Source: an uncultured Gammaproteobacteria bacterium (GTDB lineage: Bacteria > Pseudomonadota > Gammaproteobacteria > Magnimaribacterales > D2472). From it: DNA of 64,000 nucleotides. Below the pieces are notes generated by a model. It had not been told where the DNA came from and did not search any database. It was given only the letters and a program-made list of their open reading frames with translations. Every line of letters starts with the position of its first letter. Within the stretch, counting starts at the first letter, position 1. This document shows positions 1 through 64,000 of the stretch, piece by piece. The translations under genes were made by a program, and so were the position numbers. The stretch spans positions 10,912 through 74,911 of the forward strand of contig CAJXAZ010000001.1 in assembly GCA_913050015.1 (NCBI GenBank). The letters run 5' to 3'.

Positions 1-537
1 GGAGACAATAATATTTTTAGAGAAGGGGTTACTATTCATAGAGGGACTATTCAGGATAAGGGTGTTACCAAGATAGGGCATGATAATCTTTTCATGGCTT
101 ATGTTCATATTGCACACGACTGTATTGTTGGAAGCAATAATGTCTTTGCTAATAATGCAGGATTAGCAGGCCACGTTGAAGTGGGTAGTTCTGTAGTAAT
201 AGGAGCCTTTACAACAGTCCATCAATTTTGCAAGTTAGGCGACTATTCCTTCGCAGGAATGAATGCTTCTATAACAATGGACATACCAGCCTATATCAAG
301 GCAGCCTCTAATCCAGCAAGAGTTGTTGGTTTAAATTCTATTGGAATGTCTAGAAATAATATATCTGATGAATCAATAGCCTTAATAAAGAAAGCTTATA
401 AAGTTGTTTATAGACGAGACCTGAAATTGGATGATGCTCTAATAAAGCTAAATACTATGTTGAATGAAACAGATGATCTTTGTCTTAATACCTTCATTAA
501 ATCTATAAAAGCTTCTGAAAGAGGAATCTTAAGATAA
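1..537 (+). CDS. lpxA: UDP-N-acetylglucosamine O-acyltransferase LpxA, C-terminal part (5' end lies outside the window)
   Basis: Frame 1 is open from base 1 (GDNNIFREGVTIHRGT...GHDNLFMAYVHIAHDC). It shows hexapeptide-repeat beta-helix sequence followed by a helical tail. It sits directly upstream of lpxB-rnhB-dnaE, as in E. coli. Confidence 0.9.
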   Translation, partial: GDNNIFREGVTIHRGTIQDKGVTKIGHDNLFMAYVHIAHDCIVGSNNVFANNAGLAGHVEVGSSVVIGAFTTVHQFCKLGDYSFAGMNASITMDIPAYIKAASNPARVVGLNSIGMSRNNISDESIALIKKAYKVVYRRDLKLDDALIKLNTMLNETDDLCLNTFIKSIKASERGILR

Positions 538-1656
538 GTGCCTAGTAAGCCAACTCTTAGAGTAGGGGTAGTTGCAGGAGAATACTCTGGGGACAGGCTT
601 GGTTCAGGCGTTATCGAAGCTTTAAAAATAAATTATAATGTTCAACTCTTTGGAGTTGGCGGTCCGGAAATGACAAATCAAGGACTTAATTCAGAATTTG
701 ATTTTAAAAAACTTCATATAATGGGCCTTATCGAGCCACTATTAAATATAAGAGAACTAACAAAACTAAGAAAAAATTTAATTAAAAAGTTTGTTCATGA
801 AGACATAGATTACTTCATAGGGATTGATTCACCTGATTTTAATATGGGAATTCATAAGGCTCTTAAAAATAAAAAAATATCTAAAAATATACAAATTGTT
901 AGCCCTTCTGTCTGGGGGTGGAGACAGGGCAGGATCAAGTCCATTGAAAAATATATAGACTTTACGGCCTGCTTATTTAATTTTGAAGATAAGTTTTATA
1001 AAGAGAGGGGTCTTAATAGTATTCATTTAGGGCATCCTTTTTCTGAAATTATGCATGCAGATATTACTGATGTTAAATCAAAATTTAATTTAAAAAATGA
1101 TATGAGGTTTATATCTATCCTTCCTGGAAGTAGAGAATCTGAAATTAAAAAAATGTTACCTATTTATATAGATTTTATTAAAAAACATAATCAAGAATCT
1201 AATAATTTTACTTATCTTATTCCTGCTGCGGATAAAGATTTAAAAAATTTAATTGATTCCTATCTTCATGAAAGTAATCTTCCTATAGTTGTTGAATGTA
1301 ATTGCTCTAGAGAATTCCTGTCAATTTCAGAATATTCAGTAGTGACATCTGGTACAGCCTCTCTTGAAGCAGCTGTACTGGGAGCTAATCCAATTATTTG
1401 CTACAAAACAAGCGCCTTAAATTTTTCTATAATCTCACGAATGTTAAAAGTTAAACACATCGGTCTTCCAAACTTACTTCTTAATAACAGAAGATATCCA
1501 GAACTTCTTCAGAATGAATGTACAGCAGAGACCATATACCTGGAAGCTAAGTCACTTGAAAATGATCCGTCAAAAAAAGATGATAAAAACTATATTAGAA
1601 AACTTTTAATGGGTGAAGGTTATCTAGAAACTGCTGATAGAATTGCTCTCCTTTGA
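538..1656 (+). CDS. lpxB: Lipid-A-disaccharide synthase
   Basis: GTG start immediately after the lpxA stop. The N-terminus LRVGVVAGEYSGDRLGSGVIEALK matches the LpxB N-terminal block. Length 372 aa. Conserved lpxA-lpxB-rnhB order. Confidence 0.93.
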   Translation: MPSKPTLRVGVVAGEYSGDRLGSGVIEALKINYNVQLFGVGGPEMTNQGLNSEFDFKKLHIMGLIEPLLNIRELTKLRKNLIKKFVHEDIDYFIGIDSPDFNMGIHKALKNKKISKNIQIVSPSVWGWRQGRIKSIEKYIDFTACLFNFEDKFYKERGLNSIHLGHPFSEIMHADITDVKSKFNLKNDMRFISILPGSRESEIKKMLPIYIDFIKKHNQESNNFTYLIPAADKDLKNLIDSYLHESNLPIVVECNCSREFLSISEYSVVTSGTASLEAAVLGANPIICYKTSALNFSIISRMLKVKHIGLPNLLLNNRRYPELLQNECTAETIYLEAKSLENDPSKKDDKNYIRKLLMGEGYLETADRIALL

Positions 1657-2198
1657 AAAGTCTAATAGCAGGAGTTGATGAAGTTGGGCGTGGTTGTTTG
1701 GCAGGCCCAGTTATAGCAGCTGCAGTTATCCTCAAAAAAAAAATAGCTAATTTAGATGATTCTAAAAAATTAAGTTCTAATAAACGTGAAGAATTATCAA
1801 TGATCATAATCCAGAATTCTTATTATGCATTTGGATCTGCATCTCCTGAGGAAATAGATAGTATAAATATTCTTCAGGCTTCTTTATTGGCAATGAAACG
1901 AGCTATACTAAATCTTCCAATTATTCCTGATGAAGTACTGGTTGATGGAAATCAAAAGCCAGATATTGACCTACCAACTCAGACAATAATAGGAGGCGAT
2001 TCTTTGATTGCAGAGATAAGTGCGGCATCAATAATTGCTAAAGTTTACAGAGATAATCTAATGATAGAATTTAATAATAAATACCCCAACTATGGTTTTG
2101 CACAGCATAAAGGGTATGGAACTAGAGCGCACTTAGAGAGTATTAAGTCTTTTGGCTATTGCTCAATACACAGGAAAACTTTTAAGGGCGTTATTTAA
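1653..2198 (+). CDS. rnhB: Ribonuclease HII
   Basis: TTG start overlapping the lpxB stop (TTGA). Contains the AGVDEVGRGCLAGPV active-site block. Length 181 aa. Confidence 0.93.
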   Translation: MKSLIAGVDEVGRGCLAGPVIAAAVILKKKIANLDDSKKLSSNKREELSMIIIQNSYYAFGSASPEEIDSINILQASLLAMKRAILNLPIIPDEVLVDGNQKPDIDLPTQTIIGGDSLIAEISAASIIAKVYRDNLMIEFNNKYPNYGFAQHKGYGTRAHLESIKSFGYCSIHRKTFKGVI

Positions 2199-2202
2199 CT
2201 AG

Positions 2203-5200
2203 ATGAAAAATGTATTCTCACATCTCAGAGTATCCTCTGAATATAGTATTACCCAAGGCTTACTAACTATTAATCAAATTGTAGACAGCGCTGTTAAGCA
2301 CTCCATTCCATCTGTTGCATTAACAGATAGATCAAATATGTTTGGTTTGGTGAAGTTCTTTAATAAATGTGAGGCCTCTGGAATAAAGCCTATATCAGGG
2401 TCATCTATAAGAGTTATATTCGATGATGATGAACAGTCGCATGAACTTCTTTGTTTAGCAAAAACAAACATAGGTCATAAAAACTTAATGAGAATTATTT
2501 CCTCTGCCCATAATAATTATAGCTACCAAAGCCCAATCATAAATTTTAACGATTTAGCAAAATTAAAAGATGACATTATCGTTGTTTCAGGTGGAAAGGA
2601 TAGTCATATATTTGACCTACTTAAGAGAAACAAACTCGAAGATGCTGAGAAAAAAATTGACAGCTTTCTTAAGGTATTTGATGACGACTTTATTTTAGAG
2701 GTACAAAAAACAAATAGACCTGATGAATTTGAGTATTTTTCTAATATCCTTCCTATAGCAACGACAAAGGGAATTCCTTTAATAGCTACCAATGATGTAC
2801 TTTTTGCTAAACCCGATGATTTTGATACTCACGAGACAAAGGTTTGTATTAATACAGGTAAAACCCTTAATGATCCAAATCGTGAAAAAATTTTTTCGCA
2901 AGAGCAATTCTTTAAGTCATCTGATGATATGGCAAAATTATTTAAAGGGTTTGACTCTCTCTTAGAAAATACTAATGAAATATCAAAGAAATGTAATGTT
3001 TCAATCCATACAAAACAATATTTTTTACCAGAGTACCCTGTTCCAGAAGAGCATAATTTTGATTCTTTTTTGGTAGATCTCTCTAAAAAAAGATTACAAG
3101 AATTTATTAATGATTTTGATGATGAAAAGAATAAAATTTATACAGATAGGCTCGAGTATGAGCTCAATCAGATAAAAACAATGGGTTTTTCTAGTTATTT
3201 TTTAATTGTTTATGATTTTATTCAATGGTCAAAAGATAATGATGTTCCTGTAGGCCCTGGAAGGGGTTCTGGAGCAGGTTCCCTGGTTGCATTTGCTCTT
3301 GGAATAACAACTCTTGATCCTATTTATCACGGATTGCTTTTTGAAAGGTTTTTAAATCCAGAAAGAGTATCCATGCCAGATTTTGATATTGATTTCTGTA
3401 TGGAGAAAAGAGACAAGGTCATAGAATATGTTAGTAATAAATATGGTTCAAATTCTGTTTCTCAGATAGCTACTTTTGGAACGATGGCTGCTAGAGCGGT
3501 AGTAAGAGATGTTGCTAGAGCTTTAGGAAAACCCTATGCAGTTGGGGATAGAATTTCTAAGATGATTCCTTTTGCACCAGGAATGACATTAGATAAGGCT
3601 AAGGAAGATCAACCTATTTTTGCCCAGGCTGCAAAAAATGATCCAGAGGTTAAAGAGGTAGTTGATTTGGCATATAAGTTAGAAGGTATTGCTAGGAATG
3701 TCGGCAAGCATGCTGGAGGTGTAGTTATTGCGCCAGGAAGTATTTCAGATTTCTGTCCTGTTTATAATGATAGGCAATCCTCATCAGTTATGACCCAATA
3801 TGACAAAGATGATGTAGAGAAAATTGGACTTGTTAAATTTGATTTTCTTGGATTAAGAACACTAACAGTAATTGATCGCGCTGTTAAATCTATCAACGCA
3901 TCTAAAAAAACAGATGATCTATTAAATTTAGATAATATTCCTCTCGATGACCCCAAGGTATTTGAATTGCTTTCTTCTGGAAAAACAATGGCTATTTTTC
4001 AACTTGAATCTACTGGAATGAGAGCTCTCATAAAGAGCTTAAAGCCATCTAAGTTTGAAGAAATAACAGCATTATTGGCCTTATATAGGCCGGGACCCTT
4101 AAATTCTGGCATGCACACCACCTTTGTAGAGCGAAAGCATGGAAAAAGCTCGGTAGTATACCCTCATGAGCTTTTAGAGCCTGTTTTGTCTGAGACATAT
4201 GGAGTTATCGTTTATCAGGAGCAGGTCATGGAAGCCGCCAGAGTTCTTGCTGGATATTCAATGGGACAGGCAGATATTCTTAGAAGAGTTATGGGTAAGA
4301 AGAAAATTGAAGAGATGGAAGAGCAGAGAGAAATTTTTGTAAAAGGATGTGAAGAGAAATCTATTTCTGCCAAAAAAGCTAATGAAATTTTCGAACTAAT
4401 AGAGCAATTTGCAGAATACGGATTTAATAAATCTCATTCAGCCGCATACGCGGTAATATCCTATCAAACAGCTTTTCTTAAAACCTATTACCCAGAACAC
4501 TTCATGTCAGCTGTCTTATCTACAGAGCTTGGAAACACAGATAAAATTCATGCATTAATTCAAGAATGCAAAAGAATGAATATAAAAGTGTTAAACCCAA
4601 ACATTTTAACAAGCAGCAAAAGATTTCTTGTTAATGGTGATTTAGATATTGAGTATGGGCTTGGAGCTATAAAAGGTGTTGCTGATTCTTTCATTAAGCA
4701 TGTTTGCTCTATAAGAGAGTCTGTTAATTTTAAAGATTTATGGGACTTTTCTAAAAAAGCAGATATTAAGCTTGGAGGAAAGAAATCTTTAGAGGCTTTA
4801 TCTCAGTCAGGCGCATTTGATAATATTGCACCATCTAGGACCATTGCCATTGCTTGTATAGAAGACATGCTTAAAGATAGTACCAAGACATCAAATGGTT
4901 CCAGTGTAAAGAGTGGTGACTTATTTGCCTCCATAGATGAGAATTTTGATCCATATGAAAAATATAAAAATTTACCTGACCTTACTATGAGTGAATTACT
5001 GTCTTTAGAAAAAAAATCGCTAGGTTATTACTTATCAGGCCATCCCGTAGATGCAATTGGAGGCAAGATTGAAAAACTCAGATCAAGAAAGATTGGAGAC
5101 ATAACAAACGACATAAAAAAAGCATCTCTTGTTTGTCTTATAAATAGCGCTAGACAAATCAAAGATAGAAAAGGGAATCCACTAACATTTATCAATTTTG

Positions 5201-5643
5201 ATGATGGAAGTGGTGTAATGGATGGGGTTGTAGCTAGTGATACCTTGGAAACATGTCATGGTATTTTAAAAGAAGGAAGTATTCTTATTTTAAAAGGATC
5301 TATAGAGCTTGATGATTACAAATCAAAAGATTTAGGAGATGCAATGTATAGGATGAGAGTTAGAGAGGTCGACTCTCTAGATACGGAGCTTGAAAGGAAG
5401 GTAAGGGAGGTAATGATAAATATTGAAAAATCTGATATCTCATCTCTAGATACTCTCTCAGAGAAGCTTGGAGAAATAAAAGATGATTTTTGGATGCACG
5501 GAAGCTGCCAGTTAAACATTAAAGTTAAGACAGGCGAATCTGAAGCTATAATAAGCGCAGGTGAGAAATTTAAATTTCTACCAACTTTAATAAATTTAAC
5601 TTATTTGGAAGAAATATTTGGTACGAGTGCACTGGAGATATAA
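2203..5643 (+). CDS. dnaE: DNA polymerase III alpha subunit
   Basis: 1146 aa. N-terminal PHP domain (HLRVSSEYS), GSGAGSLVAFALGIT and PDFDIDF palm motifs, and a C-terminal OB region. Confidence 0.97.
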   Translation: MKNVFSHLRVSSEYSITQGLLTINQIVDSAVKHSIPSVALTDRSNMFGLVKFFNKCEASGIKPISGSSIRVIFDDDEQSHELLCLAKTNIGHKNLMRIISSAHNNYSYQSPIINFNDLAKLKDDIIVVSGGKDSHIFDLLKRNKLEDAEKKIDSFLKVFDDDFILEVQKTNRPDEFEYFSNILPIATTKGIPLIATNDVLFAKPDDFDTHETKVCINTGKTLNDPNREKIFSQEQFFKSSDDMAKLFKGFDSLLENTNEISKKCNVSIHTKQYFLPEYPVPEEHNFDSFLVDLSKKRLQEFINDFDDEKNKIYTDRLEYELNQIKTMGFSSYFLIVYDFIQWSKDNDVPVGPGRGSGAGSLVAFALGITTLDPIYHGLLFERFLNPERVSMPDFDIDFCMEKRDKVIEYVSNKYGSNSVSQIATFGTMAARAVVRDVARALGKPYAVGDRISKMIPFAPGMTLDKAKEDQPIFAQAAKNDPEVKEVVDLAYKLEGIARNVGKHAGGVVIAPGSISDFCPVYNDRQSSSVMTQYDKDDVEKIGLVKFDFLGLRTLTVIDRAVKSINASKKTDDLLNLDNIPLDDPKVFELLSSGKTMAIFQLESTGMRALIKSLKPSKFEEITALLALYRPGPLNSGMHTTFVERKHGKSSVVYPHELLEPVLSETYGVIVYQEQVMEAARVLAGYSMGQADILRRVMGKKKIEEMEEQREIFVKGCEEKSISAKKANEIFELIEQFAEYGFNKSHSAAYAVISYQTAFLKTYYPEHFMSAVLSTELGNTDKIHALIQECKRMNIKVLNPNILTSSKRFLVNGDLDIEYGLGAIKGVADSFIKHVCSIRESVNFKDLWDFSKKADIKLGGKKSLEALSQSGAFDNIAPSRTIAIACIEDMLKDSTKTSNGSSVKSGDLFASIDENFDPYEKYKNLPDLTMSELLSLEKKSLGYYLSGHPVDAIGGKIEKLRSRKIGDITNDIKKASLVCLINSARQIKDRKGNPLTFINFDDGSGVMDGVVASDTLETCHGILKEGSILILKGSIELDDYKSKDLGDAMYRMRVREVDSLDTELERKVREVMINIEKSDISSLDTLSEKLGEIKDDFWMHGSCQLNIKVKTGESEAIISAGEKFKFLPTLINLTYLEEIFGTSALEI

Positions 5644-5677
5644 CTTACTTAATTGTAAATAGTTTGTAATATGAATT

Positions 5678-6676
5678 ATGGTAGAAAATAAAAATACATC
5701 AGATGGCTATGATCCTGGTCAAAAGAACTCTGAAGATCAAAAGTTTTTAGATTTTGAAAAGCCTATCGAAGATATTTCAGAAAAAATAAGCGCTCTCAGA
5801 CTTGCCTCATCAGATGCCCCTGAAATCAATAAAGAAATTGTTGCTTTAGAAAATCAGAGAGACGCCTTAACAAAAAAAATCTACTCGAAACTTTCAATAT
5901 GGCAAACTGTTCAAGTCGCAAGGCATCCCCAAAGACCTCATACTTTAGATTTTATAAAAAGAATTTTTAGTGATTTTGATGAGTTACATGGCGATAGACA
6001 GTTTGGAGATGATGCTGCTTTAGTTGGTGGCATGGCTTATCTTGAAAATACTCCTGTCATGATAATTGGTCATGAGAAGGGAAGAGAAACAGAAGAAAAA
6101 GTAAGAAGAAATTTTGGTATGCCTCAGCCAGAGGGTTATCGTAAAGCTAAGAGATTAATGCAATTTGCAGAACAGTTTTCTCTGCCCGTTATTACTTTTA
6201 TTGATACAGCTGGAGCTTATCCTGGTATTGAGGGAGAGCAAAGGGGTCAAAGCGAGGCAATAGCTAGAAATTTAGCAGTTATGTCTGAACTTAAAACACC
6301 AATTATTGTAGTTGTTACAGGTGAGGGTGGTTCAGGTGGCGCTTTAGCTATTAGCATTGGAGATCATTTATCAATGCTTGAATATGCAACATATTCTGTA
6401 GCATCTCCTGAGGCATGTGCATCAATTATTTGGAGAACTCCAGATAAAGCTCCTGAAGCAGCTAATGCAATGAAAGTTTGCTCCTCAGAGCTAAAAAAGA
6501 TCAATGTTATAGATGAGGTTATTTCAGAGCCAGTTGGCGGAGCTCATAGAGATTTTGATATCGTGTCTGCAAATATCAAAGCATCACTTGTTAATAATTT
6601 AACTATTTTAAGCAAATACTCTATGGATGATCTTCTTGAAAGAAGATATAAAAGGCTCATAGATATAGGTGCTTAG
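5678..6676 (+). CDS. accA: Acetyl-CoA carboxylase carboxyltransferase alpha subunit
   Basis: Contains [20 protein letters not shown] and IDTAGAYPG blocks. It carries about 20 extra N-terminal residues relative to E. coli AccA (comparison from memory), and I see no alternative start codon. Confidence 0.93.
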
Positions 6677-6679
6677 ATT

Positions 6680-7636
6680 TTGATCAATCCTACGAATTTA
6701 ATAAAGCACATAGACCCAAATAAAAAAATCTATATTGGTTTTAGTGGTGGAGCAGACTCTACAGCCTTGCTTTATCTATTTGCAGATTTAAGACACAGCC
6801 ATTCTATTCAATTAGAAGCTATTCATGTGGATCATAATCTATCCCCAGATAATAATACTTGGGAATCTCACTGTAAAAAAATATGTAATAAATTAGATAT
6901 TATTCTGCATATTAAATCTGTTGATGTAGAGGTTGATGGCGATGGTCTTGAGTCTGCAGCAAGAAAGGCAAGGTACAAAGCTTTCTCAGATATCTTAAAA
7001 GAAGGAGAACAGTTATTACTTGGTCATCATGCAAATGATGTAGCTGAAACTATTTTAATAAGAATGTTTAGGGGAACTGGCATCGATGGACTTGAAGGTC
7101 CGGCATTAACAAGGTCAGTTGGTAAAGGGGTGCTTATAAGGCCTTTACTGGACTTAACAAAAACAGAACTTTTAGAGTATCTAAAAAATAATGAAATAAG
7201 CTTTATTGAAGATAGCTCAAATTTTGAAAGTAATCAGGACAGGAATTTTATTAGAAATGACGTAATTCCTTTGATTGAAGAAAGGTGGAAAAATATATCA
7301 TCTAGAATTCAAGCTACATCAGAAATTATTAGGGATAGAAATAAATCCTATTCATTCCTATTAAACAAGAGCTTTAATCACCTCATAAAAAATGAAATAC
7401 CTGTCCAAGACTTAAAGAAAGTTGATGGTGAGATATTAATCGATATATTAAGGGCTTCTATTCGCGAACAGAAAATCTCTTTGCCAAATAAAAAAATTAC
7501 TAAAGAAATTATTAAAACATTTATTTTATCCAGACCCGGACCAAGGTCGGAAGTTTCATGGTCTAGGGACGATCAAGACCTACCAGGGGGAAGGATTATT
7601 TATAGAGATGGCTGTATTGTTATCTTAAAGAAGTAG
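6680..7636 (+). CDS. tilS: tRNA(Ile)-lysidine synthase, short form
   Basis: TTG start. PP-loop GFSGGADSTALL. At 318 aa it lacks the long C-terminal domain of the roughly 430 aa E. coli enzyme. Confidence 0.85.
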   Translation: MINPTNLIKHIDPNKKIYIGFSGGADSTALLYLFADLRHSHSIQLEAIHVDHNLSPDNNTWESHCKKICNKLDIILHIKSVDVEVDGDGLESAARKARYKAFSDILKEGEQLLLGHHANDVAETILIRMFRGTGIDGLEGPALTRSVGKGVLIRPLLDLTKTELLEYLKNNEISFIEDSSNFESNQDRNFIRNDVIPLIEERWKNISSRIQATSEIIRDRNKSYSFLLNKSFNHLIKNEIPVQDLKKVDGEILIDILRASIREQKISLPNKKITKEIIKTFILSRPGPRSEVSWSRDDQDLPGGRIIYRDGCIVILKK

Positions 7637-7672
7637 CCTATATAATTATTAAAACATTTCACAGGAAAAGAT

Positions 7673-8446
7673 ATGAATTTCGATACCTTAGAGTTAATTA
7701 AAGAAAATAAAGTTGCGACAATTAAACTGAATAGGCCTGAACTGCTTAATGCTGTTAATGAACAACTAATCTGGGATCTTCAAAAAGCAACAGATGATGT
7801 TAGGGATGATCAAGATATCAAGGTTGTTATCATTACTGGAGCTGGAAGAGCCTTTTCTGCTGGCGCTGATTTAGGAGAGGGTAAGTCTAGTTGGGAGAGT
7901 TCTAAAGATGCATTAATGAGAGGCTATAAGCCAATTTTTTTAAATATTACATCAATGCCTAAGCCGGTAATTGCTTCTATTTCAGGACCCGCTGCTGGAA
8001 TCGGAGCTGCTATAGCTATGTCTTGTGATCTAAGAATGATGGCAGATAACGGTTATATTCTTTCTGTTTTTAGTAATATAGCTCTAGTTCCGGATGGTGG
8101 TTTGTCATGGCTTCTTCCTAAATTTATGGGTTATGCAAAAGCGTATGAGTATGCAATTGAAGCAAAGAAAATTACCGCCGATGAGTGTCTGCATTATGGA
8201 ATTGCAAATAAAGTCGTATCAAGTGATGAGCTGGAAAATAAAACAATGGAATGGGCTCTTAAATTATCTAAAAGATCATCTCAGGCACTTGGCCATACAA
8301 AAAAACTAATGAGAGAGTCTTTGCAGGTTGGTTACTGGGATACTTTTTCAAGCGAAGCTGAAATTCAGAATGATTTAACAAGAAGTCCTCAAAATCATGA
8401 GGCAGTTCAAGCCTTCTTTGAAAAAAGAGAACCTAATTTTGATTAA
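7673..8446 (+). CDS. Enoyl-CoA hydratase/isomerase (crotonase) family protein
   Basis: Crotonase oxyanion-hole blocks ITGAGRAFSAGADL and GPAAGIGAAIAMSCD. Length 257 aa. Substrate not assignable. Confidence 0.85.
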   Translation: MNFDTLELIKENKVATIKLNRPELLNAVNEQLIWDLQKATDDVRDDQDIKVVIITGAGRAFSAGADLGEGKSSWESSKDALMRGYKPIFLNITSMPKPVIASISGPAAGIGAAIAMSCDLRMMADNGYILSVFSNIALVPDGGLSWLLPKFMGYAKAYEYAIEAKKITADECLHYGIANKVVSSDELENKTMEWALKLSKRSSQALGHTKKLMRESLQVGYWDTFSSEAEIQNDLTRSPQNHEAVQAFFEKREPNFD

Positions 8447-10107
8447 CTATTATTAAGTTTACTTAATCCAACAATAATAGCTTCAAAGGATGCTCTTGTC
8501 GTATTGGGGTTAATACCTACACCCCAGTTAGTTTTTCCATCTTGCTCTAATTCTATATAAGCAGCTGCTTTAGCGTCAGAACCAGATGATATGGCTGATT
8601 GATGATAATCAGAAACTTTTATTACGGTTTTGAGTTCTTTAGAAAGACCATTGATAAAAGAATCAATTGGACCATTTCCTGAACCATTTATAGTTACCTC
8701 TTTTTCATCAATAATCATCTTTAGCTCTAAGTGATGAACTTCATCTTGGGATGAAGAGTTATGACTTATATAAGAAAAACCTTTCCTTGGGATTAAGAAA
8801 TTATCTTCAAATATTTTCCAGATCTCTGCAGTATTTATCTCTTTGCCAGATTCATCAGCTAGTTTTTGTATTTTTTGACTCATGCTAATTTGTAATCTTC
8901 TCGGCAGCGAAACGCCATGATCTTTTTCAAGTAAAAAAGCTACGCCTCCTTTGCCTGATTGCGAATTTATTCTTACAACAGCCTCATAACTTCTTCCCAA
9001 GTCAGCTGGGTCTATTGGTAAGTATGGTACTTCCCATACTGGATCATTAGATTCCCTCATCCCTTGGAAGCCCTTTTTTATAGCATCTTGATGCGAGCCT
9101 GAAAAGGCAGTAAAAACAAGATCTCCTGCGTAAGGATGTCTAGGATGAACAGGCAATTGATTGCAATACTCTACCTCTCGCATAACTGCGTTAATATTTG
9201 AAAAATCTAATTGCGGATCAATACCTTGGGTAAACATATTTAAAGCAAGAGTAACGATATCAACATTTCCAGTTCTTTCACCATTTCCAAAAAGAGTTCC
9301 CTCAACTCTATCGGCACCAGCCATTAATCCAAACTCTGTTGCCGCCACAGCAGTTCCTCTGTCATTGTGAGGATGAAGACTCAAACATATATCATCCCTA
9401 TATTGAAGATTTTGATTCATCCACTCTATCTGATCGCCATAGATGTTGGGTGTTGACATTTCAACAGTCGCTGGGAGATTGATAATTATTTTATGGTCAG
9501 ATACCTCTTTTAGGATTTCAACAACTGCATCACAAACCTCAGCAGCATAATCTAACTCAGTTCCAGTAAAGCTTTCAGGAGAGTATTCAAAACGCCAATC
9601 AGTATCTGGATTTTTTTCAGCAAGTTCTTTTATTTTTCTTGCACCACTAACTGCAATTTCTTTTATTCCAGCCTTATCTTGTTTAAATACAACTTTTCTT
9701 TGAAGCGTAGAAGTTGAATTATAAAAATGAACAATAGCTTGAGGAATTCCCTTTAAGGATTCAAAAGTTCTTTCGATTAGCTCATTTCTTGATTGAGTAA
9801 GGACCTGAATAGTCACATCAGATGGAATTTTTTTTGATTCAATAAGATCTCTAACAAAATCGAAATCAGTTTGAGAGGCAGAAGGAAAGCCAACTTCTAT
9901 CTCTTTAAACCTTAGGTCGCAAAGAAGCGCAAACATTCGATCTTTTCTTTCAGCTCCCATTGGCTCAATAAGGGCTTGATTTCCATCTCTAAGATCTACA
10001 GAGCACCAAAGAGGAGACTCTTTGATTACCTTTGAAGGCCATGATCTGTTTTCAAGTTCAATGGGCTTAAAAGCCTTATATTTGTTATTCTGATTATCCA
10101 TTTTCAT
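8443..10107 (-). CDS. leuA: 2-isopropylmalate synthase (long, about 555 aa type)
   Basis: Contains WCSVDLRDGNQALIEPM, LHPHNDRGTAVA and a C-terminal LeuA regulatory domain. The N-terminus is collinear with the Pseudomonas-type LeuA (from memory). The stop overlaps the crotonase stop by 4 nt (convergent). Confidence 0.93.
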   Translation of the reverse strand: MKMDNQNNKYKAFKPIELENRSWPSKVIKESPLWCSVDLRDGNQALIEPMGAERKDRMFALLCDLRFKEIEVGFPSASQTDFDFVRDLIESKKIPSDVTIQVLTQSRNELIERTFESLKGIPQAIVHFYNSTSTLQRKVVFKQDKAGIKEIAVSGARKIKELAEKNPDTDWRFEYSPESFTGTELDYAAEVCDAVVEILKEVSDHKIIINLPATVEMSTPNIYGDQIEWMNQNLQYRDDICLSLHPHNDRGTAVAATEFGLMAGADRVEGTLFGNGERTGNVDIVTLALNMFTQGIDPQLDFSNINAVMREVEYCNQLPVHPRHPYAGDLVFTAFSGSHQDAIKKGFQGMRESNDPVWEVPYLPIDPADLGRSYEAVVRINSQSGKGGVAFLLEKDHGVSLPRRLQISMSQKIQKLADESGKEINTAEIWKIFEDNFLIPRKGFSYISHNSSSQDEVHHLELKMIIDEKEVTINGSGNGPIDSFINGLSKELKTVIKVSDYHQSAISSGSDAKAAAYIELEQDGKTNWGVGINPNTTRASFEAIIVGLSKLNNS

Positions 10108-10132
10108 TAGTAAATGTTAATATTTTATCTCT

Positions 10133-10573
10133 ATGATAACTTCAACCATCAAAACTAACCTAATCTTAAAAGAGATTGGTGTTACAAGGTATTCCCTGAG
10201 ACCAGAACCAAATCTGTTAGTTGATAAAGAAGTTAATTTTTATCAAAAAGGAAATATTTTAACATTACTTGATGTCCCTTATAACGATATTTCTCAAGAT
10301 CAAAAAAATTTATTAGGGGCAATTATTACTGCTATAAAGCCAATAAGTGAGATTGAGGTGATAAAAACTAGCAAAATAAATAAGGATGAAGATATTTCCG
10401 AGATTATTAATCAGTTTCTAGCTGTTAGTGGAATTATTATCTTTTATAAAAATACCTTGAATATTCAAACATCACTTCCGACCATAACCTCACCTAGCCT
10501 GGCTGAAATAATAAAAAATCCCAGCTTGAAAAAGGTGTTATGGGAAGATATCAAGAAAAAATTAATTTTTTAG
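10133..10573 (+). CDS. holD: Probable DNA polymerase III psi subunit
   Basis: 146 aa, directly upstream of rimI as in the E. coli holD-rimI pair. By eye, LKEIGVTRYSLRPEP matches E. coli LQQLGITQWSLRRP, and TSPSLAEIIKNPSLKKVLWEDI matches ASPALTDLRANPTARAALWQQI. The E. coli sequence is quoted from memory. Confidence 0.65.
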   Translation: MITSTIKTNLILKEIGVTRYSLRPEPNLLVDKEVNFYQKGNILTLLDVPYNDISQDQKNLLGAIITAIKPISEIEVIKTSKINKDEDISEIINQFLAVSGIIIFYKNTLNIQTSLPTITSPSLAEIIKNPSLKKVLWEDIKKKLIF

Positions 10574-10574
10574 T

Positions 10575-11012
10575 ATGTTTAAAATATCTTTATTGGATCA
10601 GATGGATCTAGAGGAGGCATATGGAATTGAGCTATCTACAAACCCCACGCCATGGTCTTACGAAAACTTCACTTCTTCCTTTAAGGTTGGCCACCACGGT
10701 TTAGTTTGCAAGGAAAACGCCGTAATAATAGGTTTCTTAATCTTTTCACCTATTAAGCCAGAGGCACATTTACTTAGCATTGCTGTCAAAGAAACTCATG
10801 AGAGAAGAGGTGTGGGAAGTCTTCTTATTAGCTCTATGAATAAGCAATGCATGGCTATGAAGATTACTCAGGTATTTCTAGAGGTTAGAGCTGGAAATGA
10901 GAAAGCTATTTCATTCTATGAGGGCCATAACTTTTCAAAAGATGCCATAAGAGAGAAGTATTACTCTGGAGAAGTTCCTGAAGATGCCTTACTAATGTCG
11001 TTAAGCCTCTAA
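10575..11012 (+). CDS. rimI: Ribosomal-protein-alanine N-acetyltransferase
   Basis: GNAT fold with the acetyl-CoA site HERRGVGSLLI. 145 aa. Follows holD with a 1-nt gap. Confidence 0.85.
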   Translation: MFKISLLDQMDLEEAYGIELSTNPTPWSYENFTSSFKVGHHGLVCKENAVIIGFLIFSPIKPEAHLLSIAVKETHERRGVGSLLISSMNKQCMAMKITQVFLEVRAGNEKAISFYEGHNFSKDAIREKYYSGEVPEDALLMSLSL

Positions 11013-11043
11013 GCCTTTCTTCCTTAACCAGTTATGCTGAGAA

Positions 11044-11541
11044 TTACAGAAGCTTTACAATATCTGATTCAATGTCTTCGGGCTTTGTAGTTGGGCCATA
11101 GCGCTTAATAACCTGACCAGTCTTGTTAACAAGAAACTTAGAAAAATTCCATTTAATACCTTTTGTTCCTAGTATGCCAGGACGCTCTTTTTTAAGAAAA
11201 TCATAAAAAGGGTCAGCACTTTCGCCATTAACATCAATTTTATTAAATATTTTAAAAGAAACATCATATTTTTCAGTACAAAAGAATTGTATCTCTTCGT
11301 TTGAACCGGGTTCTTGACCTCTAAACTGATTACAAGGAAAACCTAATATCTCTAAACCGCTGCTAGCATGATCATCATGAAGCTTTTGAAGGCCTTTATA
11401 TTGGTAGGTAAAACCACATTCGCTAGCAACGTTCACCACCAATAGAACTTTTTCTTTAAAAGAATCAATGGGCACATCTTGCATTTGCGAATCCTTAACA
11501 ACAAAATCATAGATATTTTTTACATCATTCTCTCTACTCAT
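11044..11541 (-). CDS. Glutathione peroxidase (Cys type), downstream copy
   Basis: Contains the NVASECGFTYQY peroxidatic-Cys block, GFPCNQF and WNFSKFLV. Length 165 aa. Confidence 0.92.
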   Translation of the reverse strand: MSRENDVKNIYDFVVKDSQMQDVPIDSFKEKVLLVVNVASECGFTYQYKGLQKLHDDHASSGLEILGFPCNQFRGQEPGSNEEIQFFCTEKYDVSFKIFNKIDVNGESADPFYDFLKKERPGILGTKGIKWNFSKFLVNKTGQVIKRYGPTTKPEDIESDIVKLL

Positions 11542-12019
11542 TAATTAACCTCTCTATATCACTCTTTATTTCACTTGGCTCAGACTTCGGGCCAAACCTT
11601 TTTACAATTTTGCCATTCTTACCAATTAAAAATTTAGTAAAGTTCCATTCAATATTCTCTGATCCAGATTCTCCTGGATGATCTTTTTTAAGGAATTCAT
11701 AAATGGGCGATGCATTATCACCATTAACTTCTATCTTATCGAAGATAGGAAATCCCACTTCATATTTTTCAGTACAAAAGAACTGTATCTCTTCATTTGT
11801 TCCGGGCTCTTGTGCTCCAAATTGATTACAAGGAAACCCTAGGATTTCAAAACCATCTTTTTGATAATCGTTATAGAGACTTTGAAGGCCCTCATATTGA
11901 TATGTGAGACCGCATTCACTTGCTACATTTACAACTAATAGAACCTTGTCCTGATATTCTGATAAAGACACATCTTGCATATCAGCATTCTTAACATTTA
12001 GATCGTAGATATTTAGCAT
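11534..12019 (-). CDS. Glutathione peroxidase (Cys type), upstream copy
   Basis: Contains NVASECGLTYQY, GFPCNQF and WNFTKFLI. I place the start at the second ATG (12019) because AAGGAG sits 7 nt upstream of it. The track ORF extends to 12046. The stop overlaps the next gpx start (ATGAGTAG). Confidence 0.9.
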   Translation of the reverse strand: MLNIYDLNVKNADMQDVSLSEYQDKVLLVVNVASECGLTYQYEGLQSLYNDYQKDGFEILGFPCNQFGAQEPGTNEEIQFFCTEKYEVGFPIFDKIEVNGDNASPIYEFLKKDHPGESGSENIEWNFTKFLIGKNGKIVKRFGPKSEPSEIKSDIERLINE

Positions 12020-12049
12020 TATTATTCTCCTTAATAAATAAATCATTAT

Positions 12050-12084
12050 ATATAGATTTAATATGTAAATCTTTAAATCTATAT
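12050..12084. promoter_or_regulatory. Perfect 12-bp inverted repeat (ATATAGATTTAA-N11-TTAAATCTATAT) in the gpx / GNAT divergent spacer; candidate operator
   Basis: Read directly. The arms lie at 12050-12061 and 12073-12084, which is 31-65 nt upstream of the gpx start at 12019. The AT-rich context raises the chance expectation. Confidence 0.3.
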
Positions 12085-12174
12085 TTAGAAATACTATTTA
12101 TGGCTTACGCATATGAATGGATATTATTCTCAAGAAATATATAATTATTTAAGATTAATTACTTATCTTTTATC

Positions 12175-12651
12175 TTGCAGAAATCTTTAAAAATAAATTA
12201 CGTTTGGAAGAAATTCTTAGAATTAACTACAGAAGAATTGTATGCATTAATAAATTTAAGACAAAAAGTTTTTATTGTTGAGCAAGATTGTCCATACGTT
12301 GATGCTGATTATTCAGATCAAGATGCATCCCACTTACTTGGCTATGATGGAGATAATCTTATTGCATATTTAAGAGCATTTCCTCCAGGAATTAAATATG
12401 AGGGCTCTTCGTTGGGAAGAATTGTTACAGAGATTAATATGAGAGGTGGGGGTATAGGAAAGACACTTACCCAAGAAGGAGTCAATTTTCTTTCAAATCT
12501 ATATCCAGATAATGAGATTATTATTTCAGCTCAACATAGGCTTGAGCACTTCTATAAAGAATTGGGTTTTGTATCAAGGGGAGAGGTCTATTTAGAAGAT
12601 GATATTGATCACATTCAGATGTTTTTAGTACCTGAAAATACTATTCAATAA
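12175..12651 (+). CDS. elaA: GNAT family acetyltransferase, ElaA-like
   Basis: TTG start. LTTEELYALINLRQKVFIVEQDCPYVDADYSD resembles the ElaA N-terminal block, and there is a RGGGIGKTL CoA loop. Length 158 aa. Confidence 0.65.
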   Translation: MQKSLKINYVWKKFLELTTEELYALINLRQKVFIVEQDCPYVDADYSDQDASHLLGYDGDNLIAYLRAFPPGIKYEGSSLGRIVTEINMRGGGIGKTLTQEGVNFLSNLYPDNEIIISAQHRLEHFYKELGFVSRGEVYLEDDIDHIQMFLVPENTIQ

Positions 12652-14860
12652 TTTGAGTTTTAAATAATAAGGTATGAATCTCTTCAGTGATGAATGGGGC
12701 AAATGGATGCATCATCATTAAAATTTCTTTCAGCATAGGCCTCAGATTATCTGTTTCACCAGATTTTTTAGATTCCTCAATATATACATCACAAAATTTA
12801 TTCCAAAAAAATTCATAGACCTCATTTATTGCAAAATCTAATCTGTAATCTTCTATATTTTTTTGTATTTTACTTCTTGTTTTTTCAAACTCTTCTTTAA
12901 TCCATCTATCAGTATCAGTTTTAGGCTCAAAAGAATCATTCCCGACAGGGTAGCCATTAATAAACCTAGCTGCATTCCAAATTTTTGTACAAAAATTTCT
13001 GTAGCCTTTCAGTCTTCCTAACTCAAAACTAATATCTTTAGTATGAGTGGCCAAAGAAAAGAAAGTCATTCTAAGTGCATCAGTTCCATAGGATTCAATT
13101 CCATTGGGAAACTGATTTCTAGTTTTGCGCTCTATCTTTTCCGCTATTCCTTCCTGCATAAGATTAGAAGTTCTCTTTTCAACTAGATCGTCTTGAGAAA
13201 TGCCATATATCAAATCCAGAGGATCAATAACATTACCTTTCGATTTAGACATTTTTTGCCCGTTTTCATCTCTGATTAAGCCGGTTACATAGACATCCTT
13301 AAATGGTATCTGATCGGTAAATTCAAGACTCATCATCATCATTCTCGCAACCCAGAAAAATATAATATCAAACCCAGTTACTAGTAATGATGTTGGAAAG
13401 TGTTTTTTATAATCTTCGGTTTCGTTGGGCCATCCCATTGAAGCAAAAGGCCATAAACTAGAAGAGAACCATGTATCTAGAACATCCTCATCTTGATTTA
13501 ACACTCTATCATCTAGCTTATATTGAGCTCTAACCTCTGACTCACTATGACCTACATAAACATTACCTTCTTTATCATACCAAGCCGGTATTCTATGTCC
13601 CCACCAAATCTGTCTGCTGATACACCAGTCTTGGATATTATCCATCCAGTTAAAGTATGTTTTATCCCAGTTTTGAGGATGGAATTTAATTTCTCCTTTA
13701 TTAACAGCATCGTTAGCTCTAGCAGCCATCTCAGCAGTTTTTACATACCATTGATGGCTTAACTTAGGCTCTATAACAACATTAGACCTTTCGCCCCTAG
13801 GAACGCTTATATGATGCTTTTCTTCTTTTTCCAAAAGTGACAATTCAGTTAGTTTTTCAATTACTAGTTTTCTTACTTTAAAACGATCAAGGTTATTAAA
13901 AGGAGCAGGTACATTTTCATTAGACCAAGCATCATCATTAAATATATTTATAGGTTGAAAATCACTATCATTATCTGAAGTTTCAACCACTCCATCGACT
14001 TCATGTAATGAGTATTTCTTTCCAATTTCATAGTCATTAAAATCATGACCAGGAGTTATTTTTAAGCAACCAGTCCCGAACTCCATATCAACATAATCAT
14101 CACCAATAATGGGTATCTTTCTTCCCACAAAAGGTAAAACAATCTTTTCTCCAATTAAATCTTTATATCGTTCATCTTTAGGATTTACTGCAATGGCCAT
14201 ATCACCAAACATAGTCTCAGGTCTTGTTGTGGCAACCACTACAAAATTCTTAGTTCCTTCTATTGGATATTTTATATGCCAAAGTAAGCCATCTTTTTCT
14301 TGTCTAATAACTTCTAAATCAGAAACTGCTGTTTTTAAGGATGGATCCCAATTAACAAGTCTATAACCTCTGTAGATCTTTCCTTTTCTATGCAGTTCGA
14401 CAAAAGCCTTAATGACAGCTTCATTAAATCCATCGTCAAGTGTAAATCTGTATTTATCCCAATCTACGGTATTTCCAAGTCTTTTAATTTGTGAAGTAAT
14501 TTTTTCTTCTGAGTAATCCTTCCAAGACCAAACCTCTTCAAGAAATTTCTCTCTACCTAAGTCTTTTCTAGTTATCTCTTTTTTTGCCAAGTTGTTTTCA
14601 ACAACCATTTGAGTAGCAATTCCAGCGTGATCACTACCAACCTGCCAGTATGAATCCTTACCTGCCATATGATTGTATCTAGTATAGAAATCCATGATAG
14701 CGTATTGAAAGCTATGCCCCATATGCAAAGTACCAGTGACATTTGGAGGGGGGATGACTTGAGAGAAGGACTCTGTAGAATTTTCATTCTGAACCTTTCT
14801 CTCAGACCAGACCTTCGCCCACTTTTCCTCTATCTCGGTAGGGTGATACTGTTTATCCAT
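12641..14860 (-). CDS. valS: Valine--tRNA ligase, C-terminally short (739 aa)
   Basis: Contains PPPNVTGTLHMGHSF (HIGH), the editing-domain TTRPETMFGD block and KMSKSKGNVIDP. It ends 12 aa after HPFAPFITEEI. The 3' end overlaps the convergent GNAT gene by 11 nt. Confidence 0.93.
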   Translation of the reverse strand: MDKQYHPTEIEEKWAKVWSERKVQNENSTESFSQVIPPPNVTGTLHMGHSFQYAIMDFYTRYNHMAGKDSYWQVGSDHAGIATQMVVENNLAKKEITRKDLGREKFLEEVWSWKDYSEEKITSQIKRLGNTVDWDKYRFTLDDGFNEAVIKAFVELHRKGKIYRGYRLVNWDPSLKTAVSDLEVIRQEKDGLLWHIKYPIEGTKNFVVVATTRPETMFGDMAIAVNPKDERYKDLIGEKIVLPFVGRKIPIIGDDYVDMEFGTGCLKITPGHDFNDYEIGKKYSLHEVDGVVETSDNDSDFQPINIFNDDAWSNENVPAPFNNLDRFKVRKLVIEKLTELSLLEKEEKHHISVPRGERSNVVIEPKLSHQWYVKTAEMAARANDAVNKGEIKFHPQNWDKTYFNWMDNIQDWCISRQIWWGHRIPAWYDKEGNVYVGHSESEVRAQYKLDDRVLNQDEDVLDTWFSSSLWPFASMGWPNETEDYKKHFPTSLLVTGFDIIFFWVARMMMMSLEFTDQIPFKDVYVTGLIRDENGQKMSKSKGNVIDPLDLIYGISQDDLVEKRTSNLMQEGIAEKIERKTRNQFPNGIESYGTDALRMTFFSLATHTKDISFELGRLKGYRNFCTKIWNAARFINGYPVGNDSFEPKTDTDRWIKEEFEKTRSKIQKNIEDYRLDFAINEVYEFFWNKFCDVYIEESKKSGETDNLRPMLKEILMMMHPFAPFITEEIHTLLFKTQIIE

Positions 14861-14875
14861 GTTCTTGGAATTTTT

Positions 14876-16393
14876 CTACTTTAGTTTTTTACTTAACAAC
14901 AACTCACTTAAAAGTGGGACAGGCCTTCCTGTTCCAGCTTTAACTGGAGAGCTATGTGATGCAGTTGCAGCTATATCTATATGAGCCCATTTATAATCAT
15001 TTGTAAATTTAGATAAGAAAGCAGCAGCATGAATAGTTCCAGCTTCTCTTCCTCCACCTATATTTGCTAAATCAGCATAAGATGTTTTGGTGCATGATTG
15101 ATGCTCATCCCAAAGCGGAAGCTGCCAAGCTCTATCACCTGACTCTTCACCCGAGCTAATAATCATATCGGCAAGATGTTGGTCATTTGCCATAACTCCA
15201 CTAGCATGTCTTCCAAGGGCAACCACGACTGCACCTGTAAGAGTAGCCATATCGATTACATAAGAAGGTTTATATTTACCTACGAATGTAAGAGCATCTG
15301 CAAGGATTAATCGACCTTCAGCATCTGTATTTAAGATTTCAATTGTTTGGCCAGACATTGAAGTTACAACATCACCTGGTTTAGTAGCGGTCGATGAGCA
15401 CATATTTTCTGCACAAGCCATAACACCAACAACATTAACGTTAGCATCTAATCTCGCTAGAGTAGACATAACACCAAATACTGTTGCAGCACCGCACATG
15501 TCCCATTTCATTTCATCCATACCAGGACTCGGCTTAATAGAAACCCCACCTGTATCAAAAGTTACCCCTTTTCCAACAAGCGCTATAGGCTTTTCTGAAG
15601 GTTTGCCTCCTTTGTACTCTATAACCATCATTCTAGCTGGCTCTATACTTCCTGCTGAGACGCTAAGGAAAGAACCCATGCCTAGTTTCTCCATATCTTT
15701 TTCATTAAAAGATTTAACCTTTAATTTAGGAAAGTCTTTAGTCATAGCCTTAACTTTCTTTTCAATTATTACTGGAGTGCAATGATTTGCTGGAAGATCA
15801 CCAAGATATTTAGCAGTATTAACACCTTCACCGATGGCATATCCTTTTTTAGCAGCTTGTTTGGCTTTTGTAAGATTAGATCCAGATAGACCCGAAGTTA
15901 ATATAGTTAGTTTTTTTACAGATGGCTTCTTGGCTGTTTTATTTTTTGTTTCAGAAAAGATATAAACATTTGACTCTATTGTTTTGGCTATCATTTCAAT
16001 CATCCATAGAGAATCTTTACCTTCAGGACATGCAGTACCGAACATAACTGATATATCTTTAGAGCTAAGTTGGTTTCCTTTTTTAGCAATAACTTTATAC
16101 ATATTCAACCATTTATGCATTGGAGTATCTTTCTCTAGACCTTTAACTAAAAGAATATTTTCTGCTGTAATGTCATTTACCTTCGGAAGTAGCATAGAAG
16201 ACCCAGCTTCTTTTAAATGTGATGCTATTGTTTTTGATAGATAGCTTTTAGAAGCTTTATCTAGCTCTTTAAAGGATGGATCATTTTTAGTATCCTTATT
16301 AATTACCAATACAAGCATGTCGGTTTTTAAAGCCTTCAAACTAGTTGTTGATGTATCTTGTAATGAAATGTTATTTAAAACTTTATATGCCAT
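14876..16393 (-). CDS. pepA: Leucyl aminopeptidase (M17)
   Basis: Contains VGKGVTFDTGG and NTDAEGRLILADAL. Length 505 aa. AGGAG SD upstream. Divergent from lptF, as in E. coli. Confidence 0.95.
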   Translation of the reverse strand: MAYKVLNNISLQDTSTTSLKALKTDMLVLVINKDTKNDPSFKELDKASKSYLSKTIASHLKEAGSSMLLPKVNDITAENILLVKGLEKDTPMHKWLNMYKVIAKKGNQLSSKDISVMFGTACPEGKDSLWMIEMIAKTIESNVYIFSETKNKTAKKPSVKKLTILTSGLSGSNLTKAKQAAKKGYAIGEGVNTAKYLGDLPANHCTPVIIEKKVKAMTKDFPKLKVKSFNEKDMEKLGMGSFLSVSAGSIEPARMMVIEYKGGKPSEKPIALVGKGVTFDTGGVSIKPSPGMDEMKWDMCGAATVFGVMSTLARLDANVNVVGVMACAENMCSSTATKPGDVVTSMSGQTIEILNTDAEGRLILADALTFVGKYKPSYVIDMATLTGAVVVALGRHASGVMANDQHLADMIISSGEESGDRAWQLPLWDEHQSCTKTSYADLANIGGGREAGTIHAAAFLSKFTNDYKWAHIDIAATASHSSPVKAGTGRPVPLLSELLLSKKLK

Positions 16394-16460
16394 TTAAGGT
16401 CTCCTAATTATGGAATTTACTGATAAGATAAATATTGTAATGCATCATAGTTCTCAAGGC

Positions 16461-17597
16461 ATGTATAAAAAAAATATTCTTTCAAAAAGTCTGAATATGG
16501 AGGTTCTAAAATCTTCACTTAGCATCCTATTAATTTTTTTTCTATTAGTGGTCGGTTCAAGGGTTGTAGGCTATTTTGAGCAAGCTGCAGAGGGATACAT
16601 AGATCCTAGTATTATAATGAGCGTTGTTGCGCTGAGGTTCCCAGATTTCATAACTCTTTTAATTCCTTTATCATTTTTTCTTGGAATCCTTATTACTATT
16701 AGCAGGCTTTATGCTGAAAAGGAGATTTACGGTTTTTTTTCTATAGGACTTGCTCCTATTGATTTAGTTAGATTTTTAGCACCTCAAGCAATCATTTATT
16801 TTGCTATAACTCTAATGTTAAGTTTGTATGTAGCTCCATACACCAAAGCCTTATCCCAAGAGATTCTTTCAATAGATTCATTTGAAGAGCAAATTGAAGC
16901 ACTTCAATCTAAAAAATTATTTTCTCTCAAAGATGGGAGTGGATTTATTTATGCAGAAGATGCAGAGGAAACTAGTCTGAAAGGAGTCAAATTATTTCAG
17001 CCAAATGGCGATAACTCTTTTTTAGTTTTGGCAGATGAATTAATTGTGACTGAAAATGGAAATGATCTAGATCTGAAATTTTTAGATGGATCTTTGTATA
17101 AAGGTATTTTCTCTAACTCCTCTCAGCTTGTCTCAACTTTTGGAGAATTTAAATTATCTTTGGATAGGGATGTAAGTCAAATCTCCGGAGTAAGCCTGTC
17201 AAAAATATTTGATTACTCATCTACCTCAGACAGTGCTTCTCTTCAATGGAGTATATCAATACCTTTCACCATAATAATTCTACTTTTCATGGGTGTTTAT
17301 ATGGGAGCAGTTAAACCAAGACAAGGAAGGTTTTCAGTAATACTTCCAGGCATGCTTGTTTATGTAATGTATTTAAGTCTTTTAATTTATGGAAGAGAGT
17401 CTATTGCGGATAATCCAATCTCAGGCATTGGCTTGTGGTGGGTGCATCTTCTTTTTTGCCTATTTTTAGTAGGTTATATTTTTAAAGATATTGTTAGTTT
17501 CAATAATTCTTCGGCGATAAGTATTAGAGAGAATGTCTATCTAAAATATCTTACTGCCATAATCCTAATTATTTTATTTTTATGGCTGGCGATCTAA
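16461..17597 (+). CDS. lptF: LPS export ABC transporter permease LptF
   Basis: YjgP/YjgQ-type multi-TM protein collinear with E. coli LptF. I prefer the ATG at 16461 (MYKKNILSKSL...LKSSLSILLIFF). The track ORF starts at 16410, which would overlap the pepA RBS. Confidence 0.85.
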   Translation: MYKKNILSKSLNMEVLKSSLSILLIFFLLVVGSRVVGYFEQAAEGYIDPSIIMSVVALRFPDFITLLIPLSFFLGILITISRLYAEKEIYGFFSIGLAPIDLVRFLAPQAIIYFAITLMLSLYVAPYTKALSQEILSIDSFEEQIEALQSKKLFSLKDGSGFIYAEDAEETSLKGVKLFQPNGDNSFLVLADELIVTENGNDLDLKFLDGSLYKGIFSNSSQLVSTFGEFKLSLDRDVSQISGVSLSKIFDYSSTSDSASLQWSISIPFTIIILLFMGVYMGAVKPRQGRFSVILPGMLVYVMYLSLLIYGRESIADNPISGIGLWWVHLLFCLFLVGYIFKDIVSFNNSSAISIRENVYLKYLTAIILIILFLWLAI

Positions 17598-18646
17598 TGA
17601 AGATCTTTAATAAATATCTTATCAAGAGATCATTTTTTATCTCATTCTTTATATTTACAATATTTGCCTTACTCGATTTAGTTTTTAATTTTATTTCAGA
17701 ATTAGAAAATTTATCAGATAGCTATACTTTTATTTCAGCCTTGAAATATGTTTTTCTATCCATGCCACATAGTGCAATGAATTTTTTAGAAGGAGCTTGC
17801 TTATTAGGCGTTATGATTTCACTTGGTATTTCCCATCAAGAGGGCAATCTAAATGTTCTTAGATCTAGCGGTAAATCACCTATTCAAATTATTCTAATAA
17901 GCTCAATAGGACCAATGATCTTGGTTTTTTCTTTTCTTTTTGTAGATGAATTATCTTTTAGAGAAATTCATTTAAATGCTCAGATTGAAAAGAGCTTGAA
18001 GCTAAGCGGGAGTCAGGAAGTATCTTCTAATACCCAATGGGTGAAGCATGAAAATGCATTAATAAGTTATACCAATATAACCAGCAACACTATTTTTAAC
18101 GTAAAGTTTGTCAAATCAGCATCAAATAAAGCCATCTACTCCAAAACATCAAACTCAGCAAAAATAAGCAAAAATAGAATTAAATTTGACGACTCACTTC
18201 AGTTTCATAGCTTTAATGGTCAAGGCAACGCTGAAGCATTTGAAGATTTTCTGTTTCCTTTGGTGGCCAGGGTATCTTTTAAGGATATAGAAAATCTAAG
18301 TATTAAAGATGTAAGAAAATACCGACTTCTACTCAGAGGTAATTTAGCCAAAGAAGACCAGCTATTTAAAATGCATCTTGATAAATCTTTTTATAAAAGA
18401 ATTTTTTATCCATTTTCTATTTTGGCAATAATAATATTTTTTGGCTCTTTTATATTTAGCTCCCTTCGCGATTCCTCGCCTGCATCTCGAATAGTTTTAG
18501 CTGTTGTTGGAGGGTTTGTTTATAAAGTAATACAAGATTTTTCAATAAGCTTTTTTATATCTTTTAGTTACCCAATTTTTATTGGTGTGATTACACCAGC
18601 AATTCTGCTATTAATTGCTAGCATCTATTCATACAAAAAAATCTAA
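17597..18646 (+). CDS. lptG: LPS export ABC transporter permease LptG
   Basis: Paralogue of LptF. I place the start at the ATG overlapping the lptF stop (TAATG). The track ORF starts 15 nt earlier, at 17582. Confidence 0.85.
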   Translation: MKIFNKYLIKRSFFISFFIFTIFALLDLVFNFISELENLSDSYTFISALKYVFLSMPHSAMNFLEGACLLGVMISLGISHQEGNLNVLRSSGKSPIQIILISSIGPMILVFSFLFVDELSFREIHLNAQIEKSLKLSGSQEVSSNTQWVKHENALISYTNITSNTIFNVKFVKSASNKAIYSKTSNSAKISKNRIKFDDSLQFHSFNGQGNAEAFEDFLFPLVARVSFKDIENLSIKDVRKYRLLLRGNLAKEDQLFKMHLDKSFYKRIFYPFSILAIIIFFGSFIFSSLRDSSPASRIVLAVVGGFVYKVIQDFSISFFISFSYPIFIGVITPAILLLIASIYSYKKI

Positions 18647-19053
18647 ATAGGCCTTAAGCCTGTTTTAGACAATACGTCACTGATTGAATGGCCATTCGAA
18701 GAAAAATAGATTTGAATAAGCGGCAGCCCAGCTAGGCTAAATATTAAAAGGTTTGTTATAAATCTAATTGAAGTTTGACGAAGATTGACTTTATTTCCAT
18801 CGAAGCTATAAATTTCTACTTTCCATATAGCCATTCCCAGTGTTTTATTTCCATGAGTCCAAAAGTAACTATAGAAAGCCCAAGTACTAATAAAAACAAT
18901 TAAAAGCCCTAGCCATGGATTTAGTATTTCTCCATTATTCATCCATAAAGCAATAGATCCAACACCAAACCAGACTCCTAGCAGAAGAAAGAGATCGTAA
19001 ATAGTAGCTGCAATTCTTTTTAATGGAAAAATGGTATGGGATTTTAGATTCAT
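18643..19053 (-). CDS. RDD family membrane protein
   Basis: Contains KRIAATIYD, GNKTLGMAIWKV and a C-terminal ISDVLSKT, with 3 TM segments. Length 136 aa. The stop overlaps the lptG stop (convergent, 4 nt). Confidence 0.7.
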   Translation of the reverse strand: MNLKSHTIFPLKRIAATIYDLFLLLGVWFGVGSIALWMNNGEILNPWLGLLIVFISTWAFYSYFWTHGNKTLGMAIWKVEIYSFDGNKVNLRQTSIRFITNLLIFSLAGLPLIQIYFSSNGHSISDVLSKTGLRPI

Positions 19054-19093
19054 TTTGCTATAGTAATTAAATTACTTAAAAGAATAAATCATT

Positions 19094-20566
19094 ATGAATA
19101 AAGATACTGGATTTTTTGGTCATCCAATTGGGCTTAGAACATTATTTCTGACAGAGATGTGGGAGAGGATGTCTTATTATGGAATGAGAGCTTTACTAGT
19201 TCTGTATATGACAGGTTCATTGGCTGGATTCAATCCAGGCATGGGCTTATCTGCAATGGACGCGAATGCAATTTATGGAATATATGTTGGAATGGTTTAT
19301 TTTATGGTGGTTCCGGGAGGCTGGATTGCTGATAATATTTTAGGTCATCAGAAAGCAGTTCTTCTTGGCGCAATCATAATTGCACTTGGTCATTTTATTC
19401 TTGCGATACCCGTTGAGCAAACATTTTTCTTAGGTTTAGTCTTTGTTGTTCTGGGAACAGGCCTTTTAAAAGGAAATATCTCAACAATAGTTGGCAATCT
19501 TTATGGCGATAATGACAAGAGAAGAGATTCTGGTTACACAATCTTTTATATGTCTATTAATATTGGATCTACTTTAGGTTTCTTGATTTGCTCTTATTTA
19601 GGAGAAAAAATAGGCTGGCATTATGGATTTGGAGCAGCTGGTATAGGCATGGCTTTTGGGGTATATCAATATATCCAATTTAGACATCTTCTTGGTTCAG
19701 CTGGTGAATTCCCTAATGATATGGATGAATCAAAGAGAGCAGGTTATATCAAATGGACTAAGCTAAGTTTAGTTCTTATGTTTGCTGTTATTGGTTGTGG
19801 TTTGCTTGGTCTTATTACAATTGAACCAAGAGTTTTCGCAGAGAATTTTGCTTATTTCTTAACAATTGTTGCTGGTGCATATTTTCTCTATTTATATTCT
19901 TTTGCAGGGCTTTCGGCTTCTGAGAAAAAGAATTTGTTACTTCTATTTGTATTATTTATAGGAGCAGCCGCTTTTTGGTCAGGTTTTGATCAATCAGCGA
20001 GTTCATTGAGTATTTTTGCAAGGGATTACACAGATCTATCTGTAGCAGGATTTATTATTCCAATAGGATGGCTTCAGTTTGCTAATCCAATATTTGTTGT
20101 AACTTTTGCTCCAATTTTTGCTGGAATTTGGGCTCACTTAGCAAGAATAAACATGGACCCATCTTTACCTATCAAGTTTGCTATCGGTCTAATATTTATG
20201 GCAATTAGTTTCATGGTCATGGTGTATGCAGTTCAACTGGCAATGGTTTCAGCTCCAGTAGGAATGAGATGGCTTTTACTTACTTACTTGCTTCAAACAT
20301 GGGGTGAGCTAGCTCTATCTCCTATAGGTTTATCTGCTTTTTCTAAGTATTCTCCAAAAAGATACATGGGGCAGATGTTTGGTTTATGGTTCTTAGCTTC
20401 TGCAATTGGCGGGGTGCTTGCAGGACTTCTGGGTGGAGATGCAACAGTTGATGGCTTGAGCTCAGTTCAGCCAATATTTACTTTCATGATTCAATATTAT
20501 GCAGTTATAGCAGTGCTATTAATTGCAATGTCATTTGTATTTAAGTCGAGAGAAAAAAGCTCTTAA
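19094..20566 (+). CDS. Proton-dependent oligopeptide transporter (POT/PTR2 family, DtpT-like)
   Basis: PTR2 signature GHPIGLRTLFLTEMWERMSYYGMRALLVLYM. About 12-14 TM segments. Length 490 aa. Confidence 0.9.
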   Translation: MNKDTGFFGHPIGLRTLFLTEMWERMSYYGMRALLVLYMTGSLAGFNPGMGLSAMDANAIYGIYVGMVYFMVVPGGWIADNILGHQKAVLLGAIIIALGHFILAIPVEQTFFLGLVFVVLGTGLLKGNISTIVGNLYGDNDKRRDSGYTIFYMSINIGSTLGFLICSYLGEKIGWHYGFGAAGIGMAFGVYQYIQFRHLLGSAGEFPNDMDESKRAGYIKWTKLSLVLMFAVIGCGLLGLITIEPRVFAENFAYFLTIVAGAYFLYLYSFAGLSASEKKNLLLLFVLFIGAAAFWSGFDQSASSLSIFARDYTDLSVAGFIIPIGWLQFANPIFVVTFAPIFAGIWAHLARINMDPSLPIKFAIGLIFMAISFMVMVYAVQLAMVSAPVGMRWLLLTYLLQTWGELALSPIGLSAFSKYSPKRYMGQMFGLWFLASAIGGVLAGLLGGDATVDGLSSVQPIFTFMIQYYAVIAVLLIAMSFVFKSREKSS

Positions 20567-20569
20567 GGT

Positions 20570-21700
20570 TTAAGAGAGTTTTGAATTAAGACCTTTAAGA
20601 ATATCTGTATAGATATTTTTAAGGGTCCATAATTCAGATATTTTTATATGTTCATCTAATTGGTGAATGGTGTCATTCAGAGGTCCAAGCTCAACAATTT
20701 CGGTACCCATTCTTGCAACAAACCTTCCGTCTGATGTTCCGCCTTTAGCATTAAGATCTGGAGTGTAACCAGTAATATTTTCAATTGATTTCACAACCAC
20801 ATCTTTTAAGTTATTTTCTGTTGTGAGGTACGGTAGGCCACTCAGTCTCCAGTTAATTTCATATTCTATATTTAATTTTTTGAGAATAGACTCAAACTCA
20901 TTTACCAATGTTTCTTGAGTAGATTCTGTTGAATATCTGAAATTAAAAAACATATCCAGTTCACCGGGGACAACATTTTTAGCTCCTGTTCCTGAGTGAA
21001 TATTGGATATTTGAAAGCTGGTAGGTTGAAAAATAGCGTTGCCATTATCCCAAATTGTATTCTTTAGTTCCACTATTACATCACTTGCTGAAAATATTGG
21101 GTTATTAACATTTTCTGGATAAGCAATATGCCCTTGTTTGCCAAGTATCTTTAAAGAGCCTCCTAGGGAGCCTCTTCTACCAATTCTGACACTATCACCT
21201 ATTTTCTCATAAGATGTAGGTTCGCCAACAAGGCATAAATCTATCCTCTCATCTTTTTGAATCATGTCATCAACTATTTTATCTATAAACCCATCTACAG
21301 CGTCCCCTTCCTCATTAGACGTCAACAAAATAGCAATTCTAAAATTAAGATTTGGCTTGGTAGCAAAGAATTCATCTAGAGATTCTAGAAAAGCTGCGAT
21401 TGAGCCTTTCATGTCTGCTGTGCCTCTTCCATATAAGAGATCGCCTTCAATATGAGCAGAGAAGGGTGGATATGTCCATTTTTCAACAGGTCCAGTTGGC
21501 ACCACATCAGTATGTCCAAGGAAGCAGAACAATTTACCTTTATCACCAAAAGTGGCGTAAAGGTTTTCTACATTTAAATAATTAATTCTTTCACAATTAA
21601 AATTCAGCTTATTAAGCCTATCTTCAATAATATCAAAGCAACCCTCATCTCTTGGAGAAAGGGATTCAATTTGTATAAGATCTTGAAGAAATTTAATCAT
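20570..21700 (-). CDS. dapE: Succinyl-diaminopimelate desuccinylase
   Basis: M20 peptidase with GHTDVVP, GRGTADMKG and SNEEGD. Length 376 aa. The start overlaps the dapD stop (ATGATTAA). Confidence 0.92.
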   Translation of the reverse strand: MIKFLQDLIQIESLSPRDEGCFDIIEDRLNKLNFNCERINYLNVENLYATFGDKGKLFCFLGHTDVVPTGPVEKWTYPPFSAHIEGDLLYGRGTADMKGSIAAFLESLDEFFATKPNLNFRIAILLTSNEEGDAVDGFIDKIVDDMIQKDERIDLCLVGEPTSYEKIGDSVRIGRRGSLGGSLKILGKQGHIAYPENVNNPIFSASDVIVELKNTIWDNGNAIFQPTSFQISNIHSGTGAKNVVPGELDMFFNFRYSTESTQETLVNEFESILKKLNIEYEINWRLSGLPYLTTENNLKDVVVKSIENITGYTPDLNAKGGTSDGRFVARMGTEIVELGPLNDTIHQLDEHIKISELWTLKNIYTDILKGLNSKLS

Positions 21701-22607
21701 TGGAATGTAATTCGGTATTTAATTCTACTAATGATTTATTTGGCCTTGCTATTACAGAGCCATTTAAAGAGTTTCTTATAAAAACTAAATCAGATGATCC
21801 TGATAGCTCTGAGCCTTTAAAGATACCTTTAGATGATTTAGCACTATCAAATAACTCTATCTTTGTTCCACCAGTAATATATAGACCAGCCTCAACAATA
21901 CAGTTATTTCCTAGAGGAATGCCAAGACCAGAATTTGCTCCTAGTAAGCAATTATCACCCACTGATATTTTTACATCATTGCCACCAGACAAAGTCCCCA
22001 TAGTGCTACATCCGCCTCCAAGATCTGAGTTATTACCTATAACAACACCAGCTGATATTCTTCCTTCTATCATGGCCTTTCCTAAGGTCCCGGCATTAAA
22101 ATTAACAAACCCTTCATGCATTACTGTTGTGCCCTCGGAGATATATGCCCCCAATCTCACCCTAGATGCATCTGCTATTCTTACATTTTTTGGGATGATG
22201 TAATCAGTCAGACAGGGGAACTTATCAAGCGATCTAACGTAAAGGTCTGTATTATTTTGTTTAGACTCAAGCAATTTTTTATCGATCTCGTCAATTGATA
22301 TAGGTCCATGATTTGTCCAAGCAACATTGGGAAGTGCGCCAAACAGACCATCTAAATTAATAGAGTTTGGAAGAACAAATTTATATGAAAGCAGATGAAG
22401 CTTCAGATAAGCAGAGCAAACGTCTTTTACAGGTGAATTAAGGTCACTCTCATCCCACGAAATTTCTATAATCTCCTTTGATAAATCAAACTCTCCTAGT
22501 GAATGTATTTCAGTTGTTTTGCCATTAAAATTAATAATAGGAAAAAATACATCAAGAATTTCTCCAGAAGACGATTTATTTGCTATTCCTGTCGCATTTA
22601 TATTCAT
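21693..22607 (-). CDS. dapD: Tetrahydrodipicolinate N-succinyltransferase (long Pseudomonas-type form)
   Basis: Contains AYLKLHLLS...LPNVAWTN, then hexapeptide repeats, GGGCSTMGTLSGG and VEAGLYIT. Collinear with the roughly 340 aa DapD class (from memory). Confidence 0.88.
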   Translation of the reverse strand: MNINATGIANKSSSGEILDVFFPIINFNGKTTEIHSLGEFDLSKEIIEISWDESDLNSPVKDVCSAYLKLHLLSYKFVLPNSINLDGLFGALPNVAWTNHGPISIDEIDKKLLESKQNNTDLYVRSLDKFPCLTDYIIPKNVRIADASRVRLGAYISEGTTVMHEGFVNFNAGTLGKAMIEGRISAGVVIGNNSDLGGGCSTMGTLSGGNDVKISVGDNCLLGANSGLGIPLGNNCIVEAGLYITGGTKIELFDSAKSSKGIFKGSELSGSSDLVFIRNSLNGSVIARPNKSLVELNTELHSND

Positions 22608-22637
22608 TTAATTATTATAGTTTGTAGTTAACGTAAT

Positions 22638-25145
22638 TTATATAAGCTCTGCAAGTGCTTTTGTAATTTTTTGTATTTTTGATTTAGATACTATGGATAG
22701 ATTCATATCTTCTATTTCGAAAGTATCTTCAACCCTATCACCAAGAGTATTGATTCTAGCCGAATAAATAGAAGTACCATTTTCATTAAGCACTTTCGCA
22801 ATCTTTCCAAGTAAACCATGGCTATCGAGGGTCTCTATAGTTAAAAGATTTCTTTTCTTTAGCTCATCCTCTACGTTGGTTATGTAAAGAACTTTTTTAA
22901 AGCTCTTTAAGTTTTTTTCTTTCTTGGGAGACTTCTTAAAAGGAGAATAGTTCTTAAAATTATTTAAGATTCTATCTTTTACTTCTTTTAACTCAGCACT
23001 ATTTAATGCTCTATTATGATGAGAAAACTTTGTTATAAAGGTATTTGCTGCAATTCCATTATTACTACTAGTTGATATATTAGCGTCGATAACCTCTAGA
23101 CCAGATAAATCTAATATTTGTACAAGTTTTAAAAACAACCCTTCCGAGTTATCTACCTTAATAAAAATTTCTATTAAATTTTCAAAGCATCTTCTACACC
23201 CTATGACTGGTTCCCCAGGCTTCTCTTTTAATACGAGGCCACTTTGCCATTTCAGTTTTCCAGAATTATTTTTATTAAAATACTCATTATCAAATAGCTC
23301 AAGATAGGTATTTATAGAATCTAATTGATGCTCTTTAAAAAAAGCTAAAACGTTAGCTTTTCTATCTGATGCAATTTCATTCGATGTTTTAATTGGATCT
23401 TTATTCAACTTGGATCTAGTTAAAAGAAATAGATCTCTTAATAGACCATGCTTCCAACCATTCCACAGAGCTGGGTTAGTAGCCCTAATATCATTTACAG
23501 TTAAAAGGTATAAATAATTTAATCTTTCGGTGTTCAAAACAACATCTGCAAATGAGCTAATGGTTTCAGGATCTGAAATATCTTTTTTCTGAGATATTGA
23601 AGACATTTGTAAGTGATTAAGAACTAGCCATGACACTAAATCAGCATCAGCTACTGATAGACCAATTTTTTTAGCAAAATCAAAACTTATTTTTGCACCT
23701 ATTTTAGAGTGATCTCCGCCCCTTCCTTTGCCAATATCATGGAACAGGCCAGCTAAATAGAGCACTTCAATTTTTTCCAATTTATTTATCAGCTCATATT
23801 CAAGCTCAAAGCCATCCTGGGGAGCTATTTGCATTTGGCGCATATTCCTTAAAAGTTTAAATGTATGCTCATCAACGGTATAAACATGAAACAAGTCAAA
23901 TTGCATTTGACCAATTACATCGCCAAACTCCTTAATATAAGCCTGAAGAATACCAAGATTTTTCATAGTCTTTAGAAGTGATGATAGATTGTATTTGGAC
24001 CTTAATATCTCTAAGAATTGAGTTGAAAAATATTTATCATTCCTAAAATCATCATCAATCAAATTGATATTTTCTTTCAGTAAAATTTTTGTCGGAGTAT
24101 CAATTGAATTAATTTTTTTATTCTTACCAATGTAAATAAAAATTTCGAAGATAAGATTTTTTCTGTTGAGTAAGCTGCCAGGTTTTATCCCAACTTTATC
24201 TCCTTTCACATAAAACTCACCAAAGCTTTTAGTTAAACCAAAAGTTATACTTTCTCTATAACTTTCAAATATAAGATTATTAAAATTTGATAGATTAGAT
24301 GCATTTTCATAAAATCTTTGCATCATTAACTCAACCGTTCGTTTATTAGTTGCGCCATCTAGTTTTGCTTGCTTGGATATCTCAATCTGAGACTCAAAAC
24401 TCAATCTATTTTTTTTAGTTGTTATATTTGTTGCAAATCTCATTGCTTTAATAAAATCATATGACTCAATAGCAGAATCAATCTGGTCAGCAAATTCTTT
24501 CGATTTTTTTATATCTTTATAGTCATTCATGCCAAAACAATGCTGAAGAATCCATAGCGCTGTCTGAAAATCTCTAAGAGTTCCTGGAGACTCTTTTAAA
24601 TCTGGTTCTAGGTTATATTGTGTTGAGAAAAATGACCCATATCTTCTTTCTTGCTCATCATACTTGGCATTGAAAAATTTTCTTTTACCCCATGCTTTGC
24701 TGAGAACATCATTCATCTTGATATCAATTAATGAATTTGTAACTAATGATCTTCTGGTTAAATATGAAGTAAATTCTACAGGGTCATTGCCAGCAACTTT
24801 TTTGATATCTTGAATAGTTCTTACAGAATGCCCAACCTTTAAACCGCTATCCCAAAGCTTTGCAATAAACCTTTCAAGATTTTCTGTATTTTTAATATTT
24901 TTATTATGCTGAACTATTGAAAGATCAACGTCTGATGATGGAAATATCTCCTTTCTTCCAAAACCACCGTTTGCATATATTGAATACTCTGATGAAAGAC
25001 CTAACTCATTAAAATTTTTTACAATAACTGCTTCGATTTCATCTGAGCAGTCTGCTAAATATTTGTTAACTAGAGAAGGTTTTTTATATACCTTGGAAAA
25101 ATTTAGCCAAAAATTTTCATTAATGGTTAATTTTTTAGAGGTCAT
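22638..25145 (-). CDS. glnD: Bifunctional [protein-PII] uridylyltransferase/uridylyl-removing enzyme
   Basis: 835 aa. Nucleotidyltransferase GGFGRKEIFPSSDVDL, HD domain LFHDIGKGRGGDHS and two C-terminal ACT-like regions. map-glnD-dapD order as in E. coli. Confidence 0.93.
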   Translation of the reverse strand: MTSKKLTINENFWLNFSKVYKKPSLVNKYLADCSDEIEAVIVKNFNELGLSSEYSIYANGGFGRKEIFPSSDVDLSIVQHNKNIKNTENLERFIAKLWDSGLKVGHSVRTIQDIKKVAGNDPVEFTSYLTRRSLVTNSLIDIKMNDVLSKAWGKRKFFNAKYDEQERRYGSFFSTQYNLEPDLKESPGTLRDFQTALWILQHCFGMNDYKDIKKSKEFADQIDSAIESYDFIKAMRFATNITTKKNRLSFESQIEISKQAKLDGATNKRTVELMMQRFYENASNLSNFNNLIFESYRESITFGLTKSFGEFYVKGDKVGIKPGSLLNRKNLIFEIFIYIGKNKKINSIDTPTKILLKENINLIDDDFRNDKYFSTQFLEILRSKYNLSSLLKTMKNLGILQAYIKEFGDVIGQMQFDLFHVYTVDEHTFKLLRNMRQMQIAPQDGFELEYELINKLEKIEVLYLAGLFHDIGKGRGGDHSKIGAKISFDFAKKIGLSVADADLVSWLVLNHLQMSSISQKKDISDPETISSFADVVLNTERLNYLYLLTVNDIRATNPALWNGWKHGLLRDLFLLTRSKLNKDPIKTSNEIASDRKANVLAFFKEHQLDSINTYLELFDNEYFNKNNSGKLKWQSGLVLKEKPGEPVIGCRRCFENLIEIFIKVDNSEGLFLKLVQILDLSGLEVIDANISTSSNNGIAANTFITKFSHHNRALNSAELKEVKDRILNNFKNYSPFKKSPKKEKNLKSFKKVLYITNVEDELKKRNLLTIETLDSHGLLGKIAKVLNENGTSIYSARINTLGDRVEDTFEIEDMNLSIVSKSKIQKITKALAELI

Positions 25146-25912
25146 ATTGACTCATTAACCCTTTTGGTAAGAATCTCAACTCCATTACTTCTTACTGCTA
25201 ATGTATGTTCCCATTGAGCAGAATTTCTTCCATCTTTTGTTTCAACTGTCCATTCATCTCTTAATGTTTTGCAATATTTTGATCCCTGATTAATCATTGG
25301 CTCAATAGTAAAACACATGCCTTCTTGAATTTCTAAGCCACGACCAGGTTTTCCGTAATGAAGTATTTGTGGATCTTCATGATAAATTTTTCCAATTCCA
25401 TGGCCGCAGTAATCCTCAACCACACTATAGTAATTAGATTCAGCATGCTTTTGAATAGCATGACCTATGTCTCCAAGGTATGCTCCTGGCTTAACTACCT
25501 CTATCGCCTTATATAGACATTCTTGAGTTACTTTTACGAGTCTTTCATTATGTGGTTTGCATTTACCAACAAGATACATTTTAGACGTATCCCCATGCCA
25601 GCCATCCTTAATAACTGTTACATCTATATTTAAGATATCACCTTCTTTTAAAATTCTATTGTGATCTGGTATACCGTGACAGATTACCTGATTGATACTT
25701 GAGCATATCGTTTTTTCGAAACCTCTATAGCCAACATTTGCTGGAATTGCCTTTTGAATATTTACAATATGTTCATAGCATTTTCTATCAAGCTCTTCGG
25801 TTGAAACACCTGGAATAACAAATGGCTCTATCATCTCAAGAACTTCAGCCGCTAATTTTCCAGCAATTCTCATTTTTTTTATATCTTCTTCAGACTTTAT
25901 TGTTATTTCCAT
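25142..25912 (-). CDS. map: Methionine aminopeptidase type I
   Basis: Contains VCHGIP, DVTVIKDGWHGD, GHGIG and EPM metal-site blocks. Length 256 aa. Confidence 0.95.
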   Translation of the reverse strand: MEITIKSEEDIKKMRIAGKLAAEVLEMIEPFVIPGVSTEELDRKCYEHIVNIQKAIPANVGYRGFEKTICSSINQVICHGIPDHNRILKEGDILNIDVTVIKDGWHGDTSKMYLVGKCKPHNERLVKVTQECLYKAIEVVKPGAYLGDIGHAIQKHAESNYYSVVEDYCGHGIGKIYHEDPQILHYGKPGRGLEIQEGMCFTIEPMINQGSKYCKTLRDEWTVETKDGRNSAQWEHTLAVRSNGVEILTKRVNESI

Positions 25913-26064
25913 ATTTTTTACATTTTAAATAGACATCAGAGCACTAAGTCTATAAAGTACAGTTTTAATGCAAGCACGATATTTCAGCTCATTAAAACCC
26001 CAAATTTCTTTAAACAGACACTCTTACTTTTCCCAATTATTTTCTTCTAAAAAGAGAGGCTTAA

Positions 26065-27186
26065 ATGTCCTTTAAATCTATTCTAGCCCTTGAAGATGGA
26101 AGTATATTCTATGGAGAGGGGTTTGGTGAAGAAAAATATGAAGTAGCTGAAATCGTATTTAATACCTCAATGACCGGTTACCAAGAAATAATCACCGATC
26201 CATCTTATAAAAAACAAATTATAACTTTTACGCATCCGCATATTGGTAACACTGGCATAAATGATGAAGATAATGAATCTTCCATGATTCATGCATCAGG
26301 CATTATTGTTAATAATTTTTGTATAAAACCTAGTAACTGGAGGTCTACCAAAAGCTTAGAAACATTCTTAAATGAGCAAGGTGTTATAGCTATATCTGGA
26401 ATTAATACTAGAAAATTAACTAAGATTATAAGAGATAAGGGCTCCATGAATTGCTGTATAGGCTCTCTTTCGAAGATATCAGAAGAAGATGCTATTAAAC
26501 AAGCTCAGAATTTTTCAGGGCTCAAGGGTCTTGATCTTGCAAAAGGCGTCTCTACAGAGCTAAGTTACAAGTGGAATGAAGGGGTATGGCCTGATCATAA
26601 GCCCGCTAGTCATTCACACCCTATAGTTGCTTATGATTTTGGAGTTAAGACAAATATTTTGAGACTTTTATCAGATCATCTGGGCGAGATAATAGTTGTT
26701 AATGCCGAAACATCCTTTGAAGAGGTTATGAAACTTTCTCCTAAGGGAATATTTCTTTCCAATGGTCCCGGAGACCCAGAGCCATGCACTTATGCAATTG
26801 AGAATATTAAAAAATTTCTAGAAGTTAAAATCCCAATTTTTGGGATTTGTTTAGGGCATCAACTTCTTGCTCTTGCCGGTGGTGCAAAAACTTATAAAAT
26901 GAAGTTCGGTCATCATGGCGCCAACCATCCTGTTCAAAATATTTCATCCTCAGAAGTCATGATTACCAGTCAAAATCATGGATTCTCAGTAGATGAATCC
27001 TCATTACCGGATAATATAAAACCTTCCTATATTTCTTTATTTGATAATTCACTGCAAGGCATCGAGTTTAATGATGCTCCTGCTTTTAGTTTTCAAGGTC
27101 ACCCAGAGGCAAGTCCCGGGCCTCAGGAAATACAAACATTATTTAATAAATTTACTTCCATGGTGGATGAGTATGCCAAGACGTAA
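26065..27186 (+). CDS. carA: Carbamoyl-phosphate synthase small (glutaminase) subunit
   Basis: Contains [21 protein letters not shown] and the catalytic-triad context. Length 373 aa. Confidence 0.96.
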
Positions 27187-30100
27187 CGACATAAAATCTA
27201 TTTTAATTATTGGAGCAGGTCCTATAATTATTGGTCAAGCATGTGAGTTTGATTATTCTGGAGCTCAGGCTTGCAAAGCTCTTAAAGATGAAGGTTTTAG
27301 AGTAATACTTGTAAATTCAAATCCTGCAACAATAATGACGGATCCTTTGCTAGCAGATGCTACTTATATAGAGCCAATTCACTGGAAGTCCGTAGAAAAA
27401 ATAATCGAGAAAGAGAAGCCAGATGCAATTTTACCTACCATGGGTGGGCAAACAGCTCTCAATACAGCTCTGTCATTAGATAAGGAAGGTGTTTTAGAAA
27501 AGCATGGAGTTATATTAATTGGAGCCAACAGAGAGGCGATTGATAAGGCTGAAGACAGGCAGCTTTTCGATGAAACAATGAATGCCATTAATATAGATAC
27601 TCCAAATTCTGGCATTGCTCATTCAATGGAAGATGCTTTGTCGGTGCAAAGTAGAATTGGTTTCCCGTGCATCATCAGACCATCTTTTACTATGGGCGGA
27701 ACAGGGGGTGGAATTGCATATAATATCGATGAGTTCAAGGGCATATGTGAAAAAGGATTAGAGCTCTCTCCTACAACTGAGCTCTTAATCGATGAATCAT
27801 TGATCGGTTGGAAAGAGTTTGAAATGGAGGTTGTAAGGGACTGCGAAGATAATTGTATTATTGTCTGTTCAATTGAAAACTTAGACCCGATGGGTGTTCA
27901 TACCGGGGACTCAATTACTATTGCCCCAGCTCAAACGTTAACTGATAAAGAATATCAAATCATGAGAAATGCTTCTTTTAAAATTTTAAGAGAGATTGGT
28001 GTTGATACTGGTGGATCAAACGTTCAATTCGCTATCAATCCAGATAATGGAAAGATGGTTGTTATAGAGATGAACCCTAGGGTAAGTAGATCCTCAGCTC
28101 TTGCATCAAAAGCAACAGGTTTCCCAATTGCTAAGGTTGCTGCCTTGCTTTCGGTTGGATTTACACTCGATGAATTAAAAAATGATATAACAGGTGGGCT
28201 TACTCCAGCATCCTTTGAGCCAAGTATTGATTATATTGTTACAAAGATTCCTAAATTTGCTTTTGAAAAATTCCCACAAGCTAGTTCAAAATTAACAACT
28301 CAAATGAAATCAGTCGGCGAGGTTATGGCTATAGGCTCTAACTTCCAAGAGTCTTTGCAAAAGGCACTTTGCAGTATGGAAGAGGATCTAGATGGGTTGA
28401 ATTCAATGTTTAAATCTATAGAAGAATCTAATAAAGAAGAAATTCAATATGAGCTAACTTTCCCTGGACCAAAAAGATTATTTTATGTAGCTGATGCGAT
28501 GAGAACCGGGTGGAGTTTAGAAAGAATATACGAACTAACAAAAATCGATTATTGGTTTTTAGACCAAATTAAAGAAATCATAGATATAGAAGAGGCTTTA
28601 AAAAATAAAAAAATTCAAGATCTGACAAAATTAGAAATCCTTCCTTTAAAGGAGAAGGGATTTTCTGATTCTAGAATAGCTAGAATGATTAATTCGACTG
28701 AGGCTGATTTTAGAAAGCATAGAATTGATAACAAAATCATTCCAATCTTTAGAAGAGTCGATACTTGTGCAGCAGAATTTGCTACCTCAACCTGTTATAT
28801 GTATTCAACATACGGAGAGGATTGCGAAAGCAAGCCATCTGAAAATAGAAAAATATTAGTTTTAGGAAGTGGGCCCAATAGAATAGGTCAGGGCATTGAG
28901 TTTGATTACTGTTGTGTTCATGCGTCTCTTGCTATGCAAGAAGAAGGCATTGAGTCGATTATGGTTAATTGCAATCCTGAAACCGTCTCCACGGATTACG
29001 ATGTGTCTGACAGGTTGTACTTTGAGCCCATAACAGCTGAAAAGATTTTGGATATTATTGATAATGAAAATCCCGAAGGTGTAATTATTCAATTTGGAGG
29101 TCAAACACCTCTTAAATTAGCTGATATTCTTTCTGAAAAAGGAGTAAAAATTCTTGGTACTGATGTTGATGCGATTGACAGATCAGAGGATAGAGAGCGT
29201 TTCCAGGAATTAGTTACTAAACTTAATTTAAAACAACCATCAAATGCAACGGTTAGAAATATCACTGAAGCTCTAGAAAAAGCTGAGATAATTGGCTTCC
29301 CAATAGTTGTAAGACCATCATATGTTCTTGGTGGGAGGGCGATGCAGCTTGTCCACAACCCCAAGGAGCTTGAAACATATCTTACCGAGGCTGTTGAGGT
29401 TTCAAACAGCAAACCCATTTTGCTTGATAGTTATCTGACTGACGCTATTGAGGTTGATGTGGACGTAATTTCAGACGGAGTGAATATGGAAATTGGAGGA
29501 ATTCTCCAGCATATTGAGCAAGCTGGGATTCATTCTGGTGACTCGGCATGTTCTCTTCCTCCGTATAGCTTATCTTTAGAAATCCAAGAGCGTCTTTCAA
29601 TACAATCTAAGGATATTGCAAAGGAATTAAATATCATTGGATTGATGAATATTCAATTTGCTATCAAAGAGGATGATATTTATATCATCGAAGTTAATCC
29701 AAGAGCATCGCGAACAGTCCCTTTTATATCTAAAGCTGTTGGAAACTCATTAGTAAAAGTTGCTTCAAAAGCAATGATAGGAAAAAGCCTTCTAGAGCAA
29801 GATTTCTCTTGCGAACTGCCTAAAGATTTATTTTTCGTAAAAGAAGCTGTTATGCCATTTGATAAATTTCCTCTAGTAGATCCTATATTGGGTCCAGAGA
29901 TGAAATCTACTGGAGAGGTTATGGGAATTGGGCCTACCTTTGGCGAGGCTTATGCCAAGGCCCAGAAAGGCGCAAATAAAATTCTACCTAGATCTGGTTC
30001 TATCTTTATAAGTGTAAAAGATTCAGATAAAAAATATTTAGATAAACTAATTCCTTTAGTTGTAGATAATGGTTTTGACATAATAGCAACAGGAGGAACA

Positions 30101-30394
30101 GCTGAATATATCAAAAGTCTTGGCCATGAAGTTAAGAGGATTAATAAAGTTACAGAAGGAAGACCACACACTGTAGATTGTCTTTTGAATAAAGAAATTG
30201 ATTTAATAGTTAATACTACAGAAGGTAAGCAATCTATAGAAGATTCTGCATCTATGAGAAAAACTGCTTTACGAAATAAAATATTCTGCACTACTACAAT
30301 GTTTGGCGCCTTTGCGATCATGGAAGCATTAAAGAGCGAGGAAGTTGACTGGTCCTATAACAGTCTTCAAGAAATAAGTACTTATTCATCTTAG
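27173..30394 (+). CDS. carB: Carbamoyl-phosphate synthase large subunit
   Basis: I place the start at ATG 27173 ([30 protein letters not shown]), overlapping carA by 14 nt. The track ORF extends upstream to 27041 with non-homologous sequence. The protein has duplicated ATP-grasp halves and an MGS-like C-terminus. Confidence 0.96.
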
Positions 30395-30410
30395 TTGTTA
30401 TAATATTTTT

Positions 30411-30887
30411 ATGAGTAGAGTTCCACTGACAAAAGATGGCGAAGTTGCTATCAAGAAAAAACTTGCAAATCTAAAATTTGTTGAAAGACCTAGAGTGTCT
30501 GCATCTATAGCTGAAGCTAGAGCGCATGGGGATTTGAAAGAAAATGCCGAATATCATGCCGCAAAAGAAGAGCAGGGATTAATGGAGGCGAGGATCAATG
30601 ATATTGAAAGTGCTTTATCAAATGCTCAAGTAATAGATGTTTTAGAAATTCCAGAAACAGGAAGAGTTATTTTTGGCTCAACAGTAAAGCTCTATGATAT
30701 AAATTCTGATAAAGAGATTGTATATAAAATTGTTGGAAATTTAGAGTCTGATCCGACTAATGGTTTGATCTCAATCGATACCCCAATTGCAAAAGGCCTT
30801 GTTGGTAAATTTGTAGATGACGAAGTAACAATAATAACTCCTTCCGGTCAGCTCACTTATGAGATCATCGAAGTCAAGCATATATAA
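30411..30887 (+). CDS. greA: Transcription elongation factor GreA
   Basis: Contains AEARAHGDLKENAEYHAAKEEQ. Length 158 aa. Confidence 0.95.
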   Translation: MSRVPLTKDGEVAIKKKLANLKFVERPRVSASIAEARAHGDLKENAEYHAAKEEQGLMEARINDIESALSNAQVIDVLEIPETGRVIFGSTVKLYDINSDKEIVYKIVGNLESDPTNGLISIDTPIAKGLVGKFVDDEVTIITPSGQLTYEIIEVKHI

Positions 30888-30892
30888 TTTCA

Positions 30893-31462
30893 ATGCATGC
30901 TGACAGCTGGGCTCTAAAAGCTAAAAAATCTGGTTTTAGAACCAGAGCAGTTTTTAAGCTAGATGAAATAATACAAAAAACACAAGTCCTCAAAAAGTCA
31001 AAATATATTCTTGATTTAGGATCTGCGCCTGGTGGCTGGTCGCAGTATATAAAGCAAAAATCAAAAAAATCAGAAGTTTATGCAATAGATATACTAGATA
31101 TGGAGTCAGTTGAGGGTGTAAATTTTTATCAAGAAAGTATTGAAAATATAGATACTATTGATCCAATATTCTCATTAATGGGTTCTTTTGATCTTGCAAT
31201 CTCAGATATCGCCCCAAACTTGACTGGTATACATGCCATAGACACCGAAAATATTTATGAGCTCAATATCCTTACTTTGGAAGTTGCTGCCAAATATTTA
31301 AATAAATCTCATGGATCATTTATAATGAAGACCTTTCAAAACAGTATGTTGAAAAATCTTCGAAAAAAAATGGAACTTTCTTTCAAGATAGTTCAAACTT
31401 TTAAACCAGCTGCTTCAAAAAAGCAATCTGGTGAAATATATTTATATGGAGCTTATAAATAA
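30893..31462 (+). CDS. rlmE: 23S rRNA (U2552-2'-O)-methyltransferase
   Basis: Contains [11 protein letters not shown] and the SAM-binding block [12 protein letters not shown]. Length 189 aa. Directly upstream of ftsH, as in E. coli. Confidence 0.9.
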
Positions 31463-33372
31463 TGAATAGTATTTTTAGAAATCTTTTAGTCTGGGTCATC
31501 CTTGGCTCTTTATTAATGTTTGTTTTTAACAATGTTGAAAATTCAACAGCTAGAGAGCAAGTCAGTTATAGCGAGTTTAAAAAGGAAGTTCTTTCAGGCG
31601 GTGTTGAAAAAATTGTATACAAAGGCGATCAAATGACGATTATTGGAGATCGTATGGACGGATCTAAATTTGAAACTACTCACCCAATATTTAAGAAAGA
31701 TGACGTTTTGGATAAGGCCATTCAGGATAATGGAGTTGTCGCTGAGTATGAGAAAATTGAACAACCTTCAATACTATCGCAACTCTTAGTTGGAGCTTTC
31801 CCTATAATCTTGTTACTAGGAATATTTTTCTTTTTCATGAGGCAAATGCAAGGTGGCATGTCAGGCAAAGGCGGCCCTATGTCATTCGGAAAAAGTAAAG
31901 CAAAACTCATGGAAGGCGGACAAGTTAAAACAACTTTTAAAGATGTTGCTGGCTGCGAAGAGGCGAAGCAAGATGTTCAAGAATTAGTTGATTTCTTAAG
32001 AGACCCTACAAAATTTCAAAAACTTGGCGGAAGAATTCCTAGAGGGGTTTTGATGGTTGGGCCTCCAGGCACCGGAAAGACTTTACTTGCAAGAGCTATC
32101 GCTGGCGAGGCTAAGGTTCCATTTTTTAGTATTTCTGGATCTGATTTTGTTGAGATGTTCGTTGGAGTTGGCGCTTCAAGAGTTAGAGATATGTTTGAAC
32201 AAGCAAAAAAACAATCACCATGTATTATTTTTATTGATGAAATTGATGCAGTTGGAAGACATAGAGGAACTGGTATGGGAGGGGGTCATGATGAAAGAGA
32301 GCAGACCCTTAATCAGCTGTTAGTAGAAATGGATGGCTTTGAGGGTAATGATGGGGTTATTGTTGTTGCTGCAACAAATAGACCTGATGTTCTAGATCCG
32401 GCTCTTTTAAGACCCGGTAGATTTGATAGACAGGTTGTTGTTGATTTGCCTGACATAAGAGGAAGGGAAGCAATTCTAAAAGTTCATATGAGAAAAGTTC
32501 CATTAGATTCGAATGTAGATCCATTGATTCTCGCAAGAGGAACTCCCGGTTTTTCTGGAGCTGATCTTGCTAACTTGATTAATGAAGCAGCCCTATTTGC
32601 CGCAAGATACTCAGATAAAAAAATTGATCAGTCACATCTTGATCTAGCTAAAGATAAAATTATGATGGGCGCTGAAAGAAAATCAATGATTCTAAGCGAA
32701 GAGCAAAAAAGAATTACTGCATATCATGAAGCAGGTCATGCAATAGTTGGAAGGTTATGTCCAACCCATGATCCCGTATACAAGGTTACTATTATTCCTA
32801 GAGGAAGAGCCTTAGGGGTAACAATGTTCCTTCCAGAAGAAGACACTTACATGCAAAGTAAAGAATATTTACTTGGAAGAATTGCAACATTATTTGGTGG
32901 AAGGATTGCTGAAAGTATAATTAATGGTGATCAAGGCATTACTACTGGAGCCTCAAATGATATCGAGGTTGCAACATCTATAGCTACAAATATGGTTACT
33001 AAATGGGGTCTTTCTGAGAAGCTTGGGACTATTAAGTATGGTGAAGATGAAGGAAGTCCTTTTATTGGAAGGTCTGCATCAGCACCTGCTCAGTTCAGAA
33101 GTGAAGAAACATCAAAATTGATTGATTCAGAAATTAAGTCGATCATTGATAAGAGTTATGAAAGAGCAGAGAACCTATTAAAAACTAATTTAGATAAATT
33201 AAATACTATGGCAGATGCTTTATTGAAATATGAAACAATTGATGCACCTCAGATAGATGACATTATGGCAGGGGCAGAGCCCAGAGAGCCAAAAGGGTGG
33301 TCAGAGGATAATATTCCTCCATCTAATACAGATACAAAATCTTCAATAAAAGGGCCAGCAGAAGAGTTATAA
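31462..33372 (+). CDS. ftsH: ATP-dependent zinc metalloprotease FtsH
   Basis: Two N-terminal TM segments, Walker [12 protein letters not shown] region and zinc site HEAGHA. Length 636 aa. Confidence 0.97.
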
Positions 33373-33381
33373 TTTCTTATT

Positions 33382-34704
33382 ATGAATCTTAAATTTGGTA
33401 CAGATGGAATAAGGGGTCCCGTAGAGACACTCATAACTCCTGAGGCTTGCTTGAGAATTGCCCATGCCACTGGCATTGTAATGAAAGAGCTTGGCTGGGA
33501 TACCGTGATGATTGGAAAAGATACCCGTGTGTCTGGTTACATGCTTGAATCTGCACTACAAGCAGGTTTTATAGCCTCGGGTGTAAATGTAAGGCTTTTA
33601 GGGCCACTTCCAACTCCTGGAGTTGCATACCTTACAAAATCATTAAGAAATAGCTTTGGAGTTGTTCTCAGCGCTTCTCATAATGACTTCCTTGATAATG
33701 GAATTAAAATTTTTAATGCAGATGGTGAAAAGCTCTCAAAAGAATTAGAGAAGAAGATTGAGAAACTTTTAGAAACAGAACTAAAGCCAGTAAAAACTGA
33801 AGAGCTGGGTAAGGCTAGAAGGTTTGATGAATCTGGAGCTAGATATGTTGAGTTCTGTAAATCCACTGTTCCTTCCACCGTATCCTTTTCTTCTTTAAGA
33901 ATCGTACTTGATTGTGCTAATGGAGCTTGTTACAAAGTTAGTCCAGAGGTTTTTGAGGAACTTGGAGCTGAGATCATTCCTATTGGTGTTACACCAGATG
34001 GTTTTAATATAAATGCTCAATGTGGCTCCACATATCCAGAACTTGTCAGAGATGAGGTTATCAAACAAAGAGCTGACTTTGGGGTTGCTCTTGATGGAGA
34101 TGGCGATAGGGTAATAATAGTAGATAAAGATGGAAATATTCTTGATGGCGATGATCTTTTATATATTTTAGCTTTTTCTAATCCTAACAGAGCTGGTCCA
34201 TGGTCTGGAGTTGTTGGAACTCACATGAGTAATTTAGGGCTAGAAGATGGAATCAAAAAACTAGGATATGATTTTAAAAGAGCAGATGTTGGCGATAAAT
34301 ATGTAAGTAAAATGCTTACTAAGAAAGGCTGGCTTCTTGGAGGGGAAACCTCTGGTCATATTATATGTAAAGATTTAGTCAGCACTGGTGATGGAACAAT
34401 CGCCGCTTTAAAGGTTATCTCTTCACTATTAATACTTGAAAAAGATCCATCTGAAGTTTTAGCTAATTATAAAAAGATGCCTCAGGTTAATCTAGCCATT
34501 GCAGTTAAAAATAAAGATATAGCTAACGACAAGGATCTTAAAGCTATGATTAAAGAGATCGAGTCTGATATTACTGTTGGCAGAGTTCTGGTAAGAGCTT
34601 CTGGAACGGAAAGCAAGATAAGAGTTATGGTTGAAGCTCCAGAGGAGAATGTTGCAACCAAATTTGCAAATGATTTAATTAATATTATTACTTCAAAATC
34701 ATAA
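33382..34704 (+). CDS. glmM: Phosphoglucosamine mutase
   Basis: Contains FGTDGIRG, the phosphoserine loop SASHNDFLDNGIK (Asp where Pro is usual), DGDGDR and GGETSGH. Length 440 aa. Confidence 0.93.
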   Translation: MNLKFGTDGIRGPVETLITPEACLRIAHATGIVMKELGWDTVMIGKDTRVSGYMLESALQAGFIASGVNVRLLGPLPTPGVAYLTKSLRNSFGVVLSASHNDFLDNGIKIFNADGEKLSKELEKKIEKLLETELKPVKTEELGKARRFDESGARYVEFCKSTVPSTVSFSSLRIVLDCANGACYKVSPEVFEELGAEIIPIGVTPDGFNINAQCGSTYPELVRDEVIKQRADFGVALDGDGDRVIIVDKDGNILDGDDLLYILAFSNPNRAGPWSGVVGTHMSNLGLEDGIKKLGYDFKRADVGDKYVSKMLTKKGWLLGGETSGHIICKDLVSTGDGTIAALKVISSLLILEKDPSEVLANYKKMPQVNLAIAVKNKDIANDKDLKAMIKEIESDITVGRVLVRASGTESKIRVMVEAPEENVATKFANDLINIITSKS

Positions 34705-34705
34705 G

Positions 34706-35449
34706 ATGATCATTGCTAACTGGAAAGCCAATGGAGACATACTATCTAATCTGAAATGGTGTAAATTTTTTATTGAGAATTGCCCTAAAGAAATTATATC
34801 TAATATAGGAATTACCCCGTCTTCATTACACATTGGTCAGATAAAAGATTTATTAGAGTCATTTGAAGTAAAGATAGGTATTCAAGATATAGACTCGGAT
34901 GGAGGGCCTAGAACCGGTTCTATTTCTGGAGAGATGGCCGCAGATATTGGTTGTGATTTTACGCTTATTGGTCACTCTGAAAGAAGAACTCTTTTTAAAG
35001 AGAGAAACGAACTTTTAAAACAAAAAATAGAATCTGCCTATCAAGCAAACCTTCAACCAATCCTTTGTATAGGAGAGACGCTCGAGGAGAACAAGCAAGG
35101 AAAGACAATGGATATTCTTAAATCTCAGATTGAAGAGGCCATATCAAATATAACTATTAAAGAAGATTTTATAGTTGCTTATGAGCCAGTATGGGCAATT
35201 GGTACCGGGATTACACCCAAAGCAAAAGATATCAATGTAATTCACGAATTTATAAAAGATGTTGTACAATCTCAATCCTCAGATAATGAAGTGCCATTAG
35301 TCTTATACGGTGGAAGCATTAATGAGAGTAATTCTGAAGATTTTTTCACTCAAATAAATATAGATGGTGGATTAATAGGCGGAGCATCCTTGGATGCTGA
35401 AGAGTTTTTAAAAATAGTAAATATATATAGTAGGTTAATCACACAATGA
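34706..35449 (+). CDS. tpiA: Triosephosphate isomerase
   Basis: Contains IANWK, GHSERR, AYEPVWAIGTG and GGASL. Length 247 aa. Confidence 0.95.
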   Translation: MIIANWKANGDILSNLKWCKFFIENCPKEIISNIGITPSSLHIGQIKDLLESFEVKIGIQDIDSDGGPRTGSISGEMAADIGCDFTLIGHSERRTLFKERNELLKQKIESAYQANLQPILCIGETLEENKQGKTMDILKSQIEEAISNITIKEDFIVAYEPVWAIGTGITPKAKDINVIHEFIKDVVQSQSSDNEVPLVLYGGSINESNSEDFFTQINIDGGLIGGASLDAEEFLKIVNIYSRLITQ

Positions 35450-35757
35450 TAATTTTTATAAAAATAATATGTATCGTTTTGGCAATTGCAATCATTGCCT
35501 TAGTTCTTTTACAACAGGGCAAAGGATCAGATTTAGGTTCAGCATTTGGAGGTGGATCTTCAAACTCGATGTTTGGAGCATTAGGCCCATCAGACTTTCT
35601 TGGAAAACTTACATATGCATTAGTAGCAACATGGTTGGTATTATCTCTGGCCCTTGCCTACATGTATAAAACTCAAAATACTGCAGCAGTATTTGATACA
35701 CAGTTGATTGAAGAGGCTGTTATTGAGTCATCTTCAAACGATATTCCAGTAGAATAA
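35446..35757 (+). CDS. secG: Preprotein translocase subunit SecG
   Basis: Contains LLQQGKGSDLGSAFGGGSSNSMFG and 2 TM segments. Length 103 aa. The ATGA start overlaps the tpiA stop. Confidence 0.93.
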   Translation: MIIFIKIICIVLAIAIIALVLLQQGKGSDLGSAFGGGSSNSMFGALGPSDFLGKLTYALVATWLVLSLALAYMYKTQNTAAVFDTQLIEEAVIESSSNDIPVE

Positions 35758-35772
35758 TTAAGAAATACATAC

Positions 35773-35859
35773 TGGTGCCGAAAGCGGGACTCGAACCCGC
35801 ACGAGCTTTCGCTCACTAACCCCTCAAGCTAGCGTGTCTACCAATTCCACCACTTCGGC
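35773..35859 (-). tRNA. leuU: tRNA-Leu (anticodon GAG), leuU-like
   Basis: The reverse complement folds by hand as follows: acceptor GCCGAAG/TTTCGGC, anticodon arm CTAGC-TTGAGGG-GTTAG, long variable arm, and T arm GCGGG-TTCGAGT-CCCGC. It ends in an encoded ACCA. Length 87 nt. Confidence 0.9.
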
Positions 35860-35872
35860 CAAAAGTGGCAAG

Positions 35873-35878
35873 ATTATA
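35873..35878 (-). promoter_or_regulatory. Candidate -10 box (TATAAT on the minus strand) for tRNA-Leu
   Basis: A perfect TATAAT hexamer reads on the minus strand 13 nt upstream of the mature tRNA-Leu 5' end. I found no good -35 element. Confidence 0.3.
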
Positions 35879-35954
35879 GCAAGTTATTATTTGAAATTAT
35901 AAAAATAATATACTTGACCAAACATACATCTTTTCATTACACTTCAGCCTGCGT

Positions 35955-36031
<77 letters not shown>

Positions 36032-36053
36032 CAGTTACATATATTTTTTTTGT

Positions 36054-36073
36054 GGGGCATTAGCCCTTTTTTT
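36054..36073 (+). terminator. Short GC stem-loop plus T-run between tRNA-fMet and rimP; possible attenuator or partial terminator
   Basis: GGGC-ATTA-GCCC (4-5 bp stem) followed by TTTTTTT, read directly. E. coli has terminators at the equivalent place after metY. The stem is short, so confidence is low. Confidence 0.35.
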
Positions 36074-36083
36074 GTGTAAAAAA

Positions 36084-36566
36084 ATGGTAAAAGAAGAAAT
36101 TGAAAATATTGTTGAACCTGTAATTAAAAGGCACGAGTGCTTTTTATGGGGCATAGAGATTTTGAGAGGTAAGAAAAGACCAACTTTAAGAATCTACATA
36201 GACTCAGCTACAGGTGGAAATATTGATGATTGTGAGAATATCTCTAGAGATTTAAATTATGAGATAGAGTTAGACTCATCACTTGGCGAGGATTATGTTC
36301 TTGAGGTTTCAACTCCTGGCATAAGTAGAAGATTTTTTAATCAGAACCAGCTCTTGGAGTATATTGGTGAAGACTTAAAAATAAAACTTAGAGAGCCGTT
36401 AGAGGGAATTAAGAATATTGAGGGCAAGTTAGCTGAATGTAATGAAAACTTTTTTATTATTGAAACAGCTAAACTCGAATATAAATTAGATTTTAATGAC
36501 ATGGATGTTTGTCGATTAGATCCGAATTTTGAAAAATTAATGAAGGAGAATGATTATGGAAAGTAA
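36084..36566 (+). CDS. rimP: Ribosome maturation factor RimP
   Basis: MVKEEIENIVEPV...TLRIYIDS...LEVSTPGISR is collinear with E. coli RimP. I prefer ATG 36084 over the TTG at 36072 given in the track. Confidence 0.9.
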   Translation: MVKEEIENIVEPVIKRHECFLWGIEILRGKKRPTLRIYIDSATGGNIDDCENISRDLNYEIELDSSLGEDYVLEVSTPGISRRFFNQNQLLEYIGEDLKIKLREPLEGIKNIEGKLAECNENFFIIETAKLEYKLDFNDMDVCRLDPNFEKLMKENDYGK

Positions 36567-38016
36567 TGAAATATTAGCAGTTGTTGACTCGGTCTCTAAC
36601 GAGAAGGGGCTCGACAAAAATTTAATTTTTGCAGCTATAGAAGAGGCTATTGCTTCTGCGTCTCAAAGGCATTTTCACGAAGATGCTGAGCTATTTGTTA
36701 AAATCGATAGAGATACAGGGGAATACTCTACTCACAGGAATTGGCTTGTATTTGACGAAGCTGATGAAGAATTCCATTTAGAAACTCATATATCAAAAGA
36801 CAATGCCGATCTTGATTTGGGTGAAACACATACAAAACAACAAGAAAATGTTCCATTTGGAAGAATCGAAACTCAAGCAGCAAGACAAGTTATGCTTCAG
36901 AAAGTTAGAGAAGCAGAGAGAGAGAAGGTAGTTTCACAATTCAAAAGTCAAAACAATCAATTGGTTAATGGAACTGTAAAAAGAGTAACAAGAGACAATA
37001 TAATCGTAGACATATCTCATGATGCAGAGGCTATTCTTCCGAGAGATAAGCTGATGCCAGGTGAAATTTATAAAATTAATGATCGCATAAGAGCTATATT
37101 ACAAATTCAAGAAGTGGAAGGAAGGGGCGCTCAATTAATGTTAAATAGATCATGTCCTGAAATGGTTACTGAATTATTTGCTATAGAAGTTCCAGAAATA
37201 AGTGAAGATATTATAGAAATTAGAGGCATTGCAAGAGATGCGGGCTCAAGGTCTAAAATTGCTGTAAAAACAAATGACGGAAGAATAGATCCAGTCGGAG
37301 CATGTGTCGGTATGCGAGGTTCCCGAGTTCAAGCAGTATCCTCAGAACTTGGAAATGAAAGAATAGATATTATTATTTATGACGATAATCCAGCTCAACT
37401 AGTAATTAATGCGCTTGTCCCAGCTAAAGTCGAATCTATTGTTATGGATGAAAGTTCAAGATCTATGGATATAGCAGTTAATCAAGAAAATCTAGCATTA
37501 GCTATTGGTTCAAGAGGCCAAAATATTAGATTAGCTTCTAGACTGGTAGGTTGGGAATTAAATATTGTTAGTAGCGAAGAGGCAGAAGCAAAGGTTAAAG
37601 TTGAAGAAACAGAGTTTCTTGCTAATCTTACAAGTAGCCTTTCTGTTTCTGATGAAATTGCAGAAAAAATTATTGCTCTTGGTTTATCCTCATTTGATGA
37701 TATCGCTTATGCAGAAGATGCGGTATTTAAAGATTTTGTTGATAGTGAAGAGGAAATTCAAAGAATTAAGAGCTCTGCAGAGGATGCTGCTCTTATGGAA
37801 GCAATGGGAGCAATTACTGAAGAGGAAGGAAATGTTGAGTCATTAACAGATCTTAATCTGGAAGATGAAGATGTTCAAAAGCTTGCGAACAAAGGCATTA
37901 AAAATAAAGATGACTTAGCGGAGCTTGCAGTTGATGAACTTCAAGAAATTATTGAAATTTCTTCAGATGATGCATCAAAAATGATAATGAAAGCTCGAGA
38001 GCACTGGTTTAATTAA
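36556..38016 (+). CDS. nusA: Transcription termination/antitermination factor NusA
   Basis: I place the start at ATG 36556, 7 nt after AAGGAG. The protein has an N-terminal domain, S1, two KH domains and two acidic C-terminal HhH repeats. It overlaps rimP by 11 nt. Confidence 0.95.
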   Translation: MESNEILAVVDSVSNEKGLDKNLIFAAIEEAIASASQRHFHEDAELFVKIDRDTGEYSTHRNWLVFDEADEEFHLETHISKDNADLDLGETHTKQQENVPFGRIETQAARQVMLQKVREAEREKVVSQFKSQNNQLVNGTVKRVTRDNIIVDISHDAEAILPRDKLMPGEIYKINDRIRAILQIQEVEGRGAQLMLNRSCPEMVTELFAIEVPEISEDIIEIRGIARDAGSRSKIAVKTNDGRIDPVGACVGMRGSRVQAVSSELGNERIDIIIYDDNPAQLVINALVPAKVESIVMDESSRSMDIAVNQENLALAIGSRGQNIRLASRLVGWELNIVSSEEAEAKVKVEETEFLANLTSSLSVSDEIAEKIIALGLSSFDDIAYAEDAVFKDFVDSEEEIQRIKSSAEDAALMEAMGAITEEEGNVESLTDLNLEDEDVQKLANKGIKNKDDLAELAVDELQEIIEISSDDASKMIMKAREHWFN

Positions 38017-38036
38017 TCTAAAAAGGAATATATATT

Positions 38037-40316
38037 TTGACTTTAACTGTTAAAGATTTTGCTAAAACTCTAAAGATATCTGATGCAGCTCTAATAGAGC
38101 GCATGAAGACTGCTGGGCTTAGTCACTCTAAAAATACTGATGAGATAACAGCCTCTGATAAGCAGGCATTACTTAGATCCTTAAAAGGTGGGCAACCAGC
38201 ACCGGCTCCTAAGCCTATGACTTCAGGATCTGGCGTAACAGTAACTTCAAAAGGAAAGGCTCCAATTGAAGCCACTGCACCAAGTAGGTACTCTGATGAC
38301 ATTGAGGCGAAGAGAGCCGCAGCTTCTGGACAGCTTAAAGAACAACAAAAAATAAGAGAAGACCAATTAAAAGAAATAGCTAAAACAAAACTAGAAGAGC
38401 AAAAAAGAAAAGACAAGTTTAAAAAACCTGAAGTTGTAAAATCCTCGGTTAAAGTAAATGTTAAGGACCAGCTTTCAAGCGCAGTCAATGCATACAAAAG
38501 AAGAGAGGGATCTTTCCCTAAAAGCTCAGAACATAAATTTGAAGCTCCTACTGAGATTATAAAAAAAGATATTGAAGTTCCTACCACTATTCAGGTCGGC
38601 GAGCTTGCTAAGCTAATGTCTCTTAAGGGAAATATTGTAGTTAAAAATTTAATGAGTCTCGGTGTTGTTGCAACAATAAACGATATGATTGATCAAGAAA
38701 CTGCAATCCTTGTAGTAGAAGAGATTGGCCATAATGCTGTTCCTTTAAAAGAAGAAAACTTTGAAGAAGATCTTGCAAACCTTATTACCTATAAAGATGA
38801 AGCAAGGCTAAGATCACCTGTTATTACTGTTATGGGTCACGTAGATCATGGCAAAACCACACTTTTAGACTTTATTAGAAAAACAAAAGTTGTTGATGGA
38901 GAGGCTGGAGGAATTACTCAGCATATTGGTGCTTACGAGGTAGAGACCTCGAAAGGTATGATAACTTTCATAGATACTCCAGGGCATGCTGCATTTTCTT
39001 CAATGAGAGCCAGGGGTGCCAACACGACCGATATAGTCATTTTAGTTGTTGCAGCTAATGATGGAATAAAACCACAAACAGAAGAGGCAATTAATCATGC
39101 TAAAGCTGCTGGAGTATCAATAGTAGTAGCTATAAACAAAATAGATCTCGAAGGTGCGGATGTGGACAAGGTTAAAGGCGATCTAGCAGCTAAAGATTTA
39201 GCTCCTGAAGATTGGGGCGGCACAACACAAATGGTTCCAGTATCAGCATTAAAAGGTACCGGAGTAGATCAATTACTAGAAAGTGTTTCACTTGAAGCTG
39301 AATTATTAGAGTTAAAGGCTCATTATGACGGACCAGCACAGGGTGTAGTTGTTGAGTCAGAGCTTGATAAATTTAGAGGTTCAATTGCTACCTTCTTAAT
39401 CCAAAATGGAACCTTGAAAGTTGGTGATATGGTTGCATCTGGTAATGCAGTAGGGAAGATTAAAAGTATTGTTAATAGCGATGGATCAAAAATTAAACAA
39501 GCAGGACCATCAGCAGCTGTTGAGGTTCTAGGACTAAGTAATGTTCCTAATGCAGGCGATCAGTTCCAGGTGGTAGACAATGATAAACAAGCTAGAGAAA
39601 TTGCTGAATATAGAATTACTAAAGAAAAAGAAAGAAAGCTACTTAAACAAAAAGATGAATCCGCAGGAGATCTATTTGAATTACTAGGTAAAGAAAATAC
39701 TAAAAAAGTACTTAATATTATTGTAAAAACAGATGTAGGCGGAACTTGTGAAGCAATAACAGCCTCTCTTCATGACTTAGGAAACGATTTAGCAAAAGTT
39801 AAAATTGTTTCAAGCGGCGTTGGTGGAATTTCAGAATCTGATGCAAATTTAGCAGTAGCTGTTGACGCAATAATCATAGGCTTTAATGTAAGAGCCGATA
39901 ACGCAGCAAAGAAAATTATAGAAGATGAGTCAATACCCCTTAATTACCATAGTATTATTTATGAATTACTAGATGATGTTAAAGCTAGAATGAGTGGATT
40001 ATTAGATCCTATTGTTAGAGAAGAGATTGTCGGAACTGCTCAGGTACTAGAAGTATTTAGCTCACCTAAATTTGGTCAAATAGCAGGTTGTAATGTAATT
40101 GAAGGAACTGTTCTTAGGAATAAACCAGTTAGGGTTTTAAGAGATGATATTGTAATTCATGAAGGTGAGCTAGATTCATTAAGAAGATTTAAAGAAGATG
40201 TTAATGAAGTTAGAAATGGAAGTGAATGTGGTATGGGTATTAAAAACTACAAAGACATCAAGCCTGGCGATAAAATCGAAGTTTATGATAGAAAAGAAGA
40301 ATCTCAATCAATGTAA
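38037..40316 (+). CDS. infB: Translation initiation factor IF-2
   Basis: TTG start 9 nt after AAAGGAA. The N-terminus is collinear with E. coli IF2, and the G domain carries [17 protein letters not shown] and NKID. Length 759 aa. Confidence 0.96.
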
Positions 40317-40325
40317 TAGATTTTA

Positions 40326-40670
40326 ATGTCATCACTAAGATCAGAAAAAGTAGCGGATGTCCTTAGAAAAGAAATTTCTTTAATAATAAATAAAGAAACT
40401 AAAGATCCTAGGCTGCAAAATATAAATATTACTGCTGTGAAGGTATCTGATGATATCGGTCATGCTACTGTTTTTTATACACTGATAGGCGAGTCAATAA
40501 TAAAAAGTGAAAGCACTCTAGATAAAAAGGTTCTTAAGAAATTTAGCGGCATGGTTAGATCTAAGCTTTCAAAAACCATGCAAATAAGAAGAGTTCCAGT
40601 AATTAATTTTAGGTTCGATGAGAGTGTTGAGTACTCTGACAATATTGAAACTCTTTTAAAGAATCTATAA
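40326..40670 (+). CDS. rbfA: Ribosome-binding factor A
   Basis: 114 aa. Contains RSEKVADVLRKEISLII and a KH-like fold sequence. Conserved position after infB. Confidence 0.9.
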   Translation: MSSLRSEKVADVLRKEISLIINKETKDPRLQNINITAVKVSDDIGHATVFYTLIGESIIKSESTLDKKVLKKFSGMVRSKLSKTMQIRRVPVINFRFDESVEYSDNIETLLKNL

Positions 40671-40672
40671 TA

Positions 40673-41512
40673 ATGGACGGCTTTCTTCTAGCCTTCAAAG
40701 AAAAAGGTATAAGCTCTAATCGCTTAGTTCAAGAGGTCAAGAGATCTCTTTCACTTAAAAAAGTTGGTCATCTTGGTACATTAGATCCAATGGCAGAGGG
40801 ATTGGTTATTCTTGCAATCAATAGGGCAACTAGATTCTCATCTTTCTTTTTGGAATCTGATAAATCATATATAGCTGGAATTACCTTTGGAACAAAAACA
40901 GATACTGATGATGCTATGGGGCAGGTCATCGAATCTTCAGAGATAATACCTAAAGAAAAGGATATTAATGAGGCTTTAGAGTCTTTTATTGGTGAATCTA
41001 TGCAGGTAGCTCCTTTTTTTTCTGCTCTAAAATTTAAAGGAAAGCCTCTATACAAGTACGCACGTGAAGGTGAGTTTATTTCTAAACCCCCTAGGTATAT
41101 CAATATATTTTCTATCAAAGACATAAGTCACGATGTCAATTCCTGTTCTTTATCTATTCATTGCTCAAAGGGAACATATATTCGATCTATTGCGCGAGAT
41201 CTTGGAGATAAAATCGGTTGCGGAGCCCACCTGTCATCATTAACAAGAACTTCACAGGGTAGTTTCAGCTATTTAGAGGCTAAAAAACCTGAGGCGATAA
41301 ATATAGATCAACTTATATCAATAGAATCAGCTTTTAATAACTTTCATGATATTCACCTTGATCCCGATCAAACAAAAAATTTTAGTAATGGTGTGAAAAT
41401 CTTAGATATTGATCATGAAAATAATTATTATAAAATTTATGATTATTCATCGAAATTTCTTGGACTAGGTGTGGTATCTGAATCTGTCTTAGCCCTTAAA
41501 CGACTTGTTTAA
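40673..41512 (+). CDS. truB: tRNA pseudouridine-55 synthase
   Basis: Contains the catalytic-Asp block KVGHLGTLDPMAEGLVIL and GTYIRS. Length 279 aa. Confidence 0.93.
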   Translation: MDGFLLAFKEKGISSNRLVQEVKRSLSLKKVGHLGTLDPMAEGLVILAINRATRFSSFFLESDKSYIAGITFGTKTDTDDAMGQVIESSEIIPKEKDINEALESFIGESMQVAPFFSALKFKGKPLYKYAREGEFISKPPRYINIFSIKDISHDVNSCSLSIHCSKGTYIRSIARDLGDKIGCGAHLSSLTRTSQGSFSYLEAKKPEAINIDQLISIESAFNNFHDIHLDPDQTKNFSNGVKILDIDHENNYYKIYDYSSKFLGLGVVSESVLALKRLV

Positions 41513-41549
41513 TGGGGTAATAAGTTATAAGATTCGCACGCTTACTTTA

Positions 41550-41590
41550 GTTGTACGAGGTTTGCATCAATTAATGAATGTACAACGAGG
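41550..41590 (+). promoter_or_regulatory. rpsO leader hairpin abutting the Shine-Dalgarno; candidate S15 autoregulatory element
   Basis: Perfect 7-bp inverted repeat: GTTGTAC (41550-41556) and GTACAAC (41580-41586), with a 23-nt loop. The repeat is followed immediately by GAGG, and the ATG is at 41600. A second GAGG sits just inside the 5' side of the loop. Confidence 0.4.
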
Positions 41591-41599
41591 AATATAAAT

Positions 41600-41869
41600 A
41601 TGGCACTTTTAGCTCAAGAAAAAGAAAAAATCGTTGGAAAATTTCAAAGAACTGATAACGACACTGGATCCCCAGAGGTTCAAATTGCGTTGTTAACTGA
41701 AAATATCAATAAATTACAAAGTCATTTTAAAGAACATAAAAAAGACCACCATTCAAGAACAGGTTTAATCAGAATGGTAAATCTAAGAAGAAAACTTTTA
41801 GCCTATCTAAAGAGAAAAAATTTAGAAAGTTACGCAGAGGTTATTAAGCAATTAAAGCTTAGAGGTTAA
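41600..41869 (+). CDS. rpsO: 30S ribosomal protein S15
   Basis: 89 aa. Contains [34 protein letters not shown]. Confidence 0.97.
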
Positions 41870-41892
41870 TATCAAACATAAAAAGGAAAATC

Positions 41893-44049
41893 GTGGAAAA
41901 TAATAAATTAGAATCTACATCAGTAGAATTTCAGTACGGAAATCAACTAGTAAAACTAGAGACAAATAAAGTTGCAAGACAAACGACTGCAGCAGTTGTC
42001 GTTACAATAGGTGACTTAGTTGTTTTAACAACTGTAGTTGCAAGAAAGGAAGCAGATCCTAAAAAGGACTTCTTTCCATTAGCAGTCTTTTATCAAGAAA
42101 AATTTTATGCAACAGGAACAATTCCTGGTGGATTTTTTAAAAGAGAAGCTCGACCAACAGAAAGAGAAACATTAACATCTAGGCTTATAGACAGACCAAT
42201 TAGACCTCTTTTCCCAGAAGGGTTTAAGAATGAGGTTCAAATATTCTGTACTGTAATGTCTTCAGGAAAAGAGCAAAACCCTGATATTGCATCAATGATA
42301 GGCGCATCTGCTGCACTATGTGTTGCCGGAGTTCCATTCGATGGACCAATGGGAGCGGCAAGAGTGGGCTTTGTAGATGGTAACTATGTTTTAAACCCAT
42401 CTTATGCTGAACTAGAAAATTCATATTTAGATATGGTAGTAGCTGGAACTGAGAAAGCTGTTCTTATGGTAGAGTCAGAAGCTAAAGAGCTTAATGAAGA
42501 TTTAATGTTAGGAGCTGTCCTATTCGGACATCAGGAAATGCAAGCAGTTGTAAAGGCCTGTACTGAATTAAAGCAAAAAGCAGGTAAAGAAGATTGGGTT
42601 GTTAAAGTAGATGAAGAAACACCAGTTTACTCTGCAGAACTTTCTGAGAAATATACAGATCAAATTACTGCAGCGTTCGCTATCAAAGATAAAACTGAAA
42701 GAACGGCTGCAATAGGCGTCATAAAACAAGACATAGTTAGCTCATATCCTGATGCTGATGATATTCAACTAGGAAAGGTCTTAGGTGCATTTAAAAGTCT
42801 TGAAAAGGATATAGTAAGAAAAAATATTTTAAGTAATCAGCCTAGAATAGATGGAAGAGATGCAGACACAGTAAGACCAATATTTATTGAGACTGGGATC
42901 CTTCCAAGTACTCATGGCTCATCATTATTTACTAGAGGAGAAACTCAAGCGATTGTTGTTGCAACCTTAGGATCATCTAGAGATGCTCAAAGAATTGAGT
43001 CTATAGAAGGTCAAAGTACTGATAACTTTATGCTTCATTACAACTTCCCTGCATATAGTGTTGGTGAAATTGGAATGCCTTTAGGACCAAAAAGAAGAGA
43101 GATTGGTCACGGTAACTTAGCTAAAAGAGCAATAAAAGCAGTTCTACCTGATGTAGAAGATTTTGGTTATACATTAAGAGTGGTATCTGAGATTACTGAA
43201 TCAAATGGTTCTAGTTCTATGGCTTCTGTTTGCGGTACATCTTTATCACTAATGGATGCAGGCGTACCAATATCTAGTCCAGTTGCAGGTATTGCAATGG
43301 GTCTTATTAAGGAAGGTGATGATTTTGCTGTTCTTACAGATATTCTAGGAGATGAAGATCACCTAGGCGATATGGACTTCAAAGTAGCTGGAACAGAAAA
43401 TGGAATTACAGCTCTTCAAATGGATATTAAAATCCAAGGTATTGATGAAGCTATAATGGAAGCAGCATTAACAAAGGCGAAGGTAGCTATTACTCATATT
43501 CTTGGGATTATGAATGACGCTATTTCTAAGCCTAAAGAATTATCTGAAAATGCTCCTGCTATGAAAACATTCATGGTTAACAAGGATAAAATTAAAGAGA
43601 TTATTGGTAAAGGCGGCGCTGTAATCAAGGGTATGCAAGAAAAAACAGGTGCTACTGTTGATGTGAGTGATGATGGTACTGTTTCAGTATTTGGTCAAAA
43701 TCAAACATCAATGCAAGAATGTCTAGCAATCATTGAGGGTATATTAGAAGAACCAGAATTAAATAAGGTATACAAAGGAACTGTAGTCAAGATTGTAGAC
43801 TTCGGAGCATTTGTAAATATCCTACCTGGTAAAGATGGTCTTCTTCATATTTCTGAAATCTCAGCAGAGAGAACAGAAGATGTAAATGCTGTACTCTCTG
43901 AAGGTCAAGAACTTGATGTTAAGTTAATTGGTTTTGATAGAGGTAAGATGAAATTATCTCTTAAAGCATTAGCTAAAGCTGAAGAACCTGAAGTTAAAGC
44001 AGAGGAAACTGAAGAGGCTCCTCAAGAAGATCAAGAAGAACAAGAATAA
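41893..44049 (+). CDS. pnp: Polyribonucleotide nucleotidyltransferase (PNPase)
   Basis: GTG start 23 nt after rpsO. Two RNase PH domains, then KH and S1 domains and an acidic tail. Length 718 aa. Confidence 0.97.
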
Positions 44050-44072
44050 ACCACTTCTTAGAGTCTTATTTT

Positions 44073-44111
44073 AAAAATCCTAGAAAGTCAAATTTCTAGG
44101 ATTTTTTTTTT
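44073..44111 (+). terminator. Rho-independent terminator of the rpsO-pnp unit
   Basis: AAAAATCCTAGAAA-GTCAAA-TTTCTAGGATTTTT, a 14-bp stem with an ATCCTAGAAA/TTTCTAGGAT core, running into a 10-T tract. Read directly. Confidence 0.85.
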
Positions 44112-44191
44112 CACAAAATTTGCCCCTTTCAACAATATATGGTCTTATATAGGCTGTAAATCATAAATAAATACCTGTAGGGGGGAATATT

Positions 44192-44407
44192 ATGGATAAT
44201 GCATGGAAGATGATAGGCGACTTAGTTAGTAATTTAACTAGTGTCATAGTTGGAATTTTAGGACTAGGAATTGTCGGAAGCTTAGCTTTTGGCGACATGC
44301 TAGGACTTGACGTAATTGGTAATATAACGGCTCTTGTTGAAACGTTAGCTACTAATGGCGTTGTTGGACTTCTTGTTCTAGCAGTTCTTATGAGCCTAGT
44401 TAAGTAA
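44192..44407 (+). CDS. Small two-helix membrane protein (71 aa), family unknown
   Basis: G-rich SD (GGGGGG) 7 nt upstream of the ATG. Two hydrophobic helices (VIVGILGLGIVGSLAFG and VVGLLVLAVLMSLV) flank an acidic loop. Followed by a perfect 11-bp terminator. Paralogous to the next ORF. Confidence 0.65.
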   Translation: MDNAWKMIGDLVSNLTSVIVGILGLGIVGSLAFGDMLGLDVIGNITALVETLATNGVVGLLVLAVLMSLVK

Positions 44408-44420
44408 TACTTAACAAACT

Positions 44421-44455
44421 GTTAAGAAGGGCTTAGACCCTTCTTAACTTTTTTT
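44421..44455 (+). terminator. Rho-independent terminator after the first small membrane-protein gene
   Basis: GTTAAGAAGGG-CTTAGA-CCCTTCTTAAC, a perfect 11-bp stem, followed by TTTTTTT. Read directly. Confidence 0.85.
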
Positions 44456-44465
44456 AAATAAAAAT

Positions 44466-44699
44466 ATGAATTTTAAAGTCACACTAACAAGTCTCACAAC
44501 ATTTCTTAATAAAGTAACAAAACTATTAATACCTTTGGTTTTAGTTTCATTGCTTCTAGGTATTATTTTTGGAACAGAGACTCCTTTTGTAGGAGATGTA
44601 TATAAGAATGTAACTGATATTTTAAATATGCTTGGAGAGGATGCTCTTCTTGCCTTAATATCACTAGTTATAATTCTTTCATATCTTAAAAAAGACTAA
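44466..44699 (+). CDS. Small two-helix membrane protein (77 aa), paralogue of 44192..44407
   Basis: Same architecture as the first ORF (LLIPLVLVSLLLGIIFG, acidic loop, LLALISLVIILSYL, then KKD). Shares the FG and DV-xx-N-[IV]-T blocks with it. No obvious SD. An uninterrupted 77-codon ORF in AT-rich spacer. Confidence 0.5.
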   Translation: MNFKVTLTSLTTFLNKVTKLLIPLVLVSLLLGIIFGTETPFVGDVYKNVTDILNMLGEDALLALISLVIILSYLKKD

Positions 44700-44723
44700 G
44701 CTAAATTTACTTTTTGCTTAGAT

Positions 44724-44744
44724 AAAAAAGATCCCATCTTTTTT
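44724..44744. terminator. AT-rich perfect hairpin (AAAAAAGAT-CCC-ATCTTTTTT); possible bidirectional terminator
   Basis: 9-bp perfect stem flanked by A and T tracts, so it reads the same on both strands. It lies between the converging small-protein genes and the tRNA-Met end of the minus-strand cluster. The weak A/T stem keeps confidence low. Confidence 0.35.
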
Positions 44745-44804
44745 AACCTCATAACTATATTAAAAACGAAGTCCCAAGGGCTTTTTTATTTTATATCTAA
44801 GTAA

Positions 44805-44881
44805 TGGTGGTTGTGGGTGGACTTGAACCACCGACCCCGGCATTATGAATGCCGTGCTCTAACCAGCTGAGCTACACAACC
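44805..44881 (-). tRNA. tRNA-Met (anticodon CAT), elongator-like
   Basis: The reverse complement is GGTTGTG-TA-GCTC-AGCTGGTTA-GAGC-A-CGGCA-TTCATAA-TGCCG-GGGTC-GGTGG-TTCAAGT-CCACC-CACAACC-ACCA, a fully paired cloverleaf. It resembles E. coli elongator Met more than Ile2, but a lysidine-modified tRNA-Ile2 cannot be excluded by eye. Confidence 0.85.
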
Positions 44882-44938
44882 AATCGTAGAATGATAAGTC
44901 CTAGATTCTAAGAGTCAATATTTTTTTATTAAATTAGT

Positions 44939-46027
44939 TTAAACATTAAATTTAAAGTGAATAACATCTCCATCCTTAACGATGTACTCTTTTCCTTCAA
45001 GCCTAAGTTTTCCTTTTTCTTTTGCACCTGACTCGCCATTACATTCAATATAATCATTGAACGCAATTATCTCAGCTTTAATAAACCCTCTTTCAAAATC
45101 AGTATGAATTACACCAGCTGCATTAGGAGCTGTAGCATTACTTTTAATTGTCCATGCTCGTATCTCCTGAGGTCCTGCAGTGAAATATGTTTGCAACCCT
45201 AGAATTTCATACCCTTTAAAGATAATCTTGTTTAGAACAGGCTCATCCATCTCCATGAGCTCTAAGTATTCGTTCCTTTCTGCATCATCTAGTAATGATA
45301 TTTCTTGCTCAATCTTTATGGATGTTGGTATTACTGTACTTCCAGATTTTTTTGCAAATTCTTCAAGATCATTTAATTTTTTTGTTGAAGATCCATCATC
45401 TGATATATTTGCAATATAAAAAGTTGGCTTAGAACTAAGTAGTTGATAACTATTAAGTACAATTTTACTCTCTTCATCAAAATCATTAATATTTATTAAG
45501 TTCCCTTGATCTAATTCACTTTTAATTTTTACTAAAACTTCATGTTCTAATTTATTTTTCTTATCATTTGTCTTCAGAAGCTTTTCACATTTTGTTAATC
45601 TTTTAGTTACAGTCTCTAGATCTGAAAATATTAACTCTAAGTTAATTATTTCAGCATCCCTTATAGGATCAATTGAGCCATCTACATGTGTTACGTTATC
45701 ATCATCGAAGCATCTAACTACATGAGCAAGAGCGTTCATTTCTCTTATATTTGAAAGAAAGGCATTGCCTAGACCTTCTCCTTTAGAAGCTCCTTTAACT
45801 AAGCCAGCAATATCAACAAGATCTAAACTTGCTGGAATAATTTTCTTTGAATCAACAATATCATTAATATTTTTTAATCTTTTGTCTGGAAGAGCTACCT
45901 TGCCAACATTTGGCTCTATGGTGCAAAAGGGAAAATTTTCTGCTGGTATTGAGGATTTTGTTAATGCATTAAATAAAGTAGATTTTCCAACATTCGGAAG
46001 CCCAACTATCCCACATTTGAAACCCAT
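44939..46027 (-). CDS. ychF: Ribosome-binding ATPase YchF
   Basis: Contains GIVGLPNVGKSTLFNALT, a TGS-like C-terminus and a 362 aa length. pth-ychF adjacency is conserved. Confidence 0.95.
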   Translation of the reverse strand: MGFKCGIVGLPNVGKSTLFNALTKSSIPAENFPFCTIEPNVGKVALPDKRLKNINDIVDSKKIIPASLDLVDIAGLVKGASKGEGLGNAFLSNIREMNALAHVVRCFDDDNVTHVDGSIDPIRDAEIINLELIFSDLETVTKRLTKCEKLLKTNDKKNKLEHEVLVKIKSELDQGNLININDFDEESKIVLNSYQLLSSKPTFYIANISDDGSSTKKLNDLEEFAKKSGSTVIPTSIKIEQEISLLDDAERNEYLELMEMDEPVLNKIIFKGYEILGLQTYFTAGPQEIRAWTIKSNATAPNAAGVIHTDFERGFIKAEIIAFNDYIECNGESGAKEKGKLRLEGKEYIVKDGDVIHFKFNV

Positions 46028-46028
46028 A

Positions 46029-46595
46029 TTATTTAGTGTGAAGCAATTTTTGTGCTTCAGGTATTTCTTCAGAGCATATCAAATCAAACGCTTGGGCAAA
46101 CTTACAGTAAGCATCTTCTAATAACTCTTTATCATTTGGATGAAATTTATTTAATACCCAATCACTTACCATATTCTTATCTCCGGGATGCCCAACACCT
46201 ATTCGAACTCTTAAAAATTTCTTTGAAGATGATTTTTCAAATATATCTCGTAGTCCATTGTGACCACCATGACCGCCATCTATCTTCAACCTAACCTCGC
46301 CAGGATTTAAATCTAAATCATCATGAAGTAATATTATTTTGTCCTCAGCTAGATTCATATTTTTCATTAGTTTTGATATCGTCTTACCACTATTATTTAC
46401 ATAGTTATCTGGAATGACCCATAGAATTTGTTCAGAGTGTGAATAGGCAATGTCAGCTTCTATTTTTGATTTATATACAAATTTATTACAGTAGATGGGA
46501 GCTATTTTTAAAAGCCAGTCTTTGCCAATATTATGCCTAGTATTGTCATATTTAGCTCCAGGGTTTCCTAGGCCAACAAAACAAAGTTTAGGCAC
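46029..46595 (-). CDS. pth: Peptidyl-tRNA hydrolase
   Basis: Contains GLGNPGAKYDNTRHNIG and GGHGGHNGLRDI. Length 188 aa. Confidence 0.95.
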   Translation of the reverse strand: MPKLCFVGLGNPGAKYDNTRHNIGKDWLLKIAPIYCNKFVYKSKIEADIAYSHSEQILWVIPDNYVNNSGKTISKLMKNMNLAEDKIILLHDDLDLNPGEVRLKIDGGHGGHNGLRDIFEKSSSKKFLRVRIGVGHPGDKNMVSDWVLNKFHPNDKELLEDAYCKFAQAFDLICSEEIPEAQKLLHTK

Positions 46596-46607
46596 TTTTT
46601 AGCTCTC

Positions 46608-47291
46608 TTAAGATCCTTCTTCTTCGCTACTGTCGCCATCTGATGTAGATTCATCAGAATCGCCAGATGAATCTTCAGCAGCTACTTCATCAACAGGCTC
46701 TTCAACCACTTCAGCTCTTGGAGCATTAACGGCAATAACCATTTGATCAGTTTCTTCTGTTAGACCTTGAATTTCAGCACCTTCAGGTAATTCAATTTCT
46801 GTAAGCTTGATGGATTGACCAAGCGCTAGCTCAGAAATATCGATATCAATAGATTCAGGTATATTACCTGCAAGACATAAGACCTCTATTTCTCTAATAT
46901 TTTTCTGAAGAACTCCGCCGTCATTTTTAACACCTGAACAGTCTTCTTCATTAGTGAAGTTAACTGGTATGACAACTTTAAGTTTAGTCTTCTTAGAAAC
47001 TCTTAAAAAGTCTGCATGAAGAAACCTACCTCTAGCAGGATCTTTTTGTAGTTCTTTTAGTACAACTTTTTCTTCTAGCTCACCAGTTTTAATTACTAAA
47101 ACCTGTGTATAAAAAAGCTCATTTTGAGATGCTTTCGTTAACTCATTTAGTCTAAGCTTTATATTTAGAGATTCTTTTTCATCTCCATAAATAATAGCTG
47201 GGATCATGCCATCTATTTTTCTTATTACTCTAGCCTTATTAGTTCCAGTTCTTTCTCTTGGATCGGCATTTAAAATTATTTCTTCACTCAT
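46608..47291 (-). CDS. rplY: 50S ribosomal protein L25 (long Ctc form) with acidic Ser/Asp/Glu tail
   Basis: Contains RTGTNKARVIRKIDGMIPAIIYG and two beta-barrel domains. Length 227 aa. prs-rplY-pth order as in Pseudomonas-type genomes. Confidence 0.9.
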   Translation of the reverse strand: MSEEIILNADPRERTGTNKARVIRKIDGMIPAIIYGDEKESLNIKLRLNELTKASQNELFYTQVLVIKTGELEEKVVLKELQKDPARGRFLHADFLRVSKKTKLKVVIPVNFTNEEDCSGVKNDGGVLQKNIREIEVLCLAGNIPESIDIDISELALGQSIKLTEIELPEGAEIQGLTEETDQMVIAVNAPRAEVVEEPVDEVAAEDSSGDSDESTSDGDSSEEEGS

Positions 47292-47300
47292 AATATCCTC

Positions 47301-48254
47301 TTATATAAATATTTCACTTAATGATTCTTCATTACTTAGTCTTTTAATGCACTCTGCAATAGTTACTGACAGCGAAATGACGCGTATTTTACTGCATTTT
47401 TCGCCTTCATGTGACAAAGGAATGGAATTAGTTACAACTAGTTCATCAATTTCTGAATTATTTATCCTTTCAATCGCAGGTCCTGAAAGTACAGGGTGTG
47501 TAATATATGCTTTAACTGCGGCAGCGCCTTGGTCTTTAAGGGCTTTTGCTGCATTGCACAAAGTACCAGCAGTATCAATAATGTCATCTGGAACTATACA
47601 AATCTTACCTTCAATATCACCTATTATATTCATAACTTCTGATTGATTCGCAACAGCTCTTCTTTTGTCAATAATTGCTAAGTCAGCATCATTTAGTTGC
47701 TTAGCAAGAGCTCTAGATCTTACAACACCTCCAACATCGGGTGAAACAACAACTATATTATTGTCTGGGTTGGTTTCTTTGATATCTTGAACCATCAACT
47801 TAGTTGCATATACATTATCAGCCGGCATATCGAAAAAGCCCTGAATAGTCTCTGAATGAAGATCAACGGTTAGAACTCTATCTATACCAACTGTGGAGAA
47901 CATATCAGCAACAACCTTTGCGCTTATGGGAACTCTTACAGATCTTACTCTTCTGTCCTGTCTAGCGTAGCCGTAATACGGAACTATCGCAGTTATCCTT
48001 GCAGCTGAAGATCTTTTGAGTGCATCAGCAAGAAACATTAATTCCATTAAATTTTTATTTGTAGGTGCGCAAGTAGATTGAATAATAAAGGTATCATGCC
48101 CTCTAACATTATCTTCAATTTGAACTTTTATCTCACCATCTGAGAAATAACCAACATCAGCTTTAGATAGCTCCTTACCGAGCACCTTGCATACCTCAGC
48201 AGCAAGCTCAGGGTTAGCAGTTCCTGTAAATATATCTAAATTACTGTAGCTCAT
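47301..48254 (-). CDS. prs: Ribose-phosphate pyrophosphokinase
   Basis: Contains [21 protein letters not shown] and the PRPP loop [11 protein letters not shown]. Length 317 aa. The GAGAGGA SD lies just downstream of the tRNA-Gln 3' end. Confidence 0.96.
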
Positions 48255-48276
48255 TTATATTAGATCCTCTCTAATA

Positions 48277-48351
48277 TGGTTGGGGTGGAAGGATTCGAAC
48301 CTACGCATGACTGGATCAAAACCAGTTGCCTTACCGCTTGGCTACACCCCA
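48277..48351 (-). tRNA. tRNA-Gln (anticodon TTG)
   Basis: The reverse complement is TGGGGTG-TA-GCCAAGCGGTAAGGCA-ACTGG-TTTTGAT-CCAGT-CATGC-GTAGG-TTCGAAT-CCTTC-CACCCCA-ACCA. It has the U1-A72 pair and a D arm identical to E. coli tRNA-Gln (from memory). There is one T-T mismatch in the T stem. Confidence 0.85.
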
Positions 48352-49169
48352 AAGTTATCCAAACTCTCTAAACGCGAATATTGTAATGGTTTAGCTAAAA
48401 AGAATCTCCACTTAGAAGGAATTATTTTCAAAATTTTTCTCATTTCAATATCACTTGTATATTTTATAAACATTGAAGAGCCACTTCCAGAAAGGCATAT
48501 TTCATGTTTTTTAATATTCTTTTGATAAAATTCTTCAATTGACTTGTTTTTTTCAATAAATATATTCCAGAAGGAATTTTGTTCAGAAATTAGAGCATTA
48601 GAGCTACCTGCTTCCCAATTATCATATTGATCAAACATTTCTTTTGATGAATTGAAAATCATAGGATCAATAATTACAACTTTTTCCGATATTGAATCTT
48701 TTGGAATAAAAATATCTCCAATACCTCTAGCATAGGCATTTTTACCTTTAATAAAGAATGGAACATCTGCGCCTATTGTTCTCCCTATATCAGTCATTTT
48801 TTTTTCATCTAAATTCATATTCCAAATCTTATTAAGGGCCAATATCGTTGTAGCTGCATTTGAGCTCCCACCTCCTAATCCAGCTCCTATAGGAATATTT
48901 TTCTTTACACTAATATTTACACCATGATTACTATTTACGATGTCTTGCATGGCCTTGGCTGCTTTAAAAATAATGTTATTTTCTGGAGCTATTGATGCTT
49001 CATCGCAACTAACAGAGATGCGGTCTGGGCAATCGCTAAAAACTAAGTCATCACATAAATCAATAAGTTGAAAAGAGGTATCTAACTCATGATAGCCATT
49101 GGAAAGTTTCCTTAGTATCTTTAAATGGAGATTAATTTTTGCGGGAGATTTAATAGTTATATCTTTCAT
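48342..49169 (-). CDS. ispE: 4-diphosphocytidyl-2-C-methyl-D-erythritol kinase
   Basis: GHMP kinase motif PIGAGLGGGSSNAA. Length 275 aa. The last 3 codons and the stop lie inside the tRNA-Gln 5' acceptor stem. Confidence 0.92.
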   Translation of the reverse strand: MKDITIKSPAKINLHLKILRKLSNGYHELDTSFQLIDLCDDLVFSDCPDRISVSCDEASIAPENNIIFKAAKAMQDIVNSNHGVNISVKKNIPIGAGLGGGSSNAATTILALNKIWNMNLDEKKMTDIGRTIGADVPFFIKGKNAYARGIGDIFIPKDSISEKVVIIDPMIFNSSKEMFDQYDNWEAGSSNALISEQNSFWNIFIEKNKSIEEFYQKNIKKHEICLSGSGSSMFIKYTSDIEMRKILKIIPSKWRFFLAKPLQYSRLESLDNFGV

Positions 49170-49657
49170 AAACTTTCAAGGAAACTTTTCACTTCATAGT
49201 CCTTGTATCTAATGTTAAAAGTTATCTTTTTATCTTTCTTGAAACAGTCAATGTAGAGTTCTTTTGGCTTAATTAATTTTTTTAATGGATCATAATTGCC
49301 TGAAAGGCATTCAAATATAATTTTTTGAAAATACGGACCATGATTAACTAAGCTTTCTTCAAGAAAGTTACTTTTAATTTTATAGCTGCTGGAAGCCTCT
49401 TTATTAGCATTTAGCTCAATATTTGCTACATTTCCAATAAAGGCTTTGTTAACCTGTATAATAGTCAAACTCTTATTGGATATAACTTTGAGGTTAAATG
49501 AACTGTTTTGGTAATTTTCTGAATTAATCATAACTTTGCCACTATATTCATTTATCAAACCACTACTAGTAGGGTAAATACTTGCACATGAATAAAATAA
49601 ACCACTTAAAAGTAATACAAAAAATTTATTAAAAATGGAATTACAGCTATTTGGCAT
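49166..49657 (-). CDS. lolB: Probable outer-membrane lipoprotein LolB
   Basis: Conserved position upstream of ispE and divergent from hemA. Signal peptide with a lipobox-like LFYSC. Length 163 aa. Sequence similarity to E. coli LolB could not be verified by eye. Confidence 0.55.
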   Translation of the reverse strand: MPNSCNSIFNKFFVLLLSGLFYSCASIYPTSSGLINEYSGKVMINSENYQNSSFNLKVISNKSLTIIQVNKAFIGNVANIELNANKEASSSYKIKSNFLEESLVNHGPYFQKIIFECLSGNYDPLKKLIKPKELYIDCFKKDKKITFNIRYKDYEVKSFLESL

Positions 49658-50864
49658 AAATCATAAAACTTCCAATGTTTCTGAGAGAGAGCAATTTATT
49701 ATAAATGACTCTAACCAAGTTTTATTGCATTCTTTTTTAAAAGAAAGACTTGGGAGTAAAATTGATTCCTTTTTTGGAATATCCACATGCAATAGAACAG
49801 AGATTTATATTCTTGGCGACCCTGGTATTGCAAAATCCGTCTTAAGAGAAACTAGAGAATGTTTGAACATTAGTATTGATGCTAAAAACTTCTATTTTCT
49901 ATTCGACCAAGATGCCTTCATACACATGAGTAAAGTTGCGTCAGGAATTGATTCGCAAGTTCTCGGAGAGCAGGAGATATTTGGACAATTTAAAAAAGCA
50001 ATAAAGAGTGCCCAAGACCTAAAAATTATTAAACCAAGACTTCTGGCTTACTCAGACAAAGTTATTGAGATAGTAAAAAAGGCAAGAACTAAAACTGAAA
50101 TAGGTTTAAACCCTCTATCTGTGAGCGGCTTATCATTTAATTTAGTTAAGAATATTTTTGAGAAGCCTGAGGAGCAGAATATTTTGATAGTAGGTGCAGG
50201 ATCACTTGCACATGCTGTTATTAAAAATTTATTTAAAAATGGAATTGAAAATATAAGGGCGGTGAATAGAAATATTAGAGAGATAGTTATCTCTGATGAA
50301 TTCAAGGTAATGCCTGCCTCGTTGGAAAAACTTCATGATGAATTAGAAGTTGCTGATATCGTTATAGCCTCAGCAACAACAGATCTTCCTTTAATTGGAA
50401 AGGGTGCTGTAGAAAATGCTTTGAAGCTTAGAAAAAATAAACCAATGCTTCTTATAGATTTGTCAGTCCCAAGAAATATAGAAGAAGAAATAAAAAATAT
50501 TGAACAAGCATATCTTTTCTCCATTGATGATATTGAAAAAATCACCCAAGATAACTTTGGCCAGAGATCCATTGAGGCTGAAAAAGCTTTAAATATTATA
50601 GTTATAGAATCTCAAGTGGCTATACGAGAGCTTGATAAAAAGTTTCTTAAAGACAGCATAAATAAACATTTAGAAGAATTTTTAAATTCGTTATCTGAGG
50701 AAGAGATAAGCAGATTTAAGAAAGCTGAGGATTTAAAGCAGATGATTACTAACTTAGCTATTATTAAGTCAGAGAATAATATAACAACTAGAATTGCTGA
50801 ACTGGAGAGCTTAGAGTCTCACGTTATAGAGTCTATGTTTAAAAGGTATATAGATAATGCATGA
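49635..50864 (+). CDS. hemA: Glutamyl-tRNA reductase
   Basis: MELQLFGINHKTSNVSEREQF is collinear from residue 1 with E. coli MTLLALGINHKTAPVSLRE. Contains the catalytic-Cys block STCNRTEIY and the NADPH site VGAGSLA. Length 409 aa. Confidence 0.95.
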   Translation: MELQLFGINHKTSNVSEREQFIINDSNQVLLHSFLKERLGSKIDSFFGISTCNRTEIYILGDPGIAKSVLRETRECLNISIDAKNFYFLFDQDAFIHMSKVASGIDSQVLGEQEIFGQFKKAIKSAQDLKIIKPRLLAYSDKVIEIVKKARTKTEIGLNPLSVSGLSFNLVKNIFEKPEEQNILIVGAGSLAHAVIKNLFKNGIENIRAVNRNIREIVISDEFKVMPASLEKLHDELEVADIVIASATTDLPLIGKGAVENALKLRKNKPMLLIDLSVPRNIEEEIKNIEQAYLFSIDDIEKITQDNFGQRSIEAEKALNIIVIESQVAIRELDKKFLKDSINKHLEEFLNSLSEEEISRFKKAEDLKQMITNLAIIKSENNITTRIAELESLESHVIESMFKRYIDNA

Positions 50865-51942
50865 GTCAATGTTGGTAAAACTAGGGAAGCTGCAAATCAG
50901 ATTGGCTGAAATAGAGGAATTATTAATTGATTCAGAAACAATCAAGGATATGGAAAATTACACTCTTTTAAATAAAGAATTTGCAGATTTAAAACCTATT
51001 GTTGATAAATTTAAAGAATATAAAGTTGTAGTCGAAGCCATTAAAGATGCTAATGAAATCATTGAATCTGGCGATGAGGATCTAATCAGTTTGGCTGAAG
51101 AAGAGTTAAAGGAATCACTTCATAAACCAGATTTACTAGAGCAGGAATTAAAGGTGATGCTTCTTCCAAAAGACACTGCCGATGACGGATCTGCTTTCTT
51201 GGAGATTAGAGCCGGTGCTGGAGGCGACGAAGCAGGGATATTTGCAGGCGATCTTTTTAGAATGTATTCAAGACTTGCAGAAAGAGAAGGCTGGAATATC
51301 GATGTAATTGATATCAAGCAAGCAGAGCAGGGTGGCTTGAAAGAAGTTGTTGCTCAATTGGAAGGAAAGAGTGTTTTTAAAGTTTTAAAATTCGAGTCAG
51401 GAGTTCATAGGGTCCAGAGGGTTCCTGAAACAGAGTCACAGGGAAGGATTCATACATCTACATGTACAGTAGCAGTTCTGCCTGAGGTCAAAGAAGTTCA
51501 GGATATTGCTATAGATAAAAATGATTTAAGAGTTGATACATACAGGGCATCTGGAGCAGGTGGTCAGCACGTAAACAAGACCGATTCGGCTGTAAGGTTA
51601 ACTCATATCCCATCAGGTCTAGTGGTTGAGTGTCAAGATGGAAGATCTCAACATAAAAATAAAGAGAAGGCATTATCATTGCTTGCTGCGAAGCTAAAGC
51701 AACAAGAAGTGGAAAGCCAGCAAGAGAGTATTGCAAGTGAGCGAAAAATTTTAGTTGGAACAGGTGATAGAAGTGAAAAAATTAGAACCTATAACTTTCC
51801 TCAGGGAAGAATGACAGACCACAGAATTAAGCTAACCCAACATAATTTAGATCAAATTATGGATGGAGACATAAAAACCATATGTGATGCACTTATAGCT
51901 GAAAATCAATTGGCAATGTTATCCCAACTTGAATCAGAATAA
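50857..51942 (+). CDS. prfA: Peptide chain release factor 1
   Basis: Contains SGAGGQHVNKTDSAVRLTHIPSG (GGQ). Length 361 aa. The start is either the ATG at 50857, overlapping the hemA stop, or the ATG at 50869. Confidence 0.96.
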   Translation: MHESMLVKLGKLQIRLAEIEELLIDSETIKDMENYTLLNKEFADLKPIVDKFKEYKVVVEAIKDANEIIESGDEDLISLAEEELKESLHKPDLLEQELKVMLLPKDTADDGSAFLEIRAGAGGDEAGIFAGDLFRMYSRLAEREGWNIDVIDIKQAEQGGLKEVVAQLEGKSVFKVLKFESGVHRVQRVPETESQGRIHTSTCTVAVLPEVKEVQDIAIDKNDLRVDTYRASGAGGQHVNKTDSAVRLTHIPSGLVVECQDGRSQHKNKEKALSLLAAKLKQQEVESQQESIASERKILVGTGDRSEKIRTYNFPQGRMTDHRIKLTQHNLDQIMDGDIKTICDALIAENQLAMLSQLESE

Positions 51943-52770
51943 TTGAGCCCTAATCTTAATTATTATAAAAATAAAGTTGCCGATACCTGGCCCCATGATC
52001 ATGAGATATCAAAAGAGTTTATTTTTTATTTAAAAGAAGTCTTAGGCCTCAAAGACACTGCTATTTACATAGATAGAGACTATCTTTTATCTAATGATGA
52101 GCAAGGGGCTATAGAAGAATTTATTAATCATAAAAAAAATGGAGTACCTTTAGACTATATTTTAAAAAAATCTTTTTTTTATGGAAATGAGTTTCTGGTT
52201 GATAAAAGAGTTCTTATTCCAAGACCTGAAACTGAGCTTCTTGTAGATTACATAAATAATTTAAAATTCTTAGATGATATAAAAATTTTAGATGCGGGAA
52301 CTGGGTCGGGTTGCATTGGTATTTCTATTGCTATCGATAATCCAAATATCGAAGTCTATGGCCTTGATTATTCAGCTAAATCTATTGAGGTTGCCAATGC
52401 TAATAAAAATTATTTTGAGTTAAATAATTTCTCTTTGATTCATTCTGACTGGTTATCATCGATAAAAGATAGATCAATTGACATTGTTGTCAGCAATCCA
52501 CCCTATATCGACTCAGAGGACAAGCATTTAAGGGACTTAATACATGAACCGATCTCAGCCTTAGTTGCCTCTGAAGGAGGCTTAGGAGACTTTAAGGTTA
52601 TTTCTTACCAAGCTTCTTTAAAGCTCAAAAAGGGTGGGATACTGATCTTTGAGCATGGTTACCAACAGGCGAGTTACGTGTCAAACATTATGAGGGAGAA
52701 TGGTTTTAATAATATTGAGTCATTTAAAGATCATCAATCACACCTAAGAATAACTAAGGGTATAATTTAA
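51943..52770 (+). CDS. prmC: Release-factor glutamine N5-methyltransferase (HemK)
   Basis: TTG start abutting the prfA stop. SAM site LDAGTGSGCIGI and the catalytic block VSNPPYI. Length 275 aa. Confidence 0.92.
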   Translation: MSPNLNYYKNKVADTWPHDHEISKEFIFYLKEVLGLKDTAIYIDRDYLLSNDEQGAIEEFINHKKNGVPLDYILKKSFFYGNEFLVDKRVLIPRPETELLVDYINNLKFLDDIKILDAGTGSGCIGISIAIDNPNIEVYGLDYSAKSIEVANANKNYFELNNFSLIHSDWLSSIKDRSIDIVVSNPPYIDSEDKHLRDLIHEPISALVASEGGLGDFKVISYQASLKLKKGGILIFEHGYQQASYVSNIMRENGFNNIESFKDHQSHLRITKGII

Positions 52771-52774
52771 AGAG

Positions 52775-53809
52775 ATGAAATACACAGGTTACATAGAGGG
52801 ATACTACGGAAAACTTTTATCTTGGGATGAAAGAATTGAGATCATAGGCCATCTTTCTCAAAATAACCTAAATACATACTTTTATTGTCCAAAAGAAGAC
52901 CCTCAGCATAGATCGGAGTGGAAAAAACCGTATTCCCAGAATTGGCTAGACTTATTTTCAAACTTCATCAGTGTCTCTGACAAAAATGGTATTAATGTAA
53001 TTTTTGGGATATCGCCAGGATTAGATTTCAACGACTCGTTAGAGGATTTATTTTTAAAGATAAATGCAATTACTAGCTTGGGTATTAACAATGTCGCAAT
53101 TCTTTTTGATGATTTATTTGAAGATCAGTCTGGCCAAGTGCACGCAGATATTTTGAACAAATGCTTGAATAAGTTTTCTGGTGTTAGTTTTTATTGCGTC
53201 CCTTCGGAGTACTGCAGTCAACTTTCAAAACCTAATTTCAATGAAAGTGCGTATCTAGAAAATTTAGCTGCATCCCTGAGCGGTGATATACCTATTTTTT
53301 GGACAGGGGATAAGGTAGTTTCGAGCAACTACTTGAATGAAGATATATCTTTATGGAAAGAAAAATTAAAACATCCCTTAATAATATGGGACAACTTTTA
53401 TGCAAATGATTATTGCACTCCAAAAGTTGTAATTGATGATTTCTACTCTATAGATAATACAGATTTAAGCTCACTTGAAGGGATTTTGATTAATCCAATG
53501 GGCCTTATAGAGGCAGATAAAATTGCTATATCTACTTTTAGTAATAGCTTAAATAATCATCCTAAATCGTTTGATGAAATTCTAAAAGAATCAGATTTGC
53601 CAGAAAATTTTGTTGCTATAGCTAGGCTATTTAAATTTAATGCCTCTATAGATCTAGATGAAAAGGAATTAAAAATACTTGAAGGCTATCTTTGGAACTG
53701 GCATGGCAATCTTAAATCAGAGCTATATCCATATATGCATTTATTAAGAAGGATGATTGAAGATGGAGTATCTGAGGATATTCTCTTGAAAAGATTTAAT
53801 ATTTCTTAA
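52775..53809 (+). CDS. Glycoside hydrolase family 84 (O-GlcNAcase / beta-N-acetylglucosaminidase-like) catalytic domain, no signal peptide
   Basis: GH84 blocks appear in order: GYIEGYYGKLLSW, LNTYFYCPKEDPQH, FGISPG, VAILFDDL (catalytic Asp-Asp), CVPSEY, IFWTGDKVVS, IIWDNFYANDY and LINPM. The ORF starts directly at the first barrel strand. Length 344 aa. Confidence 0.8.
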   Translation: MKYTGYIEGYYGKLLSWDERIEIIGHLSQNNLNTYFYCPKEDPQHRSEWKKPYSQNWLDLFSNFISVSDKNGINVIFGISPGLDFNDSLEDLFLKINAITSLGINNVAILFDDLFEDQSGQVHADILNKCLNKFSGVSFYCVPSEYCSQLSKPNFNESAYLENLAASLSGDIPIFWTGDKVVSSNYLNEDISLWKEKLKHPLIIWDNFYANDYCTPKVVIDDFYSIDNTDLSSLEGILINPMGLIEADKIAISTFSNSLNNHPKSFDEILKESDLPENFVAIARLFKFNASIDLDEKELKILEGYLWNWHGNLKSELYPYMHLLRRMIEDGVSEDILLKRFNIS

Positions 53810-53812
53810 GGT

Positions 53813-55294
53813 TTAAGTTCCACAAAATGTTTTAAATGGTATTTCAGGATTAGGTGAAGGTAGTGCATAAGATTCATTCCCTTCATTCTCTTCATATGGA
53901 TTTATCAAAACAGAAAGTAAATTTGAAAATGGCTCCATGTCATTTTTATGAACGGCTGAAAAAAGTGCTTCTTCGACTTTATGGTTTCTGGGTATGTAAA
54001 TAGGATTAATCTTATTCATTGCACTAACTATATCCTCATCTGGAACATTCTCTTGCGAGACCCTCTCTTGCCAATGCATAAACCAAACATCAAACTTTTT
54101 AGAATTATTAAAAAGATTTCTAGCTACCGCCATATCCCCAGTAAGAGCTTTTGATAAACTTCGAAAGGCAAGAGTAAAATCGGTTTTCTCATCCTTCATG
54201 ATTTCTAAAAAGTTATTAATTAATTCATAATCTTTTGGATCTTCTTTTGATAATCCTATTTTAGATCTCATATTCATTAGCCAAAAATTTTCATAAACAG
54301 GTTTAATCAGTTGAAGGACTTCTGTAAGAAGCTTAATAGATTCTTCTTTTTCGTCATGCACAAGCGGAATCAAGGTCTCAGCTAGCCTTGTCAGATTCCA
54401 AGTTAATATTGCAGGTTGATTTGCATAGGCATATCTTCCTTGTTTATCAATGGAGCTAAAAACAGTTGCTGGATGATATTCATCCATAAAAGCACAAGGA
54501 CCATAGTCTATAGTCTCTCCTGAGATGGTCATATTATCTGTATTCATAACACCATGAATAAAGCCAACACTCATCCAATTAGCAATTAAAGAGGCTTGTT
54601 CGTTGCAGATGCCAGCAAAGAATGCCAAGTAAGAGTTTTCTACTTTTGCAGTATCTGGATAATGTCTTGCAATAGAATAATCAGCTAATTTTTTAATTTG
54701 ATCCTTATCCTCTAGCTTACTTGCATACTCAAATGTCCCTATGCGAATATGACTTGAAGCAACTCGAGTAAGAATTCCCCCTGGCAATGAAGTTTCTCTT
54801 AAGACATTTTCGCCGCTGTCTATTGCAGCCAAAGACCTAGTTGTTGGTATTCCCATGGCATGCATACTTTCGCTTATAAGATATTCTCTTAAAACTGGCC
54901 CAAGTGCTGATTTCCCATCTCCTCTTCGAGAAAAGGGAGTAATACCTGATCCTTTTAGCTGTATATCTTTTAACTGCTTATGAATATCAACAATCTCTCC
55001 AAGTAAAAGAGCTCTGCCATCTCCTAAATACGGATTAAAATTACCAAACTGATGACCTGCATATGCTTGAGCTATTGGGGTGGATCCTTCTGGAATTTTA
55101 TTACCAGAAAAAATAGACAATCCATAATCAGAACTAAAAATAAAAGGATCTAGCTCTAATTCTTCTGCGAGATCATAGTTAAATAAAAGCATTTTTGGAG
55201 ACGGCACAGGATCCGCAATACATTCTTTATAAAGCCCATTTAAATTATCAGCATAAGTATTTTGAAAATCAAATGTAGATGCTTTCTTAATCAT
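53813..55294 (-). CDS. selO: Protein adenylyltransferase SelO (YdiU/UPF0061 pseudokinase-fold AMPylase)
   Basis: Contains AYAGHQFGNFNPYLGDGRALLLGE and HGVMNTDNMTISGETIDYGP. The C-terminus is FCGT, with Cys at the antepenultimate position. Length 493 aa. Confidence 0.9.
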   Translation of the reverse strand: MIKKASTFDFQNTYADNLNGLYKECIADPVPSPKMLLFNYDLAEELELDPFIFSSDYGLSIFSGNKIPEGSTPIAQAYAGHQFGNFNPYLGDGRALLLGEIVDIHKQLKDIQLKGSGITPFSRRGDGKSALGPVLREYLISESMHAMGIPTTRSLAAIDSGENVLRETSLPGGILTRVASSHIRIGTFEYASKLEDKDQIKKLADYSIARHYPDTAKVENSYLAFFAGICNEQASLIANWMSVGFIHGVMNTDNMTISGETIDYGPCAFMDEYHPATVFSSIDKQGRYAYANQPAILTWNLTRLAETLIPLVHDEKEESIKLLTEVLQLIKPVYENFWLMNMRSKIGLSKEDPKDYELINNFLEIMKDEKTDFTLAFRSLSKALTGDMAVARNLFNNSKKFDVWFMHWQERVSQENVPDEDIVSAMNKINPIYIPRNHKVEEALFSAVHKNDMEPFSNLLSVLINPYEENEGNESYALPSPNPEIPFKTFCGT

Positions 55295-55296
55295 TT

Positions 55297-55962
55297 TTAA
55301 TCAATAAAAGTAGCGAATGAATCTATGCTGTCTCGTGATGTTCTATATTGATTAATTGGATCTTCAGTGTTCGGATAACCTATGGCAATTCCACACCAGA
55401 CCATTTCGTTGTCTGGATGTTTGACAACTTGCTTTACTGTTTTTGGATAAATAGACCAAGATTCTTGAAGGCAAACACCCAACCCTTCGTCCATTGCAGC
55501 AAGCCATAAATTCTGAAGAAACATTCCAACGTGACCCCAACCATTAGGGGCAAAACTTTTATCTATCGTCACTATCATGCCAACAGGAGCTCCAAAGAAA
55601 TTAAAATTTTCTCTAATTTGTTTCATTCTTGCATCTATATCATCCCTTTCAATAGATATAGCCTCATACATATCAGAGGCACATTCAGATCTTCTTTTTT
55701 TGTACTCATCGGCTAGAGGTTTTGGATATATTTCGTAATCTATTGCTTCCTGAACTCCATTATCAAAATTACTTACAGCCTGAGTCGTTAGTTCTTTGTA
55801 TGAATTATTAGAAACAACATATACCTTCCATGGCTGAATATTTCCTCCAGAAGGAGCTGAGTTCGCAGTTTTAAGGATTTCCTTAATCAATTCCAAAGAC
55901 ACTTCTTTGTCAATGAAACTTCTTACAGAGTATCTAGACGTGATTAATTTTTTTATGCTCAT
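55297..55962 (-). CDS. Nitroreductase family flavoprotein
   Basis: Contains SRYSVRSF and APSGGNIQPW, typical nitroreductase N-terminal blocks. Length 221 aa. It lies 2 nt upstream of selO on the same strand. Confidence 0.8.
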   Translation of the reverse strand: MSIKKLITSRYSVRSFIDKEVSLELIKEILKTANSAPSGGNIQPWKVYVVSNNSYKELTTQAVSNFDNGVQEAIDYEIYPKPLADEYKKRRSECASDMYEAISIERDDIDARMKQIRENFNFFGAPVGMIVTIDKSFAPNGWGHVGMFLQNLWLAAMDEGLGVCLQESWSIYPKTVKQVVKHPDNEMVWCGIAIGYPNTEDPINQYRTSRDSIDSFATFID

Positions 55963-56041
55963 GGCTTCCTAATAATTTTTATTAACAATTCATTGTTCCT
56001 TCTTATATAATTTATATCAATCATTTTTTAGGGGTACTTAT

Positions 56042-57658
56042 ATGATCGGAGATATGCAAAAGTGGACACCAAATGTTGCAAGCATTATTGAGCATGCTAA
56101 AAACATCTATCCAACTCAAGAAGTTATTAGCAGAATGGTATCAGGTGAGGTTCATAGGACTAACTATGAAGAGGTTTGCATTAGATCTAGAAAGCTAGCT
56201 TCTGCTTTAGAAAAAGACGGTTATAAAAACGGCGACATTATTGCAACACTAGCTTTAAATACATATAGACATTTGGAGATGTACTACGGAATCTCAGGAA
56301 TGGGTGCGGTTATCCATACTTTAAATTTCAGGCTACATCCGGATCAAGCTGTATATATTATTAATCATGCAGAAGATAAAGTTATTTTTGTTGAGACTCC
56401 TTTCATACCAATGCTAGAAGGGCTTGAAGAGCAACTTAAATGTGTTGAAAAATATATTATTCTCTGTGATGAATCTGAAATGCCAAGCACCGTCTTAAAA
56501 AATGCAATTTCCTATGAAGAATATATAAAAGATGGAGATGAAGACTATCAATGGCCAGCTTTAGAAGATGATGCTGCATGTGGTCTCTGTTATACATCTG
56601 GAACTACAGGGGATCCTAAAGGAGTTCTTTATGGGCACAAATCAAATATTTTGCATGCACAAGCTTCATTGATTGGGTTAACTGTTAGCCCTGATGAGGC
56701 AATATTAATGGTTGTTCCCTTATTCCATGTTCAAGCCTGGGGAATTCCTTTTTATGGTCCAATGTTTGGCTTAAAACTAGTTATGCCAGGGCTACAAATG
56801 GAAGGCGAACCACTTTACGATCTTATAGAGAGTGAAGGCGTCACTTTAGCCTTTGGCGTTCCTACTATTTGGATGGGACTACTTAACTATTGTAGAGATA
56901 ATGATAAAACTCTTACATCAGTTCGAAATGCAGTTATAGGCGGGTCAGCACTTTCCCTTTCTATGCTTCAAGAGTTTGATGAAGCTCATGACGTGAATGT
57001 AATCCAGGGTTGGGGAATGACTGAAATGAGTCCTTTGGGAACCTCAAATTTTCTTACACCAGAAATGAAGAAGATGAGTAAAGAGGAAAGGTATGCAGTT
57101 CAATTAAAGCAAGGCAGACCAATGTACGGGGTTGAGCTAAAAGTTGTGGATGATTCAGGTGCAGAACTCCCTCATGATGGTGAGTCGCAAGGTCATTTAC
57201 TAGTAAGAGGACCATGGGTTCTTAAGCGATATTTCAAAGCAGAAAAAGATTGCGTTGATAAAGATGGTTGGTTTGATACTGGAGATATTTCAGTCTTAGA
57301 TAAAGATGGTTATATGACTATTACAGATAGGGCTAAAGATGTTATTAAATCTGGTGGAGAGTGGATTAGCTCAATTGATTTAGAAAATGCAGCTGTAGGA
57401 CATCCCGAGGTTATTGAGGCATGTGTTGTCGGACTACCTCATCCTAAGTGGGATGAAAGACCAATGTTATTCATTGTTACCAATACTGGAGAGCCTATAG
57501 ATAAAAATAGTATTTTAGAGTTCCTTGGTTCAAGAGTTGCAAAATGGTGGCTACCAGATGAGATTATTTTCTTAAAAGAATTGCCTCATGGAGCAACAGG
57601 TAAATTACAGAAGTTTGAATTGAGAGACGAATATAATAATTACTATATGGAGAAATAA
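56042..57658 (+). CDS. Acyl-CoA synthetase (AMP-forming fatty-acid--CoA ligase family)
   Basis: Contains the AMP-binding block [22 protein letters not shown] and a C-terminal GKLQK. Length 538 aa. Confidence 0.88.
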
Positions 57659-57659
57659 G

Positions 57660-58121
57660 ATGTTACATGTCATAAAACCCTCAGAAATTGAGTCAGTTAT
57701 TGGAAAAGAAGTTGGAACTTCTGATTGGATTACTATTGATCAGGAGAGAATAGATAAGTTTGCTGATGCAACTATGGATAATCAGTTTATTCATGTCAAT
57801 CCAGAGCAAGCAGAACCTATATTTGGTTCAACAATTGCTCATGGTTTTCTTTCTTTATCTCTGGTAGCTGGAATACCATTTTCACAAGGAATGGGTCTGG
57901 TATTGGAAGGGACAAAAATGGGATTAAATTATGGTTTAGACAAGGTAAGATTTTTAAGCCCAGTTCCTGTTAATTCAGAAGTTAGAATAATAATGAAATG
58001 CCTTGATATAACTGAAAAAAATCCAGGACAATATCTAGCTAAAACTGAAGTAACTATGGAGATAAAAGGGGTGGCAAAACCTGCTTTTGTTGCTGAAACT
58101 CTAAGTCTTTATATACTTTAG
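57660..58121 (+). CDS. MaoC-like (R)-specific enoyl-CoA hydratase (hot-dog fold)
   Basis: Contains DQERIDKFADATMDNQFIHVNPEQA...TIAHGFL. Length 153 aa. Immediately downstream of the acyl-CoA synthetase. Confidence 0.8.
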   Translation: MLHVIKPSEIESVIGKEVGTSDWITIDQERIDKFADATMDNQFIHVNPEQAEPIFGSTIAHGFLSLSLVAGIPFSQGMGLVLEGTKMGLNYGLDKVRFLSPVPVNSEVRIIMKCLDITEKNPGQYLAKTEVTMEIKGVAKPAFVAETLSLYIL

Positions 58122-58128
58122 TTAAATA

Positions 58129-59556
58129 CTATTTTAATAGTTGCTTAAGGATTTCATTTACGCTTTGCGGATTTGCTTTTCCTTGAGTTTCTTTCATTAC
58201 TTGGCCTACAAAGAAACCGAATAATCTATCTTTACCGCCTTTGTAGGCATTAACTTGACCGGGATTATCCTCAACAATTTTCTTCGCTATGCTTTCTAGC
58301 AATGACTCATCTTGAATTTGAACAAGACCTTTTTCCTCAATTATTGCATCAACACCATCACCAGATTCCCAAACTTCTTCTAGGACTGATTTAGCAATTT
58401 TTCCAGATATAGTTTTATCTGAAATTCTCTCAATTAATACTGCAAAATTATTTGAAGTTAGCTTTGATTCATCTATCTCAATGTTATCTTTATTTAAGAG
58501 CGCGCTTACCTCACCAACAAGCCATCTTGCTACCAATGAAGAATCATCAGTTTTTAAACAAGCCTCTTCAAACATATTTGCCATAGTTTTCGAGGAAGCA
58601 ATAATTTTAGCTTCAGATTCCTCAAGTTTTATTTCACTGATATATCTTTTTTCTTTTTGTTCAGGAAGCTCTGGAAGACTTGATCTAATTTCTTCTAATT
58701 CTTTATCTGATATAACAACTGGTAATAAATCTGGATCTGGGAAATACCTGTAGTCATTAGCTTCTTCTTTTGATCTCATTGATCTTGTTTCGTTCTTAAC
58801 ACTGTCATATAGACGAGTTTCCTGAACCACTGATCCGCCTGATTCAAGAATTTTAGTTTGACGATCTATTTCAAAAGCAATTGCCCTTTCTATAAATTTA
58901 AAAGAGTTAATATTTTTAATTTCAGCTCTTGTTCCAAGCTCTAAATCATCTACTTTTTTCATCGACACATTTACATCGCATCTCATAGACCCTTCTGCCA
59001 TAACCCCATCACATATATCTAGAAATGTAACAATCTGTCTGATTGCTTTAAAGTAGGCAACTGCCTCTTTGGCGTTGGCTATTTCTGGCTCTGATACTAT
59101 TTCAAGAAGGGGAGTTCCGGCTCTATTTAAATCAATACCTGTCTCACCTTCAAATAGGTCATGCACAGATTTTCCAGCATCCTCTTCTAAATGAGCCCTA
59201 GTAATATTAACGATTTTCTCCTGACCGTTCGCAAATATCTTGATGGAACCCTTGCCCACTATAGGCATAGCCATTTGGGTAATTTGATAGCCTTTTGGAA
59301 GATCCGGATAGAAGTAGTTTTTTCTATCAAATGAAGACACTTGGTTAATCTCTGCATTTGTAGCTAAGCCAAATCGTATAGCTTTGAAAAATGCATCCTT
59401 ATTGGGTACTGGTAAAACCCCAGGAAGGCCCATATCCACTAAATCAACATGTGTATTAGGCTCAGCACCGAATCCAGTCGATGCTCCAGAAAATAGTTTT
59501 GATTTAGTTGAAAGTTGGACGTGGATTTCAAGACCTATAACTGTTTGCCATGTCAT
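58129..59556 (-). CDS. gatB: Asp/Glu-tRNA amidotransferase subunit B
   Basis: Contains VIGLEIHVQL, NRAGTPLLEIV and a C-terminal YqeY-like domain. Length 475 aa. Confidence 0.96.
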   Translation of the reverse strand: MTWQTVIGLEIHVQLSTKSKLFSGASTGFGAEPNTHVDLVDMGLPGVLPVPNKDAFFKAIRFGLATNAEINQVSSFDRKNYFYPDLPKGYQITQMAMPIVGKGSIKIFANGQEKIVNITRAHLEEDAGKSVHDLFEGETGIDLNRAGTPLLEIVSEPEIANAKEAVAYFKAIRQIVTFLDICDGVMAEGSMRCDVNVSMKKVDDLELGTRAEIKNINSFKFIERAIAFEIDRQTKILESGGSVVQETRLYDSVKNETRSMRSKEEANDYRYFPDPDLLPVVISDKELEEIRSSLPELPEQKEKRYISEIKLEESEAKIIASSKTMANMFEEACLKTDDSSLVARWLVGEVSALLNKDNIEIDESKLTSNNFAVLIERISDKTISGKIAKSVLEEVWESGDGVDAIIEEKGLVQIQDESLLESIAKKIVEDNPGQVNAYKGGKDRLFGFFVGQVMKETQGKANPQSVNEILKQLLK

Positions 59557-61007
59557 TAGCTTATATCTCCATTTGGTGTCTTAAGATGCCAATCAGTGGA
59601 GCTTTGGAAGCTATGAGCAACTTGAAGAATTTTACTTTCCTCAAGAAAGTTCCCAATTAATTGCATGCCTAATGGTTTATTATCAACAATACCATTTGGA
59701 ACCGACATAGCAGGTAATCCCGCTAAATTTGCAGGGATTGTGAAAAGATCTTCTAAATACATTTGAATAGGATCACTTCCCATAGAGCCAGCTTTAAAAG
59801 CGGTCCCTCTGGTTGTTGGTGACATAATTACATCGACTTTCTCAAAAGCTGAGACAAAATCATTTTTAATAAGTCTTCTTACTTGCTGAGCTTTTTTATA
59901 ATATGCATCATAAAAACCAGCGGATAGAACGTATGAGCCAATCAAAATTCTTCTTTTTACTTCATCTCCAAAACCTTCAGATCTACTTCGGACATATAAA
60001 TCTTCTAGATCTTTAGGGTTTTCACACCTTCTTCCAAACTTTACTCCATCAAATCTAGATAGATTGGAAGAGCATTCAGCTGGAGCAACAACATAGTATG
60101 TTGGAACAGAAAGGGAGATATTTGGAAGAGATATTTCAATAAACTCAGCTCCTAGAGATTCATAATGCCTCTTGGATTCCTCAAAAACTTTTACAACGTC
60201 ATTATCTAATTTTGATAAATCAAACTCTTTTACAAGCCCAATTTTCATTCCTTTTATAGATGAGTTTAAGTTTTGCGTAAAATCTGGGACATTCTCATCT
60301 AGCGATGTCGTATCTTTGGGATCATGAGAGCACATTTCATTTAACATGAGCGCACAGTCTTCTGCTGTTCTGGCCATAGGCCCTGCTTGATCTAGGCTCG
60401 AGGCAAATGCGATCATACCCCATCTTGAGATTCTTCCATATGTTGGTTTTAAACCAGTAATACCGCATAGAGATGCTGGCTGTCTAATTGATCCACCTGT
60501 GTCAGTTCCAGTTGCTCCCGCAACTATTCCTGCAGCAACTGCAGACGCAGAGCCCCCTGAACTTCCCCCAGGAACTAATCCCTCACCCCATGGATTCTCA
60601 ACATTGCCAAAAAAACTTGTTTCATTCGATGACCCCATTGCAAACTCATCCATATTTGTTTTACCAATAGAGATGCAACCTGCACTTTCTAAATTTTCAA
60701 TTACGGTTGCAGAATATGGTGGTATGAAGCTTGATAGCATATTAGAACCACATGTAGTTCTGAGGTCCTTAGTACAAAAAAGATCTTTTTGAGCGATAGG
60801 AATACCAGATAGAGCAAGGTTTGAAGGATTGTTATCAAGGTTTTCCGCTTTCTTTAAAGACTCTTCTTTATTTAAAGTAACAAAAGCATTTAGATGCTTA
60901 TTACTTTCAATTAATGTAAATGTATCTTCAACCATCTCTTTGTTTGAAATTTCTTTCTTTTGGAGCATATTTTTAAGCTCCTTTATTGTCTTAAACTGAA
61001 TACTCAT
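59556..61007 (-). CDS. gatA: Asp/Glu-tRNA amidotransferase subunit A
   Basis: Amidase signature [14 protein letters not shown]...[13 protein letters not shown]. Length 483 aa. TAATG junction with gatB. Confidence 0.96.
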
Positions 61008-61285
61008 TCAACCACCCTTGGGACCAGAATATAATCTTCGTTTGATGATGGTGCATTTTTTATGAAAGCTTCTTTTCTATTCTCAGCAGTCACTTTATCA
61101 GGTCTTGTCCTAGCTGTTTTCTCTAAAGGGCTCGTCAAAGGCTCAATATTTGATGTTTCGGCATCATTTAATTGATCTACAAATTTAATAATATTATTCA
61201 GGTCGTTTGTAATTTTTTCCTCATTTTTTTCATCAAAGGAGAGTCTTGATAGGTGCGCAATAGTTCTAACTGTTTTCTTGTCCAT
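61004..61285 (-). CDS. gatC: Asp/Glu-tRNA amidotransferase subunit C
   Basis: 93 aa. Contains [14 protein letters not shown] and RPDKV. Upstream of gatA with a 4-nt overlap. Confidence 0.92.
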
Positions 61286-61371
61286 ATATAGGATATTATT
61301 ATAATTAGTTGGCAGATATTAACCTAACTAGAGTATTATTTACATATATTTTAAGTAATTAAAGGAATCAC

Positions 61372-62421
61372 GTGGAATTCAATATTTTTAAAACATTTAG
61401 AGGCTACTTTTCTAATGATCTTTCTATAGATTTAGGAACAGCAAACACTCTTATCTACTCTAAAGATGTAGGAATTGTTCTTGATGAGCCATCTGTTGTC
61501 GCAATTAGGGAATCTAGAGGTCAAAAAACAGTTGTGGCCGTAGGAACTGAGGCAAAAAAAATGCTTGGAAGAACTCCCGGAAATATAAAAGCGATTAGAC
61601 CCTTATCAGAAGGTGTTATAGCGGATTTCCAGGTAACAGAAAAAATGTTACAACACTTTATAGCTCAAGTTCACGAGCAAAGATGGATTAAACCAAGCCC
61701 AAGAGTTTTGGTTTGTGTTCCTTGTAGATCAACTCAGGTTGAGAGAAGGGCAATAAGAGAATCTGTTTTAGGTGCAGGTGCTCGAGACGTTAAGTTAATA
61801 GAAGAGCCAATGGCAGCTGCTATTGGAGCTGGGCTTCCTGTGGAAGAAGCAAGTGGAAATATGGTGGTTGATATCGGAGGAGGCACATCAGAAATTGCTA
61901 TCCTTTCTCTAAATGGAGTTGTTTATTCAGAGTCAGTAAAGATTGGCGGAGATAAAATGGATGAATCTATTACTTCATGGATAAGAAGAAATTATGGATG
62001 TGTGATTGGAGAATCTACTGCTGAAAAAATTAAATATACTATTGGTTGCGCTACGGCAGAATCAGAAAAGCTAGAAATGTCTATTACAGGTAGAAACTTA
62101 GCTGAAGGAATACCAGAGACATTCACTATTAATAGTGATCAGATTTTTGAATCTATGAAAGATCCTTTATATGGGATAGTAAGAGCAATTAGGAATGCTT
62201 TGGAATTATCACCTCCTGAGTTAGCTGCTGATATAGCAGAACGAGGAATTGTTCTGACCGGCGGCGGCGCTCTAATGAGAGACCTAGATAAGCTTATTTC
62301 AGGTTCAACAGGTATTCCCGTAATAGTTGCAGAAGATCCTTTAACATGCGTTGCAAGAGGTGGCGGCCAAGCTCTTGAGATAATGGATAAATATAATATC
62401 GATCTCCTTTCTGCAGAATAG
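61372..62421 (+). CDS. mreB: Rod shape-determining protein MreB
   Basis: GTG start after [23 protein letters not shown] is collinear with E. coli MreB, and actin-fold phosphate loops are present. Length 349 aa. Confidence 0.96.
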
Positions 62422-62426
62422 TTGAT

Positions 62427-63257
62427 ATGGCCAGAGTAGCGCCTAATTCTGGTTCGAAGGCAATATATCTTTTATGTATTTTAGCTGGAGCCATTCTTTT
62501 ATACCTAGATATTGCTTACAAAAGTTTTGATAGCATTAAAAATACTTATATATCGACCACAATATCTTCGACATACCTTTTAAAAAAAATTACAGTTGAT
62601 CCATTTATTTATTTATATGATCTATCTTCATCTAAATCCCATCTTGTAAATGAAAATAAAAATCTTCAAGCAGCTCTTGATAAGAGTTATTTAGAGAATT
62701 TCATAGTCTCAAGGGGTGATAAATTCTTTATGGATGATGAGGCAATAACGGCCTTGATGAGTAAATATGAAATTGATGAAGTTTTTCATGCATCAAAAAT
62801 AAAGTTTTTTGATACTACTAAATACTTTTGTTGTGATACTCATATTATGTACATCGAAGTAATATCATCTTCAGGTATAGATTTTACAGGAAGTGCCGTA
62901 ATAAATAGCGAAGGAATTATTGGCCAAGTTATTTCTGATAATGGCGTAAAAGAAGTACTTCTTTTAACAGATACATCTCATTACATTCCCCTTGAGACAG
63001 AGGGATATTTCTGTAATGCAAAAGGGAGTGGCAAGCCTGGTATTATCTCTTGTAGATATAGCTCATTAATTTGGACTAATCCAGTATCGAATGGACAAAA
63101 GCTTTATTCATCAGGACTCGGAGGAATTTATCCCAGGGGTATTCTAATAGGGTATGTTCAAGAAATTACAAACATCGATGAGACAGATATTAAAATTGAT
63201 ATCAGCTTAATAACAGACCCTTTAAAAAATAGCATGCTAGGGATAATTGAAAACTAA
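62427..63257 (+). CDS. mreC: Rod shape-determining protein MreC
   Basis: N-terminal TM segment, a coiled-coil (NENKNLQAALD), and a C-terminal beta domain with GIIGQV and GGIYPRGILIGYV. Length 276 aa. Confidence 0.88.
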   Translation: MARVAPNSGSKAIYLLCILAGAILLYLDIAYKSFDSIKNTYISTTISSTYLLKKITVDPFIYLYDLSSSKSHLVNENKNLQAALDKSYLENFIVSRGDKFFMDDEAITALMSKYEIDEVFHASKIKFFDTTKYFCCDTHIMYIEVISSSGIDFTGSAVINSEGIIGQVISDNGVKEVLLLTDTSHYIPLETEGYFCNAKGSGKPGIISCRYSSLIWTNPVSNGQKLYSSGLGGIYPRGILIGYVQEITNIDETDIKIDISLITDPLKNSMLGIIEN

Positions 63258-63745
63258 TGAAAGCACCTGGAATTTTAAAAACAATGCTTATTTTATTTTT
63301 AGCAAATTATTTAGAATCAATTATAGCCCCTACTTTGATTAAAATTTATGTAGCTGTACCTCTAACATTTATAGTTTTTAGTGCCTTGACCTACAGGTTC
63401 TCTCAGAATGTAAATCCGCTTTATGCCTTCAGTCTCGGCTTATTTATAGATCTAATATCAAATTCCTTATTTGGCTTAAATGCAATACTATTTTGCCTAG
63501 TTTCCTATGTAATAAATAGCTATGCAAATACCTTTAAATTGTTCTCATATTTACAAGTCTGCATTTTCTTTGGAGCTGCATCTGTATTTTTTATTGGATT
63601 GAGTAATTTATTTTTAGCAATTGAAAATTTCTCTTACATTGTTCTGTTTATAAGTTTCTTTTTTAATACTTGTTTATGCTTGCTTGTAGCTGTTAGTCCT
63701 GTGAATCGTCTCTCTATGGATAAAAGACTTTCGCAATATGACTAG
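63257..63745 (+). CDS. mreD: Rod shape-determining protein MreD
   Basis: 162 aa polytopic membrane protein in the conserved position after mreC. Confidence 0.8.
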   Translation: MKAPGILKTMLILFLANYLESIIAPTLIKIYVAVPLTFIVFSALTYRFSQNVNPLYAFSLGLFIDLISNSLFGLNAILFCLVSYVINSYANTFKLFSYLQVCIFFGAASVFFIGLSNLFLAIENFSYIVLFISFFFNTCLCLLVAVSPVNRLSMDKRLSQYD

Positions 63746-64000
63746 CCTAAAAAAAATATCTTTGTTCTTATTTCTCTTCGTATTTTTTTTACTTTCTTTG
63801 GTTGTAGGTTCCTATAGTTTTTTAGTATATAAACCTCTCCAAGCAATTCTTTTGCTTGATAAAACACTACTTTACAATTACTCAATAGACATCAAATCAA
63901 TTGAATCTAACCAAAGCTTTTTTGATCCTCAATTCACCTCCAACGATATAAAGATTTCTGATAAAAACCTTGAAGAAATTATACTTATTCCAAATATTGT
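63738..64000 (+). CDS. N-terminally membrane-anchored protein, partial (3' end outside the window); possibly a YhdP/AsmA-like envelope protein
   Basis: The ATG at 63738 overlaps the mreD stop (ATGACTAG). The frame stays open to the window end (MTSLKKISLFLFLFVFFLLSLVVGSYSFLVYKPLQ...). It is not in the supplied track because it runs off the edge. The family guess rests on position and the N-terminal anchor only. Confidence 0.45.
   Translation, partial: MTSLKKISLFLFLFVFFLLSLVVGSYSFLVYKPLQAILLLDKTLLYNYSIDIKSIESNQSFFDPQFTSNDIKISDKNLEEIILIPNI

Follow-up and report, generated by a model that had tools for sequence, protein, structure and literature searches.

In the 64,000-nt stretch of DNA analysed here (the window), two small open reading frames, ORF1 and ORF2, lie one behind the other between pnp and a tRNA-Met gene. 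Their coordinates and translations were confirmed in the window (Table 1). The locus raises the question whether the two frames are genes at all and, if so, what kind of protein they encode. SAR86, the group in which the locus is found, is among the most abundant uncultured bacterial groups of the surface ocean and has small genomes. Every SAR86 copy of the pair is annotated as "hypothetical protein", and a search of the literature on SAR86 small membrane proteins found nothing relevant. A reading of the window made beforehand from the letters alone (the sequence-only reading) had described the frames as diverged duplicates encoding two-helix membrane proteins of no recognisable family.

Table 1. 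Features of the ORF1–ORF2 locus, with positions in the window
Feature	Position	Strand	Remarks
pnp intrinsic terminator	44073..44106	+	14 pairs and T run; 100% complementary; upstream boundary of the unit
Putative ORF1 promoter	44120..44148	+	Conserved blocks at fixed spacing; −35 TTGCCC (44120-44125), 17-nt spacer, extended −10 TGgTCTTAT (44140-44148)
ORF1 ribosome-binding site GGGGGG	44180..44185	+	6 nt 5' of the ATG
ORF1	44192..44407	+	71 aa; family-typical paralogue of the predicted membrane hairpin protein
Small hairpin GTTAAGTA/TACTTAAC	44399..44415	+	ORF1 stop codon in the loop
Intercistronic stem-loop and T7 tract	44421..44455	+	11 bp, loop CTTAGA; stem-loop proper 44421-44448, 11 pairs, then seven T
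ORF2	44466..44699	+	77 aa; second paralogue
3' end region of the unit	44696..44784	+	Two hairpins, then a terminator-like site
Hairpin	44696-44721	+	In the 3' end region
AT hairpin	44723-44745	+	In the 3' end region
Terminator-like GC stem and T run	44768-44784	+	In the 3' end region
tRNA-Met(CAT)	44805..44881	-	Convergent; downstream boundary, outside the unit

ORF1 and ORF2 are protein-coding genes

The sequence-only reading had argued for two genes from the fact that both frames stay open in an AT-rich spacer. This argument had to be given up. A mononucleotide-shuffled window yields about ten ATG-ORFs of at least 71 aa by chance, and therefore the length of the ORFs is no evidence for genes; spurious ORFs of 79–146 aa were also found antisense to real genes. 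That the frames are real protein-coding genes was instead borne out by comparing the gap between pnp and tRNA-Met across relatives, as had been proposed. The order pnp – ORF1 – hairpin – ORF2 – tRNA-Met – ychF is the same in every one of 44 SAR86 species genomes, with both reading frames intact in almost all of them, and the same pnp–A–hairpin–B layout was found in a more divergent lineage, in which the identity is only 48% for ORF1 and 35% for ORF2. Median dN/dS values are 0.16 (ORF1) and 0.12 (ORF2). Across the species the identity to the window ranges from 54 to 100% for ORF1 and from 70 to 100% for ORF2, compared with 72–99% for pnp and 62–96% for ychF. Judged by these ranges the two ORFs are conserved about as well as PNPase, ORF2 being the better conserved of the two. 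The GC content declines from codon position 1 to codon position 3 in the same way as in pnp. Homologues of ORF1 form 271 clusters at 90% identity, all of them from SAR86 or marine Gammaproteobacteria, and homologues of ORF2 form 642.

In the window lineage ORF2 is not preceded by a ribosome-binding site, which had been put forward as a doubt on this gene call. The doubt is answered by the better conservation of ORF2 and by the GGAG site of its orthologue in the divergent lineage. The alternative that both frames stand open in the spacer by chance, without coding for anything, could appeal to the missing site and to the number of equally long ORFs expected in DNA of 35% GC. Against it stand the dN/dS values, the frames kept intact across the SAR86 species, the hundreds of homologous clusters and the codon-position pattern shared with pnp; it has already been refuted by these conservation data and retains virtually no probability.

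A position next to a tRNA gene can hint at a mobile island. A mobile island or prophage beside the tRNA gene could be excluded, the synteny being invariant and the SAR86-type sequences being absent from the viral contigs of IMG/VR. On this comparison the pair is a core, syntenic locus which is conserved like pnp. The pnp gene ends at position 44049, and its terminator has a nearly invariant loop, AAAGTCAAATTT, and stem arms that differ among species, as seen in 43 distinct upstream sequences from 44 SAR86 loci. The tRNA-Met gene holds the identical position in every SAR86 locus that extends so far. The bracketing of the pair by the pnp terminator and an AT hairpin was found as described.

A large unnamed family common to marine bacteria and phages

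The relationship between ORF1 and ORF2 was not detected by BLASTP. By hhalign the two were aligned with an E-value of 9e-5 and a probability of 59%, in the same register as had been proposed. An HMM of ORF1 scored the real ORF2 sequences with a mean of 11.1 bits, compared with 0.4 ± 2.4 bits for segment-preserving shuffles. Furthermore, a joint MAFFT alignment of both is collinear with 21% identity, and a single family HMM is matched by ORF1 with 78.9 bits and by ORF2 with 97.7 bits. These profile comparisons identify the two ORFs as distant paralogues, that is, diverged duplicates as first described. ORF2 shares 23–39% identity with members of the broad family and only 15–21% with ORF1-type sequences.

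As judged from the profile matches both ORFs belong to a large uncurated and unnamed family common to marine bacteria and phages. The family proteins have 70–80 aa and are defined here by a full-length match to the family profile; clustered at 50% identity they fall into at least 210 groups, and at 90% into at least 1,988. Searches of Pfam, NCBIfam, PHROGs and PADLOC with ORF1, ORF2, 10 distant members and 60 members of a diverse alignment returned nothing significant or recurrent, and three profiles found no significant match among the PDB sequences. By these searches the family is covered by no curated library. The statement that the proteins belong to no recognisable family was thus correct for the curated libraries; it failed in that the proteins are not orphans.

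In an alignment of 112 sequences, comprising ORF2, ORF1 and broad-family sequences, the positions T18, F35, G36, F41, D44, N48, L56, G57, G60, G63 and L64 (ORF2 numbering) are near-invariant. Two of these glycines, at positions 60 and 63, are replaced by A in ORF2 itself. The P-F turn insert is missing from ORF1 but not from the ORF1 orthologue of the divergent SAR86 lineage. In other marine bacteria each cellular member stands alone as a single gene, flanked by large intergenic regions and by neighbours that vary and are unrelated. A conserved partner gene was found in none of six different cellular contexts, and this solitary occurrence among unrelated neighbours suggests that the protein acts without a partner. 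Rfam families were found neither around the locus in the window nor upstream of the cellular members in six loci.

The structure was predicted with AlphaFold and compared by Foldseek, as had also been suggested. With a deep alignment ORF2 was modelled as one long hairpin with helices 3–35 and 42–75 (pLDDT 89.1); the ORF1 model, made from a shallow alignment, is all helical with a pLDDT of only 62. Foldseek gave no match with E < 1 against PDB and BFVD. For each protein the prediction is a hairpin whose two helices are about 33 residues long. The first helix would consist of an amphipathic N-terminal half and a hydrophobic half ending in the conserved F-G, followed by a short turn with the conserved P-F. 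The second helix is predicted to open with an amphipathic half bearing the conserved D-x-x-x-N-x-T; a G-x-x-G-x-x-G stretch would lead over to the second hydrophobic half, behind which comes a basic tail. The hydrophobic moment is about 2 in both amphipathic halves, and the hydropathy of both hydrophobic cores is 2.5–3.4. The two hydrophobic segments of the monomer model, short at 15–17 residues on two 33-residue helices, are staggered instead of lying side by side.

These predictions agree with the earlier description as small proteins with two hydrophobic helices and a basic C-terminus, the N-terminus being amphipathic. The "acidic loop" of about 22 aa that had been placed between the helices is probably helical, since AlphaFold makes it continuous with the second hydrophobic segment and leaves a turn of only six residues. 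We infer a topology in which the basic termini are cytoplasmic and the acidic turn side is periplasmic. An antiparallel pair of dual topology was ruled out, as K and R are found at the termini in both paralogues and throughout the family.

Family members also occur in marine viral contigs, of which at least three sets carry them; in IMG/VR the numbers of contigs are 28, 18 and 11 for three subfamilies. In about 20 related marine viral contigs the member ends a holin–endolysin cassette, directly after the gene of a Peptidase_M15_3 endolysin. These copies are located at the module boundary, with terminator-like hairpins of their own behind them, and the phages already encode a recognised holin (phrog_3427/GTA_holin_3TM). 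In other viral contigs the member is placed after DUF5675, some copies are found among accessory genes, for example adjoining phoH, and two contigs hold two copies. The hosts of the members range from Bacteroidota-infecting phages to Proteobacteria. The only cultured relative examined, a Flavobacterium phage, does not contain a family member. From their placement the phage copies look like accessory insertions. The phage member P0440 matched no PHROG, and a tblastn search of INPHARED with two phage-type members, in which the low-complexity filter may mask such hydrophobic queries, gave no match.

Expression signals and the intercistronic hairpin

Alignment of the 43 distinct sequences upstream of ORF1 shows a conserved TTG and, at a constant distance from it, a conserved block (A/G)TG.T.TTATA. 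A promoter consensus scan made no call at this site, and the putative promoter was assigned because of the conservation. The G-rich Shine–Dalgarno sequence reported for ORF1 was confirmed; a run of five to six G is present at the ribosome-binding position in all of the distinct upstream sequences (43 of 43). Family members of the alphaproteobacterial type are preceded by a TTGACA promoter and a similar GGGGGA site. From the promoter blocks and the G-rich ribosome-binding sites an abundant product would be expected. The pair is likely to matter to the cell, as it is kept in every genome examined, shows PNPase-like conservation and has strong expression signals.

The small hairpin around the ORF1 stop codon has a 3' arm that is predicted to be able to pair alternatively with the 5' arm of the next hairpin. 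This second structure, already noted as a terminator with an 11-bp stem, has 11 pairs followed by seven T, and a fold z-score of −4.6. It was present in 43 of 43 loci examined, and an alignment of 23 intergenic sequences revealed compensatory double changes at 11 of 11 stem pairs, a covariation pattern that identifies a conserved intercistronic RNA hairpin. Of the 43 loci, only 22 have a strong T tract behind the stem. We read the stem–loop as a leaky intrinsic terminator or an mRNA 3' stabiliser that would set ORF1 above ORF2. Because of this covarying hairpin and because ORF2 is without a ribosome-binding site, ORF1 is expected to be produced in excess; ORF1 may consequently be the major and ORF2 the minor subunit.

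Candidate functions of the pair

We tentatively favour the reading that the two proteins form an abundant, self-sufficient hetero-oligomeric assembly in the inner membrane, with ORF1 as major subunit, which acts on membrane permeability. The family protein would assemble with itself and would need no dedicated partner. In SAR86 abundant ORF1 and rarer ORF2 would form a hetero-oligomer, their ratio being set by the intercistronic hairpin and the weak translation start of ORF2. The hydrophobic halves would be turned toward the lipid, and the conserved polar and glycine faces would be packed inside. Like a small pore or leak channel (viroporin-like or holin-like), the assembly could change how permeable or how intact the inner membrane is, and this change might be used constitutively by cells and during infection by phages. 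We infer both the stoichiometry and the pore activity, and hetero-oligomerisation is suggested by the co-retention of the pair alone. It counts against the pore reading that signals for strong constitutive expression are a poor fit for a lethal hole of the holin type, that sequence, profile and Foldseek searches related the proteins to no pore, holin or channel that has been characterised, and that the phage copies look like accessory insertions in phages which already encode a recognised holin.

A more general proposal, which we hold to be unlikely, is that the family represents a new class of self-assembling hairpins tuning the permeability or energisation of the inner membrane. It would be a core, highly expressed gene of abundant marine bacteria, would have been duplicated into a major/minor subunit pair in SAR86 and would have been captured repeatedly by several marine phage lineages, which would use it on the host membrane as a new factor for lysis timing or host takeover.

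It is possible, if somewhat doubtful, that no pore is formed and that the proteins are abundant structural or regulatory membrane proteins. They could serve some widespread membrane complex as a small subunit or as an assembly factor, like AcrZ, CydX and KdpF, or be a hairpin that organises or stabilises the membrane; with copies of their own, phages would keep the host membrane functional during infection. The strong, apparently constitutive expression signals, the very strong purifying selection and the core, non-mobile position argue for this explanation, as do the phage copies among accessory genes such as those beside phoH. In addition, within the hairpin the polar and small residues that are conserved come to lie where they could form helix–helix contacts, which may leave no lumen. 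On the other hand, six cellular contexts yielded no conserved neighbour or partner gene, and with hosts as unlike as Bacteroidota-infecting phages and Proteobacteria the partner would have to be universal. Subunits of the AcrZ, CydX and KdpF type are, moreover, mostly shorter and have a single helix.

The predicted shape and length are also those of the c-subunit proteolipids of F/V-ATPases, hairpins of about 75–80 aa with two long helices and a short polar turn. Glycine-rich helix packing motifs are shared, and oligomerisation would likewise be expected. Unlike these proteolipids the ORFs have no ATP-synt_C match in Pfam or NCBIfam and no conserved D or E at positions 61–74 of helix 2, a conserved mid-helix carboxylate being absent. 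Moreover, half of each helix is amphipathic, and the locus is the pnp/tRNA region and not an atp operon.

Two anonymous ORFs have become a defined and testable family with a confident fold prediction, invariant residues and natural contrasts between phages and cells. Should the family control membrane permeability, phage lysis or host takeover would gain a new player, and so would the physiology of membranes in streamlined marine bacteria; should its role be structural only, a useful annotation of ordinary interest is still gained.

A holin-like function had been suggested by the sequence-only reading. In its strongest form the pair would be a domesticated phage lysis module of the holin–antiholin or pinholin type serving controlled lysis or the release of vesicles or proteins, with ORF1 as hole-former and ORF2 as antagonist. 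The proteins resemble class II holins and pinholins such as S21 of phage 21 (two transmembrane domains, 65–95 aa) in their small size and two-segment architecture, in the probably cytoplasmic location of both termini and in the glycine- and small-residue-rich first segment of ORF1. An unequally expressed tandem pair would also recall the holin–antiholin logic. The suggestion has support from position only, through distant phage relatives that directly follow an endolysin gene or, elsewhere, DUF5675; these phages already encode a separate recognised holin. The two hydrophobic cores and basic termini are present; in the model the cores are short and staggered on their 33-residue helices. Neither sequence nor profile comparison showed similarity to a holin family; ORF1, ORF2 and 10 distant members matched no holin family of Pfam or PHROGs, and among 60 members there was a single match to Phage_holin_3_3 with E 0.82. 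The typical endolysin neighbourhood is not found in SAR86 either, as the genes lie between pnp and tRNA-Met/ychF in all SAR86 genomes, and neither an endolysin nor another phage gene is near the pair in the window. The pair is a core chromosomal locus, syntenic across a deep SAR86 divergence, its sequence type does not occur in IMG/VR, and a constitutive-looking promoter with a strong ribosome-binding site fits poorly with a lethal product. We regard a lysis module as improbable.

Minimal cation-channel subunits of the Kcv type, composed of slide helix, outer helix, pore helix, filter and inner helix, are very improbable: length and order of the segments are superficially alike and the weak matches of both SAR86 profiles included potassium-channel chains (E 1.8–3.2), but these were dropped as non-significant and disappeared with the broad-family profile, the T-x-G-Y/F-G filter motif and any match to a Pfam ion-channel family are missing, and AlphaFold predicts a plain hairpin without re-entrant loop.

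Even less credible are pilin-like subunits of type IV secretion or conjugation (VirB2/TrbC/TIGR03745 class), which had been suggested as well. They are likewise small proteins with two hydrophobic helices, and a few near full-length profile matches were obtained, namely, in 2 of 60 members, to DUF2976 (E 0.13) and TIGR03745 (E 0.021), and in one member to a pilin-like ICE family (range of these matches E 0.02–0.13). None concerned ORF1 or ORF2, none reached the curated cut-offs, and with 60 queries such matches are to be expected by chance. The N-terminus of the ORFs is a polar amphipathic helix and not a signal peptide, and type IV secretion genes were absent from the window and from every related locus; the context effectively refutes this reading. 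The further idea of a two-peptide pair has no support in the context: for a class IIb bacteriocin, no leader motif was found in the N-termini, and the neighbours are pnp, tRNA-Met and ychF.

Two further likenesses were noted. The F-G hinge followed by an amphipathic helix superficially recalls TatA/TatE, but in the ORFs this helix is acidic and is followed by a second hydrophobic segment, and no MttA_Hcf106 match was obtained in Pfam for ORF1, ORF2 or the 60 members. The superinfection-exclusion protein Imm of phage T4 has about 83 aa and two membrane helices. By description only, the family can be likened to viroporins and autonomous small membrane proteins such as Imm, which are likewise small, carried by viruses as accessory genes and without dedicated partners; in contrast to these, it is also widespread and conserved in cells, as exclusion proteins usually are not.

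Conservation of the ORF1/ORF2 pair

The gap between pnp and tRNA-Met is as the sequence-only reading had described it: the tandem ORFs for predicted two-helix membrane proteins, ORF1 and ORF2, were re-found at the same coordinates, as were the G-rich Shine–Dalgarno sequence, the 11-bp stem, the pnp terminator, and the AT hairpin. Three further hairpins lie downstream of ORF2, including the AT hairpin and a terminator-like site with a GC stem, and the ORF2 start in the window has no ribosome-binding site.

Features of the locus in the window and of related loci (L-numbers, own coordinates)
Feature	Position	Strand	Remark
pnp	41893-44049	+	gene upstream of ORF1
pnp terminator	44073-44106		14-bp stem
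GGGGGG run	44180-44185		6 nt upstream of ORF1 start
ORF1	44192-44407	+	71 aa
Stem–loop downstream of ORF1	44421-44455		11 bp and seven T; fold z-score -4.6
ORF2	44466-44699	+	77 aa; starts 11 nt past the T run
AT hairpin	44723-44745		downstream of ORF2
GC-stem terminator-like site	44768-44784		downstream of ORF2
tRNA-Met(CAT)	44805-44881	-	convergent
ychF-type GTPase gene	44939-46027	-	
Second family copies, large phoH-carrying viral contigs	L105 5791-6003; L109 5793-6011		
Upstream signal-peptide genes, viral contigs	L059 4576-4968; L063 4593-4988; L071 4563-4976; L075 1630-2028; L102 3132-3974		
Upstream regions, alphaproteobacterial-type members	L045 5432-6003; L051 4438-5003; L115 3436-4003		

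Open length is no proof of a gene at this locus because each shuffled version of the window (35% GC) contains about 10 ATG-initiated ORFs of at least 71 aa, and antisense ORFs of 79–146 aa overlie real genes in the window. The earlier argument from frames staying open in an AT-rich spacer is thus lost. It is conservation that settles the matter, and by this measure both ORFs are real genes and chance open frames are excluded. At 90% identity 271 homologous clusters were found for ORF1 and 642 for ORF2, all from SAR86 or unclassified marine Gammaproteobacteria; their annotation is "hypothetical" or an implausible transporter name assigned automatically, and Pfam domains are absent throughout. 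A synteny scan limited to a single genome for each species yielded 44 from SAR86, and in all 44 the order is pnp, ORF1, ORF2, tRNA-Met (complement), and ychF (complement) as far as the contigs reach, the two ORFs being 51–62 nt apart. Pairwise dN/dS has a median of 0.16 (ORF1) and 0.12 (ORF2), and, as in pnp, the GC content drops across the codon from the first to the third position. Identity to the window in the most distant species is 70–85% for the two small proteins (pnp 72–75%, ychF 62–65%). A more divergent SAR86-like lineage (48% identity for ORF1, 35% for ORF2) retains the layout pnp, A, GC-rich terminator hairpin, B; here B, the counterpart of ORF2, is preceded by a GGAG ribosome-binding site, and an inserted esterase gene stands in front of tRNA-Met. 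These findings show an old pair that is core and strongly constrained by purifying selection. A mobile island at the tRNA gene was rejected, since the pair is core and syntenic and IMG/VR viral contigs contain no relatives of the SAR86-type sequences.

Deviations were confined to two SAR86 loci, each of which looks like an assembly artefact. In L008 (1045-1471), from a MAG labelled OM182 clade, ORF2 continues into unrelated sequence past residue 72, pointing to a chimeric contig; in L036 (about 4001-4227), from a SAR86 MAG, a frameshift in ORF2 suggests an assembly error.

Upstream of the pair, a plus-strand run of ORFs is led by a second tRNA-Met(CAT) (35955-36031) and ends in pnp; the minus strand carries a tRNA-Leu(GAG) within 35773-44049. 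We take this run to resemble the E. coli metY-nusA-infB-rbfA-truB-rpsO-pnp arrangement. The related locus L112 has IF-2, RbfA, TruB, S15, and PNPase domains.

Expression signals and hairpins

When the upstream sequences of the 44 SAR86 loci (43 of them distinct) were aligned, three conserved blocks at fixed spacing emerged in front of ORF1, namely TTG (44120-44122), (A/G)TG.T.TTATA (44139-44149), and a run of five to six G (GGGGGG in the window). We read these as the putative -35 box, extended -10 box, and ribosome-binding site of ORF1. A simple consensus promoter scan called no promoter upstream of ORF1.

The stem–loop between ORF1 and ORF2 is present in 43 of 43 loci examined, with compensatory double changes at 11 of 11 stem pairs in an alignment of 23 intergenic sequences. 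It had been described as a perfect terminator; the 11-bp stem and seven T are indeed there in the window, but a strong T tract follows in only 22 of the 43 loci. The hairpin itself is therefore the conserved element, by comparative evidence an intercistronic RNA hairpin, which we read as a leaky terminator or 3' stabiliser. Together with the weak translation start of ORF2 it leads us to expect ORF1 in excess of ORF2.

The loop of the pnp terminator (AAAGTCAAATTT, window 44073-44122) is nearly invariant in 44 SAR86 species while the stem arms vary, and could serve as a protein-binding site or as the seed of a small RNA derived from the 3'UTR. An inverted copy of its CAAATTT, AAATTTG at 44116-44122, overlaps the putative -35 box of ORF1. 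A small hairpin (GTTAAGTA/TACTTAAC; window 44399-44448) carries the ORF1 stop codon in its loop, and its GTTAAG/CTTAAC words also form the base of the intercistronic terminator. Because of these common words 44401-44416 could pair instead with 44420-44435, which hints at translation-coupled attenuation.

Paralogy, predicted fold, and possible function

BLASTP detected no similarity between ORF1 and ORF2. Profile–profile comparison aligned 45 columns (E 9e-5, probability 59%) in the register of the earlier by-eye alignment. The ORF1 HMM gave real ORF2 sequences a mean of 11.1 bits; shuffles preserving the composition of each structural segment scored 0.4 +/- 2.4 bits, and 0.1% attained the real mean. 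MAFFT aligned both families collinearly over the full length with 21% identity. A wider family connects the two: ORF2 is 23–39% identical to its members, and the broad family HMM scored both strongly (ORF1 78.9 bits, ORF2 97.7 bits). By these comparisons the two are paralogues, the diverged duplicates they had been taken for.

With its shallow alignment ORF1 was modelled as all-helical (pLDDT 62). The ORF2 model, from a family-wide alignment of 112 sequences, has helices at residues 3–35 and 42–75 joined by the turn G-T-E-T-P-F (pLDDT 89.1, pTM 0.57); a long helical hairpin is thus predicted. According to hydropathy and hydrophobic-moment profiles each helix is half amphipathic (residues 3–19 and 42–58, moment about 2) and half hydrophobic (20–35 and 60–74), so that the "acidic loop" of the sequence-only reading most likely makes up the first half of helix 2. 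In an antiparallel hairpin the conserved small or polar residues of helix 1, T18, position 28 (G/A/S), and position 32 (Q/G/S), would lie opposite N59/D58, N48, and D44 in helix 2. Lysine and arginine occur at both termini, in both paralogues and family-wide; for this reason the termini are probably cytoplasmic, and a dual-topology pair was rejected. The proteins would lie in the inner membrane.

Tentatively, we prefer a mechanism in which ORF1 and ORF2 would be highly abundant, act without a dedicated partner, and form a hetero-oligomer with ORF1 in excess; this self-assembling oligomer would alter membrane permeability or integrity like a small pore or leak channel. Nearly level with it, if itself doubtful, is a structural or regulatory membrane protein that does not conduct. 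A domesticated holin–antiholin module, in line with the earlier holin-like suggestion, is improbable given the core context, the constitutive-looking expression signals, the absence of an endolysin, and the lack of holin homology. The VirB2/TrbC-pilin-like suggestion and a Kcv-like reading both failed in membership tests. The architecture is like that of known small hairpin membrane proteins, but the family belongs to none of their families.

Relatives in cells and phages

A joint ORF1/ORF2 profile searched against 1.84 billion representative proteins gave 210 clusters at 50% identity (E up to 1e-3), nearly all of 70–80 aa, and a diverse 60-member profile at least 1,988 clusters at 90% identity. 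Source labels include Rhodospirillaceae, Sneathiellales, Myxococcales, and Deltaproteobacteria MAGs as well as many Tara Oceans genes. Pfam, NCBIfam, and PHROGs gave no meaningful match and no recurring weak family, and no PDB sequence matched the family profile. To this extent the proteins are of no recognisable family, as had been claimed, but by profile searches they belong to a large uncurated one with cellular and phage members. Weighted column frequencies identify T18, F35-G36, F41, D44, N48, T50, L56-G57, G60, and G63-L64 as near-invariant (positions as in ORF2). The ORFs themselves, already hypothetical proteins in public genomes, are not new; new are the definition and size of the family, the phage–cellular link, the confident hairpin model, and the conserved tandem pair with its putative attenuator.

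In six of six cellular contexts examined (contigs up to 4.3 Mb) the gene is single, with non-coding flanks of 150–570 nt and unrelated metabolic or transport genes as neighbours. In alphaproteobacterial-type single-copy members the upstream region is long; a TTGACA promoter and two small 5'UTR hairpins are conserved there, along with a GGGGGA ribosome-binding site. Rfam had no match upstream of cellular members.

Members in viral contigs fall into three subfamilies. The first (28 IMG/VR contigs and three metagenome contigs of 23–33 kb) is accompanied by a portal gene, a recognised holin (phrog_3427/GTA_holin_3TM), and a Peptidase_M15_3 endolysin; one protein has a T9SS sorting domain, which suggests Bacteroidota hosts. 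The member lies directly downstream of the endolysin or one gene further in about 20 of these contigs, and downstream of a DUF5675 protein or a signal-peptide protein in others. The second subfamily (18 contigs) has a non-lysis context. In the third (11 contigs, up to 169 kb) the member has the gene of a signal-peptide protein on one side and phoH on the other; two contigs have a second copy about 1.6 kb downstream, past phoH and a 165–172 aa protein, and therefore paired copies are not unique to SAR86. One cultured Flavobacterium phage, which has the neighbouring exonuclease gene in common with them, carries holin and amidase genes at the equivalent end of its genome but no family member. In the uncultured phages the member is situated at the boundary of the lysis and early modules with its own downstream hairpins. 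For these reasons the phage copies look like accessory insertions and not the primary holin.

The signal-peptide proteins directly upstream of the member in two unrelated sets of marine viral contigs (about 130 and 280 aa, respectively) have no Pfam or PHROG family; signal-peptide gene and family member may form a recurring two-gene unit.

What the first reader, a model, noticed from the sequence alone, without database searches (positions are those of the whole stretch)
52775..53809. Minimal cytoplasmic GH84 (O-GlcNAcase-like) enzyme appended to the hemA-prfA-prmC operon
The ORF carries the GH84 catalytic blocks in order, including the Asp-Asp pair in VAILFDDL. It begins directly at the first barrel strand (MKYTGYIEGYYG), so there is no signal peptide or lipobox. 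At 344 aa it lacks the carbohydrate-binding or stalk modules typical of secreted bacterial GH84 enzymes.

It starts 4 nt after the prmC stop, so it is probably co-transcribed with translation-termination genes. No GT41-type O-GlcNAc transferase is visible in the window.

In a genome this compact, a retained intracellular GH84 implies a real substrate. Candidates are an intracellular O-GlcNAc-like protein modification, GlcNAc-oligosaccharide catabolism, or a NagZ-like role in muropeptide recycling. These are inferences. Its 3' end is 3 nt from the convergent selO, another protein-modification enzyme, which may be coincidence.
Basis: partly seen in the sequence, partly recalled or inferred. Interest (0 to 1): 0.55.

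Follow-up and report, generated by a model that had tools for sequence, protein, structure and literature searches.

The report
Compact cytoplasmic GH84, likely NagZ substitute
This SAR86 (marine bacterioplankton) gene encodes a real, very compact intracellular GH84 beta-N-acetylglucosaminidase. Comparative genomics suggests it stands in for the missing NagZ enzyme in cell-wall (muropeptide) recycling, not in O-GlcNAc protein signalling.

Summary
ORF 52775-53809 (+, 344 aa) matches Pfam NAGidase/GH84 at E=3.8e-59. All catalytic and sugar-binding residues are present (D112/D113, Y146, W205, N207, D212, N240). It has no signal peptide and no possible upstream start, and lies 4 nt after prmC.

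It is not a bare barrel. A confident AlphaFold model (pLDDT 92.9) shows a TIM barrel plus an ~80-aa C-terminal helical mini-stalk, superposing on human OGA and OgOGA (TM 0.81-0.87).

The window is SAR86. The protein belongs to a distinct short (340-410 aa) GH84 subfamily found in SAR86, SAR116, Granulosicoccaceae and Fibrobacterota.

- In 25 of 26 SAR116/alphaproteobacterial loci and 2 of 3 Granulosicoccaceae loci, the homologue sits among ampG, anmK, murQ and ampD-like genes, sometimes overlapping anmK.
- In published gene tables of three SAR86 MAGs, all keep AmpG, AmpD and AnmK. The one with GH84 lacks GH3 NagZ; the two with NagZ lack GH84 at the same prmC junction.
- None of the three has a GT41 OGT.

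Best reading: non-orthologous replacement of NagZ, cleaving GlcNAc from GlcNAc-anhMurNAc. Confidence is about 0.65 and no biochemistry exists. The prmC and selO adjacency is lineage synteny, not function.

The parts
52775..53809 (+). Gene for the compact cytoplasmic GH84 beta-N-acetylglucosaminidase (344 aa plus stop)
   Evidence: ORF. Pfam PF07555 E=3.8e-59. PDB GH84 hits, best E=2e-40. The exact protein occurs in 274 blocks of the public collection.
52775..53554 (+). Catalytic (beta/alpha)8 barrel, residues ~1-260
   Evidence: AF2 model with pLDDT 92.9: alternating strands and helices E3-8 ... E236-239. Pfam match covers residues 5-263. Foldseek TMq 0.77-0.87 to GH84 structures.
53108..53113 (+). 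Codons GAT GAT for the catalytic pair D112-D113 (equivalent to hOGA D174/D175)
   Evidence: Read from the sequence. Invariant in 90 homologues. Mapped to hOGA through the P0063/5uhk alignment.
53570..53797 (+). C-terminal helical bundle (mini-stalk), residues ~266-341, with the subfamily motif LLWxW..RExYPY (W307, W309, E316, Y318)
   Evidence: Helices H266-271, H277-286, H296-308, H312-330 and H334-341. Near-invariant columns. TMq 0.87 to the hOGA catalytic+stalk construct requires part of this region to superpose. Only the short subfamily aligns beyond residue ~265.
52763..52765 (+). In-frame TAA four codons upstream of the ATG; rules out an N-terminal extension or signal peptide
   Evidence: Read from the sequence.
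49635..52770 (+). hemA (49635-50864), prfA (50857-51942) and prmC (51943-52770): the co-directional genes to which GH84 is appended
   Evidence: ORFs with an 8-nt overlap, a 0-nt gap and a 4-nt gap. Pfam GlutR, PCRF/RF-1 and MTS on the identical locus L090. No terminator-like site in 49000-56200.
53813..55294 (-). Convergent selO (context only, not part of the system)
   Evidence: Pfam SelO on L090. It follows GH84 in only 4 of 41 SAR86-type loci.

Best explanation
The gene encodes an active, cytoplasmic, retaining exo-beta-N-acetylglucosaminidase of family GH84. D112 would polarise the substrate's 2-acetamido group for substrate-assisted catalysis and D113 would act as general acid/base.

Its most likely physiological job is the NagZ step of peptidoglycan (muropeptide) recycling:
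1. Lytic transglycosylases release GlcNAc-1,6-anhydroMurNAc(-peptide).
2. AmpG imports these fragments.
3. This GH84 removes the non-reducing GlcNAc.
4. AmpD and AnmK then process the anhMurNAc part.

On this reading it is a non-orthologous replacement of GH3 NagZ in a SAR86 lineage. Its position after prmC would reflect only gene packing in a streamlined genome.

Shown: family, residues, fold, lack of secretion signal, gene neighbourhoods of homologues, and the NagZ/GH84 presence-absence pattern. Inferred: the substrate, and that the window's own genome lacks NagZ.
For: 1. Enzyme integrity. Pfam and PDB matches. G9, K40, D112, D113, Y146, D206, N207, D212 and N240 are invariant and W205 is nearly invariant in 90 homologues. 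These map to hOGA G67, K98, D174, D175, Y219, W278, N280, D285 and N313. The model has pLDDT 92.9 and TMq 0.81-0.87 to OGA structures.

2. Cytoplasmic location. An in-frame stop lies 4 codons upstream and there is no hydrophobic N-terminus.

3. Neighbourhoods. In 25 of 26 SAR116/alphaproteobacterial loci and 2 of 3 Granulosicoccaceae loci, two or more muropeptide-recycling genes lie within 8 kb of the homologue.
- Identities were confirmed above curated cut-offs: AmpG TIGR00901 369.6 and 358.4 bits against 350; AnmK NF007139 508.9 against 367; MurQ NF009222 477.2 against 255.
- Gene order differs between the two lineages. GH84 overlaps anmK by 4 nt in L077 and abuts it in L084. This points to functional linkage and not inherited synteny.

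4. SAR86 gene tables of Priest et al. 2023 (PMC10504371 supplement).
- MAG asv18 has prfA-prmC-GH84-dmdB-like, plus AmpG, AmpD, AnmK and MltB, but no K01207/GH3, GH20 or GH73.
- MAGs asv157 and asv189 have AmpG, AmpD, AnmK and GH3 NagZ, but no GH84. Their prmC is followed directly by selO or the ligase.

5. No GT41 appears in any of the three SAR86 tables, although the same pipeline finds GT41 in two other MAGs.

6. Precedent. A GH20 enzyme (NagX) can substitute for NagZ in S. maltophilia (PMC13436218).
Against: - No biochemistry exists for any member of this short subfamily.
- In SAR86 itself, 0 of 41 loci have recycling genes next to GH84. The window holds none.
- The SAR86 protein is only 30-40% identical to the cluster-embedded homologues, so function transfer is an inference.
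- The complementarity rests on three MAGs (one GH84+, two NagZ+) that may be incomplete. The window's own genome could not be checked for nagZ, ampG or anmK.
- Fibrobacterota homologues (0 of 18 loci) and an OgOGA-like relative show other contexts: SprT-like/HisRS, and ABC permease-GH84-GNAT. The role is therefore not universal to cytoplasmic GH84s.
Confidence: 0.65

Rival explanations
1. Catabolic or scavenging hexosaminidase. The enzyme would hydrolyse imported GlcNAc-terminated oligosaccharides from the environment (chitobiose, exogenous peptidoglycan fragments, glycoconjugates) to feed carbon and nitrogen metabolism, and would not recycle the cell's own wall.
For: - SAR86 is described as able to degrade peptidoglycan and polysaccharides (PMC3358033).
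- An OgOGA-like relative lies directly after ABC-transporter permease genes.
- In one SAR86 subclade the gene lies between a cytochrome b561 gene and an esterase gene, near lipid and ester hydrolases.
- The chemistry (exo-beta-GlcNAc removal) is the same as in the best explanation.
Against: - The GH84-bearing SAR86 MAG has no NagA (K01443/CE9), NagK (K00884) or MurQ (K07106) in its gene table, so a GlcNAc catabolic route is not evident.
- No sugar transporter lies next to the gene in any of the 41 SAR86-type loci.
- The tightly linked partners elsewhere are the AmpG/AnmK/MurQ recycling set.
- This rival overlaps the best explanation, because AmpG could also import foreign muropeptides.
Confidence: 0.18
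2. True protein O-GlcNAcase. It would remove O-GlcNAc from cytoplasmic proteins as half of a bacterial O-GlcNAc cycle, as proposed for Thermobaculum terrenum.
For: - Closest solved structures are OGAs: 9qep E=2e-40, hOGA about 1e-36, TtOGA 7.5e-38.
- The fold includes a stalk-like helical domain.
- Aglycone-platform residues Y11 and Y213 (hOGA Y69 and Y286) are conserved.
- TtOGA is cytoplasmic and active on O-GlcNAc peptides (PMC4683255).
Against: - No GT41 in the window.
- No GT41 in any of three SAR86 MAG gene tables, though the pipeline detects GT41 in other MAGs.
- The stalk is truncated by about 100 aa relative to OgOGA and TtOGA.
- Homologue neighbourhoods are cell-wall recycling genes, not signalling genes.
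Confidence: 0.05
3. Hydrolase for another cytoplasmic GlcNAc conjugate, for example a GlcNAc-containing small molecule or thiol precursor, or a lipid-linked or nucleotide-linked intermediate. It would act together with a PIG-L/BshB-like deacetylase.
For: In SAR116 loci, a PIG-L family gene is the immediate divergent neighbour of GH84. Its best NCBIfam match is BshB1 at 72 bits, below the cut-off of 182.5.
Against: - The PIG-L gene is absent from the Granulosicoccaceae clusters and from SAR86 neighbourhoods.
- A deacetylase fits peptidoglycan sugar recycling equally well, as a NagA-like step.
- There is no independent sign of such a metabolite pathway.
Confidence: 0.06

Closest known systems
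OgOGA (Oceanicola granulosus GH84, PDB 2xsa/7khs, 447 aa) and TtOGA (Thermobaculum terrenum, PDB 5diy, 474 aa)
   Same: Bacterial, without signal peptide, and with two-domain architecture: GH84 barrel plus C-terminal helical bundle ('stalk'). Same catalytic DD pair and sugar-binding residues. Foldseek TMq 0.81 to OgOGA; phmmer E=1e-30 (OgOGA) and 7.5e-38 (TtOGA).
   Different: - About 100-130 aa shorter, with a truncated stalk (~80 aa) and shorter barrel loops.
- Only the catalytic domain aligns by sequence.
- TtOGA co-occurs with a GT41 OGT, whereas SAR86 MAGs have none.
- An OgOGA-like relative lies in an ABC permease-GH84-GNAT context, not a recycling cluster.
- The physiological roles of the bacterial OGA orthologues used as structural models remain undefined (PMC4683255).
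NagZ (GH3 cytoplasmic beta-N-acetylglucosaminidase of muropeptide recycling)
   Same: Proposed same reaction and pathway position: removal of GlcNAc from GlcNAc-1,6-anhMurNAc-peptides after AmpG import. Similar size (~340 aa) and cytoplasmic location. Homologues of the window protein occupy the place beside ampG, ampD, anmK and murQ. NagZ and GH84 are mutually exclusive in three SAR86 MAGs.
   Different: Unrelated family and mechanism. GH3 NagZ uses an enzyme nucleophile with a His/Asp dyad, whereas GH84 uses substrate-assisted catalysis through an oxazoline intermediate (established knowledge). Inhibitor sensitivity should therefore differ: NAG-thiazoline and thiamet-G act on GH84. The window protein has no GH3 match.
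Human/metazoan OGA (hOGA, PDB 5tke, 5vvv, 5m7r)
   Same: Same fold for the catalytic and stalk parts (TMq 0.84-0.87). All sugar-contacting residues are conserved.
   Different: No pseudo-HAT domain, no disordered insert, and no OGT partner. The likely substrate is a disaccharide-peptide and not a glycoprotein.
Secreted multi-modular bacterial GH84s (BtGH84/BT_4395, C. perfringens NagJ)
   Same: Catalytic domain, E about 5e-38 to 1e-35.
   Different: Those enzymes carry signal peptides, an N-terminal domain, CBM32 and other modules (600-1000+ aa). NCBIfam GlcNAcase NF041654 scores 142 bits against a cut-off of 1000, so the window protein is not that equivalog.
NagX (GH20, periplasmic) of Stenotrophomonas maltophilia
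   Same: Published precedent for a non-GH3 hexosaminidase that supplies the NagZ-type activity in muropeptide processing (PMC13436218).
   Different: Different family (GH20), periplasmic, and it acts alongside NagZ instead of replacing it.

Membership tests
CAZy GH84 / Pfam PF07555 NAGidase | Profile match above the curated threshold | tested here: met
   200.9 bits against a cut-off of 25, E=3.8e-59, residues 5-263.
CAZy GH84 / Pfam PF07555 NAGidase | Adjacent catalytic Asp-Asp pair (hOGA D174/D175; BtGH84 D242/D243) | tested here: met
   D112-D113 in ...AILFDDL.... Invariant in 90 homologues and aligned to the DD pair of hOGA and BtGH84.
CAZy GH84 / Pfam PF07555 NAGidase | GlcNAc-binding residues (hOGA G67, K98, Y219, W278, N280, D285, N313) | tested here: met
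   G9, K40, Y146, W205, N207, D212 and N240. All are invariant or nearly invariant. Numbering was mapped through the 5uhk alignment.
CAZy GH84 / Pfam PF07555 NAGidase | (beta/alpha)8 barrel fold | tested here: met
   AF2 pLDDT 92.9, pTM 0.92. All of the top 50 listed Foldseek PDB hits are GH84, E about 3e-24.
CAZy GH84 / Pfam PF07555 NAGidase | beta-N-acetylglucosaminidase activity | not testable with these tools
   Needs an enzyme assay (pNP- or 4MU-GlcNAc; D112N and D113N controls).
Protein O-GlcNAcase system (OGA with OGT) | Cognate GT41 O-GlcNAc transferase in the same genome | tested here: not met
   None in the 64-kb window. No GT41 in the dbCAN columns of three SAR86 MAG tables, including the GH84-bearing one, while GT41 is reported for two other MAGs. 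The window's whole genome could not be scanned.
Protein O-GlcNAcase system (OGA with OGT) | Full stalk domain forming the peptide groove; pseudo-HAT domain in metazoa | tested here: not met
   Only an ~80-aa helical bundle follows the barrel and there is no HAT/GNAT domain. Sequence similarity to OGAs ends near residue 265.
Protein O-GlcNAcase system (OGA with OGT) | Activity on O-GlcNAc peptides or proteins | not testable with these tools
   Needs biochemistry.
NagZ (GH3) - membership | GH3 fold and the KH(F/I)PG(H/L)GxxxxD(S/T)H motif | tested here: not met
   The only Pfam/NCBIfam hits are GH84. It is an analogue, not a member.
NagZ-like function (muropeptide recycling) | Cytoplasmic location | tested here: met
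   No signal peptide and no possible N-terminal extension.
NagZ-like function (muropeptide recycling) | Genomic linkage to ampG, ampD, anmK and murQ | tested here: inconclusive
   Met for homologues: 25 of 26 SAR116/alphaproteobacterial loci and 2 of 3 Granulosicoccaceae loci, with curated-threshold identities. Not met in SAR86: 0 of 41 loci, and none in the window.
NagZ-like function (muropeptide recycling) | Complementary phyletic pattern with GH3 NagZ while the rest of the pathway is kept | tested here: met
   Three of three SAR86 MAGs in PMC10504371 Supplementary Files S1 fit. asv18 is GH84+/NagZ-; asv157 and asv189 are GH84-/NagZ+. All have AmpG, AmpD and AnmK. The sample is small and these are MAGs.
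NagZ-like function (muropeptide recycling) | Hydrolysis of GlcNAc-1,6-anhMurNAc(-peptide) | not testable with these tools
   Needs a purified enzyme with muropeptide substrates, or nagZ complementation.

The most novel reading that the evidence does not exclude
The short two-domain GH84 is the sole cytoplasmic GlcNAc-anhMurNAc hydrolase of NagZ-less SAR86, SAR116 and Granulosicoccaceae. GH84 would then be a third glycoside-hydrolase family to supply the NagZ-type step in muropeptide processing, after GH3 NagZ and GH20 NagX.

In the strongest version, muropeptide recycling is the ancestral job of the signal-less bacterial GH84 lineage from which eukaryotic O-GlcNAcase was later recruited.
Probability: 0.15. 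Interest if true: 0.8.

Novelty: new variant of a known kind. Interest (0 to 1): 0.55.

Why it matters
Three points.

1. Physiological role of signal-less bacterial GH84s. [quoted passage not shown] A concrete, testable role for one subfamily, the NagZ step of muropeptide recycling, would begin to fill that gap. It also gives a plausible pre-eukaryotic function for the OGA fold.

2. Peptidoglycan turnover in the ocean. SAR86 and SAR116 are among the most abundant ocean bacteria, so how they recycle peptidoglycan bears on marine carbon and nitrogen turnover. Pathway reconstructions that look only for GH3 NagZ would wrongly score recycling as broken in these clades.

3. A useful model enzyme. 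At 344 aa this is about 100 aa smaller than the smallest characterised GH84s, so it is a convenient minimal model for structure and inhibitor work. A GH84-based recycling step should be sensitive to OGA-type inhibitors (NAG-thiazoline, thiamet-G); whether NagZ-selective inhibitors spare it is untested.

Tried and rejected
- Promoter and terminator scan of 49000-56200. There were 25 promoter-like sites against 29.9 expected and no terminators, so it says nothing about an internal promoter.
- tblastn of SAR116 AnmK, MurQ, AmpG, amidase, PIG-L and YkuD against the window. No hits, so the window adds nothing on pathway content.
- tblastn of a BglX-type GH3 against all 96 loci and the window. Only the query's own locus hit. 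This is a weak test for NagZ.
- Whole-genome check of the window's organism for nagZ, ampG, anmK or GT41.
- Dupont et al. 2012 SAR86 supplement. Not held as text.
- Searches 'SAR86 + N-acetylmuramic' and the Magnimaribacterales preprint. Nothing relevant.
- Literature on GH84 in peptidoglycan recycling. Only one passing phrase in a preprint ('peptidoglycan recycling (GH103 and GH84)'). Nothing mechanistic.
- Fibrobacterota link to NamZ-MurU-AmgK. Present only in L041 and L093/L094, so it is not a general association.
- Test of whether OgOGA-type enzymes share the recycling context. The one OgOGA-like locus obtained (5 kb) shows ABC permease-GH84-GNAT instead. I therefore do not extend the claim to that clade.
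- Functional link to translation termination or to selO. Rejected because neither adjacency is conserved.
- NCBIfam 'GlcNAcase' equivalog. Rejected: 142 bits against 1000.
Full report
OBSERVATION. The ORF is exactly as described: 52775..53809 on the + strand, ATG start, 344 aa, beginning MKYTGYIEGYYG and containing VAILFDDL. prmC ends with TAA at 52768-52770, so the gap is 4 nt. In the GH84 frame a TAA lies at 52763-52765, four codons before the ATG, so no longer N-terminus or signal peptide can be encoded. The convergent selO gene ends at 53813, 3 nt beyond the GH84 stop. hemA, prfA, prmC and the GH84 gene overlap or abut (8-nt overlap, 0-nt gap, 4-nt gap). No terminator-like site occurs in 49000-56200. 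The promoter scan was no better than shuffled sequence. Co-transcription is therefore likely but only inferred.

FAMILY AND ACTIVE SITE. Pfam NAGidase (PF07555) matches residues 5-263 at 200.9 bits (cut-off 25; E=3.8e-59). The NCBIfam 'GlcNAcase' equivalog, built on the 732-aa Bacteroides type, scores only 142 bits against a cut-off of 1000, so the protein is not that orthologue. phmmer against all PDB sequences returns GH84 enzymes almost exclusively:
- an OGA (9qep), E=2e-40
- BtGH84, 5e-38
- TtOGA, 7.5e-38
- human OGA, about 1e-36
- NagJ, about 1e-35
- OgOGA, 1e-30

In a 90-sequence alignment of homologues, the invariant columns include G9, K40, D112, D113, Y146, D206, N207, D212 and N240. 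W205 is nearly invariant. I checked the numbering through the printed alignment of homologue P0063 to the hOGA construct 5uhk, whose index plus 55 gives hOGA numbering. These residues correspond to hOGA G67, K98, D174, D175, Y219, W278, N280, D285 and N313. That is the catalytic pair plus every residue known to hold the GlcNAc (residue roles from established OGA structural literature). Nothing suggests a pseudo-enzyme.

STRUCTURE. AlphaFold2 with the 90-sequence alignment gives a confident model (pLDDT 92.9, pTM 0.92). It shows a (beta/alpha)8 barrel (about residues 1-260) followed by five helices (266-341). Foldseek against the PDB returns GH84 structures in all of the top 50 listed hits. TM-scores normalised to the query are 0.84-0.87 for human OGA catalytic+stalk constructs (5tke, 5vvv) and 0.81 for OgOGA (7khs). 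The barrel is only 76% of the protein, so a TMq of 0.87 requires part of the C-terminal helices to superpose on the OGA stalk. The protein has the OgOGA/TtOGA two-domain plan, compressed by about 100 aa. The C-terminal domain carries a subfamily motif (L306, W307, W309, E316, Y318 at 90% or more).

ORGANISM AND SUBFAMILY. The window (GC about 0.34) is SAR86/Magnimaribacterales. The best genome match (96%) is 'SAR86 cluster bacterium SAR86B FRAM18_bin313', and about 40 further SAR86 genomes carry orthologues at 38-76% identity. The exact protein occurs in 274 blocks of the public assembly collection, so this is an abundant population. An exhaustive HMMER search of 1.84 billion cluster representatives finds 2816 GH84 relatives. 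Only about 50 clusters, nearly all 340-410 aa, align through residue ~325-343. All others align only over the barrel. This defines a distinct short two-domain subfamily. Its members come from SAR86, SAR116 and other Alphaproteobacteria, Granulosicoccaceae and Fibrobacterota.

GENE NEIGHBOURHOODS. I called ORFs in 89 loci, clustered them by all-against-all BLASTP, and named the recurrent clusters with Pfam and NCBIfam and with precomputed Pfam.

SAR86 (41 loci):
- The upstream neighbour is a ThiF-family gene that itself follows prmC in 23 loci, prmC directly in 10, and a cytochrome b561 gene in 8.
- The downstream neighbour is a dmdB-like CoA ligase in 20 loci, an esterase in 7, a 104-aa ORF in 7, and selO in only 4.
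- The prmC and selO adjacencies are therefore lineage synteny in a tightly packed genome.

SAR116/Alphaproteobacteria (26 loci):
- 25 have at least two muropeptide-recycling genes within 8 kb.
- The typical order is NlpC/P60 and Amidase_2 (AmpD-like), MurQ, AnmK, PIG-L, GH84, a HIBADH-like dehydrogenase, H+-PPase, YkuD, AmpG.

Granulosicoccaceae (Gammaproteobacteria, 3 loci):
- The same gene set appears in a different order.
- L077 reads NlpC/P60, amidase, AmpG, GH84, AnmK, MurQ, with GH84 and anmK overlapping by 4 nt.
- L084 reads amidase, AnmK, GH84, with the last two abutting.

Identities pass curated thresholds: AmpG family TIGR00901 at 369.6 and 358.4 bits (cut-off 350), AnmK NF007139 at 508.9 (367), MurQ NF009222 at 477.2 (255). 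The same partners in two classes with different gene orders point to functional coupling. The slot GH84 fills is the one NagZ fills in the textbook pathway.

Fibrobacterota and other loci (18) show no such linkage. Their conserved neighbours are a beta-helix protein, a SprT-like protein and HisRS. A NamZ-MurU-AmgK trio lies nearby in only two or three loci.

EVIDENCE INSIDE SAR86. The genome-wide question could not be answered with the sequence tools. It could be answered from published annotation tables. Supplementary Files S1 of Priest et al. 2023 (PMC10504371) hold complete gene tables for three SAR86 MAGs.

asv18 (file 20, 1197 locus-tag occurrences):
- Carries prfA-prmC-GH84 (CBOLCPCD_00292) followed by 3-methylmercaptopropionyl-CoA ligase.
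- Has AmpG (K08218), AmpD (K03806), AnmK (K09001) and MltB (GH103).
- Has no K01207/GH3, no GH20 and no GH73.
- Its YccU-enoyl-CoA hydratase locus, where NagZ sits in a sister MAG, is followed by DmdA instead.

asv157 (file 6):
- Has hemA-prfA-prmC followed 8 nt later by selO, nitroreductase and the ligase.
- This is the arrangement of our window minus the GH84 gene.
- It does carry GH3 NagZ, AmpG, AmpD and AnmK.

asv189 (file 16):
- Likewise has prmC followed directly by the ligase, with no GH84.
- It has GH3 NagZ, AmpG, AmpD and AnmK.

None of the three has MurQ, NagA or NagK. MurU, and an AmgK-named kinase (asv189) or an unnamed ORF in the AmgK position (asv157), appear in the two NagZ-bearing MAGs. 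This suggests a Pseudomonas-type anabolic route. GT41 is absent from all three tables, although the same pipeline reports GT41 in two non-SAR86 MAGs. [quoted passage not shown] That is the only prior hint I found.

MECHANISM PROPOSED.
1. Lytic transglycosylases (MltB and others) release GlcNAc-1,6-anhMurNAc-peptides.
2. AmpG imports them.
3. The GH84 enzyme removes the non-reducing GlcNAc by substrate-assisted catalysis. D112 orients and polarises the acetamido group and D113 acts as acid/base.
4. AmpD removes the peptide and AnmK phosphorylates anhMurNAc.

Shown here: steps 1, 2 and 4 have genes in SAR86 MAGs, and GH84 is intact, cytoplasmic, and complementary to NagZ. Inferred: the substrate of GH84, and that the organism of this window lacks nagZ.

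RIVALS.
- A scavenging or catabolic hexosaminidase is chemically the same reaction on imported substrates. It cannot be cleanly separated from recycling. The absence of NagA, NagK and MurQ and of adjacent sugar transporters argues against a catabolic emphasis.
- A true O-GlcNAcase is disfavoured by the absence of GT41 and by the truncated stalk.
- A role on another GlcNAc conjugate, suggested by the PIG-L neighbour in SAR116, has no independent support.

COMPARISON WITH THE KNOWN. By membership the protein is a GH84: all sequence and fold criteria are met, and activity is untested. It is not a GH3 NagZ. It is proposed to work like NagZ. The nearest characterised proteins are OgOGA and TtOGA, which are signal-less GH84 plus helical bundle enzymes. 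The physiological roles of such bacterial OGA orthologues are acknowledged as undefined (PMC4683255, PMC2973230). An OgOGA-like relative (P0232; E=1.7e-116 to 2xsa) lies in an ABC permease-GH84-GNAT context. I therefore do not extend the recycling claim to that clade. A GH20 enzyme (NagX) contributing NagZ-independent muropeptide processing was published in 2026 (PMC13436218). No equivalent statement for GH84 turned up in five full-text searches. The searchable library omits many subscription-journal papers.

NOVELTY AND VERDICT. The gene is a genuine, ordinary-looking member of a known enzyme family and is already auto-annotated as a 'beta-N-acetylglucosaminidase domain-containing protein'. 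Three things are new:
- recognition of a compact two-domain subfamily;
- its tight embedding in muropeptide-recycling clusters in two bacterial classes;
- the NagZ/GH84 either-or pattern within SAR86.

I rate it a new variant of a known kind, with interest 0.55. The hypothesis is well supported and directly testable, and would interest both cell-wall and O-GlcNAc specialists. It rests on comparative genomics with a small within-SAR86 sample and no biochemistry.

LIMITS.
- The window's own genome was not checked for nagZ, ampG, anmK or GT41.
- The MAG tables may be incomplete.
- The ORF clustering used simple ORF calls.
- Identity between the SAR86 protein and the cluster-embedded homologues is only 30-40%.

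Noticed in passing
window 49166-49657 (-) and 49635-50864 (+): The lolB-like lipoprotein ORF (163 aa by longest-ORF rule) overlaps the divergent hemA start by 23 nt. Public gene calls on the identical locus use a 121-aa version without overlap, so the longer start is probably wrong.
   Followed up: partly
window 56042-58121 (+): An AMP-binding CoA ligase plus a MaoC dehydratase lie downstream of the locus. Sister SAR86 MAG tables annotate the ligase as 3-methylmercaptopropionyl-CoA ligase (DmdB, K20034), so this is a DMSP-demethylation pathway pair.
   Followed up: partly
window 53813-55962 (-): The selO plus nitroreductase pair sits between GH84 and the dmdB-like gene only in the closest relatives (66% identity or more) and in the GH84-less MAG asv157. 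Most SAR86 loci go straight from GH84 to the ligase. The junction after prmC is thus a hotspot of gene gain and loss.
   Followed up: partly
L004-L006 9270-10004 and 20 further SAR86 loci: In most SAR86 lineages a ThiF/MoeB-family gene lies between prmC and GH84, often overlapping GH84 by 1-25 nt. Other gammaproteobacterial MAGs also have prmC followed by 'molybdopterin-synthase adenylyltransferase', so prmC-thiF may be the older arrangement.
   Followed up: no
L001-L003, L008, L012-L015: One SAR86 subclade (49-50% identity) has moved the gene to a cytochrome b561 - GH84 - esterase (PF00756) context, near ceramidase, acyltransferase and alpha/beta-hydrolase genes. In the GH84-less MAG asv157, NagZ lies three genes from a cytochrome b561-type 'superoxide oxidase' gene. 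Whether these are the same neighbourhood was not tested.
   Followed up: no
L050 9225-14041 and other SAR116 loci: The SAR116 recycling cluster also always includes three further genes: a PIG-L/BshB1-like deacetylase divergent from GH84, a HIBADH-like NAD-binding dehydrogenase immediately downstream, and a membrane H+-pyrophosphatase. Their roles in recycling are unexplained; the deacetylase could be a NagA-like substitute.
   Followed up: partly
L093 3841-6981, L094, L041: In a few Fibrobacterota loci a NamZ (exo-MurNAc-ase) - MurU-like - AmgK-like trio lies ~3 kb upstream of the GH84 gene. Most Fibrobacterota loci lack it and instead conserve a beta-helix protein, a SprT-like 247-aa protein and HisRS around GH84.
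   Followed up: partly
L096 1079-3869: An OgOGA-like 446-aa GH84 (E=1.7e-116 to PDB 2xsa, and 6e-118 to a human OGA construct) is flanked by ABC-transporter permease genes and a GNAT acetyltransferase. The GNAT neighbour recalls the pseudo-HAT domain fused to metazoan OGA.
   Followed up: no
P0057, P0090, P0110, P0116: Several homologues carry the JGI name 'DNA-directed RNA polymerase subunit N (RpoN/RPB10)', an obvious propagated misannotation of a GH84 protein.
   Followed up: no
P0121: A 2097-aa protein has a GH84 domain (residues 180-451) that scores higher against the SAR86 enzyme (E=8.6e-58) than most short-form relatives do. It is a giant multidomain relative of unknown context.
   Followed up: no
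window 26065-27186 and 27041-30394 (+): The longest-ORF call for carB (TTG at 27041) overlaps the preceding carA-like ORF by ~145 nt. The true carB start is probably further downstream.
   Followed up: no
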